A model generated the notes under the pieces. The model made no database searches. It saw nothing but the letters and a program-made list of their open reading frames with translations, and was not told the origin of the DNA. From Vermamoeba vermiformis (taxonomy: Eukaryota), in the NCBI GenBank assembly GCA_045837725.1, contig JBEWZL010000184.1:434001-498000 (forward strand): a stretch of DNA of 64,000 nt, given 5' to 3'. The translations under genes and the position numbers were made by a program. Positions 1-64,000 of this stretch are shown piece after piece. How positions within the stretch are numbered: position 1 is the first letter of the stretch; each line of letters begins with the position of its first letter.

Positions 1-2134
1 TTGATGAAAGATATATTTGAACGACCTATTGTAGCATCGGAAATTACTATGGCTGAAAAAGAAGCTGTTACTCGGTTTTTTAGAACTTCCACGTACCAGC
101 GCAGTTGTTTTAAAGATCTGCAGAAGAAATTTATAACAATTTTCGTGCTTAGCGAGCCATCTTAGTAAGTAATAGTACATATCATAATACGGAACTAAAT
201 CTGCCTCAGTTTTCAATGCCAACAATCCGACATATTTCCAAAAGGTGGATCTTCGTTGCTCCACGGAAAAATCCACGGAGCGTTAGATTTATTCGAGGAA
301 ATTATTCAAATGAAGAAACTTACAATAGAAGATCGAGGTTATCTGCTGAGCATGGCGAATATGGCCTACGATTATATCAATGGATATTTTCCGGATTTAA
401 CTAAGTGGACTAAGAACAAGTACGCGTTATTATTGATTATTGCCTTATTAGTTAACTTCAATTTTTTTTATTAATTTTATTTTTTGCTTCATGAACCAGA
501 CTTGACAAACATTTGCACCCGTATATTCGATTGCTATGGTACTTAAATGATGTTGGTGCACTTCCAAGTACCCAGGAAGATGTTCTAAATATCAAAAATG
601 ACGAATGCGAGAAATTTTTATCCTTTCTGGCAAAACAAGCTACATCCGGAGTACTCATGTTGGAAAAATATAATTTTCGGTCATGCAACTTGCCACTAAT
701 CTACAAGCATTTCATAAACAAGTATCTAGAGAGTAAGTCAAGCTTATTCTATGAAGGTAGCTAATTTAATCGTTTAGATTGGTTTACCGGTCCTTCGTTC
801 GAATCCGTGGAAGATCTGCCCTTCAAGTTTCCATTTATGGACCTGCCTATCGATATGACGATCGCCATATGCTCTTATCTACCCTATATAACGCTTAAAG
901 CATTATTATTGACTTGCAAGCGACTTCGAGCCCTCCAACACTCTTCCTCGATCTGGCGCACAAAATTCGAGCAATATTTTCCGTACGATGCCTCGAATAA
1001 GGACTACTCGGATACTTCGTTTAACATCCGATACAAGTAAGCATAATATAACGATATTAATTAACAATAAAAGGCCCGTATTAATAATTATTGTTTGTAG
1101 GAACAAATTTATGGCAAGAGAGATTTATGGCAGCAAGTCCTATATGTATAGTATAGGAGCTCCTAGTGTATCATATTATTGCGATATGTATTCAGTAGAG
1201 CTTATCGGCGATGAAGTGATATACACTAGCAAGCACCACAATCGGTTAACATTGACCAATCTCGATACAAATGATCACGTGTCAGTAACTGGCATTCATG
1301 AACCTGCCGCTGCACGAATTTACAATGACAAAGTATTTGTAATGAAACACAATCAAGTTGAAGTACGAGACAAGACTACTTTGGTAAGCATTAGGCAACT
1401 TAAATTAATTGTAATTTGATTAACTAACTGACTGAATTTGCCCAAATTAGGGAATAATAAGTCAGTTCTCGCAGTTCAAGCCACGTACAACTTTGCCGCA
1501 CTTCGAGCTTTCAGATAATTGGCTCGTTTCCTCAGGTTCGACAATAGTAATATATAGATATGGGTATATTATATCTAACAAACGTTTAGATGCTTTGTAC
1601 GACTGGGGTACCGGACAGATGTTGGATTCGTGGGATCAAGATCTAACCGCTGTCACCGTACGAGATCGAATATGCTATGGCATCAATAGCGATGACATAG
1701 TTATTCGAGATTTACGCCAATCAGATCGTTCTGTGCAACGCTTGTCAATGACAGGTGTCAACAAATTCTCGTCAGTGAACGTGTATGACGGAATAATTTA
1801 CACAGCAGGCACGAGCATTAACATATTTGACATGCGGTATTTGCAGCAGCCGTCGGGCACAATAGCTTCACGCAGTATTGGACCTTGTGACCCAGCTGAT
1901 TACTACGCTATCGACCTCGTAAACATGAATGTCTGGGGATCCCAAGTTTCATGGGATCTGATCGATAACAAGTGGGAGAGAGCGGATATATGTGATTATT
2001 ATAATATCGTGGATAGAGTATGCAATGGAAAGTACTTAGCCGTCGCATTCGTAGGTGTTCTAAAAATTTTCAGATTGAGCGCATCCACACCGTTCCCATT
2101 TGGCGATTTCAAACTAAATCGATACAAATTTTGA
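1..2134 (+). CDS. Multi-exon F-box protein with C-terminal WD40-like beta-propeller (5' end likely outside the window)
   Basis: In-frame exons joined by GT-AG introns (e.g. 733-777). F-box at ~834-960 (FMDLPIDMTIAICSYLPYITLKALLLTCKRLR...SSIW). Downstream beta-rich repeats (VIRDLR, IFDMR, LKIFRL). Stop at 2134. Confidence 0.7.
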
Positions 2135-2219
2135 TGCGCTAACAAATTAATTTACAGCTAAGCGACTAAAATAAATAATATTTAATACAAATTTACAAAC
2201 GGGTACAAGAACAAAATTA

Positions 2220-3038
2220 TTAGTGCTTAGAGTAATAGTAGATCTCGCCAACGACTTCGCGAGTCCATTTGGCTTTGTTCAAAGCGTCATGAAGCCTTGT
2301 ATAAGCAGTGCGTTTTGGTGATTTACCTTTGCTTGGATGACCTGCAAGACTGATCTTGATCTGACCGGCGAATACTTTCTCGGCAATTTCATTCGCAATA
2401 GCTTTTGGAAGGATATATCGGCCAGTAGGATCTCGTTGCTTGTCAAGCACCACCTTGAAGGATTGTTCGACGGTAACACGATCAGTGTTCTTCTTTTTGA
2501 TGACTTTTGGCTGGACGTGAGCAGATTCGGGCTTGACTTTCGGAGCGCGAAGTGGCTTCTTGACAGGAGCAGGTGCCATATAGTCGTTTTTTGAGCTAAA
2601 GAATGTGTCCAAGATCACGCAGCCTCCAGAAAGTCCAGGGGTTGGCTCGATCGGCTGCGATGTAGGAACTGAAGAATTCTCGTTCTCAAATCCAAAGGCT
2701 TCGAATGTGTTTTGAACTGGCCCGGTGGGATTATCTTCATTCAGACTAGTACATTCTTCGGTAGGCATCGAAGGAGGTGTTGTTGGGTCAAAGCCAAAAT
2801 CGAAAAGGACATCTGGCGCATCCGTAGGTGGCGCGACTTGTTCAGCCATTTGATACTCTAGTGGCACACCATCAATCTCATCGAGTGTTTGTCGTATATC
2901 GTCGACTGCGCCATCGAAAGGCCATAGTGGTTCAAGGGCAGGTAAATCCACTCCAAATTGACGGCAAGCATTTTCTTTTTGAGCCATTTTGGTAGTGAAA
3001 TAAGGAGTACTATTTAGATAATTCATAAAGTACGACAT
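2220..3038 (-). CDS. Intronless protein: acidic/Pro-rich N-terminus, Lys-rich linker, C-terminal winged-helix (HARE-HTH-like) domain
   Basis: 272-aa ORF; the start may be the Met of MAQK at 2987. The C-terminal TVEQSFKVVL...EIAEKV...GKSPKRTAYTRLH resembles the HARE-HTH GKTP..T..A.L pattern. Confidence 0.65.
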   Translation of the reverse strand: MSYFMNYLNSTPYFTTKMAQKENACRQFGVDLPALEPLWPFDGAVDDIRQTLDEIDGVPLEYQMAEQVAPPTDAPDVLFDFGFDPTTPPSMPTEECTSLNEDNPTGPVQNTFEAFGFENENSSVPTSQPIEPTPGLSGGCVILDTFFSSKNDYMAPAPVKKPLRAPKVKPESAHVQPKVIKKKNTDRVTVEQSFKVVLDKQRDPTGRYILPKAIANEIAEKVFAGQIKISLAGHPSKGKSPKRTAYTRLHDALNKAKWTREVVGEIYYYSKH

Positions 3039-3756
3039 TGTTCTAAAATAATTCGTTTTAGTTTTAAATCCGCTTGAAAACTTTTTATTTTGCTCACCCT
3101 AGCTAAAGCTTTGGCCTTTTGCTCTAATGTTGCTCGGTTTTTTTTTGAATTACCGTCGACTGCCATTTTTTCCTTTATATTTGTATCGTTTGTTGTTTGG
3201 TTGTTTGTTATGCGTGTCCTGAATCCAACAAATCAAACAAAAAGCGCGAAGAAAAGTGTGAACTGCTGAATCACAAAAACAAACCAAACAAATCAACAAA
3301 CAATCGCCTTTAGACCATTATTATGCCTATAATCGCGTATTGAGCTAATAACGCTCCTGCTTGACATGCAGCGATAGTTGTACGAATCCGGCATGTCAAT
3401 TCGAAGGACCTTTAAAATATCTTCAAAAAGGTATGGTATGATATGTATAATGTATTGCTAAGCCAAAGAATTGGCTTCATGTTATGAAGCGCAATTCAAT
3501 TTTAAAATTTTTCGGATTCCGGTGTAAACAGGTAATTTACGGGTTTACTAGCATTTATGCTAAGAATGAGATAGATGACATTAATTTCTGCATTAATAAA
3601 CCACTAAAGAATTGATTTTTCGGTAAGAAAATTCAAAAATATTCGTCTCGTTCTGCATCTGACGCTTAGTCTCAAAATATCTTACAGTTTAATGACAATA
3701 AATAACGATAATGTTATATGACTACAATTAAATAATGGTCTTACTTGGTCGTATTA

Positions 3757-6700
3757 TTATTGCTTCTTGCTTTGAACCATCGCTTTCTCGTACTCGCGCA
3801 TGAACATGTCTTTCATCTCTTTGCCAATAAATTCAAATTTAATGACGTCTCCGCGGTCTGCAAGTAGTGTAGCAGACAATTCTATAATTAAAGAATTACT
3901 AACTGCGAAAAAATGTTGCAGATCTGGTTCGCATCCGGATCTTCCATTAACGATGGAGCCATTAAGAATTGTTCAAAAGATATAGATATTATATATATGA
4001 TAGTGCTTACCACCCTCGACAGTTAACGTATGGAAGTTCTTCAGTAAGATGAGCTGTTGGACTTTCTGCTTCATCTCTTTCTTGTACTTGACAGTCTTCG
4101 AGTACATCAGCGCATCGTTCAATAGATACAATTTGCCGGGCACGTGCTTGCTCAACATAACGTCGTAGAACTGAATATCAGCATCTGCGATCAATGTTCG
4201 ATGCGGCAAGAAGATTTTCTGAAAGAAAAAAGGTTAGATCCAGATGTGTTTTTTTTAAGCCAAGTAAAATATATTACGTCAACTTCGCCAACAATATCGT
4301 TTGCAGCTTCAATCAACTTCGTCCTGTCTTCAAATTCTCGACGTCGATCGTTCAAGTAAGCGTTGATCTGAGCGACCTTTGCAAGGGCATTCTTCAAGTT
4401 ATCATAGTCGGGATGATCCGCGCTCGTGTTGTCCATCAATTGCTACATAATGGCGTTAGTTGCGTGCTCTGTGAAAGAATTGTAACGAAATTTCACGTGA
4501 CACTTTGACACGTGTCATTAAAAAAAATCTGTCGGACGTACCTGCAGCAACAGTTGGTATCGAGGAACACGTTGAACAGGCTAGGAATTAAATAATACGT
4601 CAGTAATTGAATTATTTTAAATGAATGAAACTGACTTACCATAATCAGATAACTTTCAAGATCCAAACCGCAAATAATTGGATCTGTTGTTGTAACTTTC
4701 TGTGCACAAAAAAAATGTTAAAATCTCGAATGGAATTTGCTATATTACGTACTTCTAAGAACTTGGCCAATCTCGGGTTTTCAGTACGACACTTCAACAA
4801 CGCAATTTGAGAGTTTCTGTAGTTGTTGATGTACTCCGTGTATGTCTTCAAAAACTCGCCCTATTATTTCCTTATTAGTAAAATATCTTGACACGTGTGA
4901 AAAATATAAGTGACACGTGTCACTACGGACTAAAACTTACCATAAACAGGAAGATATCTCCGATACATTGTTTTGACGACCATTTCATTAAGCGACTATT
5001 AAGACCTTCCAAAAGCATCGAATTGTAACTCCAAATAATTTCGACGGATCCAAAAATGACTCGGATGTCGTTCTCTGGTACGAGCGGTTTGGAACTTTTC
5101 AGCGAGTTCAGTAACGGGTTTTGGAATTTCTATAATATCGATAAGATTGATAATGCTTGATATTATTAGGAGCTCTTAGTACCTTGACAATAATCGACAA
5201 ATTTTTCACGTAAGTGCCTTCTGTGACGAGCAATTCTTGCGCGATTTTTGTTCGCTTGAAATGTTTCTTCGCTGCACATTGACAACACCGTTAGTACGAC
5301 AGCTATAATACCAAAGTTAATATCATACCTTGCTCCATTTTCTTCTCGTCTAGCTGTGACGTGTCGACTTGTTTGGCCGGTTGTTTCGGTGGGGCAGGAG
5401 TAGCACTTGTGGTACTATTCACCGTGCTGACAGTGCTCGGATTGCTGTTGTTTGTTATGCTATTTACAGTGCTCGGCATTGACACCGTGCTCGGGGTACT
5501 GCTGATCGAACTCATGCTCGTCATCATCGTGTTCATCGAGCTGACGGTGCTTCGAGCGGTAGAAGGAGGACTCATTGTGTTTCTGTTTTCAGGACTGCCA
5601 ACAGAGCTAGAGCTGGTCTGTTGTTGGTGCGAGTTCATCAACATGGTTTGATGCGGGGTTGTAGCACCACTTGGAGGCGGTGGCTTGGAGCCTCTCATCA
5701 TCGCAAACTGTCGGACTCCTGGTGATTGCTTAGGGCTCATCGGGGGCGAGGCCTAAAGACATCAGTTAACAACTACTGTTTAAACCCAAGTCACAAAAAT
5801 GTCACGTGACACGTACTATCGGTGAACTAGGTCCATTTGGAGAACCCGGAGGAGACCACGTAGCGCTCATATCGACCTCTGATAAGTTCTTCTTAGGCGG
5901 GGTCGGCAAGGGCTTTGATTTCAAGTGCGCTGGCTTGGGCATTGGTACCGGCTTGGACTTGATTTCTCGTCGCGGTGAACCTGCTGGACTCGAATTTGCA
6001 GACCGTACAATGTTAGCACGAGGAATAGACAAACCTACAATTATCCAGTTAGAGATCTGACACTTTTGACACGTACCATCAGATCCTGTTTGTTGCTTAC
6101 TCTGCGACCTTCCTTTGTTCTTGAATGATTTGCTCGTTCTGTCACGAATGAGGGACACTCGCTGTTTGCGCAACTCATCCACTGATTTCGTGCATTCCCC
6201 TGACTGTTTGCACGCCTCACACCTTCACATAGACGGGTCATTCATTTGGACTTATGTCTCATATCGAAGCTTACCATTGCTCGAAATAATCCCATAGTAC
6301 TGTGGCACAAGGATTCTTCGGCTTTTCAGTAATGATCTCGTCAGACGGTTTGATCGAAATTTCAGACTTCGATTTGAACATCTTTGATTTGATACGTCTA
6401 CGGAAGTGTTAGTTATATACTCAATGAATACTACAATTGAAGTAACATACTTGATAAATTCTCCGAATTTGCTACTTTTGCGCTTGTTATTTGCAATGTG
6501 GTCTTCGCCCAACGTGTACTGCTCGCGTTTCAAACCGATGTTCTCTTCTTGCAGCTCTTCTTCTTCCATTTCAGCGTAATACTGATTGGCTACTTCAATA
6601 TCTTTGGGTTTAATAGGCGCTGTTAATGAATCCAACGAATTCCTTCGGTGGAAATACTGCGGTGGATTTCGTGCTGGTACTTGTGGTGGAGGTGATTTAG

Positions 6701-9700
6701 GGGTCTCTGGTTGTTGTGGTCGCTGTACATTATTGTTGGCGATATTGGGATTTGTTGGGCGACGTGGAGGAGGAACTGGGGATTGAACGCGAGGGCTCGT
6801 GTTGGCTTGGTTTGGCGCGGGTGTATTGGCGTTGCTAGGAGGAGCTTTGGCTGGAGACTTTGGTGCCGTTTTGGGGATGACACCTGGAGGCTTTGACAAC
6901 CTGGGCGAGGACAGGGAACGCGTGGGCTTGGTTTTTGGGGGTCCGGGAGTAGCCTGCCTAACACCTTTTTTAAGTCCTGGTGCAGGTGCTGCAGCAGGTT
7001 GCTTAGGCGAAGAAATTGTTCTAGGAAATCCATTAGCGTTGTTATTATTTGGCGCGTTATTATTGACTCGAGGAGTGGTCGTGTCAATAATTCGATGTTT
7101 TTCTTTTTCCTCGTCGTATTCTTCAATATCATCCTCCGTGTCCATTTCTTTCAATGCCGCTAATTCAGCTGCAAAATCTTCTTGGACAGGAGCTTGAGCT
7201 TGATTATCAAAATCTATAAACATAAGTAATTAGTAACGCTGAACCAGATCCGAAAACTATTCGGGATCCAACGCACGTGGAACCGACATGTTATTGACAG
7301 CTAATGCGATAGCATCTTTCAAGCCCTTATCTCGAGTTTGATAACCCTTAAGTACTGCAATTCCACCAAGAGTTTGGAACTCCTGTCTTGACTTGCCTAA
7401 AAAGGAAATGTTAAAATCTAATAGATACTCGTCAATTTGAATTCAATCGTACTGTTAACGGCAAGTTTTGAAAGTAACTTAGCGGCGCGTTCTTGTATCT
7501 TATTATCTTGAGAACTTTTGAACATCGTCAAGGCTGCTTTAACACCTCCAACTTCGCGGATGTGCTCGCTGACTTGCGCTAAAAACATTGTTAGCAGCGC
7601 ACGAGTTAGTATATTAATAACATACGGTTCGTAGACAAGTTCTCTAACGTCATCGAAGCGAGTGTCTGCGCATCCGCATTGTTTTCTTTCGTCAAAATAT
7701 CAATCAGTGGTTTAATCGCCTTTTCGTTGATGAAATCTGTTTCATTATCATCTATACATTATTTAGGGTTAGTAATCAGCGTGACAGGGTATTCATAGAA
7801 AGTTTGAAGTTTCGGGAGGTCATCTTTTGACACGTGTCAAACTATGACATGGACGTACCTGCGAGTGACAAGTTGACCATTGATTTGCAGGCCTCGAGCT
7901 TAACATCGATTTGAGTCTGCGGCGCTGACAGCATCGTTGTAATGGCTTTCAAACCTCCTGTTTGGACGATTGCACGTCTCATTGAATCTGCCAACGGTCA
8001 ATCAGGAATTGTTTTAGACATGTATGGTAGTGTTATAAGCGTACCATAGTACATTGACATGTGAAAAGTCGCGGTGACGGCCTTCAATTTGACGTCATCT
8101 GGGACGTTCGAATTGATAATATTTACAATGGCTCCAATACCACCGACTTCTTTAAATTGTTCTTGAATAGACTCTACAAAGACACAACGTTAGATATCTC
8201 GATAGATTAAGTATTTCCTTTTATGGAATATTACCGTGAACCATCAAATTTGACACTGTCAAAACAGCGCGCAAGAGTAATTTTTTGTTCTGCGTGTTCG
8301 TCTTGAGTAATTGCGTAAGCTGCTTAAATAACGGTGAATTTGATATAGCATCGCCACTACGTGTCACGGACTCCTCTGTTAGGAAAAAAGGTCAGATCCA
8401 GGGCCGTGTTCGAGGTGATTTCTTACCGTTTGCCGAGAAGTTAGTAATTGCAGCCAAGCAAGTCGACTTAACATCTTCATTAGGGTCACTGAGTGAATCA
8501 AGAATTGATTTGAATGCGCCCGATTTGACAATCTCCGCTGCAATCTCGCCTGCAAAAACATGTCACCATTAAATCTGCGGCAAATTCAAAATTAATTATC
8601 ATTTTGTTATCATACCATGCTTGATGATGTTTGATACTAAGCCCAATATTGATTCTTTAAGCTTCGGATTACTAAATTTGTTAATTTCTTTGATTAATTT
8701 GACCGCTTTTGGCACACAGCCTGCTTCTTTGAACATTTGACGATTTTTTTCTGATTCATTATTAGAATTTATATTAACACCATCTTATTATATAATAGAC
8801 ATACCATCGCTAGTTAAATTGCTCTGTACTCTAACTATAATATGAAGGGCGTCTTCGTCCGTTACGCTCGAGTCCAATAAATTAGCGAACGCTAGATACG
8901 TATCGCGCGTTGCAAATAACGGATAATTAGCTATGCGAATATCAATAGTAAGTGTCCAATCGACGGCTTCGTAGTAATATAAACAAGGACTTACATGCTG
9001 GAGAAATTGAAACGATGTTATTGACGGCTAATAAAGCGGTATTGTTTTCTTCAAAATCCTTGGATTGTAATGAATTTAAAAAGCATGGAATTGCTCCTGC
9101 TTTCAACCAGGGTAATAAAGTCGGCTCTGCAGAATTTTTTGTTATTTACTAATAACAAATTCAAAAGTCGTAGTTCGTAGAATAACCTCTATTTGGCAAA
9201 AATAGTGTATAAATTAATATTAACGTACCATTGTGGATAGAATTTACGGCGAATTTTAAAACTGAAGTTTTTTCAGTGCTGGTTTTGACGCGTTTTAATA
9301 ATGCAATTGGTCCTGTGACTCCTACTCGCTTTACTTCTTCAGCAATAAGCTCTAATAATATTTTTATTAATATATTTCCGAAGTACGTTGATTTGAGGCA
9401 CTTACGTTCTCGCGCGCCATTTGTCAATCCTTTTATGGCATTTATAGCTAGTTGATCGTTCGTTGAGGACAAAAACTTGACGAACATGGCCACGGCTAAA
9501 TAAATAATATTAAATAATTGATTTGAATTAATAATGCATGGCATTAAACGGATCCACTTCAGTAACATATCGTAGACCGGCTTGGTATTCCATACTTACT
9601 CGCTTTATCTTTTTCTAATAATGGCTGTGCCAGTACTAATGCATTTCCAAAGTACATCTCTTCTTTGGAAGATAAGCAGACTTCCCATTGTTTTTCGACA

Positions 9701-9810
9701 GATGGGAGCGGACCTGGAGTTAAATTTTAATTAGATTATTTGCTAATATTCTAGTAAATCATTTACTCGAAACGAATATTGAGTAGAGTCGAAGGCGATG
9801 TCAAAACCAT
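3757..9810 (-). CDS. RhoGEF (DH-PH) with N-terminal armadillo repeats and central Pro-rich region
   Basis: DH motifs (IAQELLVTEGTYVKNL, IGDIFLFM, PVQRVPRYQLLLQ, NALAKVAQINAYLN). PH motif KLYLLNDALMY. ARM-like repeats at 7300-9500 (EVGGIGAIV, VQTGGLKAI, REVGGVKAA). The ARM part splices in frame into the Pro-rich exon near 7215. The 5' end is uncertain. Confidence 0.8.
4498..4517. repeat. TGACACGTGTCA palindrome, extended 20-mer form (intronic)
   Basis: TGACACTTTGACACGTGTCA is identical at 50205-50224 and, reverse-complemented, at 30481-30500. Confidence 0.85.
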
Positions 9811-10322
9811 AAAATTTAATTAAATGATAATCTTGGCAGATCCTCCGCCCGGACACAACATTTACGCAAAAAAGCACTAAATATGCTATTAACAAGATCC
9901 AAAATTAATATTTTAGCAGGTATTAATTCCGGATAATGCAGAATCAAAAAATCAATTAAATTTTTACGATCCAGTTTCATGAATTCGAATCGGGAAACGT
10001 GATATTTAATCGCCTACGATGTATAAAACAATAATATGACAGTAATTAATTACAGCGCAAAAGATTTTCTTTTACGGCTGATCGGCTTACCAGTCGGTTG
10101 AATCCTTTTATAAATATTTGACAACTGAGCAGTTGCCATGATATAACTTGTACGTTGTCGTAGTTTACATCCACTAGTTTGTTAATGCCGAATCGTAACA
10201 GTCGAAATTTATTTTTGATCTCGAAATTTCCTCCAGCCGATCGTGCCGTTCAATCGAAATAAATATGCAACCTTATTATAAAAAGGATTTAAATACGCAA
10301 GTTTATGTAAAAATAAATGGAT

Positions 10323-11998
10323 TTAGTTCAAAGGAGCATAAGTGCTGCGTCTTCGTCTGACCAAAGCAAGAGCAACAATGCCGGTGATGAGCACCAAGAC
10401 GAGGAAAGCACCAGCGATGATGAGGGCCTTCCAGTAAGAGAAGTCATAAGGCACGATGGAAATAGCTGGCATTGAGATACGTTAGAAAATATGTTTCGAA
10501 AAGATCCGATCTAGCTAGATCAGCCAACAAAATCATCGCGCTAATACTTCAAAAACGCATATGAGGGCTCAACATTGTGAATACTTACTGGCCTCCATAG
10601 TAATCACGTTGAAATTGCCAAAGTTACCGTTGGGCAAGGGATTGAAAGCGATGGTAAAGTTGCTGTAATCTGTCATGTTGCACGTGTCAGATCTAACTCC
10701 ATAATGCAAGAAATAACATGAATAATATTACCCAACAAAGTAGAGAAGGTCCATTGCTTAGTATTATTGGCAGCAGCAACGAAAACAGATTTTGAGTCGG
10801 AAGCAGGCACGCAGTAGTAGCGGGGTTGGATGGTAACGCCAGAAATAATAGATGAGATATCAGCTAAGAAAATAAACCGAAATTAGCATTAATATACTAA
10901 CGGTAGCATAAACATATCATATAGAAGCGTTTAAAGATTAACCAACTGAATTACCAAATTGATTTTTTGGCTTGAACCAGACCCCAATTTCTTATTAGAC
11001 AATTTCCGTTCATGCAAAGTGAAATAAAATTGATAAAATTACACGCAATTTTTCGCCGTTTAAATGGACTTACCCAAGGTGCTAACAATAGTGAAGGTAA
11101 TGTTCTTCTCGCCTTCACCTTCAGGAGCATTGAAAGAATAGAGACCAGTCAATGCGGTTAGAGACTCAATTTCCATAGTATTGTTCAACGAGAATACAGT
11201 CGACACTATGAGATAAAGTGAGATCAGTATGGGCCTCCATCCGCGTTCACACTACCAAAAATTTCGGTTGAAACTCGCCAAAAAATGTTCAAATAGGCGA
11301 GCAATTAACTGATACTATGTTTGCTAATAAAATTGGTATTTTAGAAGGTTCATATTCTTTTTCTGAACGGATCTTACTTCGGGTAAGGGTAATCTTGTAC
11401 TCGATGGGAACAGAGCTGTTGAAGAACACTGAGTAAGGGTAGGTGCGAGCCAAAGTAAGGTTGTGCGCGTCATTACGACAAATAGGGGTCGAGAAGCTCA
11501 CAGTAAGCTGACCGAGAGAGATGTTAGCGGATGTGCCTCCGAGATCAACGAACTAAAATTGCATATTAAAGGATTAAACTTACACTTCCGTTAACGTTAT
11601 AAGTCGCTTGAGAAGATTCAAGAACAAGAGTCAAAATGCCACTTCCACGCGTGATCTCGACGTCGAAAACAGCAATACCCCGAGGATACTCGAAGTGAGC
11701 ATTATTAGTAATATTTAATATAGTTGCAGTTGAGTTGAGAGTGTTGGTCCAAACTGTGTTGGTTGAAGGGAAGCTTTGAGCGAACGAGATGCCTGCCATA
11801 ATAATAATTAATAAACAAGTCACCAGAAAAATAAATAGATGGGTATATTAATTATAATAGAAATTATTAGCACGATCTTGGATTATATTACACGCGTATA
11901 AAATCGCCCAAAAAGAAAAAAAAAACAGATCAGATCTGAACCATTCAATAATTACCTAACAGGCACAAAGCCACAATAACAAATACACTTGACCTCAT
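10323..11998 (-). CDS. Type I single-pass membrane glycoprotein of unknown function
   Basis: Signal peptide MRSSVFVIVALCLLG. Beta-rich ectodomain with NxS/T sites. TM ALIIAGAFLVLVLITGIVALALV, then RRRRSTYAPLN* (YxxL tail). Several GT-AG introns. Confidence 0.75.
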
Positions 11999-12213
11999 GT
12001 TATATATTACTAATGGTTTGAACAAAAGAAATAAAACGCCAAACACAAACCAGAGAAAATCGCGCAGGAAAAGTCGCTTGAAAATTATCTTGCAAATCAA
12101 AAAAAGATTATTTAAATCAATACACGACAGTAGAAGCCATAAACAGAGGTCTATTTATTATATATGCTATAATATCTCTACAAACCATCGTTTGTTCCAC
12201 AGATCGAACAATT

Positions 12214-13302
12214 TTAGATCTCGTCAATTTCACCGTTGCCCTTCACGAACCAAGATCTTGTTTGTTTCTGTTTGCCGTCAAAATCGAGTTTCAAATTGAT
12301 TTGAGCAGCAGCGATAGGATCCTCAGGAGTATCACCAACTAAAAGCAAATCAATTAATCCAAATCAATAAAACAATTCAATTGATTAATCGCGTTAGTCC
12401 TAATGGGCTAGTGCTTGAGCATTACATACCGTTCAATACTTGAGGAATATCAACATTGCAATTGAAGCTGTAGCTCCAAGTTACCTGCATCAAACGAGTT
12501 AAACCGTAAATCCGCAACGAGCTTCCTTTGGCAATTCAATTTGTCTGATCCGAGTATATTATTATGATCGATAGAATGCTACTTACCTCAATGTTTGTCG
12601 GAATGACAGTAACGCCGGTTAAAAACAGGCCCTTGTTTTGGTACTTGCCGCCAGGGATGAAGACGACTTGGAATTGGAACTTGATCACGGTAAACTAAAA
12701 ATAATCACTGAATTAATTACTATGGCCTTTGCAGAAAAATTAATAGGCCAAAAATTTTTGTAGCGAGATTTAAAGTTGTTTTTAAATTGCTTACGCCAAG
12801 CATGTTCTTCCATTCCACGGTGTAAGGGACATTAACAGGGCGCTTCCAGTTAGTCAATTGGTGCCAGTCAGTAATGCCAGCCTATTCAGGATTATTAGGA
12901 AAAAATTTGTAACGGATACTGCATCTATTAACTTACGGGAACAAAGGTACCAGAGCTAATATTCTTAGCATCCATGATGGGTTGATTTTTAACTACTATG
13001 TCCCAAATTTGCTTGCCAATATTAACAATCTTCCCCCAATCCACAGGTTCATCATCCTGTACCGAACGCTGCACGGAGCGTCCCATAGCAGTGTCGTATT
13101 GCTTCATGTAGTTGACAAAGTTGTGGTACAAATTTCCAGAGGTAGCTTCGTTGGGGTCGCTGCGACGGATGGTGACCGTGTACTCCTCATCTTGGTGTTC
13201 TTCGTTGGGCTTGTTGAACACGTTGGCTGGCTTGATGGTTCTAGCGACAGCCACGCTTATAATAAGCGCGAGCAAGAATACGATGGTGCTGTGTTTGTTC
13301 AT
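12214..13302 (-). CDS. Secreted beta-rich protein of unknown function
   Basis: Signal peptide MNKHSTIVFLLALIISVAVA. Five exons give DWGKIVNIGKQIWDIVVKNQP...DWHQLTNWKRP...GGKYQNKGLFL...PIAAAQINLK...SWFVKGNGEIDEI*. Confidence 0.75.
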
Positions 13303-13548
13303 TGTTGCAAACAAATTAATTAATAAATTTATTTGTAGCAGACTTCTTTCGTCCGCAAGCAATACTAGTAATAGCCAACCAATGTGGTAAAGCTATAATT
13401 ACATATAAATACTTTTCTTAGTTATCCCTATCAAGTGCATCACTTCGAGTTCCATTTCTTGAATTGCCAATACCGACAATTATGGCAAAAATTGTAGTAT
13501 TAATCTTAAACGAAATCTCTTTATCTAACTTGCTCCGAAATGTTCGCT

Positions 13549-16038
13549 CTAATTGTACAAAGCCTGATCCAAGTCCATAGGTGCTTGCCCGTTCGCGAAG
13601 GGTCTGGGAATGTTTCGAGGCATTGGTGGAGGCATGCCCATCATACGAGGTCTGAAGCCAGCGAGACCAAACGGATCGTTTGGATCGGGTAATTTGAACA
13701 TGCTTACGCATCGGCCTTGTTCCGAATACTTTCGTAACGTTGCTTCGTCATCGACTAAAAATAGAACATAACGTTAAGCACGTTGGCACTACCATAAATG
13801 GAAACCGAACTTACCTCGGTAAACGGTCTTGTTGCACTTATCGCAATGTCGTTCGCTCGGATTGTTACTTTCTGGCAAGTTCTCCCACTTCAGCGGACAC
13901 AAGAAATCAAAGTCGCAGTTTTCTAGTAAAGAAGCGAAGTTAGACGTGGATCTTCCGCGTGGAAACAAAGCTTACCAATTAGTTTAACAGGTTGGGGTTC
14001 AAATGGAGAATTGTAGTCTTCCTTAGGGTCGATGCCATATCGACGCTTGAACAAAGTGAACCACGATTTCATTTTCAAGTTTGGATTCTGACGGGTCCAT
14101 CGTTGGCAGAACAAGTAGCGCCAAATATTGTTGTGCAAGGAAAGCGCCGCGAACTTTTTAGAGACCTAAACCATACGAATATAAGCACTATATAGCGTGT
14201 TTAAAAAAAAAAAGGTTTTTACCTGACGCAAATGCAACGCTATGGTTGGCGTGGTCGCGACGTAGGACAAACACGTGACTACGAGTTCACTAGGAATAGA
14301 GTCCAGTCGATCGGTCTTATCAGCCCGATAATTAGGAATGCTGTTTGGATCGAACTTGAATGGGCCTTGGAGATTGCAAGTGAACGAAACACCCGAGGCA
14401 CGTGTGAAGCCAACTCCTGGGAACACATCCATGCCTTTGTGCACATTGTACGGGAACAAATCTATGGCATAAAAATACGTTAGTAATGCAAACATAACCT
14501 GAGTCAGTAGAACGATTTGGTGAGATCCGGATCTACAACTTACCGAGCATTTTTCCATTCTTGGTAAAGTACAATCGACGTTGATTGAAGCTGTCATAAA
14601 GCACACCGACACCGATAGTATCGCCACCTTATAGACAAGTAATTAGAGTTTAACCTTACAAGTACTGTTTTCGTCCAGGATCCGATCAAATCGGTACTTA
14701 CTTTTGAACGTGGGCAAATAGTTGTCGTGATTGTCTTGGACGTTTCTTGCAATAGATCCATCGCTGAAGTAGCCCATGCTGTTTTGTTGGTTACCGAGCA
14801 TTTGATTCTGTTTAAATATCGTGTTTCCGATGCCGACTGCGACTTTATCCGTGAACGATTCAAACGTGAACTCGCAGTACGCGTGCGGCACTGGCTCGGT
14901 CTCGATGTTGCTGAGGTCCCAAGGTTTGTTCGTGATCACACTGCCGTGCTGAGGCGTGTGCAAACCCTTCGGCAGAAACGTCCAGTCGTTGTCTTCCGTG
15001 TCAAAATAGTCTTTCCAAACACCCAGTTCGAGTCTCATTGGCTCGTTGTTAGCTTGGCTCAGCGGATTGTGGGCCGCAGCACACTTCTCGCACTCGTCGT
15101 ACGAGCAGATCGGACAATGGTACACGCCTCCATCTTTAGTTTGTTTGCAGATGTCGCAGATGAATAGGCCGTTGTAACCGCTGTCGAACCACTCTTCGCC
15201 TTGGGCTCTGTCGAAGTGAAGAAGCTCGTGGCTGTGATGCGGAGATTTGATGCGCGAAATTTCAGAAATGAGTTTGAAACCTTCTTCGCAAGTGTGGCAC
15301 AAGTTATAGTCGCAAAACTCGCAAGATCCGCCTAATATAATATTATTATTAGCATACAGCGTTGCAATTATTTATTGCAACAGAAAATAAAGAATTTTAA
15401 AGACCTTACCATAAAGATCTCCGCTCTTATGGCAGTTTGAGCATGTGAAGCGGTCTTCAAATAGTTTAATAGCTGATTTATCTTTTTTCTCGTGAAATTG
15501 CAAAAAGTATCGAGGGACATAGTAAGTTAGCGGATGTGGATGTTTCTCCTCGACAGCACGGCAAAATCGAGCATAATTAAGTGTTCTCATCCAATCTTCA
15601 GCTTCCTGAGGATATATTAATGGGTGTTTTAACGCACTAGGTAACGTACCTTTGGATCTTGGGAAGCGAACAACGGTCCAGATGAGTACTCAGTTTCGGT
15701 GAAAGTATTAAGCACAAAAACACCTGGAATATTTACAACAGTTGATTTTGTAGCTGTGACGGACGGGGTAAGCTCTATTGTTGTTGGCTCGACCTGCGAT
15801 CGAAATTTAATTTTAATTATGAAATTGAAATGACTTTATTTTGATAATAATTATTAATATATTATTCGCCATTTGTAAATAATGTACTTACGCCTTGCCC
15901 AGTTATTTCCAAAACTGCATTTGGTCTTAGTTTAATGTTACTAAGTCGCCAGGCATCCTCTACATAGCCGTACCTGTTGTTGGGATCCGTGCCTGGAATG
16001 TACGATAAATTTCCCTCTTTGGTTAATATTTTATGCAT
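13549..16038 (-). CDS. PH-like + ZZ/DC1-type zinc fingers + SPRY + F-box-like protein
   Basis: PH-like start (KEGNL) and terminal helix (EAEDWMRTL). Two Cys/His fingers (CDICK...YHCPICSYDECEKC). SPRY (VAVGIG, MGYFSDG, VSVGV, DVFPGVG). F-box-like LDSIPSELVVTCLSYV...WRYLFCQRW. Stop at 13549. Confidence 0.75.
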
Positions 16039-16228
16039 CTTATTGTTGTTCTCAGATCAGAAAAAGCGTTCGAATAAAAATCTTTTTTGTATCGGAGGCA
16101 GTTTATTCAACCTTACTGAATCAGCGAACACTGACCACCTATTTTTTATTGTGTCGGGGATTCTTATTTAATTTTGGGGCCCTGCTAAATTTAAGCAGGC
16201 TTAATTGCTAAAAGAGATCGAAGCAACA

Positions 16229-19200
16229 ATGGTAGATTTTTTCGGTTGTTACGAGCTAAGCTAATAATTGAGCAGAAAAGGCAACGTGAGGACAGTGGTG
16301 CAGAAGTACATCAATTATTTTCGAAGAAAAGGAAGATCGAGCACGAAATTAATGGAGATCGCGTACTTTTGCCTGAATTGTTAAAAGAAATATTCCAATA
16401 TTTAGAAAATGCAGAATTATGTCAAACTTCATTAGCTTGTAAATATTGGTACTCTTTAACCGAAGATCTGGTGGGTACTGTGCTGGTTGACAATTACGAC
16501 CACATTCCTTTTGGGATCGGACCTGGTTTTAGCAAGCAATTTAAAAACATAAATAAGAAGAGTACCGGTCCTATCGGTAAGTGGACAGGACAGTCCGATC
16601 TGGCCTTCTCGCGGATTAATAACGCATTAATTAAGTTGGATCCACACCTCTCGAGTGTCTGATTAACGACAATGGATTTAGTAAGCCGATATAATATGTA
16701 AATTGTTTAAATTACTCAATTGAGTAATTTTTAGTTGACTTGTCCAACCAAGGATGCGCAACATTCCTTGACGAGAATAACGAAGTAGTTGCTTTAATGG
16801 AAGCGGGACATTTAACTCGAATGCCTTGTTTTATTCAAAGTGGCGAGCTAGGTGCTAGTAGTTTCAAGTTTGATCCACATTCGGTCTGGAAACTCCAAAT
16901 TTATGCTAAAAAGGGAGGAAATTCTGCATGTTCCTTCAAAGAAATTCAATTTAAGTTGTATTGTGACGTTAGAACGTAAGTTTCATAGTTTTGTAGCGGA
17001 TCCAATTTTAACGTTAATGGTTTTAGATTAGAAACAAAGGTTATTAATGGCGAGAATTGCAATGAAGCATTCGTAATACGAACTGGAATTGCTAAAGAGG
17101 CAAAAAAGTTCGTGGAACAAGAATATGAACGACTATTCGAGCTTAAAAAACCTGTTTATCCATTCGTAAGTTCAAAACCATTATTTATTTCCATAAAAGG
17201 AAATATTTCATTAATATTCTTCCAAGATTCCGCCCAAAATAAGCGCGCCTAAAGGACTCAAAGAAGGATTTAAATTTCATCGGTATCAATTGGAAGCGAT
17301 CAGCTGGATGCGATCCATAGAAAATAATATTGACAAAGGTAACCAATGTGTCTTATTTTAGTAATAATAATTAATATGTCTTATATAGAGTTTAAATATT
17401 GCGATTTATTGCCTTGGCGTCGATCACGATCGAAAAAATTTCTTGTGGATCTGCACAACACAAAATTTGTTCCGAGTTCAAAGATCCACGAGTACATCGG
17501 TGCACTGAAATCTAAAGGCGGAATATTAGCCGATGCTGTAGGACTCGGAAAAACTCTTGAAAGTACGTACAAAAGAATTTGCTTCAAATATTTCATTAAG
17601 GTCGTACAACAATTGGACAAGAATTACTACTATTGTCCAATTATGAGACAGATATTATTATAATAATTGTATTCTATATGATATTTATCGCGATTTTTCT
17701 CATTTTTTCTACAGTGGTCGGGCTGGTGCTGGATGGACTTACAAGATCCGATGAAAAACTCCCAGAATTTGACGATGACGGATTAATTAACACTAAAGCA
17801 ACATTAGTCATATGTCCTAATCATTTAACGATGCAATGGTACGATGAGATCTCGAAATTTACGGATCTGAAAGTAACGAAATTGACAACTGCTGAGGAAC
17901 TTCGTACCGTTACTTACGGCGATATAATGAACTCAGGTAATGCTAGTATGATATAAATAATTAGTATTTTAACAATTTATAATCAATTAGCTATTGTTCT
18001 GATCCCGTTCCAAACCTTCAAAAACAAAAACTATTTTTTGCTCGGATGTGGCAAGAATAATATCAGCGTAGGACTCGGTGGACTTAACAAGCGGAGTATA
18101 GTTATATCAAAAACACTAGAGGTATAAATTATATGTTTGATAACAACTGCTTGCTCGTACTAACGGTAAAACTTGGCTAGAAAATCAAAAATACGGATTG
18201 GCGTGGAGTAGCAGGGCCCGTATTAGATCACTTCAAATGGCATCGTATAATAGTCGATGAAGCACATGAAGTCTTCAACGATCAATTTGCTCGCCGTACG
18301 TACCGGATCATTTTTTCCAAACCCTAACCCTAATTTTTTCGCAGAATACATTTACGATTTGAAAAAACAATATGCTTGGTACGTTAGTGCCACGCCGTTT
18401 CCGAACGAGTAAGTTATATTAATAAGTTACAATAGGACGAATTAGTAATTGTTTGTTTGCAGGTCACTTTTCGGCTATGCCAAGAAATTCCTCGAAATAT
18501 GCGAGGTCGATTATGAGTCTGAAGACACAATAGGCGACAAATACGAAGAGTATATACATATACAATATTATATAGTGCATTAATAGTGTCAATTAGGTTC
18601 GTCGAAAATGACCTTATCGCGAGTAATTTATTGTGGCGCAATGTGAAAGAAGCGCAAGACGAATTTACCGTGCCTGATTACGACGAAGAAATTGTTTTGA
18701 CCGAATTTTCACCGATTGAAGCAGTGTTGCACAAATGTAAGTCCGTTCATGAAAAATTGTTTCACTGAAATTTTATTACAGACGGCAACCGGGCTCAAAA
18801 CTTGCAACTTTGCTGTGGCTTATTGAAACCTTCTTCGGAGACATTTGACACGTATAAAAAGACGGTGATAACTTCTATTGAAGTAAGAATTGTAACAGTG
18901 ACCGTTCGAATATTGACCTTATTTTTGATTCTAGGAAGACATTGAGAGAAAGAAAAGATGGTGCAACGGCATCGAAAGATATAAGTTGGTCAGGCAATTA
19001 CAACAAAAGTTGGACGACATAACGAAAATCGTAAGATTAATGAATACAATTGTACTTACGAACTAACTTTTTTAGCCCGATATTATGCAAGAAGGAGCTA
19101 CGGGAGCTGAGTTCGAGCGATTGCAGTTGATTAACAACTACGGCAGTAAATTGACCAAGTTGATTGGCTGGCTGAAAGATTCGATCAAAGAAAATTCAGA

Positions 19201-19867
19201 GAATCGATTCATCTTGTTTTCAAAGGTAATAGTGTAACTGCTATCGTTATGATGAAATTAACCAATCATATTGTTAGTTTCCAGACTACTTGCACAAAGT
19301 TGCCAAACGATTGTTGGTATCTGACATTCCATGCGTTTTGATGGCCGGGTCAGTATTACATTGCGTTGTTATTGATAAAACTTAGTGGATTAAATTCTTT
19401 TCTTTTTCACAGAACGGGCGTGCAAAAGAACGAAAAGCTTAAAAAGTTCAAGGAAGAAGAAATCAAAGTTATTTTGATGAGCCTTGAAAAATCAGCTTCG
19501 GGCTTGAACTTGATCGAAGCCAATCACGTGGTGTTGCTGGATCCGATGGACGGAACAGTCGAAGAAGCACGTGCCACTGAAGTACAAGCTCTTGGTCGTG
19601 CTCATCGCCAAGGACAAGACCAGAAAGTGACACTCGTGCGATTTATCATTCAAGATAGCGTTGAAGAGGAGCTTTATTTGCGCAACAAATCTACGGCACG
19701 GGGTAAGTCCGAACAAATATTTCCATAAAAGGAAATAATATTTAATTCTATTTTTCACAGAAACGAGTTCTAATAATAACAATAACACGAATGTGCAGCG
19801 ATCAGGCAGCAGATTATTGGCAAAATCTTCAAGCCAATCATCACTTCAAAAAATATTTGCTAATTAA
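16229..19867 (+). CDS. F-box + SNF2-family (Rad5/16-like) helicase/ATPase
   Basis: ATG-only first exon. F-box LLPELLKEIFQYL...SLACKYW. SNF2 motifs GGILADAVGLGKT, TLVICPNHL, WHRIIVDEAH, WYVSATP, SASGLNLIEANHV, QALGRAHRQGQ. Confidence 0.85.
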
Positions 19868-19904
19868 CTTATTTATAATAGACAATGGTATAAAATCGCT
19901 GTAA

Positions 19905-22900
19905 TTATAGATTAGTATCAGCTGCTGCGGTTCTATCGTCCAACAACAAATTTTCTTGCAATTGTTCGTTGTTGACGACAGGACGATACTTCTTTCTGCC
20001 AATGATCCATCCCTTCTCGTTTCTCAAGTACTTGAAAATTACGAACAATATAACACAGCCAACCAAAACAACGAAAATAATGATCACCACGACCATCGCT
20101 GTGAAAATGTCGGTAAGACTAAAAAAGGAAATTTTCACTGAAGCCTACCTGGTACGTTCATGCCTTCAGCGGGGGTGTCTGTGTGAGAAACTGGGCTGTC
20201 TGTTGGTGTCAAAGTGACAGGTGTCAAAACGATAGGAGGCAAGTCACCAATGGGCGGTGTTACAATAGGCTGTTCTTTCTGCAAAAATTAAGTTAATTTT
20301 GCATTTGCCAAATATAGTAATAACTTACGGTGGACCAGAACTCCATGGCTTTCGAGTACAAAGTATTGAAGGCAGCCAGTCCCGCCTCAGTGCTAATGTT
20401 AGAGAAGCGGAGTGGGTCCCAAGTCATGATGTGATAGTCAGCTGTGAACGGCGCTGTTTGGAACTCCATCGGCAGTTTGCTTGCGTCCGCACTGGGCCAG
20501 ATCGCGTTGAATGTGAAACTCGCCTCTGTCATAACAACATTTCAATGTGATTCGCTAAAACTATAACTGAGTAACGTACCAGCAGTGGTCGTGAATGGCA
20601 ATGTAACATTTGACGCTTTCGTAATTTGATCCCACGTGAATGTTGCACCGCCAATTGATTGAGCTGTCGCGACCTGGAGCGAAGTTCAGTTAGTTTGTTA
20701 CGATACCGTTGCGCTAATTGTACCTTCGGAGCATCAGGCAAAATACTGCCGCCGTAAGTAACAATAGTAACGTGACTATGCTCCTTCATTTTCGCGACAA
20801 AGGCTGCGGCAGCGCCGCCGACAGAACCGTCAGAGATGATTGTAATATTTGCCGGCCAGTAACTAGACTCGGGCAAGATGTTGGCAATCCATTTCTTGCA
20901 ATTGTGAGGGTAGTAGCTATAGCCAACATGTTTGTTAGTCGTTCAGTGAAAAAATACTCACGTGAATTTTGTGAAGTCAGATCTCTTATTTTTGGCACCA
21001 AGCTCAACGCTGATAGTGCCTGAATTGTAATAAGTATCGATGAATTCTTCATTGCCTGTCTCCGTGTTGATGAAACCACCGGTGAGTGAGTAAGGAAGTC
21101 CATTCTGAGGAACATATTAGAGGAATGAAATGAAGGCCTAGGCAAAGCTTACATTGTACAAAGCGAGATTTAATGCAGTCTTTCTGGACGCATAAGGACT
21201 CCATAATACTTCAGGGCGATCAACGTCAACTACGAATCAGTTAGTCTCGTGCAAAAAACTGTCATTGTGGTAAGTTGTTGAGGTACCTGAAGCGATGTCT
21301 TGGACCAATAGTGCAGCCAACAAATTAGCCTCGCAAAGGGATCCGCCTTTGTTACCCGACAAGTCCAACACGATGTAGGACCAGTTGAATCGTTGCATCA
21401 TATTCAACAGTGCTGTCACGTTGCCAACCCAGTACTTCTCGAGGTCACTTCGTGGGCTGAAACTTTGAACTTTCAACACAGGAACCGCATTGAACACTTT
21501 AAATATGATATAGTATTAATAATTATAAGGTTATATTCAATGAGTTTATGCTGGTAAGTCTTACGTGGATCCAGATGTACGAAACCGAGCAATGAATTGT
21601 CCTCAAGACCAAAAAGCATGTCCAAGCTAGTGTTCTTAGTTGATCGTTTGCGTCTATTTTTGTTCAATATCGCGTTAATTTTCTCTTCCATGCTCATCAT
21701 CCAATTATTGGCCAAGGTCAGATCTCGCTCAACTTTGTCACCACCGATAGCTCCGCTCATAGTCTCAACACGACTATCATCTAATAGCATATCGTTATCG
21801 TTCTTATTTTCATATGAAGATCGTTTTTGGGCAGGTGAAGCTACGATCTGTTGAACAAATTCTTGCGTGCTGTTCCAAGTTAACGAACAATAAGCACGAT
21901 ATGATACTGTCAATTCCATCGATTGCTGTCCTTTTTTGATAGACAGTGTCTCCGCTGGCAAGTTGTTAAGTTTGTACGAAGACCAGCCACTGATAACGTT
22001 CCAGCCAGCAGTCTTGAACAGCGCGTTTACACTGACCATTGGATCTTTGTATGTATTTGCTTTTTCGGCGTATTTCTAGGAATAAGTATAAGAATATTAA
22101 TATTTGCATGAAATAAGCATGTTCATCAATCAACAAAAAGGGTGCACTCCTCAAAAATGGATTCGGATCTCAACTTACCGTCAAGTAAGTCATAACTTCT
22201 TCACCATTAATATGGGTCACTTCCCAATCATAATATTCGGCGGGATTATATGTCCAATTAAAGTTATATCCCGTTACAAAGGCTAGGTACCGAAACATCG
22301 TTAGTCCATGTAAACGAAGTTGGATGCGACGTACTATTTTCAGCCAAGTAAATTCTAGGTGAGCCTTGACCAGTAGAATTTCTAGGGTATAAAGCGAAGG
22401 GCTTGACGGCATAGCATAGCTGGTAGGGATGTGGAGGGAAATAACGAGTGTTTGGATCGTACAAAGAGTTGAATAAATTGATGAGGTCTAATAATTATAA
22501 TTAATATTACATCGTTGTATTAATTTTACTAATTTGAATACGAGCTGAAGTTGAAGGAAAGAAGGAATTTTTTTTTTTCGAATCTGGTCTTACCTTGTTG
22601 GAATTCATAGTCTCGCAAGTAAGCCTTTTTACCCAAGTTGGTTAAAGCGGTATGTAAATCCACCTTTGAAGAAAAATAATAATTATAAATAATTTCTCAT
22701 GATCCGGTACAAATTATTTCTGATCTTACGTTAATGTTCCAAGGAGCAATATTCGCAGTATTATGGTCCGTAAATACATATAACTCTGCCAATTGATGCA
22801 GCGAAGCTAAGGTAGAATTGATCCAAGCCTGATTGGCAGGGATCGAGTTGTAACACGCTACAACACTATAATCGCAATAATTTAATATCAAATAATGATT

Positions 22901-23048
22901 AATGATATTTATAATCAACTTACTCTTCAATAGCGTAGATCTTGCCAGCGTCTATCGAGGTCAAAGCACAGAGATCTTGACCGACCGTTGGGCTTGGAAC
23001 TAACAGCAGTGCAAGCACTACTATTAATAGCGAGTTGTGGGTTTGCAT
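19905..23048 (-). CDS. Peptidase S41 (fungal/CPAF-like) family membrane protein, probably inactive
   Basis: Signal peptide MQTHNSLLIVVLALLL. CYNSIP, DYEFQQDL, IVLDLSGNKGGS and NITIISDG...IVTYGG are typical of this S41 subgroup. C-terminal TM and short tail. Confidence 0.75.
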
Positions 23049-23230
23049 CTGATAGAAAATATTAAAAAGGCCTTGGCAATAAACAGAGAGCCGAAAAAGG
23101 AAATCTGCGGCACAAATGTATGAACTCATCCGCGCCACCATTGCAGCCTTCCGTGCCACGCAACTTCAAGCCAAACAAGGTCTGGTTCTTCACGAACAAT
23201 AACGATCATGGACGGCACCAACTGAAGTTA

Positions 23231-23316
23231 AATAGCAGCAGATTTATTACATAATAAAGAAATAAATAAGTAACTTCTTAACTATTTCTTTATTATGTAA
23301 TAAATCTGCTGCTATT
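23231..23316. repeat. Perfect 34-bp inverted repeat with 18-nt spacer
   Basis: AATAGCAGCAGATTTATTACATAATAAAGAAATA (23231-23264) is the exact reverse complement of 23283-23316. Confidence 0.95.
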
Positions 23317-23632
23317 AAAAAAGCGCTATTTTATGTCATGACCAATTAATTACGAGCAAGTTTAAATTAATTATTTAAATTATGGCCGGCTTGTTCATGA
23401 ATAATAGTATTACTAACCGAGCTTGGATGTCACAACTTTGACTGCGGCCGATTAAGTTTAGGATGCGTAATATTGGCGTAATTAATAAGTTACCATTAAA
23501 TAGGGAGGTGTGTTGATCACCATGATTTTGGCGGCAAAATCAATTTTTTGACACGACGTCTTTTCAATTTAAAAATCCTTTCTTTTACTTTAAAATAAAA
23601 ATACACTTGGTTTTAAGTATACAGTACACGTA

Positions 23633-26360
23633 TTATACCTTGTCGCTGGTAACACTAGCTTGATTTTGACTGTTAATCGAGTTTCCAGAGTTACCACTTT
23701 TGCTCGCTTTAGCGGATGTCTTGTGCGAGTCAGAAGTGCCCCTAATCTTTCTCTCATTAGCCTTAAGCTCGGCTAATCTCTCACGCAACGATTGTTCTCG
23801 TCGTGCGAGCAACTCGAGCTGATCTTCGACTTCTTCATAAGTTTCAGGCAGATTCGTGGAGCCCTGAGGAGTGCTACTCGCGCCCCATGAGGAACTGTTC
23901 TTTCTTCGTGTAGGGTCGTTGGATCCGGTCGCGACGTAGTAGATCTTCGGAATTAATAAGATGGCCAATGTAGCAGTAACGCCCCAAAGAATAGCAATGG
24001 AGCGGATGAGGAAGTCGATGTATCTATCGCCGATTTGAATAGCAAATAATACGAGCAAAATTAATGTTGCAAATGTAATATTATACATTGCAATCAAAAT
24101 GAATTTTGACTCGTTGTACTCGCTGCGGATCTTGCGGGACCAGAAACCAAGAACAACGCCACCAATGATAAGAGCAGCCTTGTATATGATGAGAACAACA
24201 GCAAAAGGCATCGTATTGCTGCTAACACAAGTTCTGTAGTTGTTGATCGGCCTGAATTCATCGACGACAATAGTTTCTACGTGGGGCGTAAAAGCAGCAG
24301 ACCAGACGACCAAAATGATGATCTCAATAGCCAAGGCAACAGCCATAATACGAAGCAAGTAGTAGTTGGTGAGCTTGATCATTTTCAGACTATGTTCATG
24401 GAAGATGCGCCAAACTCGCCAAGTCTTCGTGAGCAGAGCGCTGAACATGAGCACAAATCCAACGCCAGAGAGCCAATATCGCAAGTTGCACATAGTCGTA
24501 GTCGTTTCCAAGACCCAAAAGAAAAGTGAAGCGTAGATCATGATCGCACCAACGATGATTAATTCGACGAAAAGCAGCGATGAAGCGATGATTTGAGGTC
24601 TGTCGCGCCACACAGCGAAGAGGATCATGAGCACAATGCAGCATAAAATACCAACGCCAGCGACCACAACAATGCCGAGTTCAGCTTGAGATCCGTACCA
24701 AGAAACAACTTCTTGGCGCTCTTCAAATGTCGGCATCGGGTAGATCATGTCGTTAGCAGCGGCGGCAATAGGCAATATAATCATATCTTGCGTATCTTTG
24801 TTGACTTGGAGCGTTGCACCAGTTCCGGTTTCCACGATCTGACCAAAAGTGTTGAACTGCAGCTGGCCGTAGAACGTAATAGTGTTGAGGGTGTTCATCA
24901 TAGCGCGCATATCTTCGGTATCAAGCGAGTTGGAGAATTCAGCGGCACCTTGAACGGCTAATCCGCAAGCGAACTGAAAAGCAGCATGATAACCTACATA
25001 ACGTTAGTTAATTTGATACCGTACCATGTCGTATTACTTACTTGGGGTGTAATTGAATCGTTGGATAAACGTCTCGTAGAAAATCTCCGGGCTTTCCTTA
25101 TCAGCCTAATTAGGACAAAACGTAACGTTAGATTGTAATAAGATCGGGTAATTAAAATTTGTGTACGGATCTATTTTAAGCGCTGGGAATTCGATCTCGG
25201 AGGCAAAGAGATATACTTACGGTTGATGGGAAGAAATGCAAGGAACTTTTTCCGTCTTCTCTAAAAACACGGCCGCTCAATCGGTGATCCCAAAGTGCGG
25301 TTCCAGAGACGTAGCGTCCAGCGTCTCCAGCGATTTGAAGGAAGGTGTTATCGCTGAGACATTCGGCAAGGAGCATTGCAGGAGCAGTGTAGTTCGTTTC
25401 TTGCATCGCTTTAATGAAGTTGGTGCACTGGAAGATCGAGCCGACGACCAAATCCGGATTAGCTTGTTTCAGTTGTGCTATAACCTTCTTCATATTATCT
25501 GCGGTTACAGTGGCATTGCTAGAATAAGGAACAGGGATATCAGCAACAACTTCTAATTTGTTGTCTTGAGCGCCCGCGATCGCGCCATTGTACGCAGCCT
25601 TGAAGTAGAGATCGTTTAAGCCAGTCATCGTGAATATGCCAATAGTCTTAGCGCCTTTGACACGAGCGAGTGCAATGCCAGGCGGGTACAAGGATTCAGT
25701 ACTTGCTTGAACTCCGACCAAGTACTCAAATCTGCGACCAGATGGGGAAGTACAAGGCTCCAACAGGTCGGAATCACATTCAAAAATCTTTGGAGAGGAT
25801 CCGCCTAATGAAACGGGCATATGCCATTATTAGATAAATCCACACGTGCCACATATTAATTAAACTTAGAGAAATTTGAGCTAAATATCGGTCATCTTTA
25901 CGCATTATTAGGGCAAGCTTTCTATTTCTCTTTTTGATCTGGTATTATTTATCGATATTAATGGTAACTTACCTGAACCACAGCTAAGTAGTTTATATTT
26001 TTCTGCTTGAATCATGTAGGCTTGAGTTAAACCAGATGAAAAAGGAGCAAACATCGCATTCACGACGCCATAAGTACCATTTACGGTTGCTTGAATGGTG
26101 TCGGAGATCTTGATTTCCATTTCAGCTTCGGTGGGAGCGCCAACATCGACCGAAATTACTTCAACCGGATGTCGCGTTCCATTAACCAAGATTCCACCTC
26201 TAGCATTGACCATTTCGCTCCATAATATTTCTCCATCACGCAGTACTTTTACTACTGCCCAAGGGGACGAGATCGGGGCTACTGAAACTACACGGAAGAC
26301 TCCGATCACAGAAAAAACCTGGGAGAATAGCAGCAATACTACGGCTATTTTCCTCATCAT
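23633..26360 (-). CDS. Class C (GABA-B/Grl-like) GPCR with periplasmic-binding-protein ectodomain
   Basis: Signal peptide MMRKIAVVLLLFSQ. 7TM domain with IASSLLF, CNLRYW, LLTKTWRVWRIF and SEYNESKFI..AMYN. C-terminal coiled coil. Ectodomain VNARGGILVNG. Confidence 0.9.
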
Positions 26361-27804
26361 TTTATATAGGGCTCTATAATAAATAAAGCTGTTAATAATT
26401 GATTGAGTTGGAAGGGATAGACTTTGCAATAATTTCTTACTTACGTATTCTTTCTGAAACCTCGTGTGGTACTCTGTTTCGAGTTTAAGAATTATTAATG
26501 TGATCGATGCCAAACTAACTATTTATCTTTCACAACATAACCTCAAAAGACGTGTGGTAAACAATTCAAAAAGTTGAAAAGTTAAATTTGCCTCTCGATA
26601 ACGAAAACTCGAATAAGTTTGGCAAGTTTGATATTGTCGACAAGCTTTTCATATACTACTTAAACGTTTTAAAGTATTGTTGCATAATTACCTCGCTATC
26701 GCGTCATTTTATGCAGCTTGCTTGACTCCGATCTGCATCCAAATCATCGCGGCTGTACCTTTGCTCTAACTATGATGCTAACGCCTGTTACGAGGCATAA
26801 GTAACCTATAGATGATCAGAAATTATTAGTATACTTGTTTGTATAAGCGAGATTGCGATTCAGATATACTAAAAATAGTAGCAAAGTTCTAAAGTGACAC
26901 GCGGAAAAGACGGAACAACAGCTGGATCTGTTTTTGAACTGACGGCAGGCTGTCAAAATATGCAACAATATAAAGCGTATCATAGTCTCCCGGCTACATC
27001 GAGGTATATTTTTCCGCCGCCATTGCTATACCCTACTTTTTTTGACACGTGCGAATGCTTACAAAGCAACATGAGCAATATAATATTGTTGCATGGGATG
27101 CGATCATATTAATTATATGAAGTAACGGTTCAATTTATACTTTGGCAGTAACACCGGACTTTATAAGTATAATTTTTCTCTGCAACAGCAGAAATAGCAA
27201 ATTTTAAGGATTTAACAATAAATTTCAGCCTGTTTCGGAGGTTCTCCCTAAAATTTATTGGCATGTCGCTTAAATAATTAAATTAAGGCAACTCCGGAGT
27301 TATCGTAATCGTTAAATTAGCCGCAGGCCGCTTCCGACCTTTAAAATATAAATCTAATTGAATAATAGCAAGGCTAGTATCAAACTACCGCAAAAATGAA
27401 GTTTTAACAAAACGATCTCCTAGGAGAACGTACCTGACAATATAGCTAAATGAGCACGTGATTCTAACTGATAGGTCTCCTTCTCGATTCATGCAAAGGG
27501 CACACTATAGAGTTAAAATAATTAACTAATTTCTTTAGATCAAATGTTTGTTTGCCGCCAAAAATTATTTAAATTAATTACTCTTAATTACGGACGAATA
27601 TTAAAAATAGCATTAAGGTCTGCAATATTTTGCGTCTGAAATTATTATTTTAATTAATTTTGTAGCTTACAAGAGGTGCATTCTCTGTCTGCAGAGTTCA
27701 TCTAGTCTGTCTTATCTCGCCATTCCGTTGCGTTGGGTGATAGAAAGCTAAATTTTATAGTTTCATTATAACACTGGCCGCTTGGTGGTACACGTTGAAA
27801 ACTT

Positions 27805-29682
27805 TTAATGAATTTGATCTATTTGCTGGTATTCCTTCTTGCGTCTATTAACAACGAAGATAATCATTCCTATTATAGCCGCCACGGGTACGACACTAAC
27901 TAGAGCGCCTGCTATAATCATTTCCATCGGTAACCCGCTGGATGTTGATCCGTTTTCAGGAGACGAGGCGGGAGTCGTCTCAGGAGTTCCCTGGACAGGT
28001 TCTAATTGTAGAGGAGGTTCAATATGCTGAGGTGGCGCTATATGAACGCTGCAATCGACTGACCCAAAGCCAGGATTGCAATCGCAAGTGCCCATCTGTT
28101 CGCCGTCGGTATTGCAAACTCCTTGCTCACTGCAATTATTGGCGCATATCGCTACATACATATTATTAACGAAAATACTACTATTAGCGCTTATAATCAA
28201 CTTACATCCATGCCAGAGAGCGAAATCATAATTTTCAGTTACGTTGTTAGGTGCTCGTACGCCAATATACCAGTAGCCAGAGTAGCGCACGTTGATATCA
28301 ATCTGATTGACAGCACAATACTGCGTTGAGCATCCAACAAAGTCGTGCTGCTGTTCGTCAGGAATATTTGACCAGCGGACGTACACGAGCGGATTTGGAT
28401 TGCTTGGGTTGACAGCAGCCACCGAGAAGGCCAAACGAGACGACTTATCATTGCTGCTAGTCACTTTGATTCTATAATAAGTCATTGAGGAGCTTGCTGT
28501 GCCAGTAGCATTTGAGTTGTGGATGTGTTTAGTTCTGTGACTGGATTCGAACACGTTGGGCCAGCAAAGGACGCGTTGCAAACTAATAACCCAAAATATA
28601 AATATTAAAATATAAAAATAAATGTAACGTACCTTCAATCGCGGACTGCAGAATGAAAAGTGTCTGATCTGTTTTTTGTAAAAGTTTTGCACTCAATAAA
28701 TAGAGACCAACTCCAGGATTGGTCATAGTCAGTTGACCATTTACTGAATTTCCATCGTTGAGATAGGTCTCATTGGCCTGCAAGAATGGATTGCCTTCCA
28801 GTCGACAACGTAGTTGTACGTTTGGATCTGTTGTCCACGTTATAGCGCTTGCAGTAACAGCCAGTGCCGTGGAGAACATATCGACTCCATTACCAAACCC
28901 TAAGGTATAGGTCTCGTTACTGGGAGTGGAAATTATCACTGGAGCCACATCACAATTTTGTCCTAAGGAAATTTGAAGGCACGCCACAGCAACCGCATTG
29001 AAAGTCAGCCGCACGGAGTTATTTAGGGGAAGAGGATTAATAAAAGAAGCTCCTAACGCATAAGCAGTTGAGCGTAAAATCCAGGAAAGAGATGGCATTG
29101 ATTTTCCTGGAACTCCTGGCCGTATTTCGTGATACTCTGAGCAAGTATCTGCACTCCAGCGAGACGGGTGAGCAAACTATGCAATATGACAAGTTAGTTC
29201 GAGAACCAAAATATTAGACCTGACGTACTCCTTGCTGAGATAAGCAGATCCTCAAGCCATACGCGAACACTTCGGTATTATTCGGTATAAATAAAGTTAC
29301 TGGCGAGACCAAGCTGGGTATAACAAAGTCGCTGTTGCATTGCCATTCAGAGTTGGAGACAGTCGCGGTGCAGTTTGCATTCCAAGGAACTAGAATAAAT
29401 TTTTTGTTAGATATTTTATATGAATATCGCGTGTAATAAGTCGTGGTTTATATCAAATAAATACAAGATAAAATAAATATAAAATTGTATTTTAATATCT
29501 CTTGCAGAATCTCGACCACAAATATTGTCGTGATTCATTACACGTTAACTATTTATTTCTGGTTTTATTTGAAAATATTAAGTAATTCTAGCGTGTTGGA
29601 TCATGATTATTTATTTAATTCTACCTGGTTGCGCAGTGGAAAACACGAATAAAAGTAATATTGCAAGAACTTGTTCTTTCAT
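27805..29682 (-). CDS. EGF-like domain type I membrane protein
   Basis: Signal peptide MKEQVLAILLLFVFSTA. Beta-sandwich ectodomain (YWYIGV). EGF CANNCSEQGVC...CDCNPGFGSVDCS. TM followed by RRKKEYQQI. Confidence 0.8.
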
Positions 29683-29878
29683 GTTGCTGCGTTGCGAACA
29701 ATGCAAAAAAATAATGGGGTATATCTAAAAATTCTTTTGGTTGACACGTGTCACTAATTTTTTCACGTGACATGTCAACCCAAAAAAAAGTTGTGCTGAG
29801 GTTTTCATGTCCTCGTAGACCATAAAGATATTCTATTTACTTCAAAGAGATAACCGCAGCGGACAACACGCTTTGCTT

Positions 29879-32800
29879 CTACACGTTAAAGTTGATAATT
29901 TTGACGGAATTGTTCATCAATCCAACGAGCACAAAGTTGTCTTTGACAATCATGCACTTCGGTCCAGCAGTCAATGGCACGACGTACAGCGGTGTTTCAG
30001 GACGACGCACATCCCACACTTCAACTGCGCTCTTCTTGTCCAGCACTCCTGCAAACACAAGGTGACCCTTGGTTCCGAGAGACAAGTACTTAAGTGAGAT
30101 TAAGTTAGTCAAAGTGACCGGATATCCGCGAGTATAAATTTTATGTTTTTTTACCTGACGCGCCATTGGAGACCAGCTGCCCTTTGATGCTTCAGGCTGT
30201 TCAGAGAATCGTGCGAGTTGCTTGCCGGTCAAAATGTCCCAAGCGAACAACTCAGAATTCGAGGACGATACGATAATCATTGCGTCTTCATCAATTGCAA
30301 CATGATCGATAGACATTCCCGTGTGTGCTTTCTTGTGACGCCACAGGGACTTGCCAGTACTGACTTCGAAACACTCGATCAACTTCGAGGCACTGCCAAC
30401 TGCGTACTTCTTGCCCAATGTCAAATAAGTGGCGTAACCTTGCCCTAAAGAATAACACAGTTATTACCGAAGTCACCATATGACACGTGTCAAAGTGTCA
30501 TTTGAAGAAAGTAGAGTGTCTGAGACACGTAACAATGTGAAAGATATTACGTGTCAAAATGTCAAACTAAGTGTCATCATACCTTCACTTTCAGCGATCT
30601 TAGTCTTGGTGTTGACATCATAGAATCGAACCTTAGTGTCACCATTGGCACCAGTGCCAGTGATCGCAATGTTATCTTGCAACAACACCGTGTATGAGCT
30701 CTTGCCTTCAACGAACGACCACAGCTCTTGACCGGTCTTCCAGTTGTACAGCGCATACGTGTTGTAATTGGCTGTCAATGCGAGATCGCCACTGACACTC
30801 AAATCTAAACGAGTGTTAATTACCATATAAGGAAAAATGAGTTAAAAAAAATACCTCGAACTGAAGGCGCGATTTGACGCTCTTCGTCAGTTTCGAAATT
30901 TCGGGCCAACAAACGACCCGAGCCCATGTGATACAACAACGTTTTGTCTTTCGAGACCACTGTCAAGTCTAGGACTTTATTGCCTTCGTACTCATCCCCG
31001 TCAACTTTCTTAACGGTAATAGTCTGTTTCGATCAACGGTAAGTAATTGTATATCGCCTTATTAGGCGTCATTTACCTTTTTCAAAGTACCGCTCTTAAC
31101 GTCCACGCAAGAGATGTGATAGGCCAAATCACCTACGAAGAGCAGGCCAGTTTGAGGATCGAAATCCATGCTCGAGACACCACTACCACAATGTAAGTAT
31201 AATCATCGATTATAATATAAAAATAAGATATGTATGTGGTGGATCTCGTCAATATTGAAATTTATATTGAATTTTTATATAATCTTACGCGTGATGAGGA
31301 TTGGCATAGCCCTCAATTTCTTTGGGATTTTCAATTCCAGGAATCAATGACAATTCCTTGCTCAAGAGAACACCTAAAAGTGACACGTGTCAAAAGGGTG
31401 TTCGTGACACTAACCAATGAAATTTACCTTTGCGCATGTTCACTTGAGTATGCCACTTCAAAGCGAGTTCCTTTTTAGGACTTTGAGTCTTTGCATCAAT
31501 TCCGTACTCGCGCGCAAGTTGCACTTTCCAAATATGGCTATTGTCACTCCACTGTTTGAACTGTCTGCACACCATCGAGAACGACACCAAATCCTTCACG
31601 TTGACATGAACGAGGATCGAGGCCACGACTTCCGTCGCTAACTTGAAAAACAACGACGTTTGATTGGTGTTCAAGTCGTACTTTGACGTGTCAACTTCGT
31701 GACATTCGTAACCTCGTTCAAGTTTTACTATAATAGTACGGAACGTTAGGACATAAGACTTTAACAAGCCACATATATTTGCATTTTTTACTTACTAATA
31801 GCTTCGGGCTGTAATTTTGCAAATTCAGAAATCAGCACCCCCTTTGATGCGGCACCGAGCAAGTCACCGTTGAGCAGCAACGCAAGTCCCTAGCATTATC
31901 AAGTTATTGTTAGTCTTATATATAAGGACCTTTGTTATTCAATACCTCGTTATTAGACTTCTTAGCGACATCAGCGGGAGTTTCACCGGCATTGTTTTTC
32001 TCGCTCATCCATTTTTTCAACGACTCAATGTCGGCTGTGCAATGTTACATTTTAGCAGCGGAATAATAAAGAGATAATAGAGATATTACCTTGTTTGGTA
32101 ATCAAGGCAAGCAGCTTCTCGCCAGCATCTTTCAATGAGCAGGCCACATGCACCAAGTTGTTTCCGTCTTTGTCTTTCACCTCCAAATGAGCACCATTGC
32201 GAATCTGATTCGCACGTTAATTAATTAATTCATGAAGTCTGCAAATTAACTTTGCACTTACGAGAATTTTAGCGGCCTCAAGGTTTTCTTGCGCAAGTGC
32301 GAACATCAATGGCGTTTGATTGTTGCTACTGAGTGCGTTCACGTCAGCTTTGTACTTAAGCAACAACTCGACATTAGGTGTCAAGTCCTCGGCAGGCTCG
32401 TAATCATTGGGCGGTTCGAGCACTTTGCAAGCGAGGTGCAATGCTGTCAAACCATCGGCGTTCTTTGCATTTACATCGATGACACCTGTCAAAAATGTCA
32501 TAAAAACATTCTTGGTGAACGTTTAAATGAATAATTGTCCTACCTTTTTGCAACACGTATTCGAGGATGTCGGTCATAGCAGCATCCATCATCAAATGCA
32601 ACAAAGTGTTGCCTTCAATGTTGACAGTCAACGACGCTCCGAAGCTTTCAACCAACTAATAAACAATAATTAATAAAGGCCGAATATTTTTAGTGCCGGA
32701 AATTTCCTACCTTGAAAACTTCAACGTTTTGGGCTTGCAACAGGGGAATTTGGGTCGGAGCTAAAAGAAAGTCAGTTTAAGTTGGGCTTATGAGTCGAAT

Positions 32801-34486
32801 TTACCCTCAGGAGGAGCTACGTTAAAGTCCAAACCGTGCTTGCCGAGTACTTGAACGGTCTCGCCAATGTCAGCAAGTGCGTCTTGGAACTTTTGTTGCA
32901 CTTGTTCTTGTTGCTCCCAAGACAGGCGCTAAAATTAAACCCGTTAATAACCTTATATATATTATACATAGTAATGCATATTGTATTCTTACTTCACCAC
33001 CGGTATCGATGTTCGGAGCTCCCATTGCAATTGTAACAAGAGATCGACCTAAAATTTAAATTTAAGTAGGCTATTTATATACGGCTCTTTCGTAATATAT
33101 ATACCTCTGTAAGTCTTTTTAATATCAGCTCCGAGCTCGACAAGCTTCTCAATGGCATGTGCAACCTTGTTACGGCACGCAATAAAAATTTCGTCGAGGT
33201 CAAGGTTTGAAGGCTTGGCTCCCTTTTCTATAATAAAAAGAGCATTAGTCTTGCATATGAATAGTGAGTACTAGGCACCTACCAAACAAAAGATCGATAA
33301 TAGGCAATTCACGGCGCCACAAAGCGAGAATCAAAGGCGTCAACTTCTCGTCTCCGTAGCCATTGACATCGGCTCCTGCTTCGAGCAACAAATTGACAAA
33401 TTCGATTTTGTCAGCTAAGATAAAAATACATTATTGGCATTACTATAATATCATTGAACTCGCCTATCCGCCAAGACAGGTGTCAAAAAAGTCTCAAATC
33501 TGGATCTTGAAGGACTTACTCGCAACGGCAGCACACAAAGGAGGGTTGAAAAAAGGCTTTTCGGGAGTTGAATTCAACACGATTGGTTGAATTTTTTGCG
33601 TAAGAAGGTACTTGACGATGTCAACATTGTTTTGGGACATGGCAACGTTGATGGCCAAATCACCGTTAGGAGACTCGAAATTGACGTCCGCTCCTTTTTT
33701 CAATAACATCTCAATGGTTTCTATATAGGAATTCGTTAGTTAAATAAAACTTCAAAAGCCGGATGTAGATCTTACCGATGTTTCCTCCACGAACAGCCCA
33801 ACTAATTGCATTGCCGACCTCAGCGCCGCGCTCGATAAGACGATTGGCAATATGGATATTATTAGACATTAGGGCTTGCAATAGAGGTGTTTTGTTCCAA
33901 CTGTCAAGCGCCTCTTTGTTGTAGCCTGCATCCAGCAAAATATCCAAAACCTCTGAAATTTCGCAATGAAATTAGGAAAAAATTGTTAAACGCTGATAAT
34001 TTATCGGCGCTGTGCGTATTTGTTCTAACCTGTTGAAAATTTTGGGTGCTGAGCTACAACGTGGAGAGCCGTCATGTTCCCGAAGATCTGATTAACAAAA
34101 CCAACCGGACTCTCAGCAACATATTGTTTTACTGTCAAAATATTAGTAAGAGCAATATGGTTGCTTATGATCGGTGTAGCATCACTTGTAACGATAAATT
34201 TATTTCCGATCGATTAAAAAATAATAACGAGATCGAGAAAGACTCACCTTTTTCAATATCAATTGGTTCTGGTCCGCTTGAATATTTTATCAAATAGTCA
34301 AACAAAGGGCCCGAGTTCATTTTGGGCACTTTTTCTTTTATCATTTGACCGTTTACAAAGGTGACCATAACGCCTTTTCAAACAATAGAATTAATTAAGC
34401 GAAAAATATAACAAATTTATTAATTATTTACCTCCTCCTGCTTCCATTTCATCATCAGATGAGTTGATATTTGTTACTTGTTGCAT
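29879..34486 (-). CDS. Ankyrin-repeat + F-box + WD40 protein
   Basis: Many ankyrin repeats (KTPLLQAL, GLTALHLAC, QTPLMFAL, GNTLLHLM). These splice in frame into an F-box (FFKLATEVVASILVHV...SMVCRQFKQWSDNSHIW) and WD40 repeats (AWDI, VWDV). Start MQQVTN at 34486. Confidence 0.8.
30481..30500. repeat. TGACACGTGTCA palindrome, extended 20-mer form (intronic)
   Basis: Reverse complement of the 20-mer at 4498 and 50205; further TGTCA half-sites at ~30550-30576. Confidence 0.85.
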
Positions 34487-34819
34487 TTGTGACCGGAACT
34501 ACGAGAAGCGTTGTATTGATCGAGCAGAGATAACAATAATTAACGCTGGCATAGATTTTTTGCTTAGACGAACGGCGTAAAAATAGGATTGGAATCACAC
34601 CTGTCAGAAAAAATGGAGATTAAATCGAACTGGGACTCACCGACAGTCCCAAAAGCGTTACTATCCTATGCACGTGCATGTAGCAACGTCCGGGGTCAAG
34701 GATGCAGATATTATCTTTGGCCTAAGCAAGAATTTCCGGTAATTTCAAAATAGTTCGGATCTCAACCCAAATGTGATCGGTTTTAAACAAAGTTTGGTCT
34801 GTTAGCGCTATTAATTGCT

Positions 34820-36314
34820 TTATTCGGCTGTTCTTTTGTTTCTGTCGCGATACTTCAACGCTGACCGCTTCATTTGTTCGTAGAATACAAAAGTTAAAGT
34901 GAAATGTGGTCCGAGACGAAGGAATGACGTCAAAAATCCTATTAAATAATAGTACTTAGTAAGAAATGACATTTATGAAAGTTATCACGACGACCAAATA
35001 TGTAGGCTCGAAGAGAAAATGCTATGTACGAGCTGCAGATCCACTTACCTTTGTACAAGGCTAAAAATCCTTCATATCGCACAATCTTCACGTAAGCATC
35101 GTATCCGTTCTTATATAATCCTTTTCCTTCTTTTGGTTGGTTGTAAATACGTGTTCGAACGACATCCGTTGGGTTCATGACGAAGGCAGTGATAAAACTC
35201 GAAATCAAGCCACAAACTGCGTCAGTGAATGAATTTTCTAAGAAAATAAATATTAGTCGTAATTTTAGCAAATAACGTTCGTCACGTAATTGCCCAACAT
35301 TACTAAAGTTCTTGATTAGCGTGTAATAACAGTGCCTATATTTACCTTTCATGTATTTCTTTTCCATTACTTGTTCTCTAAGCCAAGAATAGGAGGCTAA
35401 ATTAGCACCAGTGCCCAAAAATGATCGCATAGCTGACAGATCTGATCCTTTCCAAAGACTCTGAACACCCTCGTGCTTGATCATATGCCTAATTGCCTGA
35501 AATAGACCTTCGTATTGGTGTTGGTGACCCACTGCCGTGGTTGTGCTGCTCGTGGCTGCCTGCATCCGTGTTTTCACTACTTCGAAGGGGTTACACGCAA
35601 CAGCTCCCATAACACCACTAATAGAACCTATAAATGGATACTCGTAAGAATTTAATTGGTTTGCTGTGACAGCTATCCTTAAGGTCTAGATCTAGCGCAA
35701 CACGTATGCACGGATTTGGATCTAAACCGATTGGAACTAGAATTCAATTCTCTTACCTGCAATGAATCTTTTCCATATTGGTGGTGCTTTGTGTTCTTTC
35801 TCGCGGTCATGAATGAAATTAATAATGGGATCAAACATGCCGATCCGGAAAATATTTTTGGATCCCTCGCGTAAAATAGCTGGAGGTAAGCCCTTTTGAA
35901 GCCCTTTAATGCCCTCATTTTTGTAGATCTTCACCATGCAATCGAGCGAATTTTTGTAAATTTGTTCATTTTTTTGGAGTTGCAATCTGACCTGATTAGG
36001 TAGAATAGTTAGATCACGTATCTTAAGCGAGTATTAAATCATAAAATAATTATTTCATAATTATCCAACGAAAATCTTCGCATTCTAATCGGTGCTACCA
36101 GATTTCTAGATCACGCAAAGTCTGATCTCACTCCGTTATACATTAAATTAATAATTTTTATTCAGGTAATTATTTATTTAATGATTATTACCTTAGCAGT
36201 ATCAAAAGGATTTGTGAAAAGAACCGCGAACTGTGGTGCAATCGTGGAGAACAAGAAGTTCTGCCAGGCCGGCAGCTGCGCTGTAGCGGCTCGCTTCTTG
36301 TCGACCGTGCTCAT
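34820..36314 (-). CDS. OAC1: Mitochondrial carrier, oxaloacetate carrier OAC1/SLC25A34-35-like
   Basis: Three PxDxxKxR signatures (NPFDTAKVR, NPFEVVKTR, NPTDVVRTR). GLQKGLPPAILRE, VGHQHQY and RLGPHFTLTF are typical of OAC1. Confidence 0.85.
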
Positions 36315-36560
36315 CGAGCTATTTGACAGATATCTTTTCGATCGGAGTTCGCACAAAACAGTCAGTGGTGTGAGTTCACGGCACGTGCTCGATCCGATTT
36401 AAATCTTGAGTAACTTTAATTTTCATCAAGCCCTTGCGTTGTCGATCCATATATCGACTCTACTTATGCTTTACCTGAAAATTGCGCTTCGGAATTCTCA
36501 CAAGGCTCCAACTTCAAATTCCGTTAAAATTACCAAGCAGGAGATTATTAACAGACAATC

Positions 36561-37202
36561 ATGTCAGAAGCACCACCGCAACAACGCACAACTCAACGAT
36601 CACTGCCTCCGTTTGAGCACATTAACTACAGCGGCGGAGGAGTGCTGCTCTATGCGTATCAAGAGCAAAAAGACGGAAGTAAAAGAGCTTATTTATTGCT
36701 TGGCCAAGAGCGCGAATTAAGCTATGATGACTTCGGAGGCAGCAGAGGAAAAGGAGAGCGACATCCGATCTTAACTGCGGCAAGAGAATTTTTTGAGGAA
36801 TCGATTGGAGCGATTTATAATTTAGAAGAAATTACAGAGAAAATATTGGCAAGTAAAGCCTTTATTTTCGAAGCCAACTTTTATCAATACTGGGTCGAGA
36901 TCCCTTTTGATGATCGCATTCTCGATAATTTCGCCAAAGTCAGAAAGGAAAAAGAGCCAACTGCTACCAGATACGAGTTAGAAAAGCAACAGCTGAGGTG
37001 GTTTGCCGTAGAAAATATTCGAAAATCTGTTCAAGAATTCATTAAAAGGATACCCGATCCGAACGAAGACGGCAAAAAATCAGATCCATTTAGAAAACCG
37101 TTGTTCTGTGAAGAATACGTAATGAGAAAGCACTTGATCAAAACTATGTCGAAAGCCGAACAAACAGGCGTGTTAGAGAAGCTCGAAAAGGGACTTTTGT
37201 AA
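36561..37202 (+). CDS. Nudix hydrolase (intronless)
   Basis: 213-aa ORF with a Nudix-box-like motif FGGSRGKGERHPILTAAREFFEESIG, plus GGGVLLY..LLLGQER and EKQQLRWF. Confidence 0.85.
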   Translation: MSEAPPQQRTTQRSLPPFEHINYSGGGVLLYAYQEQKDGSKRAYLLLGQERELSYDDFGGSRGKGERHPILTAAREFFEESIGAIYNLEEITEKILASKAFIFEANFYQYWVEIPFDDRILDNFAKVRKEKEPTATRYELEKQQLRWFAVENIRKSVQEFIKRIPDPNEDGKKSDPFRKPLFCEEYVMRKHLIKTMSKAEQTGVLEKLEKGLL

Positions 37203-37283
37203 CCGATCGAATTCCCAGATCAAACTGTACAAATAAAAACGAGCATCATCCACTAAAAAAATAATTTAATCTATATACATAAT

Positions 37284-38537
37284 TTAATCCATTTCAAATT
37301 GTGGCTCTAAACCTTTCGGCATCCTGTCGGAATCAAATATAAGTTCACTTTCTTAATTTAGTAATCGAAATCTTTGTTGGCTTACCATCGCAAATCTTTT
37401 TTCCAATCTAAATCACCTCCTAGCGTATTAATTAATGATTCTTTGCCAACGGCTTCGACCAACTCTGGTGACTTCTTTTGGTGGATCTGAACGGCATTGA
37501 AATGTGAGTATAAACTACCTTAGTACTTTAACTTTGTATGTTACGTACCCTCTTTATCATTTTCTTTTTAAATACGAGTCTTGCAAAGCCCAAAAGTACT
37601 TTAACAACCCAACCGCCGTTCGCAATATAAATATTTGATACTCTCGTCGGGAAATTGTTTTGCAGAGCCTCACTAAGTGGATACGAACAATTAATATTAT
37701 GTCTATGTATATTTTAGTCATATTGTACGACGTACCCCCATTTTTTGCCCTTGGAACTCATATCGAAATTAGCGAGACCACCACCCTTCATATCCTGAAT
37801 CATTGTAACGCCATTTCGGAACGTAGCAAGCCTAAGCATAATACTATCGTTAAAAACTATAGTTCAAAACGATAAATTATCGCGATGAACGTTAGAGTAC
37901 ACTTGTAACGGTTTTTCCTTTACGTTCATCTATTAACATTGGCGAATTTCAAGAAGTATTATTAAATATATGATTCATATGTCCTATTAAGAGAGAACCA
38001 CTTACGGTTGGTTGTCCCACAAGTCTTCCCAAAAGTAGAAAATGAAAAGCATCATTTGTTGGAATGAGTATTTTTTCGGGAGCCATCGAGAAAGTTGTAG
38101 GTGCAACACTAATCGACCATCTTTGTCGAGATGCGTCGGATAACATATTTGACTACCACCAGCGGCCATTTGAGGGTTCAAATCCGCGGCCGTAATTTTT
38201 TTGTTGTGATCGTAACCTAGTTCTCTTCGTAATTTCTGATAGGCGGATTATTAAGCTGAATATTTACTCGGAGCATTTGCAATTACCAGGTAATTTTTAA
38301 TCGTGTCGATAGTTCTTTCGAGATTGTGCTTTCGGCCGATCAGAAAAGCCAACAAATATTTGTCCGACAATACTTGGGCCTCGGGGTGCTTCTTGAGCTC
38401 TTGGAGCATCTGAAAATGTAAATTAAAAATTAATAAAATAAATTCCGAAAATTGAGAACCACATTGCGTACCTGCAACTCTTCTTCAAAAACGTGGTTTG
38501 GATCGTGTTCAGGAGTAAGTTTAAACTTCTCAGCCAT
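37284..38537 (-). CDS. CRAL-TRIO/Sec14 (alpha-tocopherol transfer protein-like) lipid-binding protein
   Basis: LSDKYLLAFLIGRK, QNNFPTRVSNIYIANG, LINTLGGDLD. Multi-exon; start MAEKFK at 38537. Confidence 0.85.
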
Positions 38538-38728
38538 ATCTGCTGTGTTAACGACTTCAATATGTTAGTAAACAATGGTTGCGTGAGATTGGATATTTAA
38601 GGAAAATTGGCGCGTGACGTCTTCCAACGGCTTAAGACGGATAATTTACCTTTTTTGTTTAAGTAATCGGCCACGTATGCACACCCTCTTAATAAGAATA
38701 TATATTACAGTTTATTAAATAAATAAGA

Positions 38729-41806
<3,078 letters not shown>

Positions 41807-42514
41807 GTTGTCGAAGAAGATCCGCAACGGTTGAATCAAAAAAAGGACGCTAAACAAAGGACACCTTCACTAGTTGTATTACAGTAATCCTTTTTTGCTG
41901 TTGTTGATGTCCCTCTTGTTGCAAGAGAAGAATAATGCTCTTGCGCCACCGATTTTGGATTTTTTTTGTGATCCCATTATTTTGAATTGTTTGAATAGTG
42001 CGCAACAACGTCATCTTTTCTTCTCACCTTAACTTATGGTGCAACGTAAGATCATTGTATAATCAAGGTAGAGCGAGTGGTTCCACGAGCAAGCTGGATG
42101 TTTACAAGCATGTGGATTTCTGCCGTATTTTAATAATGAGGTAATGTACTCTCCTAATAACTATCAAGATAGTAATGGTCGATATGAAAATATCTTTTTT
42201 GACGTCCCCAACCCCATTTCTAATTCTGTCTCCAATTTTACCTTTTTTTTCATTTTAACTTTTGAAGCTCTTAGCTTAAAATAACGTTGACGTAGTTAAT
42301 TATAATTAGGCACTAAATTTATAGAAGCATTGGAAGTAACGGCTATGTCAAAATTAACAAAAAGATACGCGTATGAATTCTGACCAGCGAACAAAAAAGC
42401 TAATTATGGATGATGCATACATGTTCGAACGAGTGGGCACCGAACCCACGGTTATTGGTCCTGGGTTCTGGTAATGACGCGGCGCCAAAAAATTGGCCGT
42501 TGGAGCAACGCCTA

Positions 42515-42587
42515 GCCCGCTTAGCTCAGTCGGTAGAGCGCACGGCTCTTAACCGTGTGGTCGTGGGTTCGAGCCCCACAGCGGGCG
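42515..42587 (+). tRNA. tRNA-Lys-CTT: tRNA-Lys (anticodon CTT)
   Basis: 73-nt cloverleaf: acceptor GCCCGCT/AGCGGGC, anticodon arm CACGG-CT-CTT-AA-CCGTG, T loop TTCGAGC, downstream T-tract. Confidence 0.97.
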
Positions 42588-42861
42588 TATTTCTTTTTTG
42601 CCTGCGCAAGCAACCGTAATTATCGGTCTAGACTATTTTTTCTTTTGGGTATTTGAACATCGACATAGAAATAATTTTTGTTGCCTTGAATTTTAATTAT
42701 TTACCCTTTCAAATAATAGAGGCCGTAAGCAGCTGCGCTTTACGATTGTGCCGCGTAAAACGTTGTATTCGATTGAAGCGGGTACGTCTTCTTGTACGCC
42801 AGTGGCTTTGTTTCTCTTTATTAATGGCGCTACCCCATCCCGCTCCGACGCCCCATCGCTG

Positions 42862-42934
42862 GCCCGCTTAGCTCAGTCGGTAGAGCGCTAGGCTTTTAAC
42901 CTAGTGGTCGGGGGTTCGAGCCCCCCAGCGGGCG
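42862..42934 (+). tRNA. tRNA-Lys-TTT: tRNA-Lys (anticodon TTT)
   Basis: 73-nt cloverleaf with the same acceptor and D arm; anticodon arm CTAGG-CT-TTT-AA-CCTAG; T-tract terminator. Confidence 0.97.
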
Positions 42935-43009
42935 CATTCTTTTTGCCTTGCTGGCAAACTGACGCTACCCGCGTCCGCTCTACAACCCGCACCATCCCTT
43001 CAAATCAGT

Positions 43010-43173
43010 GGGGTAAGCCAGATCTATGGTTAATTTGTGTTGGAGGTAAAGCCTGGCGTGGTTGTAATCATTATTCTTACTGGATCACTACGTTGCGTTA
43101 CTGTTATTCGAGCCTCCTCCAGTTTGTGGCGAGTCTGAACGACCACACTCCGTTGTTATCCCAATTTCTTTTT
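43010..43173 (+). ncRNA. Possible structured Pol III ncRNA (~155 nt)
   Basis: Terminal stem GGGGTAA/TTATCCC, three internal hairpins and a TTTTT end. Its 5' flank resembles that of tRNA-Lys(TTT). Confidence 0.3.
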
Positions 43174-43678
43174 GGCGGTTGAATAAAGGTAACACTTCAA
43201 ATCAATATCGGACGCCAACAATTTATCAAGACGAAAATAGCTTTGTTTTTTGATTGCTAACAATTGCTCAGTAAAGTCGAAAATTTTGGCAAAGCACGCT
43301 AAAATTAAATTAATTACTTTGACGTTCCCCTTTCATTGTTTGGTCAAAATTGAATCAATAATTAATAGGCGGTATGTTAATTATTCTAATTTTATTAAAA
43401 TAAGGATAGTTATATTCGTACAGTTGTAGTCGCACTTCAGATGCCACACTCGCGGAAGTAATATACCGAAATATACTTCGCTGTTAAGAATAACGCGCAA
43501 TTTGGTGTGTAGTGGTAAGTGTTTAAAAATTAAATCGATTACTTTAATCAACCACCAGCCGTTCTCATGTCAACGTCAGTGGCGATGTCAAAGAAGTAAA
43601 TTCGGTAAATTATAAATACCTAAACGTTTCAGCCCTCATTTTATTCATTCTCAACGCACTATAAACACCACGAATAAG

Positions 43679-44401
43679 ATGAAGTACCAATTATTTTTGC
43701 TAGGTGCATTTATTGTCTTTGTTAGCGCCCAATACAACTGCAAAGCTTCAACGGATGGCCTTTTGACTTCGGCACTCACGAACCCCAAGACTGGTCCTTT
43801 GGATGGCGTCACTGCTATCGGTCCCGACGTTCAATTCACTATTCAAACTACTTCCAATTTCATCGTTAGAATGAACTTGTATGGCGATCACTCCATCGTC
43901 TCCAGCGACCAGCGCAACTTTGGAACAAACGGCGTTATGTCTGGCGCCACCTCCGCACTTGATTGGTCTAGAGCTGAACTCGACAGCGGTCTCACGGCCC
44001 TTTCATTCTCGCCTCCCGTCGCATCCATTGTTGTAAAAATGAACTACGACCCTGCATGGCTCAACATTAGCTCCCCTACTATTATCGTCTATAGCGAGAA
44101 CAACACTCGTGTGGCTTGCTACGATATTGAAGCTTTGGCCCCGATCCGAACAAGCGGATCGAACGGATTTGCCTACCGCGGAGTTACCCTTAACTCAAAC
44201 ACTATTGGCTCCGTTCAACTCAGCGGTGCTTCAATGGCCTATTGGGACATTACCTTCGACACTGTTTCGCCGCCCGTCCGCCAGGTTAGTGGCGATTCTC
44301 CATTCTCTGGACCTGGATCAAACCCCGGAACTAGCGATGCTAGAGGCCTTATCGCATCAATCAGTTTGCCATTGTTATTATCATTCTTGTATTTATTCTA
44401 A
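43679..44401 (+). CDS. Secreted, probably GPI-anchored beta-rich surface protein (intronless)
   Basis: Signal peptide MKYQLFLLGAFIVFVSA, Ser/Pro/Gly linker, and hydrophobic C-terminus (LIASISLPLLLSFLYLF*) with no cytosolic tail. Confidence 0.85.
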   Translation: MKYQLFLLGAFIVFVSAQYNCKASTDGLLTSALTNPKTGPLDGVTAIGPDVQFTIQTTSNFIVRMNLYGDHSIVSSDQRNFGTNGVMSGATSALDWSRAELDSGLTALSFSPPVASIVVKMNYDPAWLNISSPTIIVYSENNTRVACYDIEALAPIRTSGSNGFAYRGVTLNSNTIGSVQLSGASMAYWDITFDTVSPPVRQVSGDSPFSGPGSNPGTSDARGLIASISLPLLLSFLYLF

Positions 44402-44678
44402 ATCGATCGATTAAAGCCATAAAGAAAGTTAAATTCGATCAAAATTGCGAAGCACGTGCCTTTCAATATTACCAAAATAGCTTCGGAGCAACCTCTCTGT
44501 TTTCCGGTCGAAACATCCGATCATGGTATCGTTGTATTGTATAATAAGGTTGAATATGAGTAAACGAGGATGACACGTGTCTGTTTTGCCCTGCGAAAAA
44601 ATTATTTTTATTTTCCTCCTCTTCTCACAACAGAGGAGCAATGCTAAATATTGTTCGTTGTAGTATTTAAAATTAGAA

Positions 44679-46306
44679 ATGAACGCAGAGCAGAGCATAT
44701 ACGTTCCAAAAGACATTTGGCGAGAGATCTTGAGAAATCTTTACGATTACCGTAGTTGTTTAGCGGTTAATTTAACGTCCAAAAGTTTCAGAAAAATAAT
44801 TAACGACCGCTTCAAGATTGCTGAGCATTATAAAGGTCAGAGAACTAAGATTAGAAATACTTATTTTCTTATTTTATTAACTACCACCCCAATCATTTAT
44901 TTTTCACAAAGAGATTGTAGCCTATGTGTCAGTCAATTATTCGAGAATATTGTTAACATTAAATTAAGTCAGATCTTATGTGCGTTGTAATGGGACCTGA
45001 AAAAAGCGGGAAAATGACGTTGCTAGCAAAACTAGGACTTCTGTTAGGCTTATTTGGTATGTATTTATATATTGATGTAATTATATTAATCTGTTAATAA
45101 TGTAAAACGATTCAGAACAAGACTCGGAAGATGAATCGCTCTTGGATTCGCTTTGGAACTACTGGAAGGATCAGCCAGACCCTGTATATACAAAATGCGA
45201 GTTTCTTTCGTTCGATAGTATTGGAAGAAATGCCATTATACACTACGTTCGTCAACCTGAGTTTGTTTATATGAAAACAACTCGCGTAAGCTTAGAAACC
45301 GATTGCTTCAATGAAACAACGCGTCAACATACTAATACACTAATATTTGCAGCTTGAAGTCGTTATTTTTGCAATCAGCTATCAACAAGCAATCGAGGAT
45401 CTCGAACAATCCTTTCTCAAGTCAGTCCTAAACTCACTTCGGTTGCGCGCACTGTCGAAGGTACTAGTCGTTATATCACACACAGGTGATACCACTGCAA
45501 TGCAAAACAGTTTCGCGGATATTCGTAGAAAGTATACGGAAGTATACGAACAATACAAACAACACTGGCATCAGTTACAAATGGAAATTGTTCCCGTCGA
45601 TTCAGTCACGGGTTGGAACATACTGCCGCATGCTTCGGACTCATACAAAGGTTTATCATTCTGGGAAACATTGCGGAGATTTCATGCAGATGGATGTCCG
45701 ATCAATGGTCCGTGGCGAGTTTGCTCCGTCGACGTTCGGACTGCAAGTACAATTCAAGCTTATGTGCTCGCAGGAGAACTGAGGGCCGGAGATCTACTGA
45801 TAAACTCCGAGATCGCGCGCGAGATTGAAGAAATCTCGATCGATGGAACAATCGTCGAAAGTGCCTGGGCACAACGATCGCCAATCACGTTGAAGTTGAA
45901 AGGATCGTCAAGCGAGCAAACAATGGACACCACGTCAAAGCCAATTTCAAAGCGTTATATATATGGACCAGGCGTTAAATATGCAACGCGACTAGTGGCT
46001 CGCATTGTATTTTTTGCCTTGACAAAGTTGCCGCTGAAAGAAGTCAAATTACGATCATTAATTGGAGCAGTGGACATTATCAGTTTTAAAGTGCTCAGTT
46101 ATCTCGATCCAATTACCTATGAACCAGTTCCAACTAGCATTGATGACTTTATTCCTCAAAATGAAATTGTCTTGGCCGAGATCGAGATCAGCACCCCGAT
46201 CTGTATAGAATCCGAATCGTCGTATCCTGACCTGGCAATGGTACATCTCACAATAGGATCTTCGTTAGAAAATGGTGCTTTATTGGCTGTGGGCATGATG
46301 ATTTGA
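44679..46306 (+). CDS. F-box fused to degenerate eEF1A/eRF3/Hbs1-like translational GTPase fold (copy 1)
   Basis: Exons 44679-44835, 44973-45056, 45116-45285, 45353-46306. F-box VPKDIWREILRNL...LTSKSFRK. P-loop GPEKSGKM. IVPVDSVTGWNI; PICIESESSYPDLA...LLAVGMMI. Confidence 0.8.
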
Positions 46307-46548
46307 GCTGGTAGAACCAAATAAGCAGGAGTTGTAGATTGTACACTGTTCCGATATTAAGTTATTACGGCACATTGTTCGTGTAAATGGCACCGATTAT
46401 AGACTTAATATACTCAATGAATTTGTCAGATCCTCTGATGACATATCGCCAAGCAGTTGACACGTGTCAAAACTATTTTTGCTTTGTAGTTTGATCGAAG
46501 ATTATTTTAACTTCAGTTCGGTAGCACATACATGTAAACCAAACATAG

Positions 46549-48313
46549 ATGGAGCAGCTTAATATTTATATTCCTGACGATGTTTGGCGAGAGATCCTGA
46601 CCAAGCTTATCGATTACAGAACCTGCTTATCGGCTTATTTAACGTGCAAAAAATTTAGAAAATTAATACAACCACACTTGCAAGCCATTGAACGGAATAA
46701 AGGTAAAAATCAAAAAAAGCGAATTTAATTCTTTTGATTTGAATTTTATTTAATAATGAATGTTAATTATTAACAGTCTAATACGATTAAATTTGTGCAT
46801 ATGATAATATCGTTATAATTGTAATTGATCTATCAATTTTATTAACGAGTTTTACAGATCTGATCTGTACGATGGCTGGACCCGAAAAAAGCGGCAAAAC
46901 GACATTACTAGCAAAATTATGTATTTTACGCGGGTTGTTTTGTAAGTAAATACGAATTCTAATTTTTGACCTTATTGAATTAATGATTCAATTTAGCCCA
47001 AAATCCTGGCGATTCTGTGACAGACTCGTTACCCGACTTCGCAAAAACTCAGAAAATGCGGCACTCATACGTAAAGTGTTTATTTCAATTAGAAGATACC
47101 GCGAGAAGGAAATTGTCCGTTTATGACTTTAAACGAAGTGCGCACGGTTTTACTCTCCGAAAGAATCACGTAAGCTCCGTTGTTATCTAAATTTTTCTTC
47201 GAATTTAGCGACTATTTTGCATTTGCAATTAACACTTGAAATTAGGTGATGAACAGCGTACTGTAAAAATTAAAAGTTAAAGCCGCCGTTAATTTTTGGA
47301 AATTTCAGATTGATCTTGCCATATTTGTCGTTAGTTTCGAACAGTCGTTGAAAGACAGCATTCGCAGATTGAGCTCAATGCTGAATATGATGCGAGTGAA
47401 CCAATGGTCGCAAATTTTACTCGTCATCTCGCACATGGACAGCACAAAAGTTCAACAAGACGATTACAAGAACATTTGCAGAAAGTATATGGAGGTATAT
47501 GAAGAGTACAAACAGCACTGGCCTCAACTGCAAATGAAGATTGTGCCAGTGGATTCAATTACGAATTGGAACATTATGCCACGTGACGTCAATTCAATGA
47601 ATGACAGTAATAATAACAATAGGAGCATATTAGAGAATTATGAAGGTCTTTCATTCTGGGAAACATTGCAGAGATTTCATGCGGATGGTTACCAGATCCA
47701 CTGTCCATACCGAATTTTCTCAGTTGAAAGTCCACTTCATTACGCATATCAAGCCTATCTGATGGCCGGAATATTGAAGGTCGGGGACCTCCTAGTAAAC
47801 TCCGAGATCAAACTCGAGATCACAAATATCTCCGTCGATAGAACGTCCGTCAAAGTTGCCTACGCGCAAGCCGAACCACTCACTTTAAGATTGAAAGGAG
47901 CGGCTAAAGGACGATCTAAATGGCCTCGAATATATGGCCCAGGCTTACGACAGACCTCTTCCTTCGTTGCGCGAATGATTTTTTTGCGATCCGTCGAACT
48001 TCCGCTGCCAGAAAACATGCGTTTCGAATCTACATCCGGACACAGGCAAATAACCAACTTGACAGTGATAAAAAGTCTTAATGCGATCACTTACGAGCCT
48101 ATTGAGAGGGTCTACAACAAGAAACTAGAAGGCCATATCTTCTCTAATGAAATTGTGTTGGTCGAAGTTTCGTTGTTTGATCCGATCTGCATTGACCAAG
48201 AATCAACGTACCCTGACTTTGCAAGGTTCTATGTCACTGGCAAGAGTATTTCGCCGTATGGCAGTATAGCCGCGTTGGGCGTAGTCATCAGTGCTGATTG
48301 GAATAAACTGTGA
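46549..48313 (+). CDS. F-box fused to degenerate eEF1A/eRF3/Hbs1-like translational GTPase fold (copy 2)
   Basis: Exons 46549-46702, 46858-46941, 46997-47169, 47309-48313, with the same intron positions as copy 1. F-box IPDDVWREILTKL...LTCKKFRK. P-loop GPEKSGKTT. LVISHMD; PICIDQESTYPDFARF...IAALGVV. Confidence 0.8.
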
Positions 48314-48423
48314 TAAAAAGAATTGTTCGAACTTTTAATTTGGCATTCAATTGACACGCGTCATATTCATGACAAATACGGAGCGCACTATGAGTAGAAC
48401 AGGCTTTAGACAAAAAATACTGC

Positions 48424-48506
48424 TTGGGTATCTACGGCGGAAGTCGAATCCGCGACCTCGAGAACACAGTCCCCCGCTCTCCCAGCTGAGCTACGTTGAT
48501 ACCCAA
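48424..48506 (-). ncRNA. tRNA-like RNA or pseudo-tRNA (Tyr-like body, 5-nt anticodon loop, extended terminal stem)
   Basis: Minus strand reads TTGGGT-ATCAACG-TAGCTCAGCTGGGAGAGC-G-GGGGA-CTGTG-TTCTC-GAGGTC-GCGGA-TTCGACT-TCCGC-CGTAGAT-ACCCAA, followed by a T6 terminator. Confidence 0.7.
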
Positions 48507-48703
48507 CAGCCTTATAGATAATCGTAGTTTACAGGTTCAAAGCTTTCTCGGTAAATTGAGGGACTAGGTTTCGTAACAAAAATTCGGCCGATGTATTCTT
48601 TTGGTCAATTTTTTGCTATTCTTTTTTTCAATTCTTTGTGAACGAAAAAACTATTTAAAATGAACAGTTCATCATTATCTTCAATCATTTCAATAGAGAC
48701 ACA

Positions 48704-49427
48704 ATGCCCAGTTCTGTTCCCTCAAGCAACTTTGTTTCCGACACTGTGCTCCAAAGAATTGAGCTCACTGGAGTGCAAAACTACCTCGATCTCAAATCGC
48801 GTATGCGTAGTAAAGCAAGCAAGTGCAAGGAGCTACCAGCACTAGAGCAGCTGCAAATTGCTATTCTTCCATCCAGAGACGGAGATCCTCTAGTTGTTTA
48901 TGACGATGCAACTCTCACGGAGCAAGTCCGTAAAATACCCGGCGACAAGGTGTATTGCAGTCTTTATTGCCCTGCGACGCAGAAATTACTTCAAGAGGAG
49001 GTCTTAATAGCCAAAGAACTTCGGAAAGAATTGAGTGACGTGATTCGCTCTCACTCAAAGTCGAATGCGGAGGAAAAGGCCGAAAGTTTCTTTACACGTA
49101 TTAAAAGTAAGTCTTAAATTACCGTTTTTTCAAAAAAAAAACAATTCTTTAACTTTTTTTATGGCAGATGTAATCTCGCGACACCCAAAATTAGCTGCAA
49201 CAATTGGAATCTGCGCTGTGGCAGCTGCTGCATGTTTCTATCCAGTGGCTACGCTGATTGCCGCTGGTGCGGCTGCAATATACGCCTTCAGAAACTATTT
49301 GCAAAGTTTTTTGCTCAAGTTGAAAGACGCGTTAGTAGCTGTTGGCGAGTGGGTTTGGAATCACGTCAAAACTTGGTACGACAAGTTCTCCAATGGCATT
49401 GCAGCTGTAACCCGATGGATTTTCTGA
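48704..49427 (+). CDS. Membrane protein with possible PB1-like N-terminal domain
   Basis: Two exons (intron ~49107-49167). DGDPLVVYDD resembles an OPCA motif. Hydrophobic hairpin ATIGICAVAAAACFYPVATLIAAGAAAI and amphipathic Trp-rich tail. The 5' end is uncertain. Confidence 0.6.
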
Positions 49428-49580
49428 GAAATTTTTCATTTGGCCCTCGCTCAAACGCGAAAAATAAACTGACGAAAATCGGTTGAATTATGTCGTGAGT
49501 GAACTTTGTACAATTTTTGTTGACTATTCAAAGGTATTATAATACAATTTGTTGGTTTAGATTTACGTAACGCACCGACG

Positions 49581-52500
49581 CTATGATATGTAATAATCAT
49601 CGTGCGGCAACAAGCTCCATCCGACCAGCGAATCCAAAACCCACTGGATGCGTAAAATTAATAAACTGATTCTTGCAAAATGTCGTATAATAGATAGTCA
49701 ATATATATGACATACCTTTTCGGATACAGCGGGCGCTTTAGTTTGCAACTTGCCACGCAACTTTTCGTTTGAGATCAGGACCGTTGCTTCTGATCGATTT
49801 TTTGCCATCTAAATGGCATGCATTAATATTAAACATCAATAGTGAAATAATATAAAGATAATATAAAGTTATCTTGACGTAGTTATTAAACTAAAGGCGG
49901 ATGCGGATCCGTCATTTACTTTCACTTACCTGACCACCAGCGAACATAATAATGTTGCGCAAGTCTTCAACGGGCACACGTGTCTCGCCTTCAATCCACG
50001 CGCAAGTATCTGCAAATAACAACTTGCCCGCAGCGTGTCCTTCACGAGCAGCTCTGCAGCCTGGAAACCAATCTGTGGCCTCGTAGTCATCAGCGACTAG
50101 AATCTTCTTTTGTTCGACACAATCATGTAGGAACTGGCTAGAGACTAAATACAGACCTGCAAAGTATTGCGTTAATTACTAATTGAATACAAGGTCTTCA
50201 AACATGACACTTTGACACGTGTCATCGAAACTTTTTTCCGTGGCTAACAGATTTTTCACTTCAAACTTCGACAAAAAGGCTTATTACAGTGTATGTTATT
50301 CAATTCAAAGTGTTGTAAGACACTTAAAGATGACACGTGTCAAAGATATTTTTCATGTGTCAAACTGTTTTAGCTGGATCTGTCATTGTATCGATTCGAA
50401 AGATATACTTGAGTATTAACATATGCTACCATACGTACCTCTAGCAATGGCTTGCAACACTTTCAAAGTCCGTTCATTTTTGCAGATGACCACGTGCGTG
50501 ATTCCGACGAGTGTTTCAGCCTCCAAATCGAACGTTACTGTCGTTGGCATCATCGCTGCAAGCTTTGAGGCTGATTCATGAACCGAGTCATCGCACTTGG
50601 AACATAAAAATCTAATCGTATTGAAGTTCTAAATCATAATTCAAGTTAGTTTTGGATCGGGTTCAGATCGAATCCAAAAAATTTTTAAATTTAAATAATA
50701 GGACTTACTTTACTATGCCGCCTTTGCGATCGCTTAAGAGCACTACTATGTTGTCCATTAGCACTTTTTTCGCTATTTAATTTTTCATTAATCTTGTCGC
50801 TCTCTTTAACCACCGGATCGAGTCTTTTAGATCGCGTAGAACGTTTAAGATTCGCTTGTTTTGGCTTATTATCTTCTTCTTTAATATCACTAGGCATTTC
50901 TTTAGTACGAGCTCGTCGCAGCTTGGGTTTTGAAGTACTTTGATCTTCTGCTGGTTCCACTTTGTTATCACTTCGCCGCCGTTTTAATGGCCGAGCTGGA
51001 GTTGACTTAGAAAGACCCTATATAATATTAGCAACTATAATATTTTAATTGAAGATTAATTGTAATTAAAGCGAGATCCAATTTCGATTTAAATTTTTAA
51101 AAACTTACTCGTTTACGTTTCTTATTGCCATTATTATCTTCGTCACTCTTATTCTTATCATGCTCATCTTCGTTCGGAATTTCAATCGATTCTGCGTCAG
51201 TTTGAGCTTCTTCAGGAACTTTCAAACTCGTCGGATCTGATTTTTGTTTTTTATAAACAGCAGCATTGATAATAGTCTCTGTATCCATATGACTCGTAAT
51301 CTGGATTGGAGTGCTACTAGTAGCTCTATAAGGACTATTTTGCGATTGTTGCTTCAAATTTTCCAAAGGCGGAAGAGATGCGGGACTCGACATCCAACAA
51401 TCATTTTCGAGCATCATTTGCACGCTCAGGGCTATAGTACTCTCCTTAATAACCTGCGTACTCGGTTCTCTATTAAATAAGCTATTATTCAGCTCTTCTG
51501 TCCTATTCAAGCTGTCGTCTTGTGGATGTTGTTCCGCGGTATCAGCAGATTCGGATCCGCTGTTCTTTTTCTTCTTATCGTCCATTACTTGCGTAGCATC
51601 ATCAGTAGTATCGTTCATATCGTCATTATTACTCGTTTGTTGACCAGATCCTGCTCAGAAAAAAAAATAAATAAAAAATAAAAAAAAATAAAATTCATTA
51701 ATTTACCATCCGCGAATCTAGACTTAGGCGAGGTACTACTCTTAGCATTGCCTTCATCGTCTGTAGACTCATTTGCCACATCAGATCCGTCATCGTCCAT
51801 CAAAAGTTTTAAATTGTCATTGGCGGGCAAATCGAGTTCTTTAATAGGAGACGTATAAAAGCTGTTCTCGCATCTCACTCGATCCGAACTTTGATCACCT
51901 ATAATAATTTCAAATTAATAGGCGTAAATAAGACTGAAATTTTGAATCAATAATGGATTGCAACAAAATTCCGAATTTAAAAAAGTGGATCCGTCGAAAT
52001 AAATGTATTTACGTAGTGTACTTATTATTTCCATAGTAATGGCTATAAAATTTGTTGTCGGGATATTTATCCATGAAAATAAGAACGAGATCCACCTTAA
52101 ATCGCAAAAAAATATTTAAAACACAATTAGAATTACCTTCACGTTCATCGCTAGACAAAAATAGGTCTCGTTCACTATCATATCCACCATCAGTGGATTG
52201 ATTTGGCGTTAAATGTCGTTTGGATTTGGGTCTTCTCGGACTTCTTGGTGTTTTATTGCTGGTGTTCGATCCAATGATTTCATGTGTCATATTTTGCGAT
52301 GAAGGACCTGACCTAGGTGAGCTGTACATTAGGCCATGATGCTGGCTGCCTCGTTTTTGAGATTCGTTTTCGCAATTTTCCTTATCCGCCACAGGAGTGT
52401 CTTGTTTCGGAGATCCCAATAGTTTGACCGTGAAATCGCTTTCACAGACTCGTTTTTTATTCTTTTCGCAGCTAATTAAAATGATTTAACAATTTGTGCA

Positions 52501-52811
52501 TTTTGATCTGATTTTTTTGTTTCACTTACTGCTTAATCCAATTTTTATTGACTAGCTGTGCGCTTTTTGCGTCTCGCTGCATTTTCCTCGTGATATTTTG
52601 CTTATCTTCTATAATTATATGCGTTACTTTTTTAGTTACGGAGTCTACAACCTGTTGCAAACAAAATAATTAATTCAAATCTAACGAGATCAAATTCTAT
52701 ATCAATCATATAATAACATACTGTTGCTCCTAATCGTGTAGCAATTTTTTTTAATGCTGTGTCGTCTTGATTAAAGAAAATAACCACATCACGTAACACT
52801 TTGGATGCCAT
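49581..52811 (-). CDS. Microcephalin (MCPH1)-like BRCT protein: N-terminal BRCT, long disordered linker, tandem C-terminal BRCTs
   Basis: N-BRCT (ATRLGAT...VTHIII...VNKNWI). C-BRCTs (THVVICKNERTLKVLQAIARG; LRNIIMFAGGQ...VSEKWVLDSL). Confidence 0.75.
50205..50342. repeat. Two TGACACGTGTCA palindromes in one intron
   Basis: Perfect copies at 50213-50224 and 50331-50342, within an intron of the BRCT gene. Confidence 0.85.
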
Positions 52812-53193
52812 CAACAAACAGAACAACGACTAAGAGCAATTAATTATGCCAACATACTGCACTAATAATACACTGCTTGTATTGTAGTCAGTACGTTTGA
52901 TTTTGAGATCTGGAAGCGGAACGGAAAAGGCACGAACAAATCAATCACAGCCAAAGTCATTCATGAACGGAATAACGCTTGAGTACACTGTAATTAAGAT
53001 GTTACTATATTTAATAAGGATTAGGATCGTTTCAGATCATGCATTACGGAAGATAAGACCTTCTGCAATTCTTCATTCTCCTATTTTTCACGATCTGAAA
53101 CGCAGAAGGCCACAACACTCATATAATTACTAAAGCATCTTATTATATACTTAAATATTAAGATTAAGGCGTCATTAATAGCAACGGTCAGAG

Positions 53194-54217
53194 ATGGAGG
53201 CAAACCAAGAAGTGAAAACCGTTCAGATCACACCCGAAGAATATATTAAATTATTCAAAGGTATAACATAGCGTAGGATATATAATTACATATTACTTTG
53301 GATTTTTTAGATTTTTTACGCGTAAAAGATAACAGTAATCTGGATTTAATTTTTTCAACAGTTTTTTTGCGCCTAGCTTTGACTGATAGATTTGTTTAGA
53401 AGGAAATAAGCCTGATTATCACTTTAGCGGCATTTGTGGCCGTGTAATTCGTGGTACTAAGCCAGAGCATTTTGACCGGATGTCGACTGAAGACTACAAA
53501 CGCATTTCATGGCTTTTAGGACCTGATGCCCTGCGTGATTTAATTGGATTAGATAGTATTGATGGCATGTTGCATATTGGTAACGAAGCTGAGTGGCTTT
53601 TATACAAACTAAGTAAGTTTTTTCTGCACGTGCTCTCGATCCCGTTTGAGAATTTTAAAAATGAACTTCTTTTCGCTTATTTTTACTATTAGATGATGGC
53701 AATGAATTCAAACTCGTAGTATTTCCGCAATTAGAAGACATGGTTCTCGCTACATGGGAAAACTTGATGCAGATCGTCCAAATCCAGTTCCCCGAGATCA
53801 GACCGGAGATTCTGAACGCACAAATTGAAGAATTGAAGAAAATACCATTTGACGAGATTCAAGAGCGAGCTGGATTTGATTTTGAAGAGATTAAAAGATT
53901 AGGCCGAAATCACGAGAAATACTTTACTGCTGAAAAATTAAATGCGAGTCCAGGTAATTAATCAAAATCTTTACCGAATGTAATTATAGTGTTTAATGTC
54001 ATATTAAGCGACCGTCATGGAGGTTAGAGCATTTTTGTACCACGAGATCGGATGCAGCCGGCTTTACACAGGAAATGGACGAGGCAAGCATCCATTAGGC
54101 CACGAAACATCAACAGAGTACTTGGCGAAGAATAGAAAGTTCAGCGAGATTCCGTCTGTTCAGTTCATCCTCAAATTTGATCTTGATCGACTGAAACAGC
54201 TCGCCAAGAAAGATTGA
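53194..54217 (+). CDS. Globular protein of unknown function
   Basis: Four in-frame exons: MEANQEVK...CGRVIRG...RISWLLGPD...FKLVVFP...ATWENL...RAFLYHEIGCSRLYTGNG...EYLAKN. Confidence 0.7.
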
Positions 54218-54344
54218 AAATACCCGAATTAACCAGCTAAGTTGTATTTTTATTATCAATTAAGTGCCAAATGGCAAATTAATATGATTGGAATTGAAAT
54301 TAGCCCGTTATAACAAAAATCCGGTGTTATCCGAGATCTAGTCA

Positions 54345-54698
54345 TTACATCACTAATGCAAGCATAGCAGCAAAGATGTAATAGAAGAAATTGAAAGACG
54401 TGACGACGGCGCTGCTAGCTTTAGTAGGAGGCTTAACGGGGGTCTTGACTGGAGCGGATGTGGGTGTTGCTACGGGAGTTGCTTTAGGAGCTGCGACAGG
54501 AGTTGCAACGGGAACGGCTTTAGGAGCTGCGACAGGGGCTGTTACGGGGGCTGCAACGGGAACTGCTTTAGGGGCAGCTACAGGGGCAGCTACGGGTTGA
54601 GCGGATGTGGGGGCAGATGTGGGGGCGGTGACGTTGGCTCCGTGGGCAAATGTGACGCAAATAGCAATAAGAAGGAGAGAGGTGATGAAGCGGGTCAT
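54345..54698 (-). CDS. Small secreted Pro/Ala/Thr-rich (AGP/mucin-like), probably GPI-anchored protein
   Basis: Signal peptide, tandem PVAAPKA(V/T)/PVATP repeats, hydrophobic C-terminus. Confidence 0.85.
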   Translation of the reverse strand: MTRFITSLLLIAICVTFAHGANVTAPTSAPTSAQPVAAPVAAPKAVPVAAPVTAPVAAPKAVPVATPVAAPKATPVATPTSAPVKTPVKPPTKASSAVVTSFNFFYYIFAAMLALVM

Positions 54699-55584
54699 AT
54701 TGGAAGTTAACTAGTTGAGTTGTGGGTGTTGTCGATTGATTTGTTTCAAATTACAATGTAATTACACTGGCGAAAATGCTGCGGTTTTATACTTTTGTGT
54801 GCGAAAAGTCGGAAGCAACTGTTTCCGAAACAAATTTCCGGTGTTTGAATGAGTGCTTTGTGTGATTCTCGATCACCATTCAATGGTTTGGATGCGAACT
54901 TTGCTCAATGTTTCCACCGGATCGGGGCGACTCTGTGGCAAACATTACATGACGCAGGAAGCGCATCAAGTCTGTATCAAAGCGATCAATTACTAGATCT
55001 AGCGACGCTAACATTCGAAGTATAGACGGTACTAATCTTGCCGGCAATCCAAGCTTACAGAACTGGATATGTCATTTTGTGAATTGGATCTGCACCGGAT
55101 GATCCCCGATTGTGTATAACTTGATACTCAGCTGTAAGATCGTTTAGTTCTCGCTATTCAAGCGCGGCGAAAACATCCGACGAGCATGATATTCGAGTAA
55201 TTACAAATTTCCAGTCATTACATAGACTGACATCTGGACAGCAGCAACGCATTGAATATCACCTGTAAAAGTATGGTGTTACCTCAACACTAGCTATATG
55301 AGAGGTAATATAATACCTTTCGCTAACACATCACCGTTGATTATCATTTTCATTTCAAAATGTTACCAGGTACATTATCCCGAGGATTTAACCGGTGAGA
55401 TACTTGTATTGCACGTAAGAATTGAACTGATGGCATATCGTAAGTCCCAATACGCAACGGATAGGTAGGTTAGTCCTTTGTTTTGATCTTTTTGCTGTCT
55501 TTCTTTCAAGAAAGTTACCGATCCGATTTCGAATCTTTGATGAATCAATAAATAGTTTAATTAGCGTACATTATATATGAACAA

Positions 55585-58500
55585 TTATTTCTTCTTTTTC
55601 TTCTTGCTTTCTTTGTCTTCTTGCTTCGCCAAATGAGGTCGGAACTTTGGTCGGTTAAATACCGACATTAAATAATACAAGGTCGTTACATCTAGTTGAT
55701 AATTATACAAACTATCTTGATATTTCTTAACGTGCTGTAGCAGTTGATAAATCTTGCGCATTTTGTTGAAATTAACGATTCGATTTGCACGTGACTTAAA
55801 GGTCGGTTCGGTTTCTTCCAGATGCGATAAATACTTTTGATAAAGACCTACAAAAATACATTAGTATACATAATTATTATTAGCTAATGAGGTATATGTT
55901 AATTGTACCTATCCAAGGAACGCATGGTGTTTCGGATGTACTAATGACATTTTGATAGGCTGCGAATACGTCTTTTGGATTGAAAATATCGAGCATCGAA
56001 TTTAATGCTATAATATTATGCGACCCGATTTTCTATAATAGGACATATTAATTATACGGCGATTATTAAATTTTAGTTTGCGAACTTACTTCGTGAATTT
56101 TTGCAATAGTATTCTGAACATCGTTATGATTTAACGCTGATACGATTGAATAGCAACCGTTATAATTATGAAGCTTCAAACATTCCTATATTAGGAAATA
56201 AAGGTTAATTAGCGAGATTTTAATCGAGATTGAAAAAATATTGAACTTACCTGCGCTACTTTAATGAAGTGCTTAATCGTTGCAGCCTTTTCTTTGCTGT
56301 CAGACGCGTCAAATATATCTTTCATGACCCAATCACAAACCTATAAATGGAAAAAAGTTTTTGCGTCAAAAATATTTTGTTAATTTTTGCAGATCTGATC
56401 TGACTTACCTTGTCGGTTCGTTGCACAAGAGAGGTAAATTGTTTTGCAAATAAAACGACTTGTTTTGAGTTCAGCGAAGTGATGGGATTGTTATTCGACA
56501 AAAACTCTTGCATTGTAATGTTGCAGAATAATTGATGGTCCATTAATGTCAACGTTGCAGCTAACGCCGTCGGATCTACCTCCGTAACCCTAAAAATACC
56601 ATTAATCCCGCGATCCACGAGTATTTCTATATAAGGCAATAGTCTTACCGAGAGACCGTTGTCGGGCTGACAGCGTGCGTTGAAAAGTCCGGGAAATTAT
56701 AAACGTTACGAAGGTGTCCCGTAGTCTCCAACTCATGCCATGTCTCAATCGATGTCCAAAAATAGCGGAAAAACTCTTGTTCCTCGACAGTAATGTTGTT
56801 GCTATGATTTTTCACGAACGCGCGCAAAACTTTGATGAAATCTCGCTCTTCGGCCATTTCGTAGAAATAACCCTCTATCCATTTCTTAATGATAGAGCAT
56901 ACTCTAATAATTCATATTAATATTAATTAAAGTGATGTAAGTACTTTAGAATTTTCTTACCGGATGCGCAAGTCAAAAGTTTGCTGTGATAGCTCCATGC
57001 AATTATCTTTCGGATACAACTCGATGATCTCGCTCAACAGTTGTGATGAAGGCAATGCGTATCTATAAGTCAGGAGGAACGCATCGACGTAAGTTGGATC
57101 CGCACCTGAAAAATTTAACATTAGTCTAACTTTAATGCAATAAAATACTATTAAGCGATAAGATATTATAATAATGATAAATTGTATATTATATACTATA
57201 TGAACTTACTTTGGTACTCGTGGTCCAATAACTTGTAAATGAGAACTTTTTTCGGCGCTTCAGCGAGAAATCTCTCCGTCGATTTTTCCGATTTGAGATA
57301 CACAGCGCCACTCTCTTCGGCTAAAATATCTTCCGTCAAGAAGTAGTGCATCACGCCTAAGCGCAGTTGTTGCATATTTTGATGTTCGATCGTCTTCTCT
57401 TGATAACTTTGCATCAATGATTGTCGTTTGAGCTCTTGTTCTTCAACGTCACTATTTTTAACTGTTTCTTGCAGTGCACTTAATGTCTGCTCCAAATTAC
57501 CTAAAAAGGAAAATTCGTTAAAACTAGAAATCTCAATACGGATAGAAATTCATTTGGTTGGTCAGTAAGATTTCCTTATTTGGAAGGTAAACTTACTTAT
57601 GGCGTTTGCAGTTTCAGCCACGTGATTGCTGATCTGAAACATCGATTCGGAGAATAATTTGCTGATTTCAACCAAGTCAAATGAATCATCAGCTTGCGAG
57701 TCAAAACTGGCGTCCAATTTCTTGTCAACTTCTTGCAACAGACTCGCGTAATCATCGTTCGTGAATGACTTGCGGAATAACTCTTCGTATTTGGACTCGA
57801 AGTCTGCCAAGAAATTATCGAATTCTTTTTCCATTGTAATTCGTTCGTCCGACTCCTCCGTACTTTCGTTGTTGCCGAAGTAAATCATCGAGTCGCTTTC
57901 TGAACGCGAAATTTCACCGTGTTCGGTCACCGTCTTGTCAGTCGTTTCGTTCAACTTTTTATCCGCTTCTGATTGGTCCTTCTTCTCATCAGCTCGAACT
58001 TGATCTTCTTGAGGTGCCTTTGCAGGCTCATTTTGCGAGGTCTCGCCATTTGCAGCTGACATTTGAGACTCGTCACGTGGTGTAGTTTCACTGTCGGTCT
58101 TAGTGTTGTCATTGTCAGTCATAGTCAGGTCTCGCTTGATAAGGTCACTTGACAAGGGTCCATCAGTGATCGAGATAGAGTGCCTCGGCTCACTCAATGG
58201 ATACGCGTCACTAGGTCTCGGCGACTTGACGTGCAACTGTTCGTCGTGCAATTTGATCATTTGCTTCAAGAACGAGATGATGTACAAGAACGAGCGCCGT
58301 TGTGTCGGTTGTAACGAATTGTAAAGAATTGATTGGATCAGCGAGTGCGAGAATTGACCGTGATTAACAGCTACAGATATATTGCTATTAGAGGTGCGTT
58401 ATTAAAAAAGTGATGTTTTCGTACCTATTGGAAATCTTAACTTCTCGCAAACTGCGACAGTTGCAAGCGGTGAAGGCAAATTATTGAGCCAAGTTAACAA

Positions 58501-59968
58501 CAGACCCACCACCGTGTGAATATCAGCATTCATTAAAATCTCTTTGCGATGAATAATATCTACAAATAATATATTAATCGTTAATAAGACTCATCTCAAA
58601 GGTCAAAAAGTTATTTTTCTTACCGTGTTGAGAGGCATTTTCGAACTCAGTTTTCAATTTTTGTACTTGAGCGATCGAGATCTTATCTTTTGAAAATAAG
58701 TCACGGACCCAAGGACCTATTACTATAATTAGAATTGTGCTATTGAGAGGCTTTGCAACTTGTACCGTGTTTGATGATGTGAGTGATCAACAAGGCTAAA
58801 AACGCTGGGATTTTTTGACCAGGAAATTTAGACATGGAATCAACGTCCACGCCAAAAAATGGTCCTATAATACGTATTAATATACAGCTATTTATTTCAA
58901 AATTAGATCCGATAATAAAACTTACCCGGTACTGGAAGCTTTGCAAAGTCTTCTGCAGTAAGAAAAAATGTGAGTAATTGATAATATTTGATCGCGTGTC
59001 ATAAAAGAATACAATTCATTGAATGATATTAATTTCATGAATAGAGACATTGTTACGAACCTTTTCGAATCGAATCACCTCGCCCGCGCCTTTTTTCCGA
59101 TACAATGCTGTTGCTGGCTTCAACATAACTTTGACTCTTTTGCAACGGCGTGCCATTATCAATAGCTGAGTTATATTGTCGAATATATTCTTGTTTAGCC
59201 AGTAAAAGTTCGTCGCTCATCTCGATCGCCTGTACTGAAATGCTTTTTTGAAAGGCAGTGGCGCGTTCAAACTGCTCATACGAACGATATCCTAATTTTT
59301 CGGTTAATAAATTATTAGATACTCGGCAACTAATAAGAAATTAAAAATGTGCATCCAATTTCATAAATTTGTTGTGCTTACTCGGTAAATCCGCGTCATC
59401 GTGAGAACTCTTTGGTACATTATCATTGCTATTTTCTTGCTCAATTTTTCCTTTCTTTGGGCCAATAGAACTTTTGGATCGGGGTTTGAAAATTTTCAGG
59501 ATAGAACCAGCCCTTTTTCGTACTTCTGATGGCGAATGTGCTAATAATATTACGCATTATTAATGTATCGTTGTATTAATCAAAAATACGAAGCCAATAC
59601 TGACAATAATTTCGTGCCACAATTAAATAGAATAAAATGTATCATACTAAATATTAAAGTGATTGTTAAGGATCATTACCTCGTTTACGTTCTGTTTCAG
59701 GCGAATTTTTTTGTTCTACTCCGTTCTCCTCTGAGATCGGATCTTTCGGTTTCTCTTTTTTCTTCCAAAATGTCAATAATCTCGTAATTCTCCTCTCCTT
59801 CTTTTCTCCTGTCTCTTTTTTATTCGTTCCAATGTTATTTTCTTGGGATTGAGTCAGTAATGGACTCGGATCAACCTCCGTATGACCCGTTTCGGCTACT
59901 ACGTTGCTAATAATCTCCTTTGGAGCAGTTTCTTCATGAAACTCATTATTATTAGCATTGGCTTCCAT
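55585..59968 (-). CDS. RhoGAP-like + RasGEF (REM + CDC25) protein
   Basis: RhoGAP (FFGVDV, IPAFL, DIHTVVGLLLTWLNNLPSPL). REM (YVDAFLLTYRY). CDC25 (LAATLTLMDHQLF, CLKLHNYNGCYSIVSAL, PCVPWIGLY, IVNFNKMRK). Start MEANANN at 59968. Confidence 0.85.
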
Positions 59969-60188
59969 GTTGCTAAGATAAACATACATGGAATTCGAAA
60001 AACATCAAAGATGTCATTATTAAACGTCAAAAATCAAGATCCCAATAACAGTTGAGCTCTTAGACAATAATTTATAGCAATAGCCTCAATTAATTCATTA
60101 AGAGCATATTAGTGTCAACTTAACTTTATTACAAATGTACATTATGAACAAAAAAGGCCACTCCTGTGGATCACATCCAAAAGCAGTT

Positions 60189-61332
60189 CTAGAAGCTTCT
60201 CATTAACATTCTCTTATTTCTATAGCTGAATACTGTTTTGGGCGGCAAGAAATCGAGCAACATTTTCTTCAGATCCGCCTCCAAGATGTGGAAGTTAAAA
60301 TTTGGCGGGTGCGCTCCGTTATTGTTGTTGTTATTTTGATTATTCTCTTGATGCTGTTTCCACACCTGATATTTCACCCAGCTACGAACTGAAGCGAGAA
60401 TGAAGTCCTCGGAGCAGTCAATCTCGCCAGAATTTAAAGCCTCCAAGAGCAGCTCCCTTTGAAGGACGAGAAACTCGGAAGTTAGTGCCACGTCTTGAAA
60501 GTTTGCGGTAAAGAACTTTAAACAGAAGCCACAAAGTTCCTCGCGAGCTGAAGCGTGCGCTTGATTCCAAATCTGATGCGAAGATTTTGATTCAGTATCT
60601 TTGATTTTCCGGTCATATTATAGAAAATTAGACTTACTAAGCACACGTTATCACGATCAAGGCGAGTCCCGATGTAAGTGGACAATGCGCTCGCAAAATC
60701 ATCGTAGATGAAGTACTCGGCCATAGCTAAGAGAAAACGTTAATAAAAATTCGAATTATATTTTTACTACATTATAGATGTATCATGCGCGTAGAATTTC
60801 GAATAAAGCACGAAGTATAAAGCAGTTATGATTTCATCCGAGGAAAAATATTAAATCTACTTACAATACAGCGCCTCCGCCTCTTCTATCGATGAAAGGC
60901 CTAACAATCGATTGCATTCATTATATTTCAACATGATCTCGAAATATTTAGGCTCCACGTTGGGCACTTCAATAGGCTCCAGATTCGTATCTTGATGCGC
61001 CTCTCTGAAGCTGCACGCGAACATCGTCTTGAAGTACAACGATGCCTTTATCAACCGTGCCTTGTGACCATAATACAGGCCATCTCCAACGCGAAAACAG
61101 ACGTCGAAAGCATTACGAGGGGATTGGTTTGTATAAGCTTGGGCCATTGTGCTCGAAACCAAGGGCTAGCACGAACACTTGCAAATAAGAATATGCGAGG
61201 ACTTGCGTGGTGTTTGTGTGTTTGAGAAATTGTTTTGAACTGTGTGCACGAGACAACGGAAACTTTTTTCGATCGAGTTTTCCCTCTCACTTTCTGAACA
61301 TTGTTCGACACCTCTTCGTTACTAAGTGACAT
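60189..61332 (-). CDS. BTB/POZ + BACK domain protein
   Basis: DVCFRVG...GHKARLIKASLYFKTMF..SFREA and VEPKYFEIMLKY (BTB). EFLVL...CSEDFILASVRSWV (BACK). The first intron appears to be GC-AG. Confidence 0.85.
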
Positions 61333-61436
61333 ATTGCTGTTAAATCTTGCATTAGGGTACCTTAGTGTTATTTTTGGAGGAGAAAATCTTGGAACCTGTC
61401 TCGCGTTATTTTTAAATCCATTTTACGACATCAACC

Positions 61437-63400
61437 ATGGCTCATTATGTAAGTTAACATTTTTAAGCTTGCTGTTACATAGTTTTTGTGCTGTAGAGCA
61501 ATATACTGACGCATTTTGTCCATTTAGCTTGAAACGCCCGAGATTGAGGAAGGAGAGCAGAATCCGCTCTCAACGGTGCACCAAATCGTTACCCACGATA
61601 TGGTCCTTAATAGCGTATCGAAATTAAGACCTTCATTCTTGTGGAAGTATTGCTGGAGCGAAGAAGACGATTTCTACCTTCAAAAACTCTACGCAGTGTG
61701 GGACAATGATGGCGTCAATTTTTATTCTATTGACTACGTAAGTAGCATAATATATAATGCTCTATTCCTCTTTTACAAGCCTAAATTTGATTTAAATTAT
61801 TTAGTCTTCAATTAAATTAAATTGCAATTTCGCTAGTAATGCACTTGGCATTCATTTAATATTAACACCATATTATTAAATATAGAAAGAATGGATTCGT
61901 CGCTTGACTTGGGGTGAAATCATTCGTGTTGAGCAACTTCAGGTCAACAACCTCGGCTTCACGCTTTACACTATTTATGGTGAAGAAAAATACATTAGCG
62001 AGGTCGTAAATAATCACCGCGACATGATGGCTAGTATTCCCGAAATTTTGGACTACTTCCACAACGAGGGTGGCGCGGTAAGTTGCCTCGATCCAAATTA
62101 CGAAATTTCCAGAATTTCAAATAATTAGGCCGCCTAAATATCTTTATGCATTATTTATGCTATTTTCGAGATTAATAGTCGCTCACGAAGTTATTTCTAA
62201 TTTTTTTTGCAATTTAGAAACCAGCGCCTTTGCCCCGTTTCGAGCTCCCTCGCAAAGAAGGCGATGACTCGTGCGAGATTAATTCACTGCCCGCTGAAAT
62301 CATCAAGGTCATCTTCTCGTTTGTTCCAAACTTGGAAGATATTTTCAACATGTGCTGCGTGTGTCGTCACTGGAACAAGTTGTTGCCAAACGACAACCAC
62401 TTCATGCTGTTCTGGAAGAAGATATTCATGAAAACATTCCCTGAGCATCAAGTCGGCGTCAATATGCCTTGGAAGAACTTGTTGCAAACTCGTTTGCGAT
62501 TGGAGAAGAATCGTGAGACACGCACCACTCAGATCTGCGAGAACGGTCTCAATGTAAGCACGGGCTATAGTCGCGTTGATATTATAACGGGCTAGTGTAG
62601 TACTATATAAGGTATTAATATCAATATGAATGCAGGTTGACCAGTCGTACTTGAGTTTCCAAACATGGAAGGTCAACATTGCTGTTTGGAGTGGCAAGTG
62701 GTACTACGAGTTGAAGCTCGGAACAATGACCACTGCACTGCAGATTGGCTGGCTTGGGTTGGGCTGCAAGGCCAAGCCTTTCGTAAGTACTCGCAGTGCA
62801 CCCTTCTTTACGGCATCTTTTAACCGACGTGTGAATACAGGGCTGGACCATGACTGGTGTGGGTGACGACGAACACAGCTATTGTTGGGATCCGATCAGA
62901 AAAGTGACGTTCTGGAACGAGAAAGAAGAGAAGATGGGCCAAGACACGTCACCCTGCAAAGAAGGCGACGTGGTTGGCGTTTGTGTCGATTTGGAGGCCA
63001 AGACCATTTCGTGGTATTACAACGGAGAGAAGGTCGGCACGTACGACGACATCAATGCTGACCTGCCCATTTACGCTGGCTTCACTGTGTACCCTCAAGA
63101 GGGCGCGACGGTGAAAGTAGCCGTCAAGACCGCTGACTTTGCGTAAGTCCAATACTTTTGGTTAATATTCTTAGGCTCACATTTGGATCTAGATACCCTG
63201 TGCCTGCCGGTTACAAGCCACTCGGCGAGGGCATTCATGATCAAGCGATTTTGGTCGAGTCCATTGTCAACAGAATCAGCTACGAGCAGTACTTTGGCCG
63301 CACTGAGCACATCCCCGCACAGCTCATAGAACGGCGCCAGAATTGGGACCTTTCTTCGTTCTCGGATGAACGTGCGATGAATTCTATTTTAAGTCAATAA
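61437..63400 (+). CDS. F-box + SPRY protein with a possible PH-like N-terminus
   Basis: F-box INSLPAEIIKVIFSFV...CVCRHWNKL. SPRY GKWYYEL..QIGW..GVGDDEHSYCWD..GDVVGVCVDL..WYYNG..FGSRYPVPAGYKPL. Confidence 0.85.
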
Positions 63401-63593
63401 ATAGCCAGGCCTAGTAAGTTTCATTAGAAAATTGGTGCACATGGGCCACGTGCTCGTTGTGAATGTTTGGTTCCGTTGTTCCTCGTCAAAAATCAAATCT
63501 TATTTCAAATTTTAATTATTTTGATCAAGCGACAAGAAATTCATGATAGGTATGTTTCAGATCCACATTTTTTGAAGTGGTTCTAACACTTAG

Positions 63594-64000
63594 ATGTCAC
63601 AGAAGGATTGTCTCATGGAGGTTAATGAATCATATCAGAATCCGCTTTGTGTGCCAGAACTGATCGAATCCATAAGTTTTTACCTTCCGGCCCTGTTTAA
63701 TTTGGCTTCTGCTTCAAAATTGTACGTAAGATCAACATTAGTTTATGTCTTTTTCGCTGTTAAAATTGAAAAACAATTCAACCGGTTTTGTTTTGACAGA
63801 TCGAGATCCGTACTTTACCAAATATGACGAACCATATTGCATACTTAGTTTAATTATAGGCATAATCGCATTATACACTCGGCCAGCGTTTGGATCAGAA
63901 ACGGATTCAGAAAGGACTTAATCCTGCACAATAATCAGACTGACGACGTAGAGTGGCAAAAAAATATCAGAAATACTAGGAAAGCGACTTATCATCAAAC
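63594..64000 (+). CDS. F-box protein, 5' part (truncated by window end)
   Basis: NPLCVPELIESISFYL...ASKL, intron ~63722-63859, then HNRIIHSASVW; the frame stays open to the window edge. Confidence 0.55.

Follow-up and report, generated by a model that had tools for sequence, protein, structure and literature searches.

Two neighboring genes, termed g1 and g2, lie on the + strand of the window (the entire stretch of 64,000 nucleotides of Vermamoeba vermiformis DNA that was analyzed), running from the ATG of g1 at position 44679 to the stop codon of g2 at position 48313. Each is modeled with four exons, giving predicted proteins of 454 amino acids (g1) and 471 amino acids (g2). In g1, exon 1 (44679..44835) carries the start codon and an F-box-like motif matched by Pfam (VPKDIWREILRNL...SKSFRKII), exon 2 (44973..45056) encodes strand β1 and the P-loop, with the G1 motif GPEKSGKMT at 44993-45019 having a Met in the place of the Ser/Thr, and exon 3 (45116..45285) encodes a degenerate and shortened switch I/switch II region as placed by hhalign. 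Exon 4 (45353..46306) runs from strand β4 through a G4-like SHTGD motif (45476-45490) and a G5-like PVDS motif into the domain II-like and domain III-like barrels and ends in a TGA stop, these assignments being drawn from HMMER, a PDB profile search, hhalign, and a low-confidence AlphaFold2 model. The g2 gene is composed of exon 1 (46549..46702) with the start codon and the Pfam-matched F-box-like motif, exon 2 (46858..46941) with β1 and GPEKSGKTT (46878-46904), a P-loop that is intact, exon 3 (46997..47169) with a degenerate switch region, and exon 4 (47309..48313) with β4, a G4-like SHMD motif (47429-47440), a G5-like PVDS motif with an Asn-rich insert, the domain II-like and domain III-like barrels, and again a TGA stop.

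The six introns all have GT..AG borders (55-155 nt, 19-36% GC) and fall in phases 1, 1, and 0 in both genes at matching aligned residues. The two proteins are identical at 201 of 470 positions (43%, BLASTP E 1e-126), the two genes resemble each other at the nucleotide level in their exons alone, and no other paralog pair occurs among the 108 ORFs of ≥90 amino acids in the window, bearing out the initial annotation, which had described two tandem paralogs with identical intron positions. Their codon usage is native to the region (r 0.74 against eight other window ORFs). Removal of g2 intron 3 is seen in one public contig, where 47169 is joined to 47309 with 139 nt skipped between GT and AG borders, which confirms the exon 3 donor and the exon 4 acceptor. 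No read or contig from Vermamoeba vermiformis crosses the exon 1-exon 2 junction, g2 intron 3 alone being covered, and the splicing envisaged earlier is documented at the latter site and modeled at the former; unspliced, the exon 1 product would be 59 amino acids in g2 or 103 amino acids in g1.

A palindrome, GACACGTGTC, lies ahead of both genes, at 44572..44581 (107 nt upstream of the g1 ATG) and at 46459..46468 (90 nt upstream of the g2 ATG). A motif count gives 17 sites in the window with at most one mismatch compared with 1.29 expected, and the palindrome probably serves as a promoter element genome-wide in Vermamoeba vermiformis; a literature search for it gave nothing on this organism.

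Two database proteins, P0025 and P0027 (467 amino acids, JGI/IMG), are continuous ORFs containing the F-box, P-loop, and EF body, and they match the spliced g1 and g2 models over all three junctions, although P0025 could be the output of gene-prediction software and not a transcript. Judged from these continuous sequences, the fusion of the F-box and EF body is real. Shorter forms of 350 amino acids in the 90% cluster of P0025 begin in intron-like sequence ending ...FFCQ directly before exon 4, and P0002 matches g2 exon 4 with 280 of 292 residues identical (96%) and the frame open. The N-terminal 145 residues of P0025 used as a query found their own cluster alone, and scans of metagenome contigs (two scans), viral contigs, and prokaryote genome contigs gave no relatives, although short-pattern scans of this kind are weak evidence of absence.

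The substitution pattern between g1 and g2 is that of old duplicates with protein change restrained by purifying selection, as pS is 0.66, near saturation, and dN/dS is ~0.29 over 443 codons. The initial annotation had set a dN/dS near 1 with no expression as the mark of decaying pseudogenes, and the value found argues that g1 and g2 are not pseudogenes. The idea that they are decaying, or are separate genes wrongly joined, can point to the first two junctions being without RNA support from Vermamoeba vermiformis; it is set against frames open over four exons, canonical splice sites at conserved positions, the spliced contig for g2 intron 3, and the continuous 467-amino acid homologs as well as the low dN/dS, and it is largely refuted and barely credible. 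Over six family sequences, 51 columns are invariant. The suggestion that the divergence between the neighbors reflects an arms race is weak in view of the age of the duplication, the low dN/dS, and these invariant columns. Within the family the switch region (exon 3) is the most diverged part, with 25-36% identity, and this divergence more readily suggests a relaxation of constraint than an interface that is being targeted.

By profile comparison, the body of g1 and g2 is clearly homologous to Hbs1/eRF3/EF1A from strand β4 of the G domain through the end of domain III at the C terminus. The family profile searched against the PDB gives HBS1L as the best named match (5lzw chain jj, E 2.8e-12), followed by eRF3 (5.4e-9 and 1.1e-8) and archaeal EF1A (1.2e-7), and no chain of eukaryotic eEF1A is found at E 0.01. 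The closest relatives of the body on this measure are Hbs1 and eRF3, not eEF1A, and from the kinship with eEF1A/eRF3/Hbs1 originally put forward it is the Hbs1 and eRF3 part that stands, eukaryotic eEF1A being without a match at this threshold. An hhalign comparison with 10 Hbs1/eRF3/EF1A-type proteins has a probability of 99.7 and E 2e-26 over 303 columns, and at full length the alignment stays colinear for 413 columns, beginning at the P-loop and reaching the C terminus. A profile scan of 1.84 billion proteins returns 21 matches at E ≤1e-3, four of them from the family; 16 of the 17 others contain GTP_EFTU, D2, D3, or eEF1A_C domains and three have HBS1_N above the cut-off, the HBS1_N-carrying proteins ranking among the top non-family matches. 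All motifs quoted in the initial annotation are present (GPEKSGKMT in g1, GPEKSGKTT in g2, SHTGD, SHMD, IVPVDSVTGWNI, GLSFWETL, AGELRAGD, FVARMIFL, and PICIESESSYPDLA), and HMMER pairs IVPVDSVTGWNI, PICIESESSYPDLA, and the other quoted motifs with the corresponding Hbs1L/eRF3 segments as had been proposed. No family member reaches the Pfam gathering score for the EF-Tu domains, the best values being 20.3 versus 27 for eEF1A_C and 15.4 versus 26.5 for GTP_EFTU, with D2 unlisted.

The AlphaFold2 model of g1 exon 4, calculated from a 3-sequence alignment, has a mean pLDDT of 49. Foldseek with this model returns 54 PDB matches at E ≤1e-3 with TM values of 0.26-0.49, and the matches listed are EF1A, EF-Tu, eRF3, and Hbs1-type factors or complexes containing them, with EF1A chains at the top. 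The structural match anticipated for the spliced proteins is seen as far as the EF-type fold is concerned, for a low-confidence model of g1 exon 4 and at modest TM values. In a tree of 20 rows (excluding P0014, P0017, and P0018, which are shorter than 290 amino acids, as well as P0002 and near-identical members of the P0025 cluster) the g1/g2 family forms its own long-branch clade (100/100) with a stem of 2.02 changes per column. Short exon fragments were misplaced by MAFFT and were excluded from the family alignment A6. The phylogeny proposed at the outset gives a single clade for the family, and its sister group is not resolved in these 20 rows, which are without labeled eEF1A/eRF3 references.

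The front half of the G domain is considerably more degenerate. Exons 2-3 probably encode the rest of the same G domain, on the grounds of the P-loop and colinearity. When this half is aligned alone, hhalign gives P 0.0016, a score reached by none of 100 column shuffles, and with the P-loop taken out P is 0.069. The g1 sequence GPEKSGKMT aligns with GHVDAGKST of Hbs1-type proteins, and the G1 pattern GxxxxGK[ST] is present in g2 and P0025 (GPEKSGKT) and broken in g1 (GPEKSGKM). In the hhalign register, where confidence is low in the switch region, the switch I Thr is replaced by F, Y, and Y, the DxxGH motif by DLKKQ, DFKRS, or YVRQP, and NKxD by SH[TMV]D or SHTGD. The alignments indicate that the g1/g2 family has none of the switch I Thr, DxxG glycine, catalytic His, and NKxD signatures, which supports the view that the body has ceased to function as a GTPase; the loss of GTPase activity foreseen in the initial annotation, including the Met at the g1 P-loop, agrees with this.

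The best Pfam match in the front half of P0025 is ATPase_2 (E 4.5e-6, residues 43-233), compared with E 0.12 for GTP_EFTU, and GPxxxGKT is a P-loop form commoner in ATPases. These features would fit exons 2-3 encoding a separate ATPase of STAND or AAA-like type that has been joined to the EF-Tu domains. The ATPase_2/STAND identity was rejected as the match is below the cut-off (27.1 versus 33.2 bits) and its C-terminal half overlaps the β4-G4-G5 segment, which is securely Hbs1-homologous; the elements also follow one another as in Hbs1-type proteins, with a matching distance between P-loop and G4, and a fused ATPase is very improbable.

At the N terminus, the exon 1 products match the Pfam F-box-like profile (PF12937) slightly under its cut-off of 24.3 bits, with 23.6 bits and E 4.5e-5 for g1 and 24.0 bits and E 3.2e-5 for g2, and they match F-box (PF00646, cut-off 20.5) with 15.0 bits and E 0.024 for g1 and 17.8 bits and E 0.0031 for g2. 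F-box-like and F-box are the Pfam matches of all three family N termini (best E 3.2e-5 and 0.0031), and HBS1_N is listed by Pfam neither for the exon 1 products nor for P0025. The motif occupies residues 8-44 of 454/471, with the P-loop strand starting at about residue 54, and its placement at the N terminus ahead of a large domain is that of known F-box proteins. Based on these matches, the N-terminal 45 residues of g1 and g2 probably form an F-box. No F-box is listed at E ≤1 in a Pfam scan of the whole of P0025, and a 3-sequence F-box profile searched against the PDB finds no F-box protein; along with the scores just below the cut-offs, these results could be taken to mean that the N-terminal motif does not function as an F-box and that the proteins are free-standing Ski7-like pseudo-GTPase adaptors with a helical N-terminal extension. 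Such an arrangement appears quite unlikely given that both profiles are matched by three of three N termini and that the F-box exon, with 49-61% identity within the family, is among the better conserved parts. The fusion of an F-box to a three-domain EF protein proposed initially is upheld in its architecture and in the homology from β4 to the C terminus, and it is less secure in the F-box, which scores below the cut-offs, and in the front half of the G domain.

A comparison with known systems places g1 and g2 closest to Hbs1/HBS1L, the ribosome-rescue GTPase and Pelota/Dom34 partner, which is the best named profile match and aligns colinearly all the way from the P-loop through domain III. 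In noticeable differences from Hbs1, the N terminus is F-box-like and not HBS1_N, no G2, G3, or G4 signature is left, the switch region is shorter, and the family forms its own long-branch clade. The three-domain family is shared with eRF3/GSPT1 and with archaeal and eukaryotic EF1A, whereas g1 and g2 are without the catalytic His and lie below the Pfam gathering scores. Ski7 is described, in the portions available of PMC4509514 and PMC6120710, as an Hbs1-like adaptor that binds GTP and has a Ser in place of the catalytic His; g1 and g2 share with it an Hbs1-derived GTPase-like body, a non-His residue at the catalytic position, and the proposed role of an adaptor and not an enzyme. Unlike g1 and g2, which are without the switch motifs and have an F-box-like N terminus of ~52 residues, Ski7 in those same portions has working G motifs, binds GTP, and bridges the exosome and the Ski complex through its N terminus. 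In Naegleria and some ciliates, VLRF-1, which is release-factor-like, is found fused to an F-box (PMC6514570, in part), a combination that likewise joins an F-box to a translation termination/rescue module, although VLRF-1 is a peptidyl-tRNA hydrolase of the eRF1 superfamily according to that excerpt and the g1/g2 module is of the GTPase type. The canonical F-box receptors (WD40, LRR, and Kelch) also have an N-terminal F-box followed by a protein-binding domain (PMC4327156, in part), which in g1 and g2 is instead a translation-GTPase fold. The Marseilleviridae eRF3-like GTPases are divergent eEF1A/eRF3/Hbs1-like proteins of amoeba viruses; they differ in being, as far as the available text of PMC6582330 goes, active factors without an F-box, and the short-pattern scan of viral contigs gave no g1/g2 relative. 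The literature searches turned up no account of an F-box paired with an EF-Tu-type body, as the initial annotation had supposed, although supplementary domain-architecture tables (e.g. those of PMC4327156) could list it.

On balance, g1 and g2 are best regarded as a small, lineage-restricted F-box family in which the substrate-binding part would be a degenerate GTPase of the Hbs1/eRF3/EF1A type, composed of the G domain and β-barrels II and III. SCF ligases get their targets through F-box proteins. The F-box of g1 and g2 would dock on Skp1 of the cullin-1 (SCF) ligase, and the GTPase-like body, starting ~8 residues after the F-box and, like Ski7, without switch cycling, would form a fixed recognition module whose bound ligand would then be ubiquitinated. 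The weakest step is the nature of that ligand, for which the most plausible candidate would be a usual binding partner of Hbs1/eRF3-type factors, be it the ribosomal factor-binding site or a protein of the Pelota/eRF1 family. Hbs1 and eRF3 hold Pelota and eRF1 via their switch regions, and these are the decayed parts of the g1/g2 body, which counts against a ligand of the Pelota/eRF1 type.

The body may alternatively be a re-used scaffold that has lost its GTPase function and binds substrates unrelated to translation, as the WD40 and LRR domains do in other F-box proteins. The great distance of the family from the canonical factors (the long stem and sub-threshold Pfam scores) is consistent with this, as are the family-specific invariant motifs FHA[DE]G, YGPG, and ITYE, which are absent from the Hbs1-type rows and point to a new interface, and the very diverse partner domains known in F-box proteins (PMC4327156, in part). 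Against this, nothing positive is found for any other substrate, and the degenerate relatives Ski7 and GTPBP1/2 remain in translation-linked pathways (PMC6120710, in the sections available), leaving a scaffold of this kind conceivable at rather long odds.

The integrated-decoy role proposed in the initial annotation, in which the translation-factor mimic would lure pathogen or virus proteins that target or exploit EF1A/eRF3-type factors and the SCF ligase would destroy whatever binds, is less probable than that. A ligase adaptor carrying a copy of something that pathogens often target is in keeping with the decoy logic, the tandemly duplicated family is small and lineage-restricted, and viral partners for this fold do exist, as giant viruses of amoebae encode eEF1A/eRF3/Hbs1-like GTPases acting with eRF1 (PMC6582330, in part). 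Diversifying selection is not seen at the available resolution, however, in view of the dN/dS and the invariant columns reported above, and a decoy should closely resemble the guarded protein, whereas this bait is without switch regions and far from the real factors (stem as given above). No relatives appear in the short-pattern scans of viral or prokaryote collections, and no infection-linked expression and no immune genes adjoining g1 and g2 are seen. The eEF1A site modified by the Legionella glucosyltransferases (Lgt1-3) is in the switch I region; a decoy for eEF1A glucosylation is disfavored because this site falls in the non-conserved switch I of g1 and g2.

Returning to the F-box family with a degenerate GTPase as its substrate-binding part, a more specific and distinctly speculative extension is that g1 and g2 represent a new class of SCF receptor mimicking a ribosome-rescue/termination GTPase. 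Hbs1/eRF3-type factors are the cellular readers of the ribosomal A-site state. The dead Hbs1-like body might enter the factor site of empty or stalled A-site ribosomes, or clamp a cellular or viral protein of the Pelota/eRF1 type, and bring the cullin ligase to the translation machinery as a quality-control or antiviral route. If this is true, the family would be a counterpart of Hbs1 and Ski7 that is coupled to ubiquitin and operates independently of GTPase activity, and g1 and g2 would be the second case, after Ski7, of a translational GTPase made into a pure adaptor. An F-box/Hbs1-type fusion held under purifying selection in several paralogs would also be a natural probe for aiming ubiquitination at the translation machinery. 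If the target is unrelated to translation, the three-domain EF-Tu fold would still be usable as a substrate-recognition module of cullin ligases.

The two neighbouring genes on the forward strand, g1 and g2, each resolve into four exons, placed at 44679-44835, 44973-45056, 45116-45285 and 45353-46306 in g1 (454 aa) and at 46549-46702, 46858-46941, 46997-47169 and 47309-48313 in g2 (471 aa). The window is eukaryotic DNA with short introns and a G+C content of about 40%. All six introns of g1 and g2 are AT-rich with GT..AG ends and lengths of 55-155 nt, and their phases (1, 1, 0) and positions coincide at aligned residues in the two genes. At the protein level g1 and g2 share 43% identity (201/470, E 1e-126), nucleotide likeness is found in the exons only, and a comparison of the window's 108 ORFs of 90 aa or longer shows no other paralogous pair. 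Codon usage fits that of eight other window ORFs (r 0.74, where these controls compared with one another give r 0.50-0.66). The gene models, shared intron sites, paralogy and codon usage thus show the initial annotation to have been correct in its coordinates and its description of tandem paralogs.

Continuity of the N-terminal exon with the EF-type body is seen in P0025 and P0027, two homologs from a JGI/IMG protein cluster, which are uninterrupted 467-aa ORFs each containing the F-box-like motif, P-loop and EF body and agree with spliced g1 and g2 over all three exon junctions. Members of this cluster on long contigs are 350-aa forms beginning in intron-like sequence that ends ...FFCQ just upstream of exon 4, so each 467-aa protein represents a transcript ORF or else a gene model with its introns spliced out. 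In one contig from a public run, 47169 is followed directly by 47309; the 139 nt left out have GT..AG ends and are exactly g2 intron 3. No read or contig from the window's organism spans the exon 1-2 junction.

The relationship of the body to translation factors emerges most clearly at the profile level. Exon 4 of g1 by itself gives a weak match to HBS1L (E 0.0037), and a six-sequence family profile searched against the PDB retrieves HBS1L (E 2.8e-12), eRF3 (E 5.4e-9 and 1.1e-8) and archaeal EF1A (E 1.2e-7). A search of 1.84 billion representative proteins with a three-sequence profile yields 21 matches at E <= 1e-3, four of which belong to the family; 16 of the other 17 carry GTP_EFTU, D2, D3 or eEF1A_C domains, with HBS1_N above cut-off in three of the 17, and the remaining one, P0017, is a far relative of the family that itself matches EF1A. 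Comparison of the family profile with ten of the library proteins (probability 99.7, E 2e-26, 303 columns) begins at β-strand 4 of the G domain and continues through domain III, and over this span the colinearity with eEF1A/eRF3/Hbs1 noted earlier by eye is upheld. For g1 exon 4, an AlphaFold2 model based solely on family sequences is of low confidence (mean pLDDT 49) but has the expected β4-α-β5-α-β6-α order followed by an all-β region. A structure search with it gave 54 matches at E <= 1e-3, including EF1A, EF-Tu, eRF3 and Hbs1 chains, with TM scores of only 0.26-0.49.

P0017 (195 aa) is related to the family with an hhalign probability of 97.1 (E 7.4e-11), shares GPGV and SYPELSKFW-type motifs with it, and used alone matches archaeal EF1A (E 0.0013). 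It may link the family to canonical factors, or it may represent a second family of this kind from a different organism.

Exons 2 and 3 encode the P-loop (GPEKSGKT in g2 and P0025, GPEKSGKM in g1) and a poorly conserved stretch. Starting at the P-loop, the full-length family profile is colinear with Hbs1-type proteins; this front half alone gives an hhalign P of just 0.0016, a score attained by 0/100 column shuffles, and a P of 0.069 with the P-loop removed. In the alignment register to Hbs1-type proteins the switch I Thr is replaced by F/Y/Y, the DxxG-His position reads DLKKQ, DFKRS or YVRQP, NKxD becomes SHxD (SHTGD in g1) and the G5 SG becomes DS. Conservation within the family is lowest in the switch exon (25-36% identity) and highest in the P-loop exon (57-71%). 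Given these replacements and the poor conservation of the switch exon, the body is very probably not a GTPase switch, as the initial annotation had anticipated, and GKT-bearing members may still hold a nucleotide. An ATPase_2 identity for the P-loop region was rejected, the Pfam match being sub-threshold and overlapping the securely Hbs1-like G4-G5 stretch.

Exon 1 matches the Pfam F-box-like model in g1 (E 4.5e-5, 23.6 bits) and g2 (E 3.2e-5, 24.0 bits), both slightly below the 24.3-bit cut-off, and the classical F-box model more weakly. The P0025 N terminus scores likewise, and F-box models are thus matched by 3/3 family N termini. A three-sequence profile of these termini retrieved no F-box proteins from the PDB, and a scan of whole P0025 listed no F-box domain. 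The N-terminal F-box claimed initially is, on these motif scores, probable.

The surroundings offer several further features. The palindrome GACACGTGTC occurs at 17 window sites at <= 1 mismatch (1.29 expected; 0/100 shuffles attain 17), with exact sites at 4507, 4912, 7829, 29743, 30482, 31382, 44572, 46459, 50214 and 50332 and seven one-mismatch sites. It lies 107 and 90 nt upstream of the g1 and g2 start codons and is probably a promoter element widespread in this genome, not specific to the family. A reverse-strand tRNA-like element (48429-48500; Rfam tRNA 42.6 bits), 116 nt past the g2 stop, has an extended acceptor-like stem and no anticodon named by ARAGORN, and may be a tRNA pseudogene or tRNA-derived element. 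Upstream of both genes are two forward-strand tRNA-Lys genes spaced 275 nt apart (42515-42587, anticodon CTT; 42862-42935, anticodon TTT). A reverse-strand family-3 GPCR (Pfam 7tm_3, E 7.7e-52) occupies 23636-25003 and probably continues to ~26522; from their translations, the ORFs upstream of it look like its ligand-binding part. Eight of the ten larger window ORFs scanned lack a Pfam match at E <= 1e-3 (43679-44398, 48698-49114, 39898-41556, 36561-37199, 1451-2131, 27808-28692, 2223-3098 and 57565-58398), including both neighbours of g1/g2, and the region is rich in orphan genes.

Six lineages of the family are known, at 37-58% identity (g1, g2/P0002, P0001, P0003, P0004 and the P0025 cluster), forming a single long-branch clade (support 100/100, stem 2.02) whose sister group is not resolved; pattern scans of viral, prokaryote and metagenome contig collections found no relatives. 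P0002 has an open frame identical to g2 at 280/292 positions. Between g1 and g2, pS is 0.66 (near saturation) and pN 0.35, giving a dN/dS of ~0.29. A role as decoy receptors is possible, and eRF3-like factors are encoded by giant viruses (PMC6582330), but this selection pattern lends no support to that role, nor to the earlier argument that divergence between the neighbours reflects an arms race, and the large distance between the family and real translation factors weighs against it.

Full-text literature searching found no description of an F-box paired with an EF-Tu-type body, and both parts are already known kinds. F-box proteins recruit many domains (PMC4327156), and the nearest described parallel comes from Naegleria and ciliates, in which an F-box is fused to VLRF-1, a release-factor-like protein (PMC6514570).

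The protein family of g1 and g2 is conserved, and its Hbs1/eRF3-type body lacks catalytic signatures. The probable N-terminal F-box would dock the proteins on Skp1-cullin-1, and recognition would fall to the dead GTPase body. For relatives of this fold, the binding partners are Pelota or eRF1 and the factor site of the ribosome. Yeast Ski7 is an example of an Hbs1 paralog turned non-hydrolysing adaptor (PMC4509514; PMC6120710). By analogy with these fold relatives and Ski7, and reaching further than the evidence does, a translation-linked target is tentatively favoured for the family.
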